Of a DNA stretch of 32,000 nucleotides, positions 1-32,000 are shown one piece after another. Source of the DNA: Candidatus Saccharimonadota bacterium. Its GTDB lineage: Bacteria > Patescibacteriota > Saccharimonadia > Saccharimonadales > Saccharimonadaceae. The notes beneath the pieces were generated by a model, which did not search any database, had not been told where the DNA came from, and saw only the letters and a program-made list of their open reading frames with translations. How positions within the stretch are numbered: the first letter of the stretch is position 1; each line of letters starts with the position of its first letter. The position numbers and the translations under genes were made by a program. The DNA lies in the NCBI GenBank assembly GCA_023898645.1, contig CP060232.1:570001-602000 (forward strand), read 5' to 3'.

Positions 1-600
1 GACCGTATCTGCAGCCGCCGTACTACCGTTGACTGCCACCCATTTGTTATAGGTAATCAATTGGTTACTATACGAACGATACGCACTGGTAAGTCCGATA
101 ACTTCTCCCGATGATGCTGCTGCATCAAGCATCGAAACTAAATGCGAATATATTTTATTACTCACAGGGTAGCCCTGATAGTACACGATGTCGCTTGGTG
201 CGAAATCAATGGGGCTAAAACAGTGCTTTTTGTTTATCAAGACATCAATCTGGTCCGGGTTGCCGTGCGCACCGCTAATTGCACAATTGGGCGTAGCAGC
301 CTGATCATGTTGCGTCTTGAGAGCAGTCTCAGCAGTCGCTTTTGTCTCGGCAGCTTTCCTTGCGGCAGCATCATCCGCCGCTTTTTTATCTGCAGCTGCC
401 TTTTCAGCTATTTTTTTAGATTTTATATCTGCAATCGTTTTATCGAGCTTTGCGAGTTCGGTTTGAGATTTTATTTGCTGCTTGGTGATAAGTTCATTGC
501 CGTAATAGGTAACACCGCTAAATGACCCGGCAAAAAGCAATACAGAAATTAAAATCGAGATATAGAAGATTCGTCTGCTTTTTAGTTTTATTTTGAGCAC
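1..600 (-). CDS. VanY-like D-alanyl-D-alanine carboxypeptidase (peptidase M15B), N-terminal membrane anchor; C-terminus lies beyond window start
   Basis: Manual minus-strand translation from GTG 600: VLKIKLKSRRIFYISILISVLLFAGSF (TM), then an Ala/Lys-rich segment, then DVLINKKHCFSPIDFAPSDIV and SAYRSYSNQLITY, which match VanY motifs (LVNKxxxLxxxYxPxDL, SxYRSYxxQ). The frame is open to nt 1. The ORF track omits it because there is no stop in the window. GTG 606 is an alternative start. Confidence 0.75.
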   Translation of the reverse strand, partial: MLKIKLKSRRIFYISILISVLLFAGSFSGVTYYGNELITKQQIKSQTELAKLDKTIADIKSKKIAEKAAADKKAADDAAARKAAETKATAETALKTQHDQAATPNCAISGAHGNPDQIDVLINKKHCFSPIDFAPSDIVYYQGYPVSNKIYSHLVSMLDAAASSGEVIGLTSAYRSYSNQLITYNKWVAVNGSTAAADTV

Positions 601-607
601 TAGCACT

Positions 608-616
608 ATTGTAACA
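608..616 (-). promoter_or_regulatory. Extended -10 element TGtTACAAT, 7 nt upstream of GTG 600 (leaderless-type arrangement)
   Basis: The reverse complement of 608-616 reads TGTTACAAT. There is no SD between it and the start codon. Confidence 0.4.
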
Positions 617-620
617 AATG

Positions 621-639
621 AAAAAGCCCGCAGGTGGGC
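621..639 (-). terminator. Probable intrinsic terminator of the 688-1224 gene
   Basis: The minus strand reads GCCCACCTGCGGGC (GCCC/GGGC stem) followed by TTTTTCATTT. It lies 49 nt after the stop at 688. Confidence 0.45.
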
Positions 640-687
640 CTACCGAGGTCTCAATCAGAGAAACCCCAGCAGGCCCTACCATGCGAG

Positions 688-1224
688 CTATGATATCGTG
701 GATCCCACACACTCTTTTGCCGACTCTTCCAATAGGGCGAACATGTCGTCGCGAAGAGCGACATACGCGGGAAATCCATAGAAATTATTGCCTATAAACC
801 AAGAACGGGCAAAACTAATGCCTTTTCTGGCTTGCACGTACGTGAGCCACCTGTCAGCAGCCAACATGCGCAATTTTTCGTCGGTTGTCGGTTCGCACTT
901 TAGGTTAAGCCACTGGTCAACGATACAAATGTCGTCAATATTCCCAGACAAAAGCCATATCTGGTGATAACCGATGATGTCACCAAGCCGTCGGATTCGC
1001 TGATACCAAGCGGTCTCCGTGGGGTGAACCAGCTGCTTGCGGCAGAAGCCTATGCTGTCGCAAATTTCTTGCGAATCGCAGGCTATGTCCTCCGGGCAGA
1101 TGAAATCATCCGGCTCTTGATCGTGGCGCTCGGCGCTGGTCGCAAAAGTATGCACGCAGCCCTTGTCTATACACCAGACCGGCGTAGGACAGTTCTCGTT
1201 ACAAGCGCTGAATGGGTGAGTCAT
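688..1224 (-). CDS. Hypothetical protein, 178 aa, Cys-rich N-terminal third (8 Cys in the first 60 residues, including C-x5-C-x5-C-x5-C)
   Basis: The ORF-track 688..1245 was trimmed to ATG 1224 (MTHPFSACNENC...) because AGGAG lies 6 nt upstream. A terminator follows. The antisense ORF 964..1260 has no such signals. I recognise no family. Confidence 0.6.
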   Translation of the reverse strand: MTHPFSACNENCPTPVWCIDKGCVHTFATSAERHDQEPDDFICPEDIACDSQEICDSIGFCRKQLVHPTETAWYQRIRRLGDIIGYHQIWLLSGNIDDICIVDQWLNLKCEPTTDEKLRMLAADRWLTYVQARKGISFARSWFIGNNFYGFPAYVALRDDMFALLEESAKECVGSTIS

Positions 1225-1300
1225 CAGACTGCTCCTAATATGCAATGGAGTGATCCATAATGTGCTTGTTTTGGCCGAATTTGGTCAAGACACGAAAAGT

Positions 1301-1309
1301 ATTTTAGCA
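1301..1309 (-). promoter_or_regulatory. Candidate extended -10 (TGcTAAAAT) for the 688-1224 gene
   Basis: The reverse complement of 1301-1309 is TGCTAAAAT. This gives a leader of about 70 nt to ATG 1224. Confidence 0.3.
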
Positions 1310-1375
1310 TAAAAATTGTTAAGCAATGCTTAGAATATGCCCTCAATTATTAATACTCCAACAGATAAAAGACTC

Positions 1376-1404
1376 TTGACCCACCTCTATTTTTGTGCTA
1401 TATT
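1376..1404 (+). promoter_or_regulatory. Strong sigma70-type promoter of the rplC operon: TTGACC-17 nt-TGcTATATT
   Basis: -35 TTGACC at 1376-1381, 17-nt spacer, TG at 1396-1397, -10 TATATT at 1399-1404. It lies about 115 nt upstream of rplC. Confidence 0.7.
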
Positions 1405-1415
1405 GAATCGGTAAC

Positions 1416-1429
1416 TTATTACGTAATAA
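1416..1429. repeat. Perfect 14-bp palindrome TTATTACGTAATAA at about +6..+19 of the rplC promoter
   Basis: Read directly from the sequence; it is self-complementary. It could be an operator or a 5' RNA hairpin. Function is unknown. Confidence 0.85.
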
Positions 1430-1519
1430 AAACTCGCTTCCGCGTGAATGAGCAAGTCTAAAGGGTAAAACCGACAGATACTACTCGCCACCGGAGGTTT
1501 TAAATGGGAGCAAAGCGCT

Positions 1520-2134
1520 ATGAAAGCACTTCTCGGTACCAAAATTGGTATGACCCAAATCATCAGCAAAGATGGTGTTGCTACTCCAGTAACATTGATT
1601 CAAGCTGGCCCTGTGACTGTGACTCAGGTCAAGTCTGTCGAAACCGACGGCTACAACGCAGTTCAAGTGGCATATGGTGAGGGTAAGAACCTGAGCAAGG
1701 CCGTTGCTGGACACACCAAACCAGCTCAAGTGACCCCGAAGACAATTCGGGAATTTCGCGTTGAAGACCTACCCGAAGATCTGAAAGTCGGTGATGCTAT
1801 CGATGTCAGCCAGTTTGCACTAGGCGACGTCGTAGACGCAACCGGAATCAGCAAGGGCAAAGGCTTCGCCGGAACGGTCAAGCGACACAACTTTAACACC
1901 AGTAAAAAAACGCACGGCGGCAACGGTAACGTGCGTAAACCTGGTTCGATCGGGTCTATGTACCCACAAAAGGTCTTTAAGGGCAAACGTATGGCTGGCC
2001 GCATGGGTCACGACCGCGTAACGGTCAAGAACCTAACCGTCGCCTACGTCGATCAGACTAATAACCTGATTGGGCTCAAGGGTGCCGTACCTGGCCCCAA
2101 CAAAGGCTTGGTGATCATAGGAGGTAAGGCATAA
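1520..2134 (+). CDS. rplC: 50S ribosomal protein uL3
   Basis: MKALLGTKIGMTQI... is a typical L3 N-terminus. Operon context; GGGAG upstream. Confidence 0.97.
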   Translation: MKALLGTKIGMTQIISKDGVATPVTLIQAGPVTVTQVKSVETDGYNAVQVAYGEGKNLSKAVAGHTKPAQVTPKTIREFRVEDLPEDLKVGDAIDVSQFALGDVVDATGISKGKGFAGTVKRHNFNTSKKTHGGNGNVRKPGSIGSMYPQKVFKGKRMAGRMGHDRVTVKNLTVAYVDQTNNLIGLKGAVPGPNKGLVIIGGKA

Positions 2135-2763
2135 TGGCTGAAACTACTAAACCAGCAGCTGCTAAGGCTGCAACCCTGCCAAAAGAAGTATTCAACGTCG
2201 AGGTGACAAACCACGAGTTGCTAAAACTGGCTTACGATTCATACCTAGCAAACAACCGTACTGCAAGCGCTACAACGCTTACTCGCGGTCTAGTTAGCGG
2301 TGGTGGCAAGAAGCCGTGGAAGCAAAAAGGCACCGGCCGCGCTCGCTTCGGTTCGTCTCGTAACCCAATCTGGCGCCATGGTGGTGTCGTGTTTGGTCCT
2401 AGCGGCAACGAAAACTACTCAAAGAAATTGAGTAAAACAAGCAAGCGTGTTGCTCTTCGCCAAGCGTTGACTTTGTCTAACGAGGCTAAAAAAGTAACCG
2501 TACTAGACATCAAGACAACTGGCAAAACTGCTGAAGTTGCAAAGATTCTTGCTTCCCATAAGCTAAACCGTCGCGTATTGATCGTCGTAGAAGCAGCAGA
2601 GAAGTCACCGGAATTGATCCGTGCAACTTCAAACCTACAGGACGTCCGCCTCATTGGTGCGAAATACCTAAGTGTCTACGACATCCTAAATGCCGACCAC
2701 GTAGTACTATCTACTAAATCCGTCCCAGTTATCAAAAACTGGTTGCTACAGGAGGGCGTGTAA
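2134..2763 (+). CDS. rplD: 50S ribosomal protein uL4
   Basis: The KKPWKQKGTGRAR motif. TAATG overlap with the rplC stop. Confidence 0.97.
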   Translation: MAETTKPAAAKAATLPKEVFNVEVTNHELLKLAYDSYLANNRTASATTLTRGLVSGGGKKPWKQKGTGRARFGSSRNPIWRHGGVVFGPSGNENYSKKLSKTSKRVALRQALTLSNEAKKVTVLDIKTTGKTAEVAKILASHKLNRRVLIVVEAAEKSPELIRATSNLQDVRLIGAKYLSVYDILNADHVVLSTKSVPVIKNWLLQEGV

Positions 2764-2764
2764 T

Positions 2765-3091
2765 ATGAGTAACTCAACACAGTTCGTATACCCACGCGCT
2801 ACCGAAAAGGCATATGCTGCAAGTCTAAATAACGTCTACGTATTTAACGTACCTACATCTGCCAACAAAAACGACATCGTAGCTAGCATCGAAGCTCAGT
2901 ACGGCGTCAAAGTTGTCAGCGTGCGCACAGTCGTACAAAGTGGCAAAGCCATCCGCTTTAACCGCGGTAAGCGCCGCTTCCCAGGTACGACTCATCGTAC
3001 AGACACCAAAAAGGCTTACGTAACTCTTGCAAAGGGTGACAGCATCCAAGTCTTTGCCGAGCAAGAGCAGCCTAAGGAGGAGAAGAAGTAA
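2765..3091 (+). CDS. rplW: 50S ribosomal protein uL23 (short acidic/Lys C-terminal tail)
   Basis: Position between L4 and L2; the fold-length core is L23-like. Confidence 0.93.
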   Translation: MSNSTQFVYPRATEKAYAASLNNVYVFNVPTSANKNDIVASIEAQYGVKVVSVRTVVQSGKAIRFNRGKRRFPGTTHRTDTKKAYVTLAKGDSIQVFAEQEQPKEEKK

Positions 3092-3930
3092 TGGCAATTA
3101 AAGCATACAACCCAACTACTCCCGGCCGTCGCGGCATGACTACTCAAGATTTGAGTGACATCACTACTCGCGGCAAGGTCAAAAGCCTCGTTAAGAGCAA
3201 AAAGCAGAATGCCGGCCGTAATAACACCGGTCGCATCACTGTTCGCCATCGTGGTGGCGGCGTTAAACGCCACTACCGTTTGGTTAACCACAACCTTGCA
3301 GCTGGCCTAAAGGTTACTGTCGAGGAAATCGAATACGATCCAAACCGTAGCGCTCGTATTGCCCGTGTTAAAGATCAGCACGGTCTATACCACTACATCT
3401 TGGCCGACACTAGCATGACGAAGGGTAAAGTTATCGAAAGCGGTGCAAAAGCACCAATCGAAAGCAGCAACCGTCTACCACTAAGCGAAATTCCTGTAGG
3501 TAGTCAGATCTACGCGATCGAACTAACCCCAGGCAAGGGCGCTCAAATGGTACGTGCAGCTGGCGCTAAAGCTCAGCTAATGGCTAAAGAGGGCGACCAC
3601 GCCCAAATTCGCCTGCCATCAGGTGAAGTTCGCAGGGTTCGTCTAGAGGCAACCGCTGCAATCGGTGTTGTTGGTAACGTTCAGCATCAAAACATCAAGA
3701 TAGGATCAGCCGGACGTAATCGCCGCAAGGGCATCCGCCCAGGCGTCCGAGGTGTCGTTATGAACGCCGCAGATCACCCACACGGTGGTGGTGACGGTGG
3801 TCGTCATGGTACTGGTAAGGCTCCGCGAACACCATGGGGTCAATTGACACTTGGTTACCGCACTCGCCGACGCAAAGACGTTGCCGGTCTGATAGTTAAA
3901 TCACGCCATGAGGCGAAGAGGAAGAGGTAA
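3091..3930 (+). CDS. rplB: 50S ribosomal protein uL2
   Basis: The motifs GRNNTGRITVRHRGGG and MNAADHPHGGG. Confidence 0.98.
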   Translation: MAIKAYNPTTPGRRGMTTQDLSDITTRGKVKSLVKSKKQNAGRNNTGRITVRHRGGGVKRHYRLVNHNLAAGLKVTVEEIEYDPNRSARIARVKDQHGLYHYILADTSMTKGKVIESGAKAPIESSNRLPLSEIPVGSQIYAIELTPGKGAQMVRAAGAKAQLMAKEGDHAQIRLPSGEVRRVRLEATAAIGVVGNVQHQNIKIGSAGRNRRKGIRPGVRGVVMNAADHPHGGGDGGRHGTGKAPRTPWGQLTLGYRTRRRKDVAGLIVKSRHEAKRKR

Positions 3931-3933
3931 GAC

Positions 3934-4197
3934 ATGAGTCGATCACTTAAAAAAGGTCCATTCATCGATGCCAAGCTGGCTAAAAAAGTAGCCGCTCTGA
4001 GCCTCGATGATCGCACCGTTATCAAAACTTGGGCTCGTTCCAGCACTGTTACTCCTGAAATGGTCGGCCGCACAATCGCCGTACACAACGGCCGCGTGCA
4101 CGTACCTGTAGTCGTTAGCGAAAACATGGTTGGTCACAAGCTCGGTGAATTTAGTCCAACTCGTAAGTTCCGTAAACACGGTGGTAAGGCGAAGTAA
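3934..4197 (+). CDS. rpsS: 30S ribosomal protein uS19
   Basis: [12 protein letters not shown]...HNGR...VGHKLGEF. Confidence 0.97.
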
Positions 4198-4198
4198 C

Positions 4199-4600
4199 AT
4201 GGCTGATTCACTAAAAGTACGCGCATATATTAAGGGCGTCGACCAAACTCCCCGCAAGGTAAGCTTGGTCGCAGCGCTTGTACGCAATCGTACAGTTGCA
4301 GATGCACTTGTCATCCTGGAACACGTACCTAAGCGTGCAGCACTCCCTGTAAAGAAAGCTATCGAGAGCGCAAAAGCAAACGCCATGAACAATCATGGTC
4401 TTGATGGCAAAACACTTGTTATTTCTACATTGAGCGTCACGACTGGTCCACGACTTCGCCGATTCAAACCAGCTAGCCGCGGTCGTGCACTGCCATTTGA
4501 AAAGAAAACCAGCCACATTTTGGTCGAAGTATCTGGTACTGAAAAGCCTAAGAAAAAGCCGGTCGCTAAAGTAGCCGACGAGAAGAAAGAGGAGAAATAA
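4199..4600 (+). CDS. rplV: 50S ribosomal protein uL22 with Lys/Glu-rich C-terminal tail
   Basis: The ORF-track 4130 start overlaps rpsS. ATG 4199 (MADSLKVRAYIKG...) sits 1 nt after the rpsS stop and gives the canonical L22 N-terminus. Confidence 0.93.
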   Translation: MADSLKVRAYIKGVDQTPRKVSLVAALVRNRTVADALVILEHVPKRAALPVKKAIESAKANAMNNHGLDGKTLVISTLSVTTGPRLRRFKPASRGRALPFEKKTSHILVEVSGTEKPKKKPVAKVADEKKEEK

Positions 4601-4601
4601 G

Positions 4602-5234
4602 ATGGGACAAAAAGTTAACCCTATCAGCTTCCGCCTGCAAGTCCACAAGAACTGGAGTTCTCGCTGGTTTGCTGGCAAAAAAGACTTCGCTAAATGGCTG
4701 AAGGAAGACATCGAGATCCGCGAACTGATTGAAAAACGGTTTGCTTCTCGTCCAACTATCAGCCGTATAGAAATTGAACGTTCTGCCAACCTCATCACTA
4801 TCACTATTCATACCGCGAAAGCTGGTGTTGTGATCGGTCGTGGCGGCGCAGGCGTTACTGAACTAAAGGCTGCGATTGAAAAGTTGGCTAGCCTGCCAGT
4901 TCGCATCAACATCGAAGAGGTTAAGCGACCTGAACTCGACGCCAAACTGGTTGCCGAGAACATCGCTCGCCAATTGGAGCGCCGCATCAACTTCCGTCGC
5001 GCCATGAAAATGTCTGCTCAGAATACAATGAACGCCGGCGCCAAGGGTATCCGTATCCAAGTTGCCGGTCGTCTGAACAACGCTGAAATGGCCCGCCGCG
5101 AAAAGGTTATCGAAGGTTCAGTACCTCTACATACACTACGCGCTGATATTGATTTCCACTCCGCTCGTGCACTTGCACCTGGCGTTGGAATCATCGGCGT
5201 AAAGGTATGGATTTACAAAGGTGAAAGGAGCTAA
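4602..5234 (+). CDS. rpsC: 30S ribosomal protein uS3
   Basis: [12 protein letters not shown]...; KH domain GRGGAG. Confidence 0.98.
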
Positions 5235-5239
5235 TCGAT

Positions 5240-5653
5240 ATGTTGATACCAAAGAAAACCAAGTATCGAAAAGTCCGCAAAGGCAAGAACAAGGGTATTG
5301 CAACTCGCGGTCACTACGTCGCCTTTGGTGACTTCGGCCTACAGGCGCAAAGCAACAACGACGTTACCAGTCGCCAGATCGAGTCAGCTCGTCAGGCGAT
5401 GACACGCTACATCAAGCGTGGTGGTAAAATCTGGATTCGCATCTTCCCTCACACTCCACGTACTCGCAAGCCGCAGGACGTGAAAATGGGTAGTGGTAAG
5501 GGTAACCCTGAATTCTTTGCCGCAAAAGTTAAAGCCGGTACTGTCATGTTTGAGATGAAGGGCGTTAACGAAGAAATCGCTCGCGAGGCTATGCGCCTAG
5601 CAAGTCACAAGCTGCCAGTTAAAACAAAGTTCGTAAAGCGAGAGGAGGCGTAA
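5240..5653 (+). CDS. rplP: 50S ribosomal protein uL16
   Basis: [15 protein letters not shown]... is a canonical L16 start. Confidence 0.98.
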
Positions 5654-5654
5654 T

Positions 5655-5891
5655 ATGGCTGAAAAGACTACTAAAGCGACCAAATCAAGCAAAGCGAAAG
5701 TTGCAGTAGAAGTGAAATCACTTGATCAACTAAAAGCTGAATTGTTAACGAAGCAGAGTGATCACCTGGAAACCCGTCGCAGCCATCGCGCTGGCGAATT
5801 GGTTAACCCACGTGCTATCACGCACAGTCGCAAGGACATCGCACGTCTAAAGACCGCGATCCGCGCGCATGAACTAAAAGGAGATAAGTAA
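5655..5891 (+). CDS. rpmC: 50S ribosomal protein uL29
   Basis: Size and position between L16 and S17; helical Lys-rich protein. Confidence 0.9.
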
Positions 5892-5892
5892 G

Positions 5893-6219
5893 ATGGTAAA
5901 GACACTCACAGGTATCGTCACATCTGACGTACGCGACAAAACCATCACCGTCACGGTGACAAGCCGCGAGACGCATCCTTTGTATGGCAAGCAGTTTACT
6001 CGTAGCCGTAAATACACGGCTCACGATCAAGAAAACGAAGCCAAGGTCGGCGACAAAGTCACTATTCGTGAAGTTCGTCCAATCAGCAAGACCAAGAGCT
6101 TCACGCTTGACAGTGTTGACCAAAAGTCAAAGGGAAGCGTAGAGCTAAAGGAAGACGTCGCACCAGCTGACGTCGTGAAGGCGAAAAAGGCCGACAAGAC
6201 AGAGGAGGACAAAGGATGA
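5893..6219 (+). CDS. rpsQ: 30S ribosomal protein uS17 with about 30-aa charged C-terminal extension
   Basis: [16 protein letters not shown]...HPLYGK motif. ATGA overlap with rplN. Confidence 0.96.
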
Positions 6220-6584
6220 TTCAACAGCAGTCCCGTCTCAAAGTAACCGACAACAGCGGTGCCAAGGAAATCTTGTGTATCCGTGTTCTCGGTGGTACTC
6301 GTCGCCGTTATGCACGCGTTGGTGACATTATTGTTGCTAGCGTTAAAGAAGCCAACCCGACTGGTCAGGTCAAAAAGAAGTCTGTCATTAAAGCTGTAGT
6401 CGTTCGTACACGAGATACTATTCAGCGCAAAGACGGCAGCACTATCTGTTTTGACGACAACGCAGCCGTTGTCATCGGCGACGACAAGTTGCCACGTGCA
6501 ACTCGTGTATTCGGCCCTGTGCCACGCGAACTTCGCGACCTAGGCTACGCTAAAATCGTCAGCCTGGCACCGGAGGTACTCTAA
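6216..6584 (+). CDS. rplN: 50S ribosomal protein uL14
   Basis: [18 protein letters not shown]... is canonical L14. Confidence 0.98.
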
Positions 6585-6585
6585 T

Positions 6586-6909
6586 ATGGCACAACGAATC
6601 CAAAAAAACGACGTAGTCAAGATCATCAGCGGCGGCGATAAAGGCGTTACCGGCAAGGTAATCGCAGTTTTGCCACAGAAAAATGCCGTGCTTGTTGAAA
6701 ATCTTGGCGTAAAGCATCGCAAAGTTAAGCCAACACAGCTACAGCCAACTGGTGGTCACAAGGATATTCATGTCCCAATTCCACTACACAAGGTTGCGCT
6801 TGTCGTTGACGAAAAGACCGGCAAGACCAGCCGTGTCGGATACAACAAGAACGCCGACGGCGCCAAGGTCCGCCTTGCTCGTCAGGTAAAGAATAAGGAG
6901 ATCAAGTAA
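6586..6909 (+). CDS. rplX: 50S ribosomal protein uL24
   Basis: KOW motif KNDVVKIISGGDKG; operon position. Confidence 0.96.
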   Translation: MAQRIQKNDVVKIISGGDKGVTGKVIAVLPQKNAVLVENLGVKHRKVKPTQLQPTGGHKDIHVPIPLHKVALVVDEKTGKTSRVGYNKNADGAKVRLARQVKNKEIK

Positions 6910-7493
6910 TGGCAGATAAAACTACCGCTACTCCGGCTCCTCGCTTGAAAGCCTTGTACAACAATACGTACGTCAAGGAACTACAGGCCGAATTAAATCT
7001 AGCTAATGTACACCAAGTACCTAAACTAGAAAAAATCACGGTAAGCGTAGGAACGGGCAAGAACAAAGAAAATAAAGCGCATCTTGCAACAGTCAAGACT
7101 ACTCTTACCAAAATCACTGGCCAGATGCCAGTTGAGCGCTTGGCAAAGAAGTCAATCGCGACCTTCAAGATTCGTGCCGGCATGGGCGCACCAGTCGGTG
7201 TTACTGTTACGCTACGCGGCGCTCGTATGTACGAGTTCCTTGACCGCCTTGTCAACGTATCGCTACCACGTGTCCGTGACTTTCACGGCGTTGGTACTAA
7301 GTTCGACAAAAGCGGTAACTACAACCTCGGCCTCACCGATCAGTCTATCTTTACAGAGCTGACTTTCGAAGAAACACAGCTTATACACGGCCTGCAAATT
7401 ACTTTCGTCATTAAAAACGAAAGTGCTGCACATAGCCGCGCTCTGCTCGAGAAATTCGGTATGCCGTTTGAAAAAGAAGGAGGTCGACGTTAA
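6909..7493 (+). CDS. rplE: 50S ribosomal protein uL5
   Basis: PRLKALYNN...LPRVRDFHG motifs. Confidence 0.97.
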
Positions 7494-7762
7494 TGGCTAA
7501 GAAATCAATGATCGCACGCGACGAAAAACGTAAGAAGATGATTACAAAATTCGCCGAGAAGCGCGCCGAACTTAAAGAACTAGGCGACTTGGACGGTCTA
7601 CAAAAGTTGCCTCGCAACAGTAGCCCGACTCGCTGGAAGAACCGTGACGTACTAAGTGGTCGTCCACGTGGCTACATGCGCCGATTCGGCCTCAGCCGCA
7701 TCAACTTCCGCGAAAAAGCATCAAAGGGTGAAATTCCCGGTATAACAAAGAGTAGCTGGTAG
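7493..7762 (+). CDS. rpsN: 30S ribosomal protein uS14, long Cys-free (zinc-independent) form
   Basis: [15 protein letters not shown]...[12 protein letters not shown]...W. It is 89 aa with no CxxC pairs. Confidence 0.96.
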
Positions 7763-7782
7763 AAGGAAAGGAGAAACGATAT

Positions 7783-8184
7783 ATGTCACTACAATCTACA
7801 GACCCAATCGCCGACCTTCTGACCCGCATTAGAAATGCAGCAATGGTTGGCAAAAGCGAAGTTCGCTTACCACACAGCAAAATCAAACAGGTTGTCGCAG
7901 AACAATTAGTAGCTAATAAGTACCTTGCAGACGTCAAGGTAGAAGCTAGTAAACCTCGCGACACATTGGTTGTTACAATCAACAAACCTGGAGAGAACTG
8001 CAACATCAACGAAATTACGCGCCTCAGCAAGCCTGGCCGCCGCGTATACGTTAAAGCAGACGAGATCCCTAAGGTTAAATCAGGCCGCGGCCTCGTGCTC
8101 GTAAGTACATCTAAAGGCGTTATCACTGGCCGCGAAGCTGTCAAACAGCGTCTTGGTGGTGAATTACTGCTGAAGGTATATTAA
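7783..8184 (+). CDS. rpsH: 30S ribosomal protein uS8
   Basis: DPIADLLTRIRNA motif; AAGGAGA upstream. Confidence 0.97.
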   Translation: MSLQSTDPIADLLTRIRNAAMVGKSEVRLPHSKIKQVVAEQLVANKYLADVKVEASKPRDTLVVTINKPGENCNINEITRLSKPGRRVYVKADEIPKVKSGRGLVLVSTSKGVITGREAVKQRLGGELLLKVY

Positions 8185-8199
8185 TAAAGGAGAATAATC

Positions 8200-8733
8200 A
8201 TGAGTCGAATCGGAAAACTACCAATTCAGATCCCATCAGGCGTGACAATCACGGTTGACTCAGATGTTATCACTGTCGTAGGAGGCAAAGGCACCCTGAC
8301 AGTTCCACATCTGAGCGACGTGACGGTTAGTGTCGACGATGGCGTCGCAACTGTTACCCGCAAGGATGACGAACGCATCGCTAAAGCCCAGCATGGTTTG
8401 CAGCGTGCACTACTAAACAACGCAGTCGAAGGCGTAACAAAAGGTTTCGAAAAGAAGCTCGAAGTTAACGGTGTCGGTTTTCGCGTTGGCATGAGTGGCA
8501 CTGCACTAGAAATGCACCTTGGCTTCAGCCACCCTGTTAAATACACACCTCCGCAAGGAGTAAACGTTACTAACGAAAAGATGACTATCATCGTTAGTGG
8601 CATCGACAAACAACAAGTTGGTCAGGTCGCTGCGGAAATCCGCGCGCTAAAGAAACCAGAGCCATACAAGGGCAAGGGTATCAAATATGCCGATGAGCAA
8701 ATTTTGCGTAAGGCAGGAAAGACAGGTAAGTAA
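8200..8733 (+). CDS. rplF: 50S ribosomal protein uL6
   Basis: MSRIGKLPIQIPSGV... is canonical L6. Confidence 0.97.
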   Translation: MSRIGKLPIQIPSGVTITVDSDVITVVGGKGTLTVPHLSDVTVSVDDGVATVTRKDDERIAKAQHGLQRALLNNAVEGVTKGFEKKLEVNGVGFRVGMSGTALEMHLGFSHPVKYTPPQGVNVTNEKMTIIVSGIDKQQVGQVAAEIRALKKPEPYKGKGIKYADEQILRKAGKTGK

Positions 8734-8735
8734 TC

Positions 8736-9089
8736 ATGAGTAATCTTGCAAAGAAACTACTGAACAAAAGCCTGCGCATGAAGCGTGTCCGCGCCAAAGT
8801 AAGCGGCACAGCTGAACGCCCACGCTTGACTGTCACGATCAGCAACAAGCACGTCAGTGCGCAGTTGATCGACGACGTAATCGGCAAAACTCTTGCTGCA
8901 AGCACGACTGTCGGCAGCAAGCAGACAGGCAGCCTGAAAGATCAGGCAGCGTTTGTCGGTACGGATATCGCCAAGAAGGCAAAAAAAGCAAAGATTGAAA
9001 AAGCAGTGTTCGATCGCAACGGCCGCCAGTACGCTGGTCGTCTAGCTGCGCTCGCAGATGCTGCACGTAACGAAGGATTGGAGATTTAG
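8736..9089 (+). CDS. rplR: 50S ribosomal protein uL18
   Basis: RLTVTISNKHVSAQLIDD...FDRNGRQYAGRLAALADAARNEGLE. Confidence 0.97.
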   Translation: MSNLAKKLLNKSLRMKRVRAKVSGTAERPRLTVTISNKHVSAQLIDDVIGKTLAASTTVGSKQTGSLKDQAAFVGTDIAKKAKKAKIEKAVFDRNGRQYAGRLAALADAARNEGLEI

Positions 9090-9090
9090 T

Positions 9091-9696
9091 ATGGCTGAAC
9101 AAGCAACAGCACAGACTACCCCACGCACTGGCTCCCCGCAACGCGGTGGCGGACAGCGTGGTGGCCGACGCGATGACCGTCGGGCACAGGTTCCACAAGA
9201 ACCTAAAGAATTTGAAGAGATTGTCATCAACATCGACCGTGTCGCACGTGTCGTAAAAGGTGGTCGTCGATTCCGCTTCAAAGCACTCGTCGTCGTAGGA
9301 AACAACAAAGGCAAAGTTGGCGTTGGCGTATCTAAAGGCCAAGACGTTCAGACTGCCATTGCAAAAGCTACTGACGTCGCTAAAAAGAATTTGATTGTCG
9401 TACCTATTGCAAACGACACGATTCCTCACGATGTTGAGATGAAACTGTCAGGCGCACACGTGCTCATCAAGCCCGCTGCTCCTGGTACAGGTGTCATCGC
9501 CGGCGGTGTTGTCCGTCAAATCATCGGCGTGACTGGTATTCACAACATGCTTTCAAAGTCACTTGGTTCAACCAACAAAGTGAACATCGCTTATGCGACG
9601 ATTAACGCACTAAAGAGCCTGGTACCGAAAGATCAGTGGCTTAATGCCGAAAAGTCAGCCAAGAAGGCCCCTAAAGCCGAGAAGGAGACTAAATAA
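9091..9696 (+). CDS. rpsE: 30S ribosomal protein uS5 with Arg/Gly-rich N-terminal extension
   Basis: The ORF-track 9058 start overlaps rplR. ATG 9091 (MAEQATAQ...) follows GGAG and the rplR stop. The core VVKGGRRFRF motif is present. Confidence 0.95.
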   Translation: MAEQATAQTTPRTGSPQRGGGQRGGRRDDRRAQVPQEPKEFEEIVINIDRVARVVKGGRRFRFKALVVVGNNKGKVGVGVSKGQDVQTAIAKATDVAKKNLIVVPIANDTIPHDVEMKLSGAHVLIKPAAPGTGVIAGGVVRQIIGVTGIHNMLSKSLGSTNKVNIAYATINALKSLVPKDQWLNAEKSAKKAPKAEKETK

Positions 9697-10178
9697 TGAC
9701 TAAGTACAACGAACTACAAGTTGCCGCAAAGAAGTCACGCAAGCGCGTTGGCCGCGGTATCGCTGCAGGCCAGGGTAAAACCGCTGGTCGTGGTACCAAG
9801 GGTCAAGGCTCTCGTACGGGTAAAAAATTGAGCGCTACCTTCATGGGCGGCCAAACGTCTATGGTTCAGGCCGTGCCAAAGAGTCGTGGCTTCAAGAGCA
9901 TGCGCACTCCTGCACAGATAGTCTACCTAGACCACCTGAACGCTTTCAAAGGCAAAACCGTCGACAACATGACACTGTTTGAAAATGGCTACATCTCGAC
10001 ACCATTCCACACGGTCAAAGTTATCGCTCGCGGTGAACTGACAGAAAAGGTTAACCTGAAAGTACAGGGTGCCAGCAAGTCAGTACAGGAAGCTATCGTT
10101 AAAGCCGGTGGTACATTTGAAAAGGTTCCTACACCTATCAAAAAATCTACCAAAGCAGCTGAAGCAGCAGATAAATAG
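9696..10178 (+). CDS. rplO: 50S ribosomal protein uL15
   Basis: GRGIAAGQGKTAGRGTKGQ motif. It starts at the rpsE stop (TAATG), leaving no room for rpmD. Confidence 0.97.
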   Translation: MTKYNELQVAAKKSRKRVGRGIAAGQGKTAGRGTKGQGSRTGKKLSATFMGGQTSMVQAVPKSRGFKSMRTPAQIVYLDHLNAFKGKTVDNMTLFENGYISTPFHTVKVIARGELTEKVNLKVQGASKSVQEAIVKAGGTFEKVPTPIKKSTKAAEAADK

Positions 10179-10190
10179 TAGAAAACACAT

Positions 10191-10226
10191 AAAACAGCGC
10201 TCTTTCGGGAGCGTTGTTTTATATTT
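10191..10226 (+). terminator. Intrinsic terminator directly after rplO
   Basis: AAAACAGCGCTC-tttcgg-GAGCGTTGTTTT forms a 12-bp stem with one G.U pair, followed by a T-rich ATATTT run. Confidence 0.75.
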
Positions 10227-10281
10227 GATTTTATGATTTAATATTATTTGTCCACATATCCCTTCGACAACATGGAATAAC

Positions 10282-10542
10282 ATGGATGTAGCTACAGAAA
10301 TCCAAGTAGTAAAAGTTGCGCCAATCACGTTCATCGTCACAGTCAACGCTACCAGCGTTCAAAATGTGAGTAGTTGGAAATCCGACTTGATGCGAAGACA
10401 CTGCGGCGTCGCTGAAGTAACAGTCGCAAGCGGGTTCCACGTTCCGGGCGTTCGAGGTCTCGTCAACGAGATCAAAATCACCATGGACGCCGACGCAGAC
10501 TATCAACAACTTTGCGCACTTCGCGCAGAACTTAAAGCCTAA
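10282..10542 (+). CDS. Hypothetical 86-aa protein (strand assignment uncertain)
   Basis: The plus frame has strong G/purine enrichment at codon position 1 and beta-strand-like alternation. A terminator-like hairpin follows it. No SD is present. An antisense ORF (10231..10545, TTG start, Cys-rich) also stays open. Confidence 0.45.
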   Translation: MDVATEIQVVKVAPITFIVTVNATSVQNVSSWKSDLMRRHCGVAEVTVASGFHVPGVRGLVNEIKITMDADADYQQLCALRAELKA

Positions 10543-10555
10543 CAATCAAGGCATC

Positions 10556-10612
10556 GCCCCGACCATTCACAGTGAGCCACGCTCATGAGAAGAAGCGGGG
10601 CTTATTTATTTG
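10556..10612 (+). terminator. Terminator-like structure after the 86-aa ORF
   Basis: GCCCCG (10556-61) pairs with CGGGGC (10596-601), enclosing an inner TGAGC/GCTCA stem. TTATTTATTTG follows. Confidence 0.45.
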
Positions 10613-10713
10613 TTGGCGCTTAACAACACACGCTACTTACGTAGTGAAGGTTCATTTATTGAAGCCTTGTTTAAAAATATCTCACAAGACTAGCCGAAAT
10701 TTCGCTCCAGTTC

Positions 10714-10722
10714 TGCTATAAT
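10714..10722 (+). promoter_or_regulatory. Extended -10 TGcTATAAT, candidate independent secY promoter
   Basis: TG at 10714-15 and TATAAT at 10717-22, 48 nt before the secY ATG. It lies downstream of two terminators. Confidence 0.5.
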
Positions 10723-10770
10723 AGATACAAATATTGTGAGAAATGACTGACATAGGAAGCACTACTGAAC

Positions 10771-12183
10771 ATGAACTGGAAAACTATCTTTCGATCACTA
10801 AAAAACCGTGACATGCAAAAACGCCTTGGCGTCGTGTTGGCGCTCATAGTCGTATATCGATTCTTAGCGCACATACCCGTACCGCTTGCAGAACCAACCA
10901 AACTTAAACAAGTTATTGATTCAGTGGTGAACGCTAGCGACTTTGGCGGATTTTTGAATCTGCTATCTGGTGGCGCACTCGCAAGCTTCTCAATCGTACT
11001 AGTGGGAATGAGCCCGTTCATTACGGCAAGCATCATTACTCAGCTTTTGACCAAAGCCATACCAAAGCTAGAAGAGCTACATAAAGACGGCGAATCAGGT
11101 CGTCGAAAGATCAACCAGTGGACACGCCTCATTACTGTTCCTTTGGCCATAGTCCAATCAATCGCCTTCATCTATATCTTGCGCCAGACTGTTTTGGCGG
11201 GCAACACAACAGTCCTTAATAACACGTCAGCGTTAGAGTGGGTCGTAGCTGTCTTGGCGATGACCGTAGGCGCAGTACTACTGATGTGGCTCGGTGAGCT
11301 CATGACAGAGCAAGGTATAGGTAACGGTATTTCTATGGTGATTTTTGCCGGCATCATCAGCCAACTTCCAAATACGATGGCGTCCCTTGGGGCCTCCCTA
11401 ACGGACACTTCTCATGGCACGCTCAACGTCTTTGGATGGTTTCACATACCCGTCAATCCAACCTCATTTTGGGTGTCAATTGTCATCGGAATCGCCTCGC
11501 TCATCGTTCTGTATATACTCGTAAAGATCAACGAAGCGCAGCGTGTCATCACTATTAACTACGCCAAGCGCGTGCAGGGCAACAGCAACTACGGTGGCGT
11601 AAAGAGCATTCTACCGATTAAACTCATTGCTGCCGGCGTGATTCCAGTCATCTTTGCCGTCGCGTTCCTTAGCCTTCCAGCCTTCGTCGGCCAAGTTTTA
11701 AAAGCTACCGGCAACGCGCAATATCTTGATCTCGCCAACAACCTGATCACATGGTTCCAAGCGCCACAGCCTGGACAGTTTACGGGCGATACATTAAGCG
11801 CGCTCATTTACCCAGCCAGCTACTTTGCGCTTGTTATAATCTTTACGTACTTCTATACGGGCATCGTCTTTAATAGCAACGAAATCGCCGAGAACCTGCA
11901 AAAGCAAGGTGGCTTCATAGAGGGCGTTCGACCAGGTATCCAGACAGAGAAATACCTGTCACAAACCGTCAACCGACTCATCCTCTTCGGATCAATCGTA
12001 CTCGGCGTTATCGCTGTCATGCCGTTCATAGCTGAGTACTTGTTTGCACGATTCGGCGTCACAGGTATACAAAACCTCGCCATCGGTGGCACGGGTATCC
12101 TCATTGTTGTTTCAGTAGCTCTCGAAAGCTTGCGTCAGATCAATTCACGCGCGCTCATGGTTACTTACGACGACTACAAATAA
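10771..12183 (+). CDS. secY: Preprotein translocase subunit SecY
   Basis: 470 aa, multi-TM. Motifs LGVVLALIVVYRFLAHIPVP, GMSPFITASII and GISMVIFAGI are typical of SecY. Confidence 0.97.
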   Translation: MNWKTIFRSLKNRDMQKRLGVVLALIVVYRFLAHIPVPLAEPTKLKQVIDSVVNASDFGGFLNLLSGGALASFSIVLVGMSPFITASIITQLLTKAIPKLEELHKDGESGRRKINQWTRLITVPLAIVQSIAFIYILRQTVLAGNTTVLNNTSALEWVVAVLAMTVGAVLLMWLGELMTEQGIGNGISMVIFAGIISQLPNTMASLGASLTDTSHGTLNVFGWFHIPVNPTSFWVSIVIGIASLIVLYILVKINEAQRVITINYAKRVQGNSNYGGVKSILPIKLIAAGVIPVIFAVAFLSLPAFVGQVLKATGNAQYLDLANNLITWFQAPQPGQFTGDTLSALIYPASYFALVIIFTYFYTGIVFNSNEIAENLQKQGGFIEGVRPGIQTEKYLSQTVNRLILFGSIVLGVIAVMPFIAEYLFARFGVTGIQNLAIGGTGILIVVSVALESLRQINSRALMVTYDDYK

Positions 12184-12242
12184 TAATACGTAGTCTGGCG
12201 TACTACTTTGTTAAAACCACAGCATTTTATCAGTGATGCTCA

Positions 12243-12251
12243 TGCTATAAT
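12243..12251 (+). promoter_or_regulatory. Extended -10 TGcTATAAT, 8 nt before the sortase ATG (near-leaderless)
   Basis: TG at 12243-44 and TATAAT at 12246-51; ATG at 12260; no SD. Confidence 0.5.
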
Positions 12252-12259
12252 TATTGCAA

Positions 12260-12949
12260 ATGGCGAGCGGTCTATACATTGACCAGAAGAGGGATTTTCA
12301 TGTTGTCAGGTGGCTGATTATTCTTGGTGTTGTTTTGCTGCTTGCGGCCACTGGCTACTACGCATACGAATGGTATACTACGGGCGCCCGACCACCACTC
12401 GTGCCGTTGCCGGCTGTCGCATATGCCGATCCGTCAGTCAACGAGACACCCATCACAAAGAAACAAATCAACGACTACAAAGTGCCCGCGACGCATCCGC
12501 GCTACATCAGCATACCTGCACTTGGTATAACAAAAGCTCGCGTCGTGATTGTCGGCCTACTTAAAAATAACGAGCTCGACACGCCACTTCACATAGACGA
12601 CACAGCTTGGTACGACAAGAGTGCCTTTCCTGGCCAAGGATACGGAGTGGTCTTGATAGACGGGCACAATGGCGGCATTAGCCGTGATGGTATTTTCGTA
12701 CATCTCGACAAGCTAAAGAACGGCGATACCATTACCATAGAGCGCGGCGACGGCAAAAAGTTCACTTATGACGTCGTTGAAAACCGCACAGTATCACTCA
12801 AAGAGGCAAATACGACTGGCATGAATCGCCTGCTTGAACCATATAACTCCAACAAAGAAGGCTTAGGTCTCATTACTTGTGCTGGCACCTGGATACCTCG
12901 AGATCATGTATTTAACGAACGCATAATGGTTCGCGCGGTAGCCGAATAA
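12260..12949 (+). CDS. Sortase-family transpeptidase (class E/F-like), N-terminal membrane anchor
   Basis: TM segment VVRWLIILGVVLLLAATGYY; catalytic His in VLIDGHN; Cys in LGLITCAG; Arg in ERIMVRAV. ATG 12260 is preferred to the ORF-track TTG 12254, which sits 2 nt after the -10. Confidence 0.85.
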   Translation: MASGLYIDQKRDFHVVRWLIILGVVLLLAATGYYAYEWYTTGARPPLVPLPAVAYADPSVNETPITKKQINDYKVPATHPRYISIPALGITKARVVIVGLLKNNELDTPLHIDDTAWYDKSAFPGQGYGVVLIDGHNGGISRDGIFVHLDKLKNGDTITIERGDGKKFTYDVVENRTVSLKEANTTGMNRLLEPYNSNKEGLGLITCAGTWIPRDHVFNERIMVRAVAE

Positions 12950-13065
12950 GCCTGTGCTTTAGACGGGCGCCCTAAAGTGTTATAGTGTTGTCATCTGCCA
13001 GAGGTCGCCAATATCGAATATCGTATTGACGCGAACCCGACAGGCAGCGTACCTGAGAGGAATAT

Positions 13066-13524
13066 ATGACGAAATTTGACTTGATCCCAGAGCCGGTGCG
13101 GCAACGTAAGTTAGTCAATGCGAACGCTGCGTTTTCGTCCATTGAGTATCCGAGTGCCACAGAAGTAATCGACGTACTTGTCATGAACAGAATCGCTGTT
13201 CTCCTTGCCGAATATTCATATTTTATCCGGTCTGGAGATATGACGTTAAGAACGGTGCTACTCAAGTGGGTACGCGACAGTGAAGACAGCGACTTTGTCA
13301 TACTATTACGGGGAGAAGACATCCACGAGCTGGGCATGCGACTGCACGAGGACGGTAATTGGCCGTCGCGCCAGTCAAGGCTTATAGAGGTTCTAAATGT
13401 CGTAAGTAAATCGTTAGACAAACGAGGCCTTTTGGAGGTTCTAAAGAGCATCCACATAAAGCTGTCAGCCACTAGTGGAGCACAGCCCGTAGATGATGTC
13501 ATCATATTCGAAACAATGCCGTAA
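13066..13524 (+). CDS. Hypothetical cytoplasmic acidic protein, 152 aa
   Basis: GAGAGG SD 5 nt upstream of the ATG. A strong terminator follows. No signal peptide, TM segment or LPXTG motif. The antisense ORF 12972..13505 is Ser/Arg-rich and lacks signals. Confidence 0.65.
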   Translation: MTKFDLIPEPVRQRKLVNANAAFSSIEYPSATEVIDVLVMNRIAVLLAEYSYFIRSGDMTLRTVLLKWVRDSEDSDFVILLRGEDIHELGMRLHEDGNWPSRQSRLIEVLNVVSKSLDKRGLLEVLKSIHIKLSATSGAQPVDDVIIFETMP

Positions 13525-13530
13525 ACGGCA

Positions 13531-13559
13531 CCCCCGTCACGTGGCGGGGGCTTTCATTT
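13531..13559 (+). terminator. Intrinsic terminator
   Basis: CCCCCG-tcacgtgg-CGGGGG followed by CTTTCATTT. Confidence 0.75.
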
Positions 13560-13566
13560 CAGCACC

Positions 13567-13595
13567 TTGACGAAGCGTAGTGATTTACTTAAAAT
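13567..13595 (+). promoter_or_regulatory. infA promoter P1: TTGACG-17 nt-TAAAAT
   Basis: -35 at 13567-72 and -10 at 13590-95. Confidence 0.5.
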
Positions 13596-13650
13596 AAGAA
13601 GTACATTTTATGATCGCGGTCAAAACGCGAAAGTCTTTGCTAGAAACCCC

Positions 13651-13679
13651 TTTACTACTCTTGAATTATTGTGTATAAT
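13651..13679 (+). promoter_or_regulatory. infA promoter P2: TTTACT-17 nt-TATAAT
   Basis: -35 at 13651-56 and -10 at 13674-79. ATG is 15 nt downstream with no SD. Confidence 0.5.
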
Positions 13680-13694
13680 GAATCGTTGTTAACT

Positions 13695-13943
13695 ATGGCG
13701 AGTCAAAAGGAAGTAATTAAACTAGTCGGCAAGGTCGTGGAGGCCCTGCCTAATACTCAGTTTAAGGTCGAACTTGAGAATGGCCATACCGTCCTGGGAC
13801 ACATTTCGGGCAAGATGCGCAAGCATTACATCCGATTGGTGCCAGGCGACAGAGTGGAAGTCGAGTTAACCCCTTATGATCTCACAAAGGGTAGAATCAG
13901 CTTCCGCTTGAAAGACGAACCGCGGCCCGTCGAAGCCGCTTAG
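13695..13943 (+). CDS. infA: Translation initiation factor IF-1
   Basis: [68 protein letters not shown] is canonical IF-1. The ORF-track GTG 13671 start lies inside the -10 box. Confidence 0.96.
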
Positions 13944-13989
13944 GTGAGTCACGTTCGAAATTAATTAAATAGGAGTTTTTGTTGTCCTC

Positions 13990-14106
13990 ATGAAAGTTCG
14001 CGCGAGTGTAAGAAAAATCAGTCCTGATGATCAGTTTGTACGCCGTAAGGGCAAGCTTTACGTGATCAACAAGAAAAAGCCTAAGAACAAGCAAAGGCAG
14101 GGTTAA
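13990..14106 (+). CDS. rpmJ: 50S ribosomal protein bL36, Cys-free (zinc-independent) form; below the ORF-track size cutoff
   Basis: Manual translation gives [38 protein letters not shown] (38 aa). Position between infA and rpsM. Confidence 0.93.
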
Positions 14107-14108
14107 GC

Positions 14109-14495
14109 ATGGCTCGAATTGCAGGGGTTGTAATCCCAGCAGAAAAGCAGGTGCAGATCAGTCTTCGATACATTTATGGTATCGGACCGAAGCACGCTGC
14201 AGCCATCCTTGCGGCGGCTAATATAGAGCCGACCACTCGGGTGAAAAATCTCACCGAGGCTGAAGAACAGCGAATTCGCGAGATAATCGATCGAGATTAT
14301 ACCGTTGAAGGCGACTTGCAGCGTCAGGTAACCAACAATATTAAACGCTTGAAAGACATCGGTGCATACCGTGGTCTTCGTCACAAGTCAGGCTTGCCTG
14401 TCAACGGACAGAGGACTCGTACTAACGCTCGTACTCGTAAGGGTCGTGCGGTTGCAGTCGGTGGCGCTCAACCTAAGTCGGCGTCTAAGACGTAG
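14109..14495 (+). CDS. rpsM: 30S ribosomal protein uS13
   Basis: [10 protein letters not shown]...YIYGIGP...YRGLRH. Confidence 0.97.
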
Positions 14496-14507
14496 GAAGG
14501 AACGGAT

Positions 14508-14921
14508 ATGGCAGAAGCTACTACTACCACACCTGCAGCTAAGCCTGCTTCACGCAAGAAGCAGCGCCGTTCAGTTCCTGCAGGCCAACTACACATACAA
14601 GCAACATTCAATAACACGATTATCAGTTTCAGTGATAAAAAGGGTAACGTCATCGCTACTAGTAGCGCTGGTGCCTGCGGTTTCCGTGGCAGCAAAAAGG
14701 GTACGGCTTACGCCTCTCAGGTTGCAGCAGAAAAAGCAGCAGAAGTTGCTTCATCACAATACGGCTTGAAAAACGTTGATGTTTTCGTAAAAGGCGTCGG
14801 CCTTGGTCGCGATGCGGCCATCCGTGCCGTCAGTTCTTACGGCATTCTCGTAGACAGCATTACTGATGTCACTGGCGTTCCCCACGGCGGTGTCCGACCG
14901 AAGGGAGCGAGGAGAGCATAA
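14508..14921 (+). CDS. rpsK: 30S ribosomal protein uS11
   Basis: HIQATFNNTIISFSD..GFRGSKKGT..A. Confidence 0.97.
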   Translation: MAEATTTTPAAKPASRKKQRRSVPAGQLHIQATFNNTIISFSDKKGNVIATSSAGACGFRGSKKGTAYASQVAAEKAAEVASSQYGLKNVDVFVKGVGLGRDAAIRAVSSYGILVDSITDVTGVPHGGVRPKGARRA

Positions 14922-15538
14922 TGGCACGAGATCGATCACCAATAGTCAAACAATCGCGCCGAGAGGGCTATGCACTGCACCCTAAGGCACACAAGATCAT
15001 GGTCAAAAAATCAGGTATTCCTGGTATGCACGCCCATGGTCGTCAAGGCAAACCAAGCCTTTACCAAAAGCAACTGCGCGAAAAGCAAAAAGTGCGCCGT
15101 ACTTACGGTCTACTTGAAAAGCAATTTGCCAAGCTTATGAACGAAGCAAACCGATCAACCGGCCTTTCAGGTACTGTCCTGCTTGAGTTGCTCGAGCGTC
15201 GTCTAGATAACGTTGTCTACCGCGCCGGCTTAGCCACGAGCCGCCGTGCGTCACGTCAGCTTGTTAGCCACGGTCATTTTGAGCTAAACGGCCGCCGTGT
15301 CGACATTCCGTCAATTCGCGTCAAAGCTGGAGACGTTATTACCGTCCGTCCTAAAAGCACAAAATCCGGCTATTTTAGCAATATCGACGACGTCGTCAAT
15401 AACTCACTTCAGGTACCCCTGAGCTGGTTAAAGAGTGATGTCAAAAAATTAAAGATAGAAATCACTGGTGTCCCGAAACGCGAGGAAGCCGAGGTGGATA
15501 TCAACGAACAACTAATCGTCGAGTACTACTCGCGCTAA
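14921..15538 (+). CDS. rpsD: 30S ribosomal protein uS4
   Basis: YQKQLREKQKVRRTYGLLEKQF; S4 domain RLDNVVYR. Confidence 0.97.
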   Translation: MARDRSPIVKQSRREGYALHPKAHKIMVKKSGIPGMHAHGRQGKPSLYQKQLREKQKVRRTYGLLEKQFAKLMNEANRSTGLSGTVLLELLERRLDNVVYRAGLATSRRASRQLVSHGHFELNGRRVDIPSIRVKAGDVITVRPKSTKSGYFSNIDDVVNNSLQVPLSWLKSDVKKLKIEITGVPKREEAEVDINEQLIVEYYSR

Positions 15539-15552
15539 GAGGAGATATATAC

Positions 15553-16476
15553 ATGTCAAAAGTCATCCACAATCCTTTGCTTGCCGCCGTCAACGAGTCG
15601 ACCAGCACTAGTGCCGAGTTTGTCATCGAGCCTCTTCACGCTGGTTACGGCAACACACTAGGAAACAGCCTACGTCGCGTCTTGCTTTCAAGCATCCGCG
15701 GTGGCGCAATCGTAGCATTCCGCGTTGAAGGCGCAACTCACGAATTCACCACACTTCCAGGCGTAAAAGAAGATGTCGTCGACATCATGCTTAACCTGAA
15801 GAATGTACATGTCAAAGTTCACACAGACGAACCTATTGAACTTCGACTTGAAAAGAAAGGTGCCGGCATCGTTACCGCTGGCGACATCAAGACATCAGCA
15901 GATGTTGAGATCGTTAACCCAGAACAAATCATCGCTACAATTGACGACCCTAAAAAGTCTGTACTCATGGACATCGTCGTTGAATCTGGCCGTGGTTACC
16001 GCACCATCGAAGACAGTAGCGCTAAACGTCTACACAGCGACATGATCGCACTAGACGCCGTATTTAGCCCAGTTCTTCGCGTACGCTACAAGGTCGACAA
16101 CACACGTGTTGGCCAAGAAACGAACCTTGATAAACTTCTCCTTACCATCGATACCGACGGTACTGTGACGCCTCGCGAGGCCTTCGAAGAAGCAGCTGCT
16201 ATCCTGGTTAACCAGTACACAGCTTTGGCCGGTTCTACAATCGTAGAAGCAGCTCCTGCACTTGGTCACAACGAAGAGGATGAGTCTAGCGAGCTAAACA
16301 CACCTATTGAAGAGTTAAATCTGACCGCCCGCACCGCCAATGCATTGGTCAACAATGAAATCCGTACCGTTCACGACCTAGTCACATTGAGCGAGCAGGA
16401 TCTGCGCGAGCTGAAAGGCTTCGGCAGCAAGGCTCTGGAAGAAGTTAAAGATAAATTGGCGGAGTTGGAGCTTTAG
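15553..16476 (+). CDS. rpoA: DNA-directed RNA polymerase subunit alpha
   Basis: GYGNTLGNSLRRVLLSS at the N-terminus. C-terminal domain LNLTARTANALVNNEIRTVHDL. Confidence 0.97.
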   Translation: MSKVIHNPLLAAVNESTSTSAEFVIEPLHAGYGNTLGNSLRRVLLSSIRGGAIVAFRVEGATHEFTTLPGVKEDVVDIMLNLKNVHVKVHTDEPIELRLEKKGAGIVTAGDIKTSADVEIVNPEQIIATIDDPKKSVLMDIVVESGRGYRTIEDSSAKRLHSDMIALDAVFSPVLRVRYKVDNTRVGQETNLDKLLLTIDTDGTVTPREAFEEAAAILVNQYTALAGSTIVEAAPALGHNEEDESSELNTPIEELNLTARTANALVNNEIRTVHDLVTLSEQDLRELKGFGSKALEEVKDKLAELEL

Positions 16477-16479
16477 AAG

Positions 16480-16929
16480 ATGCATCGTCATGGATATAAA
16501 GGCCGCAAATTCGGCCGCGAACGAGACCAGCGCCGCGCCCTTATAAAGGGCCTGGCAACCAGTCTGGTTGAGCACGGCAAGATCGAAACGACGTTGCCGA
16601 AAGCAAAGGAGCTAACTCGTTACATCGAGAAGCTTATTACGAAAGCTAAAAAGGGTGACTTGGCGAACCGTCGTCGTGTCATTGCTGGACTTAGCACACA
16701 GGCTGCAGCATTTAAACTAGTTGACGAAATCGCACCACAATTGACGGGTCGCACAAGCGGGCACGTCCGTGTTGAGCGTACACGTTTACGAATCGGCGAT
16801 GGCGCCCAGATGGCAACCATCGGATTCGTCGATGAGCTAAAAGAAGTTGCAAAACCAGTCGAAAAGGCTGCTCCAGCTAAAAAACCCGCTGCTAAAACCA
16901 CCAAGAAAGTTGCGGAGGCAAAGGCATGA
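16480..16929 (+). CDS. rplQ: 50S ribosomal protein bL17 with Ala/Lys-rich C-terminal tail
   Basis: MHRHGYKGRKFGRERDQRRAL... is canonical L17. Confidence 0.97.
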   Translation: MHRHGYKGRKFGRERDQRRALIKGLATSLVEHGKIETTLPKAKELTRYIEKLITKAKKGDLANRRRVIAGLSTQAAAFKLVDEIAPQLTGRTSGHVRVERTRLRIGDGAQMATIGFVDELKEVAKPVEKAAPAKKPAAKTTKKVAEAKA

Positions 16930-17375
16930 GCACAATAAAGCAAACTAAGACATTCTCGCAGAAACCAGCTGACGTATCTCGCCGCTGGATCCTGATTGAT
17001 GCCGCAAGTGCACCACTAGGACGCGTTTCTACTGAAATCTCGAAATACCTGATTGGTAAATACAAACCTACCTACACACCACACGTCGATGGTGGCGACT
17101 ACGTAGTCGTTATCAACGCCAAAGATGCTGTCGTCACAGGCAACAAAGAGACAGGTAAGGTCTACTATCACCACTCAGGCTTCCCTGGCGGAATCAAAGA
17201 CGCTACATTGGCCGAAGTTCGAAGTAAATTCCCTGAACGAATCATCGAGCACTCAGTCAAGGGCATGCTACCAAAGAACAAGCTAGCCGCAGAACGCCTA
17301 AAGCGACTCAAGATTTATGCCGGTCCTGAGCACAACCACGCTGCTCAAACACCAGAGAAAGTGGAGGTAATGTAA
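16926..17375 (+). CDS. rplM: 50S ribosomal protein uL13
   Basis: RRWILIDAASAPLGRVST...GDYVVVINA motifs. Confidence 0.97.
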   Translation: MSTIKQTKTFSQKPADVSRRWILIDAASAPLGRVSTEISKYLIGKYKPTYTPHVDGGDYVVVINAKDAVVTGNKETGKVYYHHSGFPGGIKDATLAEVRSKFPERIIEHSVKGMLPKNKLAAERLKRLKIYAGPEHNHAAQTPEKVEVM

Positions 17376-17376
17376 T

Positions 17377-17784
17377 ATGCCAACTGAAACTAAAAAGTAT
17401 TTCTACGGCCTAGGTCGTCGCAAGAGCGCAACTGCGCGTGCGCGTCTGTATAGCAAGGGTAAAGGTACGATCACTATCAACAGTAAGCCTGCAGCTGAGT
17501 ACTTGGAAGATAACAAGACCCTTCTCGCAGAGCTTACAGACCCGCTAGCCCTCGTTGGCAAGCAAAAAGACTATGACATCACTATTATGGTGTCTGGTGG
17601 TGGTAAAGCCGGTCAAATCGACGCTATGAAGCTTGCTATCAGCAAAGCAATCACTGTCGACGCAGCTGATCTGCGCGGTACACTCAAAAAAGCCGAATTT
17701 CTACGCCGCGATCCTCGCGAAAAAGAGCGCAAGAAGTACGGTCTACGCTCAGCACGCAAGCGCGAGCAATACTCAAAGCGTTAA
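17377..17784 (+). CDS. rpsI: 30S ribosomal protein uS9
   Basis: YGLGRRKSATARARL...GLRSARKREQYSKR. Confidence 0.97.
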   Translation: MPTETKKYFYGLGRRKSATARARLYSKGKGTITINSKPAAEYLEDNKTLLAELTDPLALVGKQKDYDITIMVSGGGKAGQIDAMKLAISKAITVDAADLRGTLKKAEFLRRDPREKERKKYGLRSARKREQYSKR

Positions 17785-17804
17785 TCACACGACGTTATGC
17801 AAGA

Positions 17805-17827
17805 GCAGCCCATTCGGGCTGTTTTTG
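17805..17827 (+). terminator. Intrinsic terminator after rpsI
   Basis: GCAGCCC-attc-GGGCTG followed by TTTTT. Confidence 0.8.
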
Positions 17828-17852
17828 TATGCAGGACTTCATCGTTAAATTA

Positions 17853-17861
17853 TGCTACGAT
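17853..17861 (+). promoter_or_regulatory. Extended -10 TGcTACGAT, 6 nt before ATG 17868 (leaderless-type)
   Basis: Read from the sequence. No SD precedes ATG 17868. Confidence 0.4.
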
Positions 17862-17867
17862 GCATCT

Positions 17868-18134
17868 ATGAGCGAAAAAAATCCAGAAACACATTCCATA
17901 GAAAATCTACGAAAAGAAATAGATGACTGCGACGAGGCGATTCTCGCATACGTCAAACGGCGAACAGAAATTAGTCGTGAAATCGGTAAAATTCGTGCCG
18001 CAGATGGCGGACCAAGGATTGTTCCTGCTCGCGAAGCACAGATACACGAATACTATTCGTCACTAGGGCCAGAAGGAAGCGAACTTGTCGACATACTTCT
18101 ACGCCTAGGTAGGGGGCCGTCTTCGGACGCTTGA
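17868..18134 (+). CDS. Small AroQ-class chorismate mutase (88 aa)
   Basis: MSEKNPETHSIENLRKEIDDCDEAILAYVKRRTEISREIGKIRAA..GGPRIV.AREAQI fits the AroQ helix-1/2 pattern (LRxxIDxxDxxILxLVxxRxxxSxxIGxxK). The C-terminus is LLRLGRG. The ORF-track ATG 17829 lies inside the rpsI terminator tail. Confidence 0.8.
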   Translation: MSEKNPETHSIENLRKEIDDCDEAILAYVKRRTEISREIGKIRAADGGPRIVPAREAQIHEYYSSLGPEGSELVDILLRLGRGPSSDA

Positions 18135-18168
18135 ACACATCTGTAATCTATGTTTAAATAATAATGAT

Positions 18169-18246
18169 ATGAGCAAACTAATTATCTCCACACGAGCCTA
18201 TTGGTTTACCGACAGTCACTCTGGCGGTTTGTTCAATGTTTTGTAA
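18169..18246 (+). promoter_or_regulatory. Candidate 25-aa leader peptide ORF (MSKLIISTRAYWFTDSHSGGLFNVL) with a single Trp codon at 18202-18204
   Basis: Manual translation. The ORF spans hairpin 1 of the downstream switch. No SD is present. Confidence 0.3.
18208..18228 (+). promoter_or_regulatory. Hairpin 1 (segments 1:2) ACCGACAG-tcact-CTGGCGGT
   Basis: 7 of 8 positions pair. Its 3' arm is also complementary to 18266-18276. Confidence 0.5.
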
Positions 18247-18267
18247 CACATAAAAGATATCGATGAG

Positions 18268-18288
18268 ACCGCCAGAAGGCGGTTTTTT
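18268..18288 (+). terminator. Intrinsic terminator (segments 3:4) ACCGCC-agaa-GGCGGT-TTTTTT
   Basis: Perfect 6-bp GC-rich stem plus a T6 run, 33 nt before the next ORF. Confidence 0.75.
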
Positions 18289-18320
18289 AAATAATAAACG
18301 CTTAAGCCAAGGAGAGAAAT

Positions 18321-18608
18321 ATGACGAATCCCAACATACAATACGAACACTACAGAGACGCCTCTGACATGCGAAAAATCGAGTCAGCACTATCAAATAT
18401 TATTAACGCAGCGTACGCGGGAGCGATTAACGACAAACAAGCAATCGAAGTAATTCCATCCGCCAACCCAAAACCAGCCGACCCTGAGCATGAAGCAGCA
18501 CTTGCAATGGCAAAAAAGCGCATAGGTCACCTCACCGGTTCACTGCACAACGAGCTAGACGCTGAGCCCGAAAAGAGTAATGAACACAGCATAGATGAGC
18601 TGCAATAA
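18321..18608 (+). CDS. Hypothetical acidic protein, 95 aa
   Basis: AAGGAGA SD 6 nt upstream of the ATG. I recognise no family. Confidence 0.6.
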   Translation: MTNPNIQYEHYRDASDMRKIESALSNIINAAYAGAINDKQAIEVIPSANPKPADPEHEAALAMAKKRIGHLTGSLHNELDAEPEKSNEHSIDELQ

Positions 18609-18640
18609 TATACTCGCGGGCTATACCTCTTGGTTTAAGG

Positions 18641-18646
18641 TATAAT
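18641..18646 (+). promoter_or_regulatory. TATAAT box 9 nt before the trpS ATG (near-leaderless)
   Basis: Read from the sequence. No SD lies before ATG 18656. Confidence 0.4.
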
Positions 18647-18655
18647 GATTAAAGT

Positions 18656-19750
18656 ATGACAAAATCGGTTATTTTAACAGGCCTCCGTGCCAACAACAAC
18701 CTTACTATTGGTAACTACTTCGGCGCTATGTTGCCCATTATTGAAATGGCTAAGAGCCATGCCGGCGAATATCAAATAAACATGTTTATACCAGACCTCC
18801 ATAGCTTTACGACACCTATCAATCACGACGATTTGCAAAATCAAATCATCCACAACGCACGACTCTTTGCTGCCGCAGGCTTACCGCTTGATAGCAACGA
18901 CATTCTCATTTACCGTCAAAGCTACGTACCTGCGCATAGTGAACTGACGTGGATTTTGGATTGCTTTACCGGATTTGGCGAAATGAGACGAATGACCCAG
19001 TTCAAAGATAAATCGAGCCAGCTATCTCAAGACGCTACACTGTCAGCTAGCGAAGAGCATAGATACAAAACTCAAGGTGAGTATTCAAACAGCACTTCCG
19101 TTGGCCTCTTCAACTACCCCGTTCTCATGGCCTGCGACATCCTCCTTTATGGCGCCAAATACGTGCCTGTCGGCGACGATCAGACTCAGCATCTGGAATT
19201 TACCCGCGACATAGCAGGGCGCATGAACAATAAGTTCGGCGATCTGTTCGAGGTGCCGTACGAAGTCAGCAAACAGCATGAATTCTTTAACAAAGGCCAA
19301 GGGCTTCGCATCATGGACCTTGTAGATCCAACTAAAAAAATGAGTAAGTCTGACGACATCGGCAAGGGTGTCATATTTCTGACAGATGACCCAGAAGCCG
19401 CAGCCAAAAAGGTGATGTCTGCAACTACCGACGACAAAGCTAGCGTCAACTACAATCCGGTCGAGCAGCCCGGTATCAGCAACCTATTGCAAATCCTCGC
19501 TCTTCTACGTAGCAAGCCGCTCGACGAAGTGGAGTCTGAATTTAAAGGTCAATCTAGTTATGGTGATTTTAAACGAGTCGTTGCTGACGAAGTGTCACAA
19601 TTCCTGACAGCTTTTCAAACGAAGCTAGCCGATGTAGATGACGGCGCCATAGCCGCTGCATTTGAGCAATCCGAAAAAACTGCAAACGAACAGGCGAATG
19701 CAACGCTACTCCGCGTACAGCAAGCGGTCGGACTGCGACCAAGGAACTAA
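18656..19750 (+). CDS. trpS: Tryptophan--tRNA ligase
   Basis: Class I signature variant LTIGNYFG; the KMSKS motif (KKMSKSD); VGDDQTQHLEFTRDIA is typical of TrpRS. Confidence 0.93.
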   Translation: MTKSVILTGLRANNNLTIGNYFGAMLPIIEMAKSHAGEYQINMFIPDLHSFTTPINHDDLQNQIIHNARLFAAAGLPLDSNDILIYRQSYVPAHSELTWILDCFTGFGEMRRMTQFKDKSSQLSQDATLSASEEHRYKTQGEYSNSTSVGLFNYPVLMACDILLYGAKYVPVGDDQTQHLEFTRDIAGRMNNKFGDLFEVPYEVSKQHEFFNKGQGLRIMDLVDPTKKMSKSDDIGKGVIFLTDDPEAAAKKVMSATTDDKASVNYNPVEQPGISNLLQILALLRSKPLDEVESEFKGQSSYGDFKRVVADEVSQFLTAFQTKLADVDDGAIAAAFEQSEKTANEQANATLLRVQQAVGLRPRN

Positions 19751-19752
19751 TC

Positions 19753-20577
19753 ATGAGACTCGACGCATACCTAGCTCAGTACTGGCCTGAACATTCTCGC
19801 GCGACGTGGCAAAAATACGTAAAAGCCGGTTACGTAACCGTAAATGGAGAAGTAGAAAAAAGCACAAAACGACTGCTTGACGAAGACGACAAAGTTGAAA
19901 CCAGCGTGCCAGATGCACAAACGCACGACGACCAATCACTTCCGATCATATACCAAGACAAGAATGTCATCGTCATCAACAAGCCTACTGGCATCCTTTC
20001 TCATAGCAAGGGCGTGTTAAACGATGAGTTCACCGTTGCAGGTTTCTTTAAGCGATTTACAAAATATAATGTCGACACTAATCGACCGGGTATCATCCAT
20101 CGACTCGACCGTGACACAAGCGGCGTACTGATTGGCGCGCTTAACGATAAAACCGCGAAACTGCTACAACGACAATTCTCTGATCGCAAGGTAAAAAAGA
20201 CATACATTGCTGTTGTCGATGGCATACCGAAACAATCAGAAGCCCTCATAGACTTACCGATTGGACGAAACCCCAAGCACCCTAGTCAGTTCCGCGTTGA
20301 TCCAAACGGCAAATCAGCGCAGACCGCTTACCGTATATTGGCTTCGAGCAAGAAGTACAGCCTCGTTGAGCTTCAGCCTCATACTGGTCGCACACATCAA
20401 TTACGCGTTCACATGGCATACATCGGAACGCCAATTCATGGCGACAAGGTCTACGGCAAACAAGCAGACAGACTTTATCTTCACGCCGCCAAACTAGAAA
20501 TCACCATACCCGAAGGTGAACGTATGCTATTTGCGGCAGATGTGCCACCTGAATTCGCTTCCATGGAAATGGCGTAA
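19753..20577 (+). CDS. rluD: RluA/RluD-family 23S rRNA pseudouridine synthase with N-terminal S4 domain
   Basis: HRLDRDTSGVLI catalytic motif; GRTHQLRVH; S4-like N-terminus. Confidence 0.88.
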   Translation: MRLDAYLAQYWPEHSRATWQKYVKAGYVTVNGEVEKSTKRLLDEDDKVETSVPDAQTHDDQSLPIIYQDKNVIVINKPTGILSHSKGVLNDEFTVAGFFKRFTKYNVDTNRPGIIHRLDRDTSGVLIGALNDKTAKLLQRQFSDRKVKKTYIAVVDGIPKQSEALIDLPIGRNPKHPSQFRVDPNGKSAQTAYRILASSKKYSLVELQPHTGRTHQLRVHMAYIGTPIHGDKVYGKQADRLYLHAAKLEITIPEGERMLFAADVPPEFASMEMA

Positions 20578-21425
20578 TGCTCGATGATTTATTGCTTCAT
20601 CCGCGGACACGCCAACTCGCCGACAGGCTTGCAATCAATCTGCCACAAGGCTTGATCATTGACGGGCCGGTTGGTAGTGGCGTTGCTTCTGTAGCGAAAG
20701 CACTTGCAAAGCACCTAGGCTCACCAGAATTGACATTATCTCCAAAAAAGAAGGTGAGGGGAGAGTTTGTTGTCGATGCCGACGAAGGCAGCGTCATCAT
20801 AGATGACGTACGACTGCTCTATCAACAAACGCGCACTAAACAGCCAGGGCGACACGTTTATGTAATAGACACCGGTAATAAGTCGATGACGGTTTCAGCG
20901 CAAAATGCCTTTTTAAAACTTCTCGAGGAGCCTCGTAACGGCCTGCACTTCATCATAGCCACACACCAGTTCGATCAACTACTACCGACTATCGTATCTC
21001 GTTGTCAGCGACTTTCGCTGCTAGCTATCACCGATGAACAAACGGGTGCCCTCATAAATGACTTAGCAATAGAAGACGCCACCAAGCAAACGCGCCTAGC
21101 ATTCGTTGGGCGCGGTCGCCCAGCGCTCATTAAGCGCCTAGCTGCCGACAGCACCTCGTATGACGCAAGGGTAAAGATCATGAGCGACGCCAAAACAATG
21201 CTCGGCAGCGACGTGTACGAGAAACTGAAGATTATTAACACTTATCGCGACAGTCGCTCCGACGCACTGACATTACTTGACGACATGAATCACCAGTTGC
21301 AAATCATCATCCGTAGCCAACCTGACCAACGTATAGCCAAAGATATCGACAAACATCTCGACACGCGCAGACGCATAGCTACAGGTGGCAACATTCGTTT
21401 GCAGCTTTCAACAGACGTATTATAA
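20577..21425 (+). CDS. holB: DNA polymerase III subunit delta-prime
   Basis: Degenerate P-loop GPVGSGVAS, AQNAFLKLLEEP and TIVSRCQRL motifs. TAATG overlap with rluD. Confidence 0.85.
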   Translation: MLDDLLLHPRTRQLADRLAINLPQGLIIDGPVGSGVASVAKALAKHLGSPELTLSPKKKVRGEFVVDADEGSVIIDDVRLLYQQTRTKQPGRHVYVIDTGNKSMTVSAQNAFLKLLEEPRNGLHFIIATHQFDQLLPTIVSRCQRLSLLAITDEQTGALINDLAIEDATKQTRLAFVGRGRPALIKRLAADSTSYDARVKIMSDAKTMLGSDVYEKLKIINTYRDSRSDALTLLDDMNHQLQIIIRSQPDQRIAKDIDKHLDTRRRIATGGNIRLQLSTDVL

Positions 21426-21499
21426 GCGCATAAATTGCGGCTGAAACACCGTAATCACTCCGTATTGAGAACTACTTCTCAACACACATGACTCAATTG

Positions 21500-21508
21500 T
21501 GTTATAAT
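21500..21508 (+). promoter_or_regulatory. Extended -10 TGtTATAAT, 9 nt before ATG 21518 (near-leaderless)
   Basis: Read from the sequence. Confidence 0.45.
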
Positions 21509-21517
21509 TAGAAGTGG

Positions 21518-22171
21518 ATGTTAGGACTTATTGTTGTAGCGATACTAGGTGGGATGATGATTTATTATCGTGGCCTGCCAGCAAACCCAGCACTTGATTT
21601 GCCGGCTAAATTATCTGGGCGCTTGGATAAATTGTGGGAAATTGCCCAGCAATCGCTTCGAGACCGTAAGTACCTACGTGCCGAAAAGGCACTTCTGACC
21701 ATTTTGCGTGTCGATGAGCGCAACGCAACTGCGTATAACCGCCTCGGTATACTGTACGCCAAGCAACAGGAGTACAAAGACGCAATCGAATGCTTTGAAA
21801 TTGCTCAATCGCTTGAGCCAAGCGCTTCGAGTCTTCACAATGTAGGCCTGATTTACTATGAAACCGGCAATTACGCAAAGGCTGCGCTAGCTTTTGAACA
21901 GGCTCTCGAGATTGAAGGAGACCTGTCAACTCGACATATAGCCTACGCCAAGGTACAAGAAAAACTCGGGAACGACAAAAAAATGATTGAATCACTCGAG
22001 CGAGCAGTCGAAATAGACCCAATTCCACAGACACTCAACATCTTGGCCGACGCCTACGAGCGCATCGGTGAACAGGATCTTTCATTAAGATTACGTGAAA
22101 AAGCAGCACGTATGATCTTACCTCCGGGCAAGGCAAAACGAGTTAGCCAGCCGCGTAAAGTGGTGATGTAA
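21518..22171 (+). CDS. Membrane-anchored TPR-repeat protein
   Basis: N-terminal TM segment LGLIVVAILGGMMIYY. Repeated 34-aa TPR-like units follow (AYNRLGILYAKQQEYKDAIECFEIAQSLEP, etc.). Confidence 0.8.
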   Translation: MLGLIVVAILGGMMIYYRGLPANPALDLPAKLSGRLDKLWEIAQQSLRDRKYLRAEKALLTILRVDERNATAYNRLGILYAKQQEYKDAIECFEIAQSLEPSASSLHNVGLIYYETGNYAKAALAFEQALEIEGDLSTRHIAYAKVQEKLGNDKKMIESLERAVEIDPIPQTLNILADAYERIGEQDLSLRLREKAARMILPPGKAKRVSQPRKVVM

Positions 22172-22184
22172 CCGCTTCTACATC

Positions 22185-22213
22185 TTGAACATTTTTCACC
22201 CCTGATGTACACT
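22185..22213 (+). promoter_or_regulatory. Candidate tRNA-cluster promoter TTGAAC-17 nt-TACACT
   Basis: -35 at 22185-90 and -10 at 22208-13. Confidence 0.35.
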
Positions 22214-22280
22214 TATATTTGTACTTTAGGAAACTAAAGTAATATTTAATGCCTTTAAGCATTAAAGTACACCTTTCAGC

Positions 22281-22301
22281 TATGCCGCTTTAGCTCAGTT
22301 G
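22281..22301 (+). pseudogene. Truncated duplicate of the tRNA-Thr(TGT) 5' end (3-nt flank plus first 18 nt)
   Basis: The 21-nt TATGCCGCTTTAGCTCAGTTG is identical to 22383-22403. No anticodon arm or T arm follows. Confidence 0.85.
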
Positions 22302-22337
22302 CTGTCTGAGCCGAATGGCGAGTAATGTAATGAAGCA

Positions 22338-22353
22338 TTGCTCTAACCAACTG
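22338..22353. repeat. 16-nt inverted copy of the tRNA-Thr(TGT) D-arm
   Basis: TTGCTCTAACCAACTG is the exact reverse complement of 22398-22413. Confidence 0.9.
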
Positions 22354-22385
22354 GCATACTGCAAGTACCTCACATCTATATTTAT

Positions 22386-22462
22386 GCCGCTTTAGCTCAG
22401 TTGGTTAGAGCAACTGTTTTGTAAACAGTAGGTCCTCGGTTCGAGTCCGAGAAGCGGCTCCA
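22386..22462 (+). tRNA. tRNA-Thr (anticodon TGT), CCA encoded
   Basis: Manual cloverleaf: acceptor GCCGCTT/AAGCGGC, D arm GCTC/GAGC, anticodon stem ACTGT/ACAGT with loop TTTGTAA, T arm CTCGG-TTCGAGT-CCGAG. Confidence 0.93.
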
Positions 22463-22515
22463 CGGCGAAATAATGATTCATCGTTATTTCACATTGGAGT
22501 TACATGTTGTTTACC

Positions 22516-22551
22516 AAATTAACAAACCAAGATTTATCTGTTTGTTAATTT
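22516..22551. repeat. Perfect 12-bp-stem hairpin AAATTAACAAAC-(12 nt)-GTTTGTTAATTT between tRNA-Thr and tRNA-Tyr
   Basis: Read from the sequence. Role unknown; it could be a processing or termination signal. Confidence 0.8.
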
Positions 22552-22626
22552 GAGAGGAGGAACAACGAAGAGACGAAGCTTTTGCCACTTGCGGCGAAAC
22601 GAGGTCTCGAAAGTGAGTTCCGACGA

Positions 22627-22711
22627 GCTGGAATCGTGTAGTGGCAATCACAGGAGACTGTAAATCTCCCGCCTTTCGGCTTCGTAGGTTCGAGTCCTAC
22701 TTCCAGCACCA
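22627..22711 (+). tRNA. tRNA-Tyr (anticodon GTA), long variable arm, CCA encoded
   Basis: Acceptor GCTGGAA/TTCCAGC, anticodon stem GGAGA/TCTCC with loop CTGTAAA, variable arm CGCCTTTCGGCTTC, T arm GTAGG-TTCGAGT-CCTAC. Confidence 0.93.
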
Positions 22712-22718
22712 AGTAAAC

Positions 22719-22744
22719 GGCCTACCCGAAGTGGTGGGCCTTTT
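22719..22744 (+). terminator. Intrinsic terminator after tRNA-Tyr
   Basis: GGCCTACC-cgaagt-GGTGGGCC (8 bp, one G.U pair) followed by TTTT. Confidence 0.75.
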
Positions 22745-22764
22745 ACTTTGTAGGCGGTGTTTGT

Positions 22765-22812
22765 CTCGAACCTACGAACCTTTTCGCTCCTGCGAAAAGT
22801 CGTAAGGTTCGG
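22765..22812. repeat. Inverted 14-nt copy of the tRNA-Tyr T-arm region, embedded in a long imperfect hairpin
   Basis: CTCGAACCTACGAA (22765-78) is the reverse complement of 22681-94. CGAACC/GGTTCG, TACG/CGTA and CTTTTCGC/GCGAAAAG pair across a tcct loop (about 19 bp). Confidence 0.85.
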
Positions 22813-22902
22813 CGTAGTGAGTGAAGCGAGGAAAAGCACGAAGTATTTTTCCGAGCGAATGAACGGAGGAGCAATCTTCGATTGCGATGTCCTACCTCCC
22901 GC

Positions 22903-22953
22903 AATGAAAAATGGGCTACGCAGATAAGAATACTTATTCTTTCTGCATAGCCC
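22903..22953 (-). terminator. Strong intrinsic terminator of the 80-aa gene
   Basis: A hairpin of about 17 bp at 22913-22953 begins 6 nt after the stop codon. ATTTTTCATT follows on the minus strand. Confidence 0.8.
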
Positions 22954-22959
22954 TTGACG

Positions 22960-23202
22960 TCAGTAAAATATAAACGCGGCCACGGCCATAACACCCAACG
23001 AGCCCGTCGTTACATCCTTGAGGGTTTCGAAATCGACGCGACAAACCACCATCGATACAAGCGTAGCTCCGATTGCCAGCCACATTGCCGCGACGATAAT
23101 CGCCCTTGTGGATAGCCTCGATACGAACTTTATGTTGTTTGATGTGCCGCTGGAGCAACAAGCGCCAGAATTACATGTTTTACAACTGTTACCGTCACAC
23201 AT
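22960..23202 (-). CDS. Small Cys-rich membrane protein, 80 aa (MCDGNSCKTCNSGACCSSGTS... plus two predicted TM helices)
   Basis: The ORF-track 22960..23235 was trimmed to ATG 23202, which has AGGAG 5 nt upstream. It has its own promoter and terminator. TM candidates are AIIVAAMWLAIGATLVSMVV and GSLGVMAVAAFIFY. Confidence 0.7.
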   Translation of the reverse strand: MCDGNSCKTCNSGACCSSGTSNNIKFVSRLSTRAIIVAAMWLAIGATLVSMVVCRVDFETLKDVTTGSLGVMAVAAFIFY

Positions 23203-23234
23203 AACCACTCCTAACGTAGTGATACGACTTAACA

Positions 23235-23262
23235 ACTATAACATGTATTTATATATTTACAA
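23235..23262 (-). promoter_or_regulatory. Promoter of the 80-aa gene: TTGTAA-16 nt-TGtTATAGT
   Basis: On the minus strand, -35 at 23262-23257, TG at 23243-42 and -10 at 23240-23235. Confidence 0.6.
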
Positions 23263-23272
23263 CTATTTAGTA

Positions 23273-23301
23273 TTGGAGGAAGTCTCCCTGTCTGGTACAA
23301 T
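23273..23301 (+). promoter_or_regulatory. Promoter upstream of tRNA-Thr(GGT): TTGGAG-17 nt-TGgTACAAT
   Basis: -35 at 23273-78, TG at 23293-94 and -10 at 23296-23301. This leaves a structured leader of about 130 nt before the tRNA. Confidence 0.5.
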
Positions 23302-23440
23302 TTACCGAGATGCATGCCTCGGTATGTAGTTAGTCCGAGCTCGCGAAGCACGAGAGTAAATCGAGCCTTAGGGCGAAGGACAAAGTTTTCGAATTTATTT
23401 CGACAACGAATGGAGGGGCAAGCCCCTCCTGAAAACGCAT

Positions 23441-23516
23441 GCCGCGATAGCTCAGTTGGTAGAGCGCATCCATGGTAAGGATGAGGTCTCGGGTTCAAAT
23501 CCCGATCGCGGCTCCA
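23441..23516 (+). tRNA. tRNA-Thr (anticodon GGT), CCA encoded
   Basis: Acceptor GCCGCGA/TCGCGGC, anticodon stem CATCC/GGATG with loop ATGGTAA, T arm CTCGG-GTTCAAAT-CCCGA. Confidence 0.93.
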
Positions 23517-23553
23517 TACGAAATTAAATTAACGGGTGGTATTGAGGGTTAGT

Positions 23554-24498
23554 ATGACAAAGAACGTAGAATCAACCAACATACTCCGAGAGCTTGAGCC
23601 CGTTGTCGAGTCAGAACTTAACAGACACGAAAAAATGGTAAAAAATTGGTATCCGCACGACTACGTTCCATGGAGCGAAGGTAAAAATTTCGCATATCTA
23701 GGCGGGGAAGACTGGGAGCCAACACAATCACGACTTGGAAAAGCCGCCAGGGCAGCCATGTACGTAAATCTACTGACTGAAGACAATCTGCCTTCTTATC
23801 ATCGAGTGATCTCCGCTACTTTCGGACGCGATAGCGCATGGGGTACATGGGTAGACCGCTGGACGGCTGAAGAAAACAAACACGGCATAGCTATGCGTGA
23901 CTATCTGACAGTAACAAGAGCAATCAATCCCGTAGAGCTGGAGCAGGCACGCATGCAGCAGATGACGTCAGGATATCAGAGTGAAAAATCTCCACTAGAC
24001 GCTGTTGCCTACGTCACCATGCAGGAGCTCGCCACTCGTATCGCTCATCGCAACACGGGCATAGAGAGCAGAAAAGACGGCGACGAGCTGGCAGAAAAGC
24101 TACTTGCTCGTATTGCACTCGACGAAAACCTGCACATGCTGTTTTATCGCAATATCGGTACAGCCGCATTCGAAGTAGAGCCTAACGAGATGATGAAATC
24201 TGTCACAGAGGAAATTCTTGGGTTTCAGATGCCTGGCGCTGCAAGCATTCCTGATTTTTGGGCAAATGCCGCCGTTATCGCTGATGCCGAGATCTATGAC
24301 CTCAACATCCATGCCAATAGTATCGTCAACCCGACTCTAAAACACTGGAAAGTCTGGGACCGCACAGACCTAAGTGGCGAAGGCGCTGAAGCTAGAGACA
24401 AACTCGGTAGGTACATGCTAAAACTTGAATCAAAAGCGCAAGAACTAGTAGAGCTTCGCGAGGAGCAAAAAGCTGCCCAGAACACTAGTCAAAACTAA
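23554..24498 (+). CDS. Soluble acyl-ACP desaturase family protein (di-iron, DesA/stearoyl-ACP desaturase type)
   Basis: LLTEDNLPSYH, WTAEENKHG, QELATRIAHRNT and ALDENLHMLFY match the four-helix di-iron ligand motifs (EENxH / DExxH). ATG 23554 with GAGGG 5 nt upstream is preferred to the ORF-track GTG 23536. Confidence 0.88.
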   Translation: MTKNVESTNILRELEPVVESELNRHEKMVKNWYPHDYVPWSEGKNFAYLGGEDWEPTQSRLGKAARAAMYVNLLTEDNLPSYHRVISATFGRDSAWGTWVDRWTAEENKHGIAMRDYLTVTRAINPVELEQARMQQMTSGYQSEKSPLDAVAYVTMQELATRIAHRNTGIESRKDGDELAEKLLARIALDENLHMLFYRNIGTAAFEVEPNEMMKSVTEEILGFQMPGAASIPDFWANAAVIADAEIYDLNIHANSIVNPTLKHWKVWDRTDLSGEGAEARDKLGRYMLKLESKAQELVELREEQKAAQNTSQN

Positions 24499-24547
24499 AT
24501 TTTTGTGCTAGAGTAGATAAAGTTGTAAATATAAATGTGAGTTTTGT

Positions 24548-24754
24548 ATGCCTAAAAAAGCAACCAAGCGAAAATTAGTAGGACTTGTCAGTGACCTCAG
24601 TGGGCACCGTACTTACTATACGACCAAAAACACCCAGAATACTACAGAAAAAATCAGCCTGAAGAAGTACGATCCAATCGCACGTAAACACGCTACTTAC
24701 ACTGAGACTAAAAAGAGTCTTGGTCGTAACGAAGTCAAAGCACGCAAGTCTTAA
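24548..24754 (+). CDS. rpmG: 50S ribosomal protein bL33, Cys-free form with short terminal extensions
   Basis: LVGLVSDLSGHRTYYTTKNTQNTTEKISLKKYDPIARKHATYTETK matches the L33 core. No Cys residues are present. Confidence 0.9.
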   Translation: MPKKATKRKLVGLVSDLSGHRTYYTTKNTQNTTEKISLKKYDPIARKHATYTETKKSLGRNEVKARKS

Positions 24755-24773
24755 TTTCGTTTTCTACACTTTT

Positions 24774-24801
24774 AAAATCCGGCCCTTATCGGCCGGATTT
24801 T
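24774..24801. terminator. Bidirectional terminator between convergent rpmG and the GH15 gene
   Basis: AAAATCCGGCC-cttatc-GGCCGGATTTT, with an A-run and a T-run flanking a 7-bp GC stem. It overlaps the GH15 stop codon. Confidence 0.8.
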
Positions 24802-26744
24802 GTGTCATTTTTAATGGTATCGAGCAATGTCGATACATATTCTGCGTGACTCCAGTTTAACGGCGCGGGCGCCACTAGTGAGTGGTCTACGGGGCTAACT
24901 TGTTCAGACAGTACGCCGGTCTGCATCATAACTCCACCAATCCAATCAAGTATACCCTTAACGCGTTCATCTTGTTCTGTTTCTATAAAATATTGCGCCA
25001 TCCAAAGCGTTGTAATGAACCACCAATTACCGTGAGTATTGGGGTCAATTCTATGGTACTGATCGTGTTCATATCGCGGATAAGCGTCTAGATTCGGGTC
25101 CGAGCGGAGCTCTTGGTCAATCGTTTCAGCCACGGCCTTCAGTTCCGGTGAGTTAACGCCAAATAGTCCAAACATATATGCGCCAAAGAAACTACTCATA
25201 TCAATCGTACTATCATAGCGCACCTGACCGTCGACTACATTTATACCCTTATAAAATGATTTTCTTTCGGCATTGTATAGGTATTTACGGGCACTAATTT
25301 GTATGTCGTCGGCTACGGCCCTCCAAGCCACAGCGCTGCCGTTGTCATCTTTCTTTTCGGCTAGATCTGCTGCGGCGTGCAAGGCGGCATATACAATGGA
25401 CGTCGTATACGTGTTCGTCTGAAAAACTTCTTCCCATAAATCATAGCTCGGCTTCGGTAATCCGGTCGTTTCGTCTATAAACTCAGCCATCCAGTTAGCC
25501 ATCGGCTTAATCATAGAGTCATAAAAGTCATGTAGCATACGGTTGTCACCGGTCGCCTGATAAAACTGCGCAAGTGCAAATACAACAACTGCAGTCTCGT
25601 CTTCCTGTATGGGCGGAGCTACAACGCCATCATCATGAACATACGAGTGCCAGCTAGACCCCATGCCACCATCGGCTCGGAATTTATGCATCAGGTAACC
25701 TGTCGGGTGCATCACGCGCCGACAAAACTCAAAAAACCGATACGGCTCCTCTTTGTAGCCCATTCGTATAAGCGGCCACAGCACAAGCGCGCCATCGCGA
25801 GGCCAGCAATACGCATAGCTGTCGCGACCATAATTAAGCATAGATGTGTCGGTACTGGCGATAACGGCTCCACGCTTATCAATCTGCGACTTGATAATCA
25901 TAACGCTGTGCAAAAATGAATCATGATAGGCGGGGTCGATTTTTGCAGCCGATTCCACGGCTGGCTGCAGCCACTTGTGCCACCACTCTGCAGTTAAGTG
26001 AAGTCGTTTAGACAAACCTTCGCCTCGAATCTGTTTATCTATATATAGCGCTTCTCTCATAGACGACCCGGCGGTAATCCAATAATGCACCCGCTCTGAA
26101 CTTTTGGCGTCGACTTCTAAACGGAATCGGATAATCGAATCGACCCGACCATGCTCAACGTTGCTACCGGACAATTCACCGTCTTCGGCATCGCGATACG
26201 TACCCTCGTGGCCTTCTATGCCAAAAAGGCCGACGCTATGTTGATCAAAAGGTTCGTCATTATGTGTACCTGAAATAATGAACGCTCTTCGACCGCGATA
26301 ATGCAACAAAGCTTCGCTGTCTGGCAGATATTGCGCTGTATCGGTATTGCTTCGCGAGTCGTCGATTGCAAACGCCTGATGCATAAATAAGCGAATTTCT
26401 CGTGGATGATCGGCCAGGTTAACAACATGGATGTTTCGCATGAAAGCGCTCATATGAGCATCGACACAGTCATCAATCTCTAGTAGCACCTGTAAAGATT
26501 CATTTTTTGCGACCGTATGGCCAATGAGTGCACGTATAGGGTAACGGAACGAAAACGTCCATTCGCCTTCATTATCAAGCCAACTAAGCTTGCCATCGAT
26601 CCATACACCAACCCTATGACGAGTATGCGGACCCTGTGCGTGATTAGTAAGTCCCACGTACGGATAAAAAAGATCGTGTACTAAACCGAAGTTATTAAGG
26701 CCGACGTGCAACTCACCGTTCGAAAGTACTATAGGTCTAAGCAT
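24786..26744 (-). CDS. Glycoside hydrolase family 15 (glucoamylase/glucodextranase-like)
   Basis: 652 aa with the motifs YAYCWPRDGA and SYDLWEEV and an (alpha/alpha)6-type C-terminal half. GGAG lies 6 nt before the ATG. Confidence 0.88.
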   Translation of the reverse strand: MLRPIVLSNGELHVGLNNFGLVHDLFYPYVGLTNHAQGPHTRHRVGVWIDGKLSWLDNEGEWTFSFRYPIRALIGHTVAKNESLQVLLEIDDCVDAHMSAFMRNIHVVNLADHPREIRLFMHQAFAIDDSRSNTDTAQYLPDSEALLHYRGRRAFIISGTHNDEPFDQHSVGLFGIEGHEGTYRDAEDGELSGSNVEHGRVDSIIRFRLEVDAKSSERVHYWITAGSSMREALYIDKQIRGEGLSKRLHLTAEWWHKWLQPAVESAAKIDPAYHDSFLHSVMIIKSQIDKRGAVIASTDTSMLNYGRDSYAYCWPRDGALVLWPLIRMGYKEEPYRFFEFCRRVMHPTGYLMHKFRADGGMGSSWHSYVHDDGVVAPPIQEDETAVVVFALAQFYQATGDNRMLHDFYDSMIKPMANWMAEFIDETTGLPKPSYDLWEEVFQTNTYTTSIVYAALHAAADLAEKKDDNGSAVAWRAVADDIQISARKYLYNAERKSFYKGINVVDGQVRYDSTIDMSSFFGAYMFGLFGVNSPELKAVAETIDQELRSDPNLDAYPRYEHDQYHRIDPNTHGNWWFITTLWMAQYFIETEQDERVKGILDWIGGVMMQTGVLSEQVSPVDHSLVAPAPLNWSHAEYVSTLLDTIKNDTKSGR

Positions 26745-26774
26745 TTATACTCCGAAGTTTCCCACCCGCATCGG

Positions 26775-28025
26775 TCATATGGCAACGTTCTCCTCAGAAG
26801 GTTTGGGTGTATTGAGCCCGCCAAGACTATGGTGCAACATCAATCGTAAACGAACATCTCGGATAGCATTCATGTACGACAAAAAGGCGTCATAAGGGGA
26901 GTCGTAAGGGCTAAAGTATTTGTGCACGTCACCATCATGCTGCCATTTAGTGGCCATGTAATAAAAGTGGTCGGAACTTTGCAACAATCGCCAGTCACGT
27001 ATTAACTCTACATCGTTACTTCTCAAAACGTCATTTTGTAACGCATACGCATATTTAAGCGACTCTTTCTGTAAATCATTGCCTGTCCAGGCCGACAAAT
27101 CACGCTCACTGTCTGCCCATGTGACAGTCTGTGGCATCGAAAGCTCACCGGCAGGCTCAAGCTCCCTAGCGGCACCGGTTACTGTCTGGAAAGAATTTCC
27201 ACTTTCAGAAAGCCACTTGGCTACAAATGCCTCGAAAAAGGTAAATATTCCCGTGTCGGCCCACTGATGTTCGCCAAACGTCTCAAAGTCCATAAATAGA
27301 TTAACAAGCGGCCCTTCGGAATTTGATGCAACCCAACTCGCATATTTATCTACGCTAAGTGGCCATTCGTTCCACGACTGGTCACCAAATCGAAATGCAA
27401 GGTCATCGCTCAATTGGTAATTTTTCAGCAACAAGCTGATGTTTTCTGTACCAGCTGGTCGATAAACATAGTTCGGGCTACGCCACTCTAGTACCGGATC
27501 CCAACCTTCTGCCAAGACAACTTCATAGCCAGCTTCGTCGGCCCATTCCGCTACTTCGTCGTTGTATGCAAGCTCCGTGTTACGGAATGCCGTTGGAACA
27601 ACACCAAACACCTCTTTGATCTTCTGACGGTGTTGCTCTACCTGACTCACGAACTCCTGCTTGTTATAGAAAAACGCCAAGCTGTGATAATACGTTTCGG
27701 CTACAATCTCTACACGGCCAGTTGCGACAAGCTCATTAAATGCGTCCAATACGTCTGGCGCCCACGCCTCGGCCTGTTCTATAAAGTCACCAGTAATACT
27801 AATCGAACATTTAAAATCAGGGTGTCGATCTAGCAGCGTGCGTAGCAACGCCGTCATTGGCCTGTAGGACTTGTCGGCAACCTTGTGAAATATCTTTTCG
27901 TTGTTGAGCTTGCTGTCATCTTTAATGTCAAAATAATCATGTCGTTCACCGATATCGAACACACTGTATGGCCTAACCCGATACGGCTGATGTACATGCA
28001 GGTACAGTGCGATTGCTTTACTCAT
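26775..28025 (-). CDS. Glycoside hydrolase family 57 (alpha-amylase / alpha-glucan-active enzyme)
   Basis: LYLHVHQPYR, GRVEIVAETYYH, FRNTELAY and LFMDFETFGEHQW match GH57 conserved regions. Start ATG 28025 overlaps the upstream stop (ATGA). The ORF-track start 28067 lies inside the upstream gene. Confidence 0.85.
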   Translation of the reverse strand: MSKAIALYLHVHQPYRVRPYSVFDIGERHDYFDIKDDSKLNNEKIFHKVADKSYRPMTALLRTLLDRHPDFKCSISITGDFIEQAEAWAPDVLDAFNELVATGRVEIVAETYYHSLAFFYNKQEFVSQVEQHRQKIKEVFGVVPTAFRNTELAYNDEVAEWADEAGYEVVLAEGWDPVLEWRSPNYVYRPAGTENISLLLKNYQLSDDLAFRFGDQSWNEWPLSVDKYASWVASNSEGPLVNLFMDFETFGEHQWADTGIFTFFEAFVAKWLSESGNSFQTVTGAARELEPAGELSMPQTVTWADSERDLSAWTGNDLQKESLKYAYALQNDVLRSNDVELIRDWRLLQSSDHFYYMATKWQHDGDVHKYFSPYDSPYDAFLSYMNAIRDVRLRLMLHHSLGGLNTPKPSEENVAI

Positions 28026-29242
28026 ACAACTGCACCATCCTTCAAACGACCATAAAGCGATGCGCATTTTTCAGCCACATCATGCCATGATATTCGAGCA
28101 TACTCTTCTTTAACGTTACGACGAAGCGTCGTAGCAAGGCTAGGAGACAATGCAATATTGACCAGTTGGTCAGCGAGTCGGTCAGTGTCCCAATAGTCAT
28201 AGCGCAAGATATTTTCAAGAACTTCGCCAACACCAGATTGTTTGCTTATGATAAGCGCACTGTCGTGGTGCGCAGCTTCAAGGGCAGTAAGGCCAAACGG
28301 CTCACTAACCGAGCTCATGACGAATACATCAGAGACCGAGTAGATGTCGCGCCACTGCTTGCCCCGTACAAAGCCAGTAAAGTACACTTTGTCGGCAATA
28401 CCCATGCTTGCCGCCAGACTGATAAGCTCGTCACGTTGTTCGCCGTCGCCAGCAAGCAAAAAAACAAACTTGTCATACTTTTCACAGGCACGTGCAGCGC
28501 CACGCAAAAAGTGCGTCAAACCTTTTTGCACCGTGAATCGAGTCAGTAGCGCCACCACCGTATAGCCTTCGTACCGAAGCGCCTCAAAGTAACGGTAGTC
28601 GCGCATGTCGTACTCATAGGGCTCAAAGCTATCGACGTCGATTGCGTTGTGAATCACCTCTACGCGTTCGGCTGGTATGCCATATTTCTCAACGATAATA
28701 GCCTTCGTAATGTTACTCACTGCAATAATCCGATCCGCCATATCAAGCGCCTGCTGCTCAATCTCGTGTACGATAGGATTTCCGTAGCTTTCGCCAGAAC
28801 GATCAAACTCGGTAGCGTGTACGTGAACAATGAGGGGAGCGCCAGTCAACTCCTTAGCGCGCACACCCGCCTCCATCGTCAACCAATCATGAGCGTGTAT
28901 GACATCAGGCTGTACTTTTTTAATAAGACCTTCGACAAACGTAATGTAATGCTTTTGAACAGCGCGCATGGTCGACAGATCACCAGCATCAATCTCAGCC
29001 ATATCCTTTTCGGTGACAAATTCACTATCGTAACTACCCATGTGCACGCGACTTTCAGGGTCTAAACTAGTTGCACCATGTATGTTCATAAAATCAATAT
29101 CAGGATGCTCAGCCGAATAGGGGAGCACAAAATCAATCGAAGCACCCTTAATAGCAAGTGCTTTAGACATATGGTAACATGCGACCCCAAGCCCACCACT
29201 GTTGTGCGGCGGCAGCTCCCAGCCGAGCATTAGTATTCTCAT
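28022..29242 (-). CDS. Glycogen-synthase-like glycosyltransferase (GT4/GT5, GT-B fold)
   Basis: MRILMLGWELPPHNSGGLGVA at the N-terminus. E-x7-E motif SEPFGLTALEAA. Confidence 0.85.
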   Translation of the reverse strand: MRILMLGWELPPHNSGGLGVACYHMSKALAIKGASIDFVLPYSAEHPDIDFMNIHGATSLDPESRVHMGSYDSEFVTEKDMAEIDAGDLSTMRAVQKHYITFVEGLIKKVQPDVIHAHDWLTMEAGVRAKELTGAPLIVHVHATEFDRSGESYGNPIVHEIEQQALDMADRIIAVSNITKAIIVEKYGIPAERVEVIHNAIDVDSFEPYEYDMRDYRYFEALRYEGYTVVALLTRFTVQKGLTHFLRGAARACEKYDKFVFLLAGDGEQRDELISLAASMGIADKVYFTGFVRGKQWRDIYSVSDVFVMSSVSEPFGLTALEAAHHDSALIISKQSGVGEVLENILRYDYWDTDRLADQLVNIALSPSLATTLRRNVKEEYARISWHDVAEKCASLYGRLKDGAVV

Positions 29243-29299
29243 TCTTTGCCCCTATGATTGGTTCTACCCAACCGGTGCTCCTCGTTTTTATTTATTAGC

Positions 29300-29326
29300 C
29301 TAGCGTTATTATAAATTATACGCTAG
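29300..29326. promoter_or_regulatory. Inverted repeat CTAGCGT-N13-ACGCTAG in the divergent intergenic region; encloses a minus-strand TATAAT
   Basis: Perfect 7-bp arms. The AT-rich 13-nt spacer reads TATAAT on the minus strand. This looks like a candidate operator of the glucan operon. Confidence 0.5.
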
Positions 29327-29363
29327 CACTTTGACAACAGTTTTTACAGATAAAATATATCAG

Positions 29364-29392
29364 TTGCGTACTCCTGCAATTTGTTCCATAAT
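29364..29392 (+). promoter_or_regulatory. Candidate mscS-like promoter TTGCGT-17 nt-CATAAT, 6 nt before ATG 29399 (leaderless-type)
   Basis: Read from the sequence. A perfect TTGACA at 29331-36 is an alternative -35, but it has no well-spaced -10. Confidence 0.4.
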
Positions 29393-29398
29393 AGGAGG

Positions 29399-30352
29399 AT
29401 GTTTCAAAATGACTCCATAGGTTCCGCCATCGACGAAGTCGTCAGATTTGTATTACAGCCGAATGATTACCGAGCCGTCTTGATTCTCATCATTTCAGTG
29501 CTTTTTGCGTACTGGCTCAGCAAGTTTTTGGCAAAGGGAATCATATTCGTAGCCCAAAAGGTCGCTATAAGAGGCGACACAGAGACTCGTGAAGACAAGT
29601 TTGTGATGTATCGCCAAGTAGAAACCTACCTCAGTATTGCCGTGGCTGTCGTGCGAACTCTCGTAGTGGCGGTGGTCGCCTACATCACTTGGCGTATCCT
29701 CACGCCGCAAGGTAGTGAAAACCTCGGCGGATCAGGCGCGGCGGCAATCGGTGCTAGTACCATCTTTATCGTTTTCGCAGGTGCTACCGTCGGCCTACTA
29801 CTACGCGACATCACAGCCGGAGCCACTATGATCATCGAAAAATGGTTCACGATAGGAGACTTTATTAAAGTCGAGCCATTCATGGATGTCAGCGGTGTAG
29901 TCGAACGTATGAACCTACGCTCTACTAAGCTACGTAGCCTTAGTGGCGAAGTTATCTGGATTCACAACCAACAGATTCAAGGAGTTCACGTCACCCCGCG
30001 CGGAGTACGTACAACCGCCGTCGATATATTTGTTACAGATATCGAAAAGAGTGAATATGCGATTCAACAGGTTGTCAAAGCCATGCCAACTGGCGCCACC
30101 ATGCTCGCTCGGCCGCTCCGTATGACCAAACCAGAGCAGTGGGGTGAAGGAGTCTGGCGAATCACTGTCATAGGTGAAACCACTCCTGGTCGCGAATGGT
30201 TAATGGAAAAGTATTTCGTCAACGCCATTACAAAGCTAGACGAAGAGGCCAAAAAAGTCGACAAGTTACTGGCGCTTGAACCAATCGCATATTACGCCGA
30301 CCCGGTCGCCGACAAACGCTTCAAACGCGCCGTCCGCGTCAAGAGCACGTAA
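29399..30352 (+). CDS. Mechanosensitive ion channel, MscS family
   Basis: Three N-terminal TM segments, then GDFIKV...GVVERMNLRSTKLRSLSGEVIWIHNQQI, the MscS beta-domain signature. ATG 29399 is preferred to the ORF-track TTG 29381, but the start remains uncertain. Confidence 0.85.
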   Translation: MFQNDSIGSAIDEVVRFVLQPNDYRAVLILIISVLFAYWLSKFLAKGIIFVAQKVAIRGDTETREDKFVMYRQVETYLSIAVAVVRTLVVAVVAYITWRILTPQGSENLGGSGAAAIGASTIFIVFAGATVGLLLRDITAGATMIIEKWFTIGDFIKVEPFMDVSGVVERMNLRSTKLRSLSGEVIWIHNQQIQGVHVTPRGVRTTAVDIFVTDIEKSEYAIQQVVKAMPTGATMLARPLRMTKPEQWGEGVWRITVIGETTPGREWLMEKYFVNAITKLDEEAKKVDKLLALEPIAYYADPVADKRFKRAVRVKST

Positions 30353-30363
30353 CCCCATATCTG

Positions 30364-30372
30364 TGGTACAAT
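30364..30372 (+). promoter_or_regulatory. Extended -10 TGgTACAAT upstream of tRNA-Trp
   Basis: This is the same 9-mer as at 23293-23301. It lies 12 nt before the tRNA 5' end. Confidence 0.5.
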
Positions 30373-30383
30373 ATTTTGTGTAA

Positions 30384-30458
30384 AGGGGCATAGTACAACG
30401 GCTAGTATAGCGGTCTCCAAAACCGTAGATTGAGGTTCGATTCCTCATGCCCCTGCCA
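30384..30458 (+). tRNA. tRNA-Trp (anticodon CCA), CCA tail encoded
   Basis: Acceptor AGGGGCA/TGCCCCT, anticodon loop CTCCAAA, T arm GAGG-TTCGATT-CCTC, discriminator G followed by CCA. Confidence 0.93.
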
Positions 30459-32000
30459 TAATGGATAAAGCGCATTTTCGGCGCTTTTTTCGTTATTTTG
30501 ACCCCCGTTATTTTCACTATTTGTAAAAGTTCTATCATTTGATTTTCGTGTTCCTAATAATTCGCGTGTTTTCGAACTATATTTAGCGATCAGTTCAGCA
30601 CGATCCTTCAAGCTAACAGATACAGAATCGTTCTTAAACATGATATTTTCGAACAGTTCTATCAAAATCTGGCGTTTCTCATCATCGTCCTTTTCGTCGT
30701 AGTATTTAGCTGCTCGTTGCGATAGTTCTAGCATGTATATGCCGCGTCGTTTCCGTTCAGTTACAGTGCTATCAAACGACGCCATGGCAAGCTCTAGGGT
30801 TTCAATCTCGTTCATGAATGACTCGTGCTTAGCTTCGTATCGCTCCTGTGTGATGACGCCTGCAAGCTTGTCGTCGTATAGGGCTTCGTCCATAGACTTA
30901 ATACGCTCTATGCGCGCCTTCGTGTTCTGTTCGACTTCCGCGCGGTTATCTGCGGCCTTCTCGACATCAGATTGCATGCTCTCAACGACCCACTCTAGAA
31001 TACTCTGAGAAGGGCATAAAAGGCGCTCAAGCTCCTGCTTTACAGCCTCTTGCACTACATCTTCGCGGATATATTTATACTTACGATTCTTGCATCGCTC
31101 ATCACGACGCTGGCAAGCTCCATAATAACGGCCTTTCTGCAGTTGCCATGAAACCTGACTGCCACAAGTCGCACAGGTAACAACTCCTTTTAAAGATACG
31201 TTGTGCCGTACCTGTTTTTTAGGTCGCTTACCGTGCAGCTTATCTTGTACAGCCTCCCACACTTCGCGCCTTACTATTGGTGTTTGAGCACCAGGGTATT
31301 CCTGTCCATTAAAACGATTAATCCCTATGTAAAAGGGATTTAGAAGTATTTTATGTACGTGACTCTCTGGTATCGGTCTACCGTTGCGTGTTGTTAGTCC
31401 AATCTCTCGCATCTTTGCAGCAACAGATTCAATTGATTGGCCGGGTTTTAGGTATAGCTCAAACATCGCCCTGACTGAGTTCATTGTGGTCGGGTTTGGA
31501 ACATGTATACGTTTACCGTGATCAGTTACGGTCATATATCCGACAGGAGGTACGGCCGGTAGCCATCCTTGAGCTAGCTTTTCCGCCCAGCCCTTCATAG
31601 CCTCTTCTCGTAAGTTGTCAGTGTATTTCTTGGCAACAGCTAAGTGGATATTCCACATAAACTTAACGTCAGACTTCGACTCCTTGTGTAGCTGGATGTT
31701 CTCTTTGACGAGATGGAGCATCCGATCAGCGTCTTTACTGAGCCAATCATCAATAGCAACGGCATCCTTCATATTGCGTGTGAGCCTGTCGGTCTTTTCG
31801 ACAGCCAGATGATAGATAGCGTTCTTATTCATGTAGGTTAGAAGTTCCTTGAATATCCTGCGACTCTGTTCTTTTGATGCTGTCTCGGCTATTTTAAATA
31901 TCTTATCGACTATAAAGCCCTTATTGGCACAATATCCTGTGAGGAGCTTTACTTGAGAGTCGAGGGAATACCCCTCGTCCTCCTGCGACTTACTCGATAC
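30402..32000 (-). CDS. Large serine recombinase (phage-integrase type); N-terminus beyond window end
   Basis: The frame stays open upstream of the ORF-track ATG 31832: ...VSSKSQEDEGYSLDSQ (catalytic Ser motif) ...VEKTDRLTRN (resolvase domain). A recombinase domain, a zinc ribbon (CATCGSQ...CQRRDERC) and a coiled coil follow. The last 19 codons are antisense to tRNA-Trp. Confidence 0.88.
   Translation of the reverse strand, partial: VSSKSQEDEGYSLDSQVKLLTGYCANKGFIVDKIFKIAETASKEQSRRIFKELLTYMNKNAIYHLAVEKTDRLTRNMKDAVAIDDWLSKDADRMLHLVKENIQLHKESKSDVKFMWNIHLAVAKKYTDNLREEAMKGWAEKLAQGWLPAVPPVGYMTVTDHGKRIHVPNPTTMNSVRAMFELYLKPGQSIESVAAKMREIGLTTRNGRPIPESHVHKILLNPFYIGINRFNGQEYPGAQTPIVRREVWEAVQDKLHGKRPKKQVRHNVSLKGVVTCATCGSQVSWQLQKGRYYGACQRRDERCKNRKYKYIREDVVQEAVKQELERLLCPSQSILEWVVESMQSDVEKAADNRAEVEQNTKARIERIKSMDEALYDDKLAGVITQERYEAKHESFMNEIETLELAMASFDSTVTERKRRGIYMLELSQRAAKYYDEKDDDEKRQILIELFENIMFKNDSVSVSLKDRAELIAKYSSKTRELLGTRKSNDRTFTNSENNGGQNNEKSAENALYPLWQGHEESNLNLRFWRPLY
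30459..32000. mobile_element. Left end of a putative integrated element inserted next to or into the 3' end of tRNA-Trp
   Basis: The recombinase gene abuts the tRNA and points toward it. The other boundary is outside the window. Confidence 0.5.
30468..30490 (+). terminator. Intrinsic terminator after tRNA-Trp
   Basis: AAGCGC-attttcg-GCGCTT followed by TTTT. It lies inside the recombinase ORF on the opposite strand. Confidence 0.7.

Follow-up and report, generated by a model that had tools for sequence, protein, structure and literature searches.

In the enterobacterial trpL leader (RF00513), a short leader ORF has one or more Trp codons inside or immediately ahead of segment 1 of an RNA that can form 1:2, 2:3, and 3:4 pairings, with an intrinsic terminator located before the structural genes. 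Attenuators of this leader-peptide type have also been predicted for Streptomyces trpS and leuS, and a known example is that of γ-proteobacterial pheST (PMC1262725). In Sinorhizobium meliloti, the Trp attenuator trpL/rnTrpL is a leaderless transcript (PMC6614838), and leaderless polycysteine short ORFs constitute the 'Cys ribulon' of mycobacteria (bioRxiv 10.1101/834739). Patescibacteria (CPR) possess very small genomes in which few regulators can be recognised, and we found no description of a cis-regulatory attenuator for Saccharibacteria or CPR bacteria in the searchable literature. Here, we describe an element from this group that resembles trpL in its ORF, codon position, predicted pairings, and terminator and that is likely a ribosome-mediated (leader-peptide) transcription attenuator.

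The element is located in a 32,000-nucleotide stretch of Candidatus Saccharimonadota DNA, which is referred to as the window; all positions refer to it and all features to its forward (+) strand. The genes are arranged in the order S4, RpoA, L17, L13, S9, CM_2 chorismate mutase, a 186-nt spacer, ORF95, trpS, an RluD-like gene, holB, and a gene for a TPR protein. The spacer follows the CM_2 chorismate mutase gene (17868-18134) and contains the Shine-Dalgarno (SD) sequence AAGGAG (18309-14) of ORF95 (18321-18608; joint span 18309-18608), the first gene that would be gated by the terminator described below. It is followed by trpS (18656-19750; Pfam tRNA-synt_1b, E = 5e-53), which has its own conserved -10 box, TATAAT, at 18641-46, 9 nt upstream of the ATG (joint span 18641-19750). 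This box (GGTATAATG) is kept in the window and in contigs L081 and L089, and had already been named as a weakness of the original prediction. The window TrpS is 61-67% identical to TrpS from Saccharibacteria MAGs (genome representatives) and 70-80% identical to many metagenomic proteins, a few of which are labelled Candidatus Saccharibacteria. By this measure, the window is Saccharibacteria-like.

The original prediction had placed four elements in the 186-nt spacer, and direct reading of the sequence recovered every one of them at its predicted position. A mini-ORF of 25 codons runs from an ATG at 18169 to a TAA at 18244-46 (18169-18246) and encodes MSKLIISTRAYWFTDSHSGGLFNVL. Its sole Trp codon, UGG at 18202-04, lies 3 nt upstream of segment 1 and forms the center of the putative sensor codons UAU-UGG-UUU (Tyr-Trp-Phe; 18199-18207). 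No SD sequence precedes the mini-ORF, a second weakness that had been anticipated. Segment 1 (ACCGACAG, 18208-18215) represents the 5' arm of the 1:2 hairpin and pairs with CTGGCGGT (18221-28). Seven of the eight positions are paired; the exception, not mentioned in the proposal, is an internal A.G mismatch. Segment 2 (18220-18230) is common to the 1:2 hairpin and the 2:3 antiterminator, in which it pairs with segment 3 (18266-18276) over 11 bp including one G.U pair. Segment 3 in turn is common to antiterminator and terminator: ACCGCC (18268-73) is complementary to GGCGGT (18278-83), which is followed by Ts through 18288, and segment 4 plus the U-tract (18278-18288) forms an intrinsic terminator with 18267-73. 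The antiterminator is extended by an inner helix between 18233-42 and 18254-63 (18233-18263 in the minimum free energy [MFE] fold), and the stop codon of the leader ORF is located in its loop. Hence, the 2:3 antiterminator and the terminator, which both use segment 3, are predicted to be mutually exclusive.

We next compared the element with known classes. At the gathering threshold, the window gave no match to Rfam; at E ≤ 10, only sub-threshold matches were obtained, the two highest being Phe_leader (RF01859; 18.4 bits versus a threshold of 55) and Trp_leader (RF00513; 17.3 versus 41), which places the element outside both families by this test. A T-box was not among the matches at either setting, in agreement with the initial statement that T-box motifs are missing. 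Binding sites for TRAP consist of 9-11 (G/U)AG repeats with a spacing of 2-3 nt that overlap the antiterminator. On reading positions 18169-18290, no such (G/U)AG series was evident.

To find relatives, metagenome contigs were scanned with the core pattern TTGGTTTACCNNCANNNNNNNNGGCGGTTT, which yielded 63 loci. A covariance model (R1) found divergent copies that had been missed by the DNA pattern, and one further copy, L084B, was retrieved with a relaxed regular expression. Together, no fewer than 64 distinct copies of the element occur in Saccharibacteria-like contigs and make up its family; 64 copies with sufficient flanks were used for the ORF statistics, and 61 extend past the terminator. 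One DNA pattern match (L141) shows neither leader ORF nor terminator architecture and was treated as a chance hit. The arrangement as such is judged to be far beyond chance, because the core motif is expected only 0.02 times per window and the architecture recurs in more than 60 distinct relatives. L081 and L082 are two contigs with an ORF95 homologue and the same synteny as the window. Their spacer (equivalent to approximately 18195 to 18300) is ∼93% identical to that of the window, compared to just 61% for the ORF95 protein. Further loci were reached by way of relatives of TrpS. Of these, L084 contains two paralogous copies, one before a chorismate mutase gene and one before a gene of unknown function, an M20 peptidase gene, and trpS. 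Single copies occur in L085, L087, L089, L156, L155, and the GTDB genome L003, where a small gene and, in some cases, an AstE/AspA-type gene lie between the element and trpS. The GTDB representatives were collected via TrpS (five Saccharibacteria loci with 61-67% identity), and L003 is the one of the five that carries the element. It is absent from L001, L002, L004, L005, and L154. L002 is the oral Nanosynbacter representative.

Loss of the mini-ORF or of its Trp codon in relatives had been named at the outset as a way in which the prediction could fail. A start codon is present in 64 of 64 distinct copies (62 ATG, 2 GTG), 6-11 codons upstream of UGG; the UGG codon is invariant in the family, and the stop codon follows 14-16 codons past it. 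Trp is preceded by Tyr in 56 copies, by Phe in seven, and by Asp in one, with the search pattern fixing just the third base of this codon. The 24 nt preceding the aromatic triplet show 34% pairwise identity, which we judged to be close to random for this base composition, and the frame is nevertheless open in every copy. Counting from the first base of UGG, the region between -3 and +42 has a pairwise identity of 82%. Most members were retrieved by a pattern fixing TTGGTTTACC..CA........GGCGGTTT, which makes conservation at the fixed bases partly circular; for covariation, these core bases carry no information. UGG is also kept in five copies found without a UGG-containing pattern: L148-2 (...GYWFNRT...), L130-2 (...KSWWAGT..., with tandem UGG-UGG), L100-2 (...LYWYYHLYWR...), and L155 (...QYKNWRIR...), all found with R1, and L084B (...GFWYHRHNYLWR...). 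In L084B, L130-2, and L100-2, the frame across segments 1 and 2 is shifted and the downstream peptide differs while the RNA segments persist; in L148-2 and L155, the peptide past the Trp codon is altered, and L155 has other segment sequences but the same architecture. A Trp codon immediately ahead of the segments is retained in all five, in the contexts FWY, WW, YWYY..YW, GYWF, and NW. Because these divergent copies change the peptide yet keep the Trp codon, the aromatic codons and the RNA, rather than the peptide, are what is conserved. We regard the leader ORF as real and its single Trp codon as part of a conserved aromatic triplet, [Y/F]-W-F.

The absence of an SD sequence before the leader ORF is a family trait: an SD-like 4-mer precedes the leader ATG in only 5 of 63 copies and is missing in the other 58. 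Upstream of the window leader, a putative -35 hexamer, TTGAAC (18131-18136), overlaps the stop codon of the chorismate mutase gene and is separated by a 17-nt spacer from TTAAAT, the hexamer that we chose within the extended -10-like sequence TGtTTAAAT (18151-18159), which ends 9 nt before the leader ATG. TTGAAC is invariant between the window and L081/L082 despite the diverging flanking coding sequence, and the whole block (TTGAAC, 17-nt spacer, TGtTTAAAT) is conserved in L081. Throughout the family, 68% of the copies have a match of at least five of six positions to TATAAT ending 5-10 nt upstream of the leader ATG; among all ATG trinucleotides of these loci, the share is 3.8%. Typically, the gap measures 6-9 nt, and a TG extension and a TTG-type -35 element are frequent. 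A -10 box at this distance implies a leaderless or near-leaderless start, which would explain why an SD sequence is lacking. We therefore infer that transcription starts at or within ∼3 nt of the leader AUG and that translation of the leader ORF probably proceeds with little or no 5' untranslated sequence.

Pairing was analyzed on a 61-sequence alignment (A2), in which the 2:3 and 3:4 pairings of the original prediction found support and the 1:2 pairing found tentative support through a single covarying pair. A hairpin with a T-run, located 80-105 nt past UGG, is present in all 61 copies with enough sequence, and its stem sequences vary. For the combination of 1:2 and 3:4, 87% of the cells are paired, versus 31-49% in slid controls; for 2:3, the value is 89.5%, with 10 pairs showing two-sided changes, versus 43-56%. 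The outer helix of 2:3 is paired to 90%, and the inner helix to 89% with two-sided changes at 7 of its 10 pairs. Four terminator stem pairs covary (94-122, 95-121, 96-120, and 99-117). Changes from C to U in segment 3 retain a G.U pair with segment 2, and segment 4 offsets them by changing from G to A. For either structure, none of 500 shuffles reached the observed covariation score, percentage of paired cells, or number of cells with two-sided changes, while two count measures for 1:2 plus 3:4 were reached by 16 and 23 of the 500. The 1:2 helix is weak (median -7.1 kcal/mol), has the same internal mismatch in all 61 aligned copies, and had only one pair free to covary, since the search pattern fixed the remaining ones. 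This pair (columns 21-27, window 18215-18221) occurs as GC in 33 copies, CG in 25, AU in one, and GU in one. Column 27 also covaries with segment 3 (columns 27-102, window 18221-18275: CG 29, GC 20, UA 1). Such dual covariation of column 27 is what mutually exclusive pairings would produce. The resulting three-way states of segments 1, 2, and 3 are G/C/G, C/G/C, and A/U/A. The first two could mark one ancient clade split instead of many independent events; the A/U/A state, found in L151, is an additional event.

In the window, the region is more stable than shuffled sequences (z -2.5 and -3.2), and at minimum free energy it adopts the 2:3 antiterminator together with the inner helix. A terminator scanner listed neither the 3:4 hairpin nor the terminator after S9, apparently a tool artefact resulting from greedy extension of the stem by G.U and A.U pairs, which consumes the T-run; terminators were therefore identified by a custom script. 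The calculated energies are -7.5 kcal/mol for 1:2, -12.0 for 3:4, -24.6 for 2:3, and -19.5 for 1:2 plus 3:4. Since the free RNA favors the antiterminator (-24.6 versus -19.5 kcal/mol), the default without translation may be read-through, unlike the super-attenuation of E. coli. The constrained folding that had been suggested as a check was performed with a ribosome mask of 28 nt, the respective codon being placed in the A site, and behaved as predicted. With the mask at UAU, UGG, or UUU, segment 1 is wholly or partly covered and the window RNA folds into the antiterminator; with the mask at the stop codon, the inner helix is melted and 1:2 plus the terminator are formed. Across the family, the stop mask leads to the terminator in 57 of 61 copies. 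The Trp mask on full-length RNA gives the antiterminator in 40 of 61 MFE folds, whereas 21-23 still form the terminator. If the transcript ends before segment 4, the Trp mask results in the antiterminator in all 61. These modelled folds are consistent with a kinetic switch, and the decision would have to be kinetic.

Taken together, architecture, conservation, covariation, gene context, and thermodynamic consistency form the basis for reading the element as an attenuator, and from these we infer transcription start, leader translation, stalling, and the response to tRNA charging. According to this model, the promoter overlapping the end of the chorismate mutase gene would give rise to a transcript beginning at, or up to ∼3 nt from, the leader AUG, from which the 25-codon ORF would be translated as a leaderless mRNA. 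If Trp-tRNA (possibly also Tyr- and Phe-tRNA) is plentiful, the ribosome would reach the stop codon in the antiterminator loop and melt the inner helix. Segment 2 would then re-pair with segment 1 behind the ribosome, segment 3 would pair with segment 4, and RNA polymerase would terminate at the U-tract (18284-88). If charged tRNA is scarce, the ribosome would stall at UAU-UGG-UUU (18199-207) and cover segment 1. This would allow segment 2 to pair with segment 3 as soon as the latter is made, thereby blocking the terminator and permitting read-through into ORF95, trpS, and the genes beyond. One point does not fit easily: most copies have a single Trp codon, for which a lower sensitivity is expected than for tandem codons.

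Because trpS has its own conserved -10 box, ORF95 would be the gene most directly gated by the window attenuator, and trpS would receive attenuator-controlled read-through on top of its basal promoter. ORF95 has no Pfam match, and a search of 5.8 billion proteins retrieved only one distinct homologue; homologues hold the same position in L081/L082 and L089. Its AlphaFold model, two helices with a pLDDT of 63 and a pTM of 0.27, is of low confidence and too poor for a fold search. We also considered pairing between UCUCC (18185-89) and the SD sequence of ORF95, but this candidate was discarded: it is not enriched in the family, with -2.8 kcal/mol observed versus -3.3 for shuffled sequences. In most loci with enough sequence (∼35), trpS is part of the downstream operon, usually preceded by a small, poorly conserved protein of 53-107 amino acids. 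The element lies directly upstream of genes for class I DAHP synthase in six loci and class II DAHP synthase in three. Other genes under the element encode CM_2 proteins (including the chorismate mutase behind L084 copy A), a CM-PDT-ACT (prephenate dehydratase) protein together with a class IV aminotransferase, AstE/AspA-type and M20 amidohydrolases, an Asp/Glu racemase, a RelA/SpoT-like protein, DUF3182, and GNAT. Together, these genes form a set for aromatic amino acid supply and charging. Given that DAHP synthase and chorismate mutase genes are found behind the element as well, its response may extend to aromatic amino acids as a group. A tentative extension of this view, which we offer as a possibility somewhat less likely than its opposite, is that one leaderless Tyr-Trp-Phe leader family acts as an aromatic amino acid 'ribulon' across a large Saccharibacteria clade and reads the charging of all three aromatic tRNAs. 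Such a ribulon would coordinate trpS, both DAHP synthase classes, chorismate mutase/prephenate dehydratase, N-acyl-amino-acid-type amidohydrolases, and racemases. It would serve the episymbiont as a sensor of host-supplied aromatic amino acids, and the variable small proteins encoded just downstream would be starvation-induced factors.

Other explanations have to be weighed against the attenuator. A terminator after a gene is ordinary, and the first reading rested on one sequence, so the spacer could simply hold the terminator of the chorismate mutase gene and a promoter for the next gene, with the mini-ORF and the alternative pairings arising by chance. But more than 60 copies share the architecture although the genes upstream of them are unrelated (hydrolase, S9, and others), and they show both covariation and ORF conservation; this explanation is already contradicted by the comparative data and almost certainly wrong. 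An RNA that chooses its fold independently of translation, by binding uncharged tRNATrp in the manner of a miniature T-box, or a protein or metabolite, could account for the 82% nucleotide conservation between -3 and +42 of the UGG. The core of T-boxes is UGGNACC, which UGGUUUACCG superficially resembles in this UGG/ACC-rich RNA. Such a riboregulator is highly improbable, since Rfam returned no T-box or riboswitch match even at E ≤ 10 and an equivalent of Stem I is missing, with only ∼30 nt of unconserved sequence upstream of the UGG. It would also leave unexplained the spacing of the start codon, the open frame, the leaderless-type placement of the -10 box, and the tandem UGG-UGG of L130-2.

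The peptide itself could be the active part. TnaC has 24 amino acids with the arrangement K-W12-F-N-I-D16. The window peptide, with 25 amino acids and Y-W12-F-T-D15, looks similar, and the second copy of L148 contains Y-W-F-N-R. A nascent W-F-T-D... peptide might detect free tryptophan within the exit tunnel and arrest the ribosome at the stop codon or close to it, thereby determining how the RNA folds. Here, however, the C-terminal residue differs among copies (L, K, A, F, S, E, and others) without ever being the Pro of TnaC, the distance from Trp to the stop ranges from 14 to 16 codons, and there is an intrinsic terminator in place of the Rho dependence of the tna system. Moreover, genes for supply and charging should be induced by shortage, not by excess. 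We consider an arrest peptide very unlikely and rejected it on account of the variable C-terminus and of the frame-shifted copies, in which the peptide past Trp is lost. The same copies speak against a small gene in its own right, since their RNA segments persist without that peptide. In this scenario, the ∼120-nt unit between promoter and terminator would encode a trans-acting sRNA and/or a functional 25-amino-acid peptide, and would lie beside trpS only incidentally or secondarily. In favor of this, the unit is bounded by a promoter and a terminator of its own, most copies conserve the C-terminal half of the peptide, and the attenuator-derived rnTrpL and peTrpL of S. meliloti do act in trans (PMC6614838, PMC7298713). 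But the element is always located directly upstream, on the same strand, of an SD-led aromatic amino acid or trpS operon, and its terminator competes with a covarying antiterminator, for which a plain sRNA terminator has no need. As a replacement for the attenuator, an independent small gene is unlikely; as an additional role it is compatible with the attenuator model. The attenuator remains the preferred reading, and the conservation of ORF and UGG, the covariation, and the masked folding all support the original prediction in this respect.

If the attenuator model is true, these episymbionts monitor their aromatic amino acid supply through ribosome stalling and use transcription-translation coupling together with leaderless initiation for regulation. 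Some environmental lineages would then have kept the entry steps of aromatic biosynthesis under regulation. According to a recent perspective (PMC11665869), Patescibacteria still lack a system for inducible expression, and a native cassette of ∼160 nt that responds to Trp starvation would be a candidate for such a system.

With respect to known systems, the element appears to add a new family to a familiar class of regulators: its proposed mechanism is the textbook one, and it extends a known principle and overturns nothing. It has no sequence or covariance model homology to enterobacterial trpL. The leader of trpL contains tandem Trp codons, is led by an SD sequence, and has its stop codon between segments 1 and 2, whereas the window element usually has one Trp codon between Tyr and Phe, is predicted to be leaderless, and has its stop codon inside the antiterminator loop. 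It also differs from trpL in that the free RNA favors the antiterminator, and its targets are trpS and entry genes of the aromatic pathway instead of trpEDCBA. With the attenuators of Streptomyces trpS/leuS and of pheST it shares the principle of a leader peptide with cognate codons acting on a tRNA ligase gene, but phylum and sequence family are different, and the Saccharibacteria leader has a mixed aromatic triplet and would also gate DAHP synthase and chorismate mutase operons. S. meliloti rnTrpL is likewise a Trp attenuator on a leaderless transcript, as predicted here, but belongs to the Alphaproteobacteria, controls trpE(G), and has documented trans roles of both RNA and peptide. The mycobacterial Cys ribulon resembles our family in placing leaderless sensory short ORFs before several operons of the same pathway and in relying on ribosome stalling. 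There, translation is regulated by unmasking of the ribosome binding site and the sensor consists of Cys runs, in contrast to the intrinsic terminator and the one or two Trp codons of the Saccharibacteria element. Finally, the trpS T-boxes of Firmicutes also provide more TrpRS when tRNATrp is uncharged, by a choice between terminator and antiterminator, but sense the tRNA directly and need no ORF. The details that appear to set the Saccharibacteria family apart from all of these are the leaderless leader, the Tyr-Trp-Phe codon triplet, and its use in multiple operons.

The predicted attenuator, a leader peptide with Tyr-Trp-Phe codons and a terminator/antiterminator switch, occurs as two copies in series at four of the related loci. 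The copies lie at 229-350 and 703-845 in L084, at 1637-1738 and 2849-2950 in L130, at 998-1100 and 562-664 (minus strand) in L148, and at 2259-2363 and 2680-2774 in L100. They precede successive genes or sub-operons, each of which is predicted to be gated by its own copy. The leader of the second copy differs and is richer in Trp/Tyr in three of these four loci (WW, YWYY..YW, and FWY..YLW); that of the second copy in L148 reads GYWF.

Among eight relatives (L001, L084, L085, L087, L089, L154, L155, and L156), the S9-trpS interval varies strongly and contains changing combinations of genes for alpha/beta hydrolase, chorismate mutase, AstE/AspA, M20, and unknown proteins, whereas the downstream trpS-rluD-holB-TPR block is constant. 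Downstream of the operon, the window carries four tRNA genes according to Rfam (22386-22459, 22627-22708, 23441-23513, and 30384-30455). The small proteins encoded at the position of ORF95, the first gene after the element, are extremely variable from lineage to lineage, and some are CM_2-like (L087, L144). In the public gene call (P0001), ORF95 begins at an internal Met and is 79 aa long. A strong SD, AAGGAG, lies at 18309-18314 before the 95-aa form (18321-18608), which equals its homologue P0002 in length (95 aa).

Upstream of trpS, GGTATAATG is kept in the window (within 18630-18658), L081 (within 1555-1582), and L089 (within about 3480-3503), ending 9-10 nt 5' of the trpS ATG, and trpS lacks an SD. 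This conserved sequence close to the ATG, together with the missing SD, suggests that trpS is transcribed from a promoter of its own and that its mRNA, too, is leaderless when translated. Chorismate mutase may likewise be leaderless. An intrinsic terminator, CAGCCC-ATTC-GGGCTG plus T5, lies 3' of S9 (17806-17826; not listed by the terminator scanner run on the window) and is followed by TGcTACGAT, which ends 6 nt 5' of the ATG at 17868 (within 17806-17870). Judged from this arrangement, chorismate mutase probably starts at 17868 rather than at 17829.

A DAHP synthase, of either class I or class II, is encoded on some Saccharibacteria-like contigs, as gene 1 in L104, L127, L130, L132, L147, and L151 as well as in L115 and L125, and as gene 3 in L131. 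L104 has, in addition, genes for a CM-PDT-ACT protein and for a class IV aminotransferase. Such steps of aromatic biosynthesis are unexpected for genomes so reduced. In L113, the second gene after the element encodes a RelA/SpoT-domain protein of 365 aa (Pfam PF04607, E = 4e-15) and sits between the small ORF predicted to be gated by the element and trpS, a gene order that may tie aromatic starvation to alarmone synthesis.

Follow-up and report, generated by a model that had tools for sequence, protein, structure and literature searches.

The spacer between the tRNA-Tyr and tRNA-Thr(GGT) genes of a Saccharibacteria chromosome contains a compact minus-strand cassette with a candidate promoter, an 80-codon open reading frame and a terminator. 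The predicted product begins with a cluster of cysteines and continues into a hydrophobic segment. The question is whether this cassette is a gene, either young or acquired from elsewhere, or whether the reading frame is an accident in a variable spacer. Here the window is the whole stretch of 32,000 nucleotides that was analysed, and all positions refer to it.

Structure of the cassette and its genomic context

The sequence-only reading had described a minus-strand unit with a promoter, a Shine-Dalgarno box, an ORF and a terminator. All of these signals are present, at the positions given in Table 1. The candidate promoter consists of TTGTAA, a 16-nt spacer with a TG end (23243-23242), and TATAGT (23240-23235). 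It scores 9/12 in the promoter scan, in addition to the extended -10; promoter-like sites as such are no more frequent than by chance (4 versus 2.2±1.5 expected from shuffles). The start codon of the ORF is situated approximately 26 nt downstream of the predicted transcription start. The terminator hairpin starts 6 nt past the stop codon. The earlier claim of a terminator holds, except that the stem is formed by 18 pairs with one bulge and not by 17. The 81-nt terminator region has the folding energy of -29 kcal/mol (z = -5.0), and none of 200 shuffles folds equally well. In a scan of both strands of the 32-kb window for hairpins followed by T-runs, the cassette terminator is the top one of 17 sites (-26.9 kcal/mol over 48 nt). 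The remaining strong sites of this type in the window are observed at recognisable transcription-unit ends.

Table 1. Positions of the cassette signals and of the surrounding tRNA cluster in the window
Feature	Position	Strand	Basis
-35-like hexamer TTGTAA	23257..23262	-	promoter scan and direct reading
Extended -10, TGtTATAGT	23235..23243	-	promoter scan and direct reading
Shine-Dalgarno AGGAG	23208..23212	-	5 nt ahead of the ATG (23202-23200)
80-codon ORF with TGA stop (22962-22960)	22960..23202	-	ORF list, direct reading
Intrinsic terminator, 18-bp hairpin 22953-22913 and AUUUUUCAUU 22912-22903	22903..22953	-	
Inserted segment equal to the cassette, lineage-specific	22906..23272	no strand	comparison with related loci
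tRNA-Thr(TGT)	22386-22462	+	ARAGORN, Rfam
tRNA-Tyr	22627-22711	+	ARAGORN, Rfam
Terminator hairpin of the tRNA-Thr(TGT)/tRNA-Tyr unit	22719..22740	+	hairpin scan; compensatory changes in relatives
tRNA-Thr(GGT) promoter TTGGAG-17-(TGg)TACAAT	23273..23301	+	alignment with relatives; back-to-back with the cassette promoter
tRNA-Thr(GGT)	23441-23516	+	ARAGORN, Rfam
TPR protein gene, flanking	21518-22171		Pfam annotation
Acyl-ACP desaturase gene, flanking	23554-24498		Pfam annotation

Two other reading frames in this region were considered and rejected. An upstream TTG start of the same frame (91 aa, 23235) is located inside the -10 hexamer and has no Shine-Dalgarno box. A plus-strand gene of 103 aa (23018-23329) would also start with TTG without a Shine-Dalgarno box; it crosses the AT-rich promoter region and its product matches no family.

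The cassette is indeed antisense to the tRNA genes and lies between tRNA-Tyr and tRNA-Thr(GGT), in agreement with the sequence-only reading. However, it is not inside a tRNA operon, as that reading had assumed, but at the boundary between two tRNA transcription units. A terminator hairpin directly follows tRNA-Tyr, and thus the cassette is outside the tRNA-Thr(TGT)/tRNA-Tyr unit; tRNA-Thr(GGT) has a conserved promoter of its own. Three other non-coding insertions are observed in the same tRNA cluster of this strain.

The neighbouring genes encode TrpRS, a pseudouridine synthase, HolB, the TPR protein, the acyl-ACP desaturase, L33, GH15, GH57, GT4, MscS and a serine recombinase. The absence of modification enzymes near the cassette, noted earlier, extends to about 8 kb on both sides: no gene of a RiPP or other modification enzyme, of a transporter, or of a metal-related protein was found in this region (Pfam annotation, 18656-31832). 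By the layout of ORFs alone, the rest of the window resembles a ribosomal-protein gene region.

The same spacer in related genomes

Syntenic loci were fetched via the desaturase and the TPR protein, and the spacers between tRNA-Tyr and tRNA-Thr(GGT) were compared (Table 2). The desaturase has a 100% identical counterpart in an NCBI MAG labelled Candidatus Nomurabacteria, but all close relatives of the window are Saccharibacteria. A second metagenome scan, with the desaturase as a query, produced only relatives at 57% identity or lower.

Table 2. Spacers between tRNA-Tyr and tRNA-Thr(GGT) in the window and in related loci
Locus	Identity of the flanking protein	Spacer	Content
L169/L170	desaturase 81%	74 nt	no cargo
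L177-L179	TPR 90%	92 nt	no cargo
L172	TPR 94%; sample shared with a contig (L165) with 95% desaturase	127 nt	no cargo
L005	desaturase 74%	246 nt	no cargo
L007	desaturase 64%	650 nt	unrelated 150-aa plus-strand ORF
L173	TPR 93%	892 nt	204-aa ORF with a phosphoribosyltransferase-like motif
L174	TPR 93%	at least 1,880 nt	two ORFs
Window		729 nt	cassette

The boundary between the two tRNA transcription units, which this spacer represents, is hypervariable. The closest non-identical relative, with flanking proteins 94-95% identical, has the 127-nt spacer without the cassette. The suggestion that the cassette is inserted relative to related genomes is borne out by this comparison, as L172, L169, L177 and L005 have no cassette, and L173, L174 and L007 contain other cargo. 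The ORFs of the cargo in the related spacers have no Pfam matches. When the spacer of the window was compared with the related loci by blastn and tblastn, only the tRNAs, the conserved element after tRNA-Tyr and the leader of tRNA-Thr(GGT) matched. The segment 22906-23272 has no DNA or protein match in any of the related loci (blastn, tblastn).

The edges of the inserted segment are well defined. On the left it is bounded by the end of the conserved element after tRNA-Tyr, and on the right by the plus-strand promoter of tRNA-Thr(GGT). The spacer of every relative contains a terminator hairpin and, after it, the conserved promoter TTGnnn-17-TGnTA(C/T)AAT; the short spacers (74-127 nt) consist of these two elements. 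The alignment columns TTG and TGnTAnAAT of this promoter are invariant in the window, L172, L177 and L169. The cassette is thus a lineage-specific insertion whose limits coincide with the stretch from promoter to terminator. A microhomology at the left junction, CAATGAAAA(A)TGG, which is also found after tRNA-Tyr in L172, was considered as the recombination junction. We do not rely on it, since MAFFT aligns the terminator of L172 with the first hairpin of the window. There are no terminal inverted repeats or target duplications at the edges of the cassette, and its interpretation as a transposon or MITE was rejected.

In Logan, the contigs from this strain and its relatives are broken within tRNA-Thr(GGT), and thus one could suspect a chimera or a misjoin at conserved tRNA sequences. 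However, five metagenome contigs (three from Logan and two from ENA), which come from independent samples and different assemblers, contain the cassette at 99.8-100% identity, with one SNP within it. The strain is carried by the samples SRR28385526, SRR28385528, SRR12358676, ERZ27248697 and ERZ28659597. One of them, the ENA contig L002, spans 22038-24491 and covers both junctions, continuing across tRNA-Thr(GGT) into the desaturase gene. Since five contigs reproduce the cassette and one spans both junctions, an assembly artefact is excluded, and the probability that we assign to a chimera is practically nil.

The predicted peptide

The 80-aa product is MCDGNSCKTCNSGACCSSGTSNNIKFVSRLSTRAIIVAAMWLAIGATLVSMVVCRVDFETLKDVTTGSLGVMAVAAFIFY. 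The sequence and the cysteine spacing C2-x4-C7-x2-C10-x4-C15C16 are exactly as reported in the sequence-only reading, and the cysteines are at positions 2, 7, 10, 15, 16 and 54. Residues 1-23 form an N-terminal tail rich in cysteine, serine, glycine, asparagine and threonine (5 Cys, 5 Ser, 2 Thr). Next come a basic juxtamembrane stretch (K25, R29, R33), the sole canonical transmembrane segment (residues 34-54, that is, 21 residues, KD 19-window up to 2.43), and an acidic loop (residues 55-63). The second hydrophobic stretch comprises 12-17 residues at the extreme C-terminus (64/69-80) and passes the 11-residue window only. Thus, of the two hydrophobic helices proposed earlier, the first is retained as a canonical transmembrane segment, and the second is reduced to a short hydrophobic stretch. 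AF2 without an alignment predicts helices 25-53 and 59-79 and a disordered tail, although at low confidence (pLDDT 62, pTM 0.30).

According to the positive-inside rule, the N-terminal tail is predicted to be cytoplasmic, as K25, R29 and R33 precede the transmembrane segment and the loop after it is net-acidic. In the cytoplasm the thiols of the tail would therefore be reduced, and they could chelate a soft metal.

Homology searches

Among the collections searched, the ORF of the cassette is an orphan present in one strain lineage only. Pfam hmmscan (E<=10) produced DUF7631 (PF24634) alone, with residues 5-23 scoring 14 bits against the gathering cutoff of 27 bits (E 0.075), and membership in this family was rejected because the score is below the cutoff. 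The NCBIfam scan yielded a weak match to CedA1, restricted to the transmembrane segment, and nothing else. No relatives of the peptide were found in PHROGs, PADLOC, and PDB sequences. A word search in 5.8 billion clusters found only the peptide itself. An exhaustive HMMER search over 1.84 billion representatives found the peptide itself and three tandem-repeat proteins, which were discarded as artefacts, since their scores are summed over 5-19 stretches. There were no relatives in genome, metagenome and viral contigs, scanned with confirmation by tblastn, nor in phage and plasmid records searched by tblastn. The sequence-only reading itself had named a lack of homologs with conserved cysteine spacing in related genomes as a reason to refute it. 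This lack is indeed observed, and the only matches are near-identical copies from the same strain.

Coding potential and chance expectation

When the 729-nt tRNA spacer is shuffled with its dinucleotides preserved, 15% of the shuffles contain a closed ATG ORF with 80 or more codons (P≈0.15). A 5-mer Shine-Dalgarno box at the correct spacing precedes 2.4% of all ATGs versus 16/35 presumed genes, which corresponds to a likelihood ratio of roughly 19. If independence is assumed, the joint chance of the ORF, the Shine-Dalgarno box and the terminator is about 1e-5 (0.15 × 0.024 × ~0.004). It is this conjunction that is non-random, as the ORF occupies precisely the interval between the Shine-Dalgarno box and the best terminator in the window, whereas the single elements are weak evidence. 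Five or more cysteines in 20 residues together with a hydrophobic segment are found in about 0.1% of 7,100 mechanically defined small ORFs from 1.3 Mb of fetched DNA. Small ORFs in these fetched loci that combine a cysteine cluster with a transmembrane segment are off-frame junk only.

The synonymous codon score of the ORF, with the contribution of amino acid composition removed, is -0.082. The expected score is 0.111±0.058 under the host codon usage, so that the ORF is 3.3 SD lower, and -0.132±0.078 under uniform codons. The observed score coincides with the off-frame mean (-0.094), is below that of 96% of real 80-codon windows, and gives no support for coding. The full codon log-likelihood is -0.17 per codon; all 154 real 80-codon windows from this part of the genome score higher, and among off-frame windows the ORF is within the top 8%. 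The relation GC1<GC2 in the ORF is atypical. The codon scores of the antisense 103-aa ORF are no worse than those of the cassette ORF.

In the part of the transcript occupied by the ORF, there is no more secondary structure than in shuffles (z +0.34). This speaks against a structured non-coding RNA; the region also has no Rfam family, and such an interpretation is not supported. The ORF was called as a gene in two independent resources, Logan and ENA assemblies. These are the only sources of the peptide, whereas the adjacent desaturase of the same genome is also present in NCBI. Thus it is likely that the NCBI annotation did not call the ORF. The only polymorphism in the cassette is the non-synonymous F26S. 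On the whole, the coding evidence is mixed and fits a young or foreign gene and a lucky accident alike.

Proposed explanation and alternatives

We give an approximately even chance to the explanation that the cassette is a young or foreign stand-alone gene encoding a small membrane protein whose cytoplasmic, thiol-rich N-terminal tail may bind a soft metal. A stand-alone expression cassette of about 365 bp would have been recently acquired by one strain lineage of Saccharibacteria, most likely by homologous recombination with the invariant flanking tRNA genes as arms. Natural competence is documented in Saccharibacteria (PMC10633639). The cassette would be transcribed from its own promoter and translated from the ATG following the Shine-Dalgarno box, and transcription would be terminated before running antisense into tRNA-Tyr. 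Residues 34-54 would insert the peptide into the membrane, the short hydrophobic segment at its C-terminus would fold back, and its cysteine-rich tail would remain in the cytoplasm by the positive-inside rule. On the inner side of the membrane, the five thiols within 16 residues (C-x4-C-x2-C-x4-CC), if reduced, could then chelate Zn, Cu, Cd or Fe. Metal binding by the tail is purely an inference.

There is a sizeable, although lesser, possibility that the ORF is incidental. The inserted DNA would then be a filler, or else a small transcription unit, that encodes no protein and lies in a tRNA spacer prone to recombination, and the 80-codon frame, the AGGAG resembling a Shine-Dalgarno box and the cysteine-rich start would all be accidents. 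A frame of this length is not rare in shuffles (P≈0.15), its codon usage is indistinguishable from that of non-coding frames, and the opposite strand contains a longer ORF. There are no homologs in any collection searched, the closest relative has no cassette, the ORF is apparently unannotated in the NCBI record, and the same tRNA cluster contains the three other non-coding insertions. Moreover, two of the cysteine codons belong to the motifs AGTTGTAAA and ACATGTAAT, which echo the promoter sequence (repeats D5 and I5). What speaks against an accident is the arrangement of the signals, with the Shine-Dalgarno box and ATG soon after the predicted transcription start, and with the strongest terminator of the 32-kb window beginning 6 nt past the end of the ORF. 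The product of the frequencies given above, about 1e-5, points the same way, although it is rough and assumes independence. The body of the transcript has no excess of structure, and the transmembrane segment is well formed and has flanks agreeing with the positive-inside rule.

Most of the known type I toxins, such as Hok, TisB, Fst and TxpA, have fewer than 60 residues, and selfish cassettes resembling them are typically lineage-specific and intergenic. It is improbable, in our estimate, that the cassette encodes a membrane-damaging peptide of this kind, silenced by an antisense RNA from a plus-strand promoter inside the ORF. The layout is suggestive, as a promoter, a Shine-Dalgarno box, a small membrane ORF and a terminator are packed in a compact, lineage-restricted unit at a variable intergenic site, and many type I toxins are likewise orphans without a family match. 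A plus-strand promoter-like site, TTGCCA-16-GATAAT (10/12), indeed occurs inside the ORF at 23073-23100, and RNA transcribed from it would be complementary to the Shine-Dalgarno box and the 5' third of the mRNA. However, the product of 80 aa, with a 33-residue polar cysteine-rich head, is longer and less hydrophobic than the known type I toxins. No plus-strand hairpin with a T-run is found between the putative antisense promoter and tRNA-Thr(GGT), and neither an antitoxin RNA nor its terminator is demonstrable. The cassette is seen in a single copy, and searches of PADLOC and PHROGs gave no match.

With 5 Cys, 5 Ser and 2 Thr, residues 1-23 are similar in composition to the cores of lanthipeptides or ranthipeptides, which would be expected if the peptide were a precursor of a RiPP or a bacteriocin with a modified core rich in cysteine, serine and threonine. 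This possibility is very remote. The cysteine-rich part is at the extreme N-terminus, with the membrane anchor after it and not before. Since this part begins at residue 2, a leader is impossible. No genes of LanB/C/M, radical-SAM or YcaO proteins or of transporters occur within about 8 kb on either side, and no precursor family was matched in Pfam or NCBIfam. The RiPP interpretation, whether as a lanthipeptide, a ranthipeptide/SCIFF or a thiopeptide, was rejected because of the leader position and the missing maturase. Returning to the reading of the cassette as a young or foreign gene, and counting together with it the toxin variant, we lean slightly towards the ORF encoding a real protein.

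Similarity to known systems

In several respects the cassette is analogous to phage morons. Like them, it is a self-contained unit between conserved genes, with its own terminator directly after the gene and with a candidate promoter, and it is present in one lineage and missing at the same junction in relatives. Morons also are often orphans with foreign codon usage. However, the cassette is part of a tRNA cluster of the chromosome and does not belong to a prophage, and there are no phage genes nearby. The peptide has no match in PHROGs, nor in the phage and viral collections.

Cysteine-rich N-terminal extensions are carried by P1B-type metal ATPases, for example, the stretch CCCDGAC in ZntA of E. 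coli, and the mercury transporter MerF is a protein of about 80 aa with two helices. Together with MerE and bacterial metallothioneins, these proteins provide a lead for comparison, sharing with the predicted topology of the cassette peptide a cytoplasmic thiol cluster with a vicinal CC at the membrane. As a difference, the CC pair of the cassette peptide is situated in the soluble tail and not in a transmembrane helix. No Pfam or NCBIfam match was observed to the MerF, MerE, MerT, MerC, metallothionein or HMA families, and the Pfam annotation of the neighbours shows no mer or metal-resistance genes near the cassette.

A family of small membrane proteins encoded downstream of feoB has the motif Cx3-5Cx2-3Cx6-8C (PMC8749426). 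These proteins are similarly tiny, with one anchor and a short tail rich in cysteine, glycine and serine that is presumed to bind iron, and the first two spacings of the cassette peptide (x4 and x2) fit the motif. However, the third spacing is x4/x5 instead of x6-8, and the tail precedes the transmembrane segment, whereas the motif of the family follows it. There is no HMM match to this family, and no FeoB domain is encoded in the ten flanking ORFs. Membership was rejected given the reversed order, the misfit of the last spacing, the lack of an HMM match and the absence of feoB. Finally, eukaryotic CYSTM peptides are stress-related proteins under 100 aa with a cysteine-rich stretch and a membrane anchor (PMC12853963, PMC11866895). 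The combination of these two elements in a small protein is the same in the cassette peptide. However, in the eukaryotic peptides the cysteines are inside the C-terminal transmembrane module, and the cassette peptide has no HMM match to them.

Implications

Thus the cassette is a candidate strain-specific, moron-like orphan mini-gene in an insertion hotspot. This is plausible but unproven; the cassette is neither a recognisable system nor demonstrably functional. If the peptide is not made, the tRNA cluster is still a hotspot that accumulates diverse insertions, and automatic gene callers will report compositionally striking but spurious peptides there. If it is made, the cassette would be a clean natural example of the gain of an orphan gene in a genome-reduced Saccharibacterium. 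The insertion is a minimal unit between invariant tRNA genes, and its presence or absence can be dated by comparison of strains with 94-95% identity of the flanking proteins. Small membrane proteins that have thiol-rich tails are poorly charted, and anchoring of such a tail at the cytoplasmic face could serve metal buffering or sensing.

A bolder version, which we consider unlikely, is that the cassette is an expressed, very young minimal gene, arisen de novo or shuttled horizontally, that founds a new family of small proteins. Such proteins would provide an ultrasmall epibiotic bacterium with a membrane-tethered, metallothionein-like thiol tail, and their genes would be swapped between strains by recombination across the invariant tRNA genes. 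If this were true, the cassette would be a tractable example of the gain of orphan membrane proteins in CPR genomes.

Variability of the tRNA cluster

The interval between the gene of the TPR protein and the acyl-ACP desaturase gene is a hypervariable hotspot. In the syntenic loci of close relatives, the tRNA cluster contains unrelated ORFs (cargo ORFs, see the table). No Pfam matches were observed for the cargo ORFs of L173, L174 and L007. One type of cargo protein, 204-224 aa long, has a phosphoribosyltransferase-like VIGEDIVTTLGS motif. The tRNA cluster that harbours the cassette, the minus-strand unit encoding the Cys-rich membrane peptide, has a further strain-specific insertion, the spacer between tRNA-Thr(TGT) and tRNA-Tyr, which is 164 nt long in the window compared with 3-47 nt in relatives. 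Within it, two 13-nt stretches form a perfect inverted repeat (22515-22527 / 22540-22552).

Features of the tRNA cluster and neighbouring genes
Feature	Locus	Position	Strand	Comment
Cargo ORFs	L173	4200-4919, 5465-6079		unrelated ORFs in tRNA cluster
Cargo ORFs	L174	1355-2074, 2603-3277, 3432-4097		as above
Cargo ORF	L007	4354-4806		as above
Conserved non-coding element, ~190 nt	window	22712-22905	+	directly 3' of tRNA-Tyr
Same element	L005	4621-4795		as above
Same element	L173	5264-5440		as above
Same element	L174	2442-2625		as above
Partial pseudo-copy of tRNA-Thr(TGT)	window	22281-22353	+	5' of tRNA-Thr(TGT)
Spacer, 164 nt	window	22463-22626	+	tRNA-Thr(TGT) to tRNA-Tyr
Leader, ~135 nt	window	23302-23440	+	conserved promoter to tRNA-Thr(GGT)
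Acyl-ACP desaturase	window	23554-24498	+
ASdes match	window	23872-23939	-	within desaturase gene
tRNA-Trp	window	30384-30458	+
Large serine recombinase ORF	window	30402-31832	-

Conserved element and duplicated tRNA fragments

The non-coding element following tRNA-Tyr is common to four Saccharibacteria loci, each with different downstream cargo, and is missing in relatives with short spacers between tRNA-Tyr and tRNA-Thr(GGT). Of the 49 base pairs predicted by RNAalifold, 17 show compensatory changes; the tRNA-Tyr terminator makes up the first predicted helix, and GGAGGAG...CCTACCTCC the last. The element has no Rfam family; it could be a so far undescribed structured RNA or a recombination landmark. 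Immediately downstream of tRNA-Tyr, its 3' half recurs as a 46-nt inverted copy with 74% complementarity (region 22681-22778, plus strand).

The partial pseudo-copy of tRNA-Thr(TGT), also retained in L169 and L172, exactly repeats the first 21 nt (22281-22301 and 22383-22403), and in its region 16 nt of the D-arm/anticodon-stem segment recur perfectly in inverted orientation (22338-22353 and 22398-22413). The leader of tRNA-Thr(GGT) is structured (z -3.25) and exceeds by far the leaders in relatives, where only ~9-12 nt separate the promoter and the tRNA. It is ~78% identical to the sequence upstream of the pseudo-tRNA-Thr in L172 (4244-4358) and L174, which suggests that leaders have been shuffled between tRNA-Thr genes.

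The 5' coding region of the cassette (23165-23195, minus strand), AGTTGTAAA-ACATGTAAT, echoes the cassette promoter (23235-23267, minus strand), AGTTGTAAA...ACATGTTAT (repeats D5 and I5), and encodes Cys7 and Cys10 of the peptide. The similarity could be due to chance, or it could hint at an origin of the coding start by duplication of a promoter-like sequence.

Taxonomy and neighbouring genes

The source genome is labelled 'Candidatus Nomurabacteria' by NCBI; all close relatives of the desaturase and the TPR protein are annotated as Saccharibacteria or Saccharimonadia. The label is probably wrong.

The Rfam match to ASdes, a mycobacterial sRNA antisense to desA1, is itself antisense to the desaturase gene and is below the threshold (33.6 bits, cutoff 40); it probably just mirrors the conserved coding sequence. 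The large serine recombinase, with Resolvase, Recombinase and Zn-ribbon domains, is encoded by an ORF that adjoins and formally overlaps tRNA-Trp, suggesting an integrative element at this tRNA. Finally, the desaturase is 55-58% identical to enzymes of Actinomycetota, e.g. Nonomuraea and Amycolatopsis. Since this phylum comprises the known hosts of Saccharibacteria, horizontal transfer of the desaturase gene is possible.

Follow-up and report, generated by a model that had tools for sequence, protein, structure and literature searches.

The window (the whole 32,000-nt stretch of DNA analysed) closes with a segment, positions 30384–32000, in which an intact tRNA-Trp gene meets a convergent gene for a large serine recombinase (LSR). 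The window also carries MscS and GT4 genes. The features of the segment are as follows, with the related locus L004, whose LSR is 96% identical to that of the window, serving as the main point of comparison.

30384–30458, plus strand: tRNA-Trp(CCA) gene, intact, CCA encoded; putative integration target (B arm and core); ARAGORN, and Rfam RF00005 at 63.7 bits
30453–30457, no strand assigned: likely crossover, CTGCC (acceptor-stem end, discriminator base and CC); from identity blocks in relatives
30459–30490, plus strand: P′ arm, putatively element-derived, with proximal motif TAATGGAT and intrinsic terminator; from terminator scan, fold and identity with L004
30500–30517, plus strand: degenerate remnant of a family-wide second hairpin motif (GACCYCTGTTATYGRGGTC and T-run); from an alignment of P′ arms from 46 loci
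30402–30545, minus strand: segment homologous to an att-spanning mini-ORF, fused in frame to the LSR (KSNDRTFTNSENNGGQNNEKSAENALYPLWQG and tail)
30546–32000, minus strand: LSR core (catalytic and recombinase domains, zinc ribbon with coiled coil); from Pfam, homologues, and AlphaFold and Foldseek

The tRNA-Trp gene folds as a cloverleaf. The terminator behind it (30467–30490) consists of a 7-pair hairpin (30467–30487) and a T-run (−14.3 kcal/mol, z = −4.2), and this hairpin would act as a substitute terminator for tRNA-Trp, supplied by the element. The remnant at 30500–30517 encodes an NNGG/NNRG motif when read on the minus strand; no stable fold of it was found in the window.

On the minus strand, the LSR ORF is open from position 32000 down to a TAG stop at 30402–30404, with ~11 N-terminal codons lying beyond the window edge. 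The first residues inside the window are VSSKSQ, the Arg of this motif falling just past the edge; R12, V13 and S14 (the R-V-S motif with the nucleophilic Ser) are invariant across 73 homologues, and the zinc-ribbon residues C288, C291, C308 and C315 are invariant in the homologue alignment. The protein matches the Pfam families Resolvase (PF00239, 1e-16), Recombinase (PF07508, 1e-16) and Zn_ribbon_recom (PF13408, 3e-7). Its AlphaFold model contains long helices at residues 344–392 and 397–420 and retrieves serine integrase, Bxb1, PhiC31 and LI integrase complexes in Foldseek (best E = 1e-18). A resolvase-type catalytic domain, a recombinase domain and a four-Cys zinc ribbon with coiled coil are all present, and by domain content and predicted fold the protein is a large serine recombinase (serine integrase). 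The initial annotation had described a catalytic VSSKSQ near the window end, a zinc ribbon, a coiled coil and a gene running toward tRNA-Trp without a stop before 30402, and the ORF, Pfam matches, invariant Cys residues and model helices agree with it in each respect. So do the coordinates of the antisense overlap, which takes in the terminator and exactly 57 nt of the tRNA gene (30402–30458).

A reading frame across the tRNA end

Homologues of the window LSR number more than 1,200 database proteins. Among the 80 best loci, drawn from species-representative genomes and nearly all labelled Saccharibacteria or unclassified, a convergent tRNA gene abuts the LSR gene in 62 (tRNA-Trp 26, tRNA-Gln 34, tRNA-Asn 1, tRNA-Gly 1); 7 others are cut by contig ends, and 11 run into another att-bounded segment with no tRNA. 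The family also occurs at two or more sites within single metagenome-assembled genomes (MAGs). A search of IMG/VR for related recombinases gave a best match only 24% identical. The LSR family appears to be large, directed at tRNA ends and hitherto undescribed.

The window ORF ends ...ALYPLWQGHEESNLNLRFWRPLY*, where WQG corresponds to the reverse complement of the tRNA 3′ end, CCCCTGCCA; the codons that follow, from H to Y, are antisense to the tRNA body, and host tRNA antisense encodes the tail and stop (30402–30452). None of the 42 unique loci has a stop in the frame that crosses the tRNA end, whereas each of the five other frames contains stops in 25–42 of the 42. Even the sequence-variable middle part of this frame (~10 codons) is stop-free throughout. 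In 19 of 20 short-class loci, the frame takes the form of an ATG-initiated mini-ORF across the core, typically with a GGAGG ribosome-binding site and an ATGA overlap with the LSR stop. Fused and unfused forms align, and many fused forms keep the internal Met. Because the arrangement recurs in 62 of 80 loci, and because this frame alone is free of stops, it is not due to chance. The read-through in the window therefore suggests a conserved, selected feature, namely an att-spanning mini-ORF fused in frame to the LSR, rather than an accident, and the mini-ORF may have a function.

It is possible, though we consider it the less likely reading, that the att-crossing frame has no translational function, being held open by conserved DNA, with the window fusion a neutral frameshift. 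The three codon positions of the mini-ORF are conserved almost equally (0.58/0.61/0.55, a weak periodicity), with some third positions invariant; the A-run and hairpin of the terminator encode KKDPNNRG, and conservation resides partly at the DNA/RNA level (terminator hairpin, binding motifs). Moreover, the tail after WQG is variable, and the fused extension and tail are modelled by AlphaFold at low confidence and predicted to be disordered (pLDDT <50). At such low confidence, the model of the extension carries no information on docking or an RDF-like role. Conserved DNA does not, however, readily account for a variable middle part that stays open in 42 of 42 loci when every other frame has stops, for an ATG mini-ORF retained with its typical GGAGG and ATGA signals in 19 of 20 short-class loci, or for the persistence of the internal Met in many fused forms.

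Across the family, the att-crossing frame, apparently translated, exists either as a separate mini-ORF of ~30 codons, coupled to the LSR stop via ATGA, or as an in-frame LSR fusion, as in the window. A conserved W-Q/L-G marks its passage through the tRNA end, read in antisense; past the core, it would continue into host tRNA antisense when the element is integrated and into the element's other arm when it is excised. Since the attachment site overlaps the 3′ end of the recombinase ORF, the LSR C-terminus must differ between the two states. This agrees with the earlier proposal that attP overlaps the end of the recombinase gene and that the C-terminus depends on the state; in the reconstructed L004 attP, the LSR frame would end WQGHVQNAR*.

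A probable insertion at the end of tRNA-Trp

An insertion is seen on comparing L004 with L093, a locus with tRNA-Trp and no LSR. These match at 81% over 3.66 kb up to a break exactly at the tRNA 3′ end, and homology resumes 10,117 bp further on, at a 13-nt repeat of the tRNA end. Downstream of the site, L093 shares with L004 only 57 nt, a stretch that itself recurs as a junction motif, which leaves the far boundary less rigorously placed than the near one. In L013, an 8.4-kb element lies between 60-bp repeats, and in L061 an LSR element is bounded by P-arm repeats within a tandem array. A search for attR by blastn-short and 8–10-mers gave ends in L004 and L013 only; its reach was 10 kb, and most elements exceed this or are truncated by a contig end.

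Comparison with relatives lacking the insertion, which the initial annotation had recommended, yielded eight LSR-free tRNA-Trp sites (L084, L085, L087, L093, L094, L095, L099 and L100); an LSR-free site from the window's own species was not found among the loci compared. A tRNA-Trp attB junction would read ...TTCCTCATGCCCCTGCCA followed by non-P′ sequence, and the secE-nusG genes expected downstream of tRNA-Trp are present in an LSR-free relative. The cargo differs between relatives. The LSR gene is 87–88% identical at the nucleotide level in L005 and L006, as against 64–70% for the chromosomal flanks; L004 has no alignable flank. Conservation of the LSR so far above that of the flanks shows signs of horizontal transfer.

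The break at the tRNA 3′ end in L004 and L093, the LSR-free sites and the differing cargo, all seen in relatives, bear out the initial view of the segment as a probable attL. The window comes from a Saccharibacteria-like chromosome (CPR), and on this comparative evidence 30384–32000 is very likely an attL junction, at which an LSR-encoding mobile element of non-phage type is inserted at the end of tRNA-Trp. This reading of the window is supported through its relatives, and since attR and cargo lie outside the window, everything past 32000 is described by analogy with relatives of at most 96% amino-acid identity.

Could the LSR instead be a fixed, domesticated or decaying chromosomal gene that by chance lies beside tRNA-Trp and no longer marks the end of a mobile element? 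Many relatives do have an LSR at the same tRNA, and the closest copies are only ~88% identical at the nucleotide level, so that the insertions are not very recent. Nor did the excised circle, for which the initial annotation had suggested looking, come to light when the reconstructed L004-type attP junction (P arm-CTGCCA-TAATGGATAAAGCGC) was scanned against IMG/VR, where it had no match. A fixed gene is nevertheless improbable, given the LSR-free tRNA-Trp sites, the family's use of four tRNA species, with two or more sites occupied in single MAGs, the cargo that varies between close relatives, and the ends defined in L004, L013 and L061. In addition, the ORF is unbroken and retains every catalytic and zinc residue, conservation of the LSR far exceeds that of its flanks, and the window and the L004 flank lack synteny. 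The window LSR is thus better read as part of an integrated element, which may be currently active.

The position of the crossover can be narrowed by comparing element ends. Over the 57 nt after position 30448, the window and L004 show zero differences, whereas their tRNA bodies differ. More generally, the window and L004–L007 combine a near-identical P′ arm with tRNA-Trp genes that differ in their T and acceptor stems. Among such elements, whose LSRs are 95–96% identical, the tRNA bodies differ at many positions with the stems compensated; the tRNA body is therefore host DNA. The identity blocks between element ends measure 13 nt in L004, 10–11 nt in L015 and 6 nt (CTGCCA) in L061. Relatives place a hard bound on the crossover at GCCCCTGCC (30449–30457, 9 nt), and the candidate dinucleotides would fall in GCCCCTGCCA. 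We infer that the crossover lies within the last ~5 nt of tRNA-Trp, CTGCC. Blocks of 6–13 nt are compatible with attP × attB exchange at a central dinucleotide, with a 2-bp crossover.

Two consequences follow. If exchange takes place in the last ~5 nt, the ~17 codons of the tail that run antisense to the tRNA would be host-encoded rather than supplied by the element, and the last ~17 residues of the window LSR are probably host-encoded, variable and functionless. Moreover, an element that restores only ~5 nt would in most cases not have a long tRNA 3′-end repeat as its attR. The initial annotation had the element reconstitute the tRNA 3′ end, which holds for the last ~5 nt, whereas a 57-nt segment is at odds with identity blocks of 6–13 nt. 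Likewise, the predicted repeat of the tRNA 3′ end does occur in relatives, as 60 bp in L013 or 13 nt in L004, but is not a 57-nt segment in most. L013 is an exception, indicating a deeper tRNA copy in some elements. Two attR-type junctions have CCG in place of CCA.

A crossover at the T-stem AC dinucleotide (13/12 nt before the terminal A), to which attB dyad symmetry and the left-hand limit of the 13-nt block had pointed, was rejected, because identity with the tRNA end extends over no more than 10–11 nt in L015 and 6 nt in L061, and the T-stem changes are compensated on the host side. The symmetric half-site motifs GTTCGAT/ATAGAAC and TTATGCT/AGCATAA have inconsistent spacings, and no claim is made for them.

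A crossover deep in the tRNA, as in tyrosine-integrase islands, with the element supplying a long tRNA 3′ part (~57–59 nt), is also very improbable. It would suit the far ends of L013 and of four metagenome copies, where the tRNA 3′ part is repeated perfectly over 59–60 nt, and the 18 or 27 nt of tRNA copied by other P arms. It conflicts, however, with the short blocks in L004, L015 and L061 and with near-identical P′ arms and LSRs on differing, stem-compensated tRNA bodies, and P arms with longer stretches of tRNA-like sequence more plausibly mimic the B half-site.

With the crossover at the extreme tRNA end, integration could proceed as follows. The B half of attB, formed by the T arm and acceptor end in the 3′ part of the tRNA gene, would be bound by an LSR dimer, and strand exchange would occur at a dinucleotide in the terminal CTGCC. 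The P′ arm of the element would begin at the terminal (CC)A, leaving the tRNA intact, and the element would place a new terminator hairpin directly behind it.

Cargo, cassette arrays and related systems

The L004 element encodes proteins that match Replic_Relax (27.9 bits, cut-off 25.3), TrwB_AAD_bind (29.6 bits, cut-off 20.5) and TraG-D_C (22.7 bits, cut-off 22); 66 related loci have a Replic_Relax homologue and 16 have the ATPase. No T4SS genes of the mating-pore set were seen in the L004 element, which therefore looks IME-like. Searches of this ~10-kb element with Pfam and PHROGs found no virion structural or packaging genes, with no capsid, tail or portal match. Judged by these matches, the cargo of relatives is of mobilisation type (a coupling-protein-like ATPase and Replic_Relax) together with defence genes, and is not phage; the phage-type option left open by the initial annotation thus loses its ground. 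By analogy with L004, the module beside int in the window element would comprise small ORFs, an RHH-like protein, Replic_Relax and a TraG/VirD4-like ATPase, with variable defence-type cargo in addition, and the element is probably mobilised by conjugation-type transfer. That the window LSR is the integrase end of a temperate prophage is extremely unlikely: although most characterised LSR integrases are phage-encoded, one L004 cargo protein has a weak terminase-like PHROGs match and a reverse transcriptase matches a PHROG, the L004 element lacks capsid, tail and portal matches, measured elements span only 3.5–10 kb, the conserved neighbours are Replic_Relax, the RHH protein and the TraG/VirD4-like ATPase, and IMG/VR has no relatives above 24% identity.

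Relatives also contain arrays, reminiscent of integrons or SCC, of cassettes that lack an integrase and have tRNA-end mimics at their borders. The cassette junctions consist of these mimics and a terminator, rather than attC hairpins, and there is no tyrosine recombinase; IntI, attI and attC cassettes are absent, and the likeness to integrons is functional only. A P-arm-like sequence at the far end of the window element would be of the AAGTTC...CTAG or GTTCTGAAC type and end in CTGCC(A/G). The motif AGCATAAGCAC after tRNA-Trp was at one point taken for host flank, and L084 and L089 for attR of LSR elements; the motif and tRNA-like arms recur in tandem, however, so that the L084 and L089 junctions belong to cassette arrays.

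A tentative model, which we regard as doubtful, is that the LSR family runs integron- or SCC-like gene capture on tRNA 3′ ends, in trans, with the mini-ORF as a directionality or state-sensing factor. The captured units would be integrase-less and often single genes, each with a ~30-nt P arm mimicking the T-arm and acceptor end, a CTGCCA core and a terminator-promoter module; the LSR would both insert and excise them, and behind tRNA-Trp they would accumulate in arrays that reach 7 to 10 or more. Such capture would require the LSR to accept attL-type sites (a tRNA half with any right half), unlike canonical serine integrases.

Serine integrases are viewed as enzymes of insertion within protein-coding genes, tRNA genes being the territory of tyrosine integrases. 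The window LSR shares domain architecture, fold and short att identity with the Bxb1, PhiC31, A118/LI, TP901-1 and SPbeta integrases. It is, however, remote from phage and ICE LSRs (the catalytic domain alone matches TP901-1, at 1e-7), and its family is confined to Saccharibacteria, is not on phage-like contigs, and targets the extreme 3′ end of a tRNA rather than the interior of a protein-coding gene, with an ORF that crosses the att core.

In staphylococci, the Ccr large serine recombinases of SCC integrate at the 3′ end of rlmH, and elements without a recombinase, flanked by the same short repeat, build up in tandem. Compared by description, SCC and the window family have in common an LSR that acts at the very 3′ end of an essential, conserved gene and leaves that gene active; the window family differs in its tRNA target, in a single LSR in place of the CcrAB pair, and in cassettes that are mostly single genes with a tRNA-end-mimicking arm.

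The pairing of a serine integrase with a tRNA gene, called unusual by the initial annotation, is rare but has precedents. The use of tRNA genes by serine recombinases has been termed unknown or rare (PMC4383910, PMC3218068), yet Mycobacterium AICEs use tRNA-Leu and the Ralstonia phage phiRSM uses tRNA-Ser (Ghinet et al. 2011, PMC3218068). These share with the window family a serine recombinase and a tRNA 3′-end target, and AICEs are likewise small (~10–20 kb), integrative and transferable. Going by the published descriptions, phylum and recombinase lineage differ, the phiRSM enzyme being small and resolvase-like, and the att-spanning ORF, multi-tRNA radiation and cassette arrays of the window family are not described for AICEs or phiRSM.

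Among tyrosine recombinases, the ORFs of Mx8 IntP and SSV-type integrases extend across attP (PMC4383910, PMC6070905). There too, attP lies inside the integrase frame and integration at a tRNA gene alters the 3′ end and C-terminus; in the window family, by contrast, the crossing part is a short appendage or coupled mini-ORF outside the catalytic protein. Tyrosine-integrase tRNA islands, including tycheposons, form tRNA-proximal hypervariable islands (bioRxiv 10.1101/2020.12.28.424599). Like integrons and tycheposons, the arrays consist of small same-orientation accessory units, each ending in a recombination-site-like sequence, beside a fixed anchor; unlike them, they have no IntI-type tyrosine recombinase or attC, are anchored on a tRNA 3′ end and carry the serine enzyme on one unit. 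An Islander-type tRNA island is defined by a tyrosine integrase, whereas the window integrase is a serine recombinase; the displaced tRNA fragment at the far end is 60 nt in L013 and 6–13 nt in L004, L015 and L061.

The family thus presents an LSR clade spread across at least four tRNA species, with the target kept functional and an identity block of ~5 nt, and how an LSR reads a tRNA-shaped DNA half-site becomes directly testable. Compact integrases aimed at universally conserved sites may be of interest for genome engineering; very few genetic tools are available for Saccharibacteria and other CPR. The att-crossing frame and the arrays of tRNA-end-mimic cassettes point to unexplored regulation and gene capture in very small genomes.

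The recombinase gene and its family

The large serine recombinase (LSR) frame runs through the terminator into tRNA-Trp, an observation of the initial annotation that is right in all details: the stop lies at 30402-30404 and the overlap with the tRNA is exactly 57 nt.

Features at the tRNA-Trp end of the window
30384-30458, plus strand: tRNA-Trp(CCA), with encoded CCA and a cloverleaf fold
30467-30487: terminator hairpin and T-run, directly behind tRNA-Trp
32000 (open at the window edge) to TAG stop at 30402-30404, minus strand: LSR frame

By domains (Resolvase, Recombinase and Zn_ribbon_recom), invariant residues and fold, the product is a bona fide large serine recombinase, and characterised LSRs are remote from it in sequence. 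Its C-terminus reads ...ALYPLWQGHEESNLNLRFWRPLY before the stop, where WQG corresponds to the tRNA end CCCCTGCCA read in antisense; the residues after WQG come from the complementary strand of the tRNA body. The window is a Saccharibacteria-type chromosome segment with a ribosomal-protein operon, tRNA-Thr/Tyr/Thr, a GH15/GH57/GT4 cluster, an MscS-like gene and an acyl-ACP-desaturase-like gene. The last of these (window 23536-24498, plus strand; soluble acyl-ACP desaturase family, FA_desaturase_2, 5e-71) sits between tRNA-Thr and the glycan cluster; genomes of this type are usually described as being without fatty-acid synthesis.

Database searching returned >1200 homologues at E ≤ 1e-10, of which few carry source annotations; those that exist name Saccharibacteria. 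The LSR gene end was inspected in each of the best 80 loci from species-representative genomes. A convergent tRNA abuts the gene in 62 of these (Trp 26, Gln-UUG 19, Gln-CUG 15, Asn 1, Gly 1), the gene end is lost at a contig end in 7, and in 11 the P' arm (the element-derived arm directly behind the tRNA end) and core are followed by another att-bounded segment. Where a tRNA abuts, the frame enters it by 12-204 nt (36/62) or stops 67-87 nt short (26/62). The proteins form two length classes: ~544 aa, with tails that are antisense-tRNA peptides, and ~496 aa, ending ~48 residues earlier. Nearly all loci carry the label Saccharibacteria or are unclassified; the contig of one family member (L036, DATLRC010000002.1) was binned as Candidatus Dormiibacterota, in what is probably an erroneous assignment and not a case of the family reaching a second phylum.

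Insertion, mobility and cargo in relatives

Sequence similarity between the UBA6572 locus L004, whose LSR is 96% identical to that of the window, and the LSR-free locus L093 (81% over 3.66 kb) stops exactly at the tRNA 3' end; the alignment picks up again 10,117 bp further on, at the 13-nt repeat GGCAGGGGCACGT. Another relative, L013, carries an 8.4-kb element flanked by perfect 60-bp repeats. Relatives without the insertion, the comparison proposed in the initial annotation, do exist: scanning metagenomes for the tRNA end together with its usual downstream sequence gave eight loci, L084 among them, where tRNA-Trp has no LSR, and in one of these the expected secE and nusG genes lie ~2.2 kb downstream of tRNA-Trp. 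An LSR-free site of the same species as the window was not found, and an IMG/VR scan for the excised form, as the reconstructed L004-type attP junction, gave no match. At the nucleotide level, the window LSR gene is 87-88% identical to that of L004 or L006, the chromosomal flanks of L005 and L006 are 64-70% identical to those of the window, and the L004 flank has no alignable match to the window flank.

Cargo varies among relatives. L004 (within 1525-4105) encodes a reverse transcriptase (phrog_1423), a PLD-like nuclease and HAD_SAK_2, and L001 (within 1-5837) nSTAND3/Mrr, DUF2779 and a type III R-M methylase; in both close relatives the cargo looks like anti-phage defence. The int-adjacent module is conserved: a 77-aa ORF (55 loci), an RHH-like 67-aa ORF, Replic_Relax (66 loci) and a TraG/VirD4-like ATPase (16 loci). 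No virion genes were found in the L004 element with Pfam and PHROGs, and IMG/VR holds no close relatives of the window LSR. In several MAGs, two members of the family are present on separate contigs. Taken across relatives, the element ends, LSR-free sites, variable cargo, LSR identity exceeding that of the flanks and two-member MAGs argue that the gene is not fixed but belongs to a mobile element of non-phage type that spreads horizontally; for the window element itself, we infer activity and transfer mode.

In L085 (reverse strand), ~620 bp downstream of an LSR-free tRNA-Trp, P-arm-like sequence (resembling the element's other end) and core (GTTCGTCCACTAGGGGCTGCCA) precede an int-type P' arm that contains the terminator and an NDRTFT-coding motif. 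Since no recombinase gene lies behind this arm, the site looks like the scar of a deleted LSR element.

Probable crossover position and the frame across the core

Identity blocks between two element ends, or between an element end and the tRNA
L013: 60 nt
L089 (array junction): 27 nt
L084 (array junction): 18 nt
L004: 13 nt
L015: 10-11 nt
L061: 6 nt (CTGCCA)

Every identity block ends at the tRNA terminus, and their common intersection is CTGCC. Independent evidence comes from the P' arm, which is near-identical in the window and L004-L007 (LSRs 95-96% identical), with 0 differences over 57 nt between window and L004. The tRNA-Trp genes that carry this arm vary in their T and acceptor stems, with pairing kept by compensatory changes; the tRNA body is therefore host DNA, and the element starts at or inside the last few nucleotides of the tRNA. 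From these sequences we infer a crossover somewhere in 30453-30457 (hard bound 30449-30457). Mimicry of the tRNA half-site best accounts for the longer tRNA-like P arms of some elements.

On this placement, host DNA encodes the stop codon and all codons that follow WQG. The reconstructed L004 attP agrees with the earlier proposal that the LSR C-terminus differs between integrated and excised states, as its frame would end WQGHVQNAR before the stop. The L013 repeat (3153-3212 and 11542-11601) contains 59 nt of tRNA and reaches just past the stop of the read-through ORF (57 nt), so that in this lineage the tail would be the same in both states; this match could be coincidence or selection. At two independent attR-type junctions, L004:1412-1426 (also L091, L092) and L084:6954-6966, ...CCCCTGCCG stands before AGCATAAGCAC; the same position reads ...GCCA in 9/9 complete or partial LSR-free tRNA-Trp genes, an A-to-G difference at the tRNA terminal position.

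Alignment of P' arms revealed a conserved proximal motif, (T/A)ATAGAACG (TAATGGAT in the window), the tRNA terminator hairpin and a distal GGTTYGRTTA-type motif. In 19/20 short-class loci an ATG-initiated mini-ORF crosses the core into the tRNA, typically with GGAGG upstream and an ATG overlapping the LSR stop (ATGA). Its consensus is M-x-N-R/Q-T-x-K-K-D-P-N-N-R-G-(10-13 residues)-L-R-S/P-I/V-W-Q/L-G, and the long class, including the window (KSNDRTFTNSENNGGQNNEKSAENALYPLWQG), has this sequence fused in-frame to the LSR. Over the 26 codons upstream of the W codon, stops occur in this frame in 0 of 42 unique loci and in the five other frames in 25 to 42 of 42. Codon-position conservation is only weakly periodic and KKDPNNRG is encoded by the terminator A-run and hairpin, pointing to superimposed DNA/RNA-level and translational constraints. 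AlphaFold models the LSR core confidently to ~residue 499, and the extension and tRNA-antisense tail with low confidence. Our conclusion is that selection favours translation across the att core and that the tail after WQG is incidental; coupling/regulation or directionality are candidate roles of the mini-ORF.

Cassette arrays and known systems

Tandem arrays of integrase-less units lie behind tRNA-Trp in several genomes and behind tRNA-Gln in L066.

Arrays
L084:3189-8720
L089:5263-13050
L061:7994-19264
L066:11449-13422

The L084 array packs at least 7 units into 5.4 kb behind an intact tRNA-Trp that has no LSR within 12.5 kb. Each of its units closes with AGTTGCGAAGTACGTCCACTAGCYYCTGCCA, which mimics the T-stem and acceptor end of the tRNA, and opens with AGCATAAGCAC or AGAAAAA; a hairpin terminator and a TGnTAnnAT promoter-like box come next and, in most units, a single gene. 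Units of the other arrays likewise have a ~30-nt tRNA 3'-end mimic plus CTGCCA at the end and a terminator and promoter-like module at the start. The cassette genes are mutually unrelated (HNH, TauE, AAA-type kinase-like, NTPase_I-T, LMW phosphatase, CdiA_C, HAD). L089 has at least 10 such junctions; L061 and L066 combine LSR-bearing and LSR-less units within one array, the P arms of the two kinds being ~85-90% identical in L061. These arrays resemble SCC composite arrays or integron cassette arrays, and suggest that the LSR can act on sites in which only the tRNA-like half is conserved.

In L015 (1-7896, the whole contig; MAG shared with L012) the LSR ORF passes the core and enters a tRNA-mimic P arm of the L084 kind, not a tRNA; a separate TTTGGCAGGGGC junction lies at the left end, behind a terminator. 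The contig is probably one unit of a tandem array; a closed circle is ruled out, as its ends do not overlap. The 9-mer AGCATAAGC follows tRNA-Trp and many cassette junctions, and also occurs in the spacer of strong promoter-like sites (TTGTAA-A-AGCATAAGC...-TATAAT; L007:6091, L012:6708, L013:13218, L014:5661, L087:2153, L021:11693 and others). Its 57 occurrences in 1.5 Mb of fetched loci are partly due to locus selection; it may be a host-factor binding site.

IMEs with a serine recombinase insert within genes (PMC5704250), and serine-recombinase integration into tRNA genes is described as "rare", the known cases being Mycobacterium AICEs (tRNA-Leu) and phage phiRSM (tRNA-Ser) (PMC3218068), which share this arrangement with the window family. 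Integrase ORFs extending across attP, as in the window family, are known from Mx8 and SSV, but there the enzymes are of the tyrosine type (PMC4383910, PMC6070905). The window family is a large CPR-specific clade that joins LSR chemistry to the targeting of tRNA 3' ends through a minimal core, and has a translated frame across the att site.
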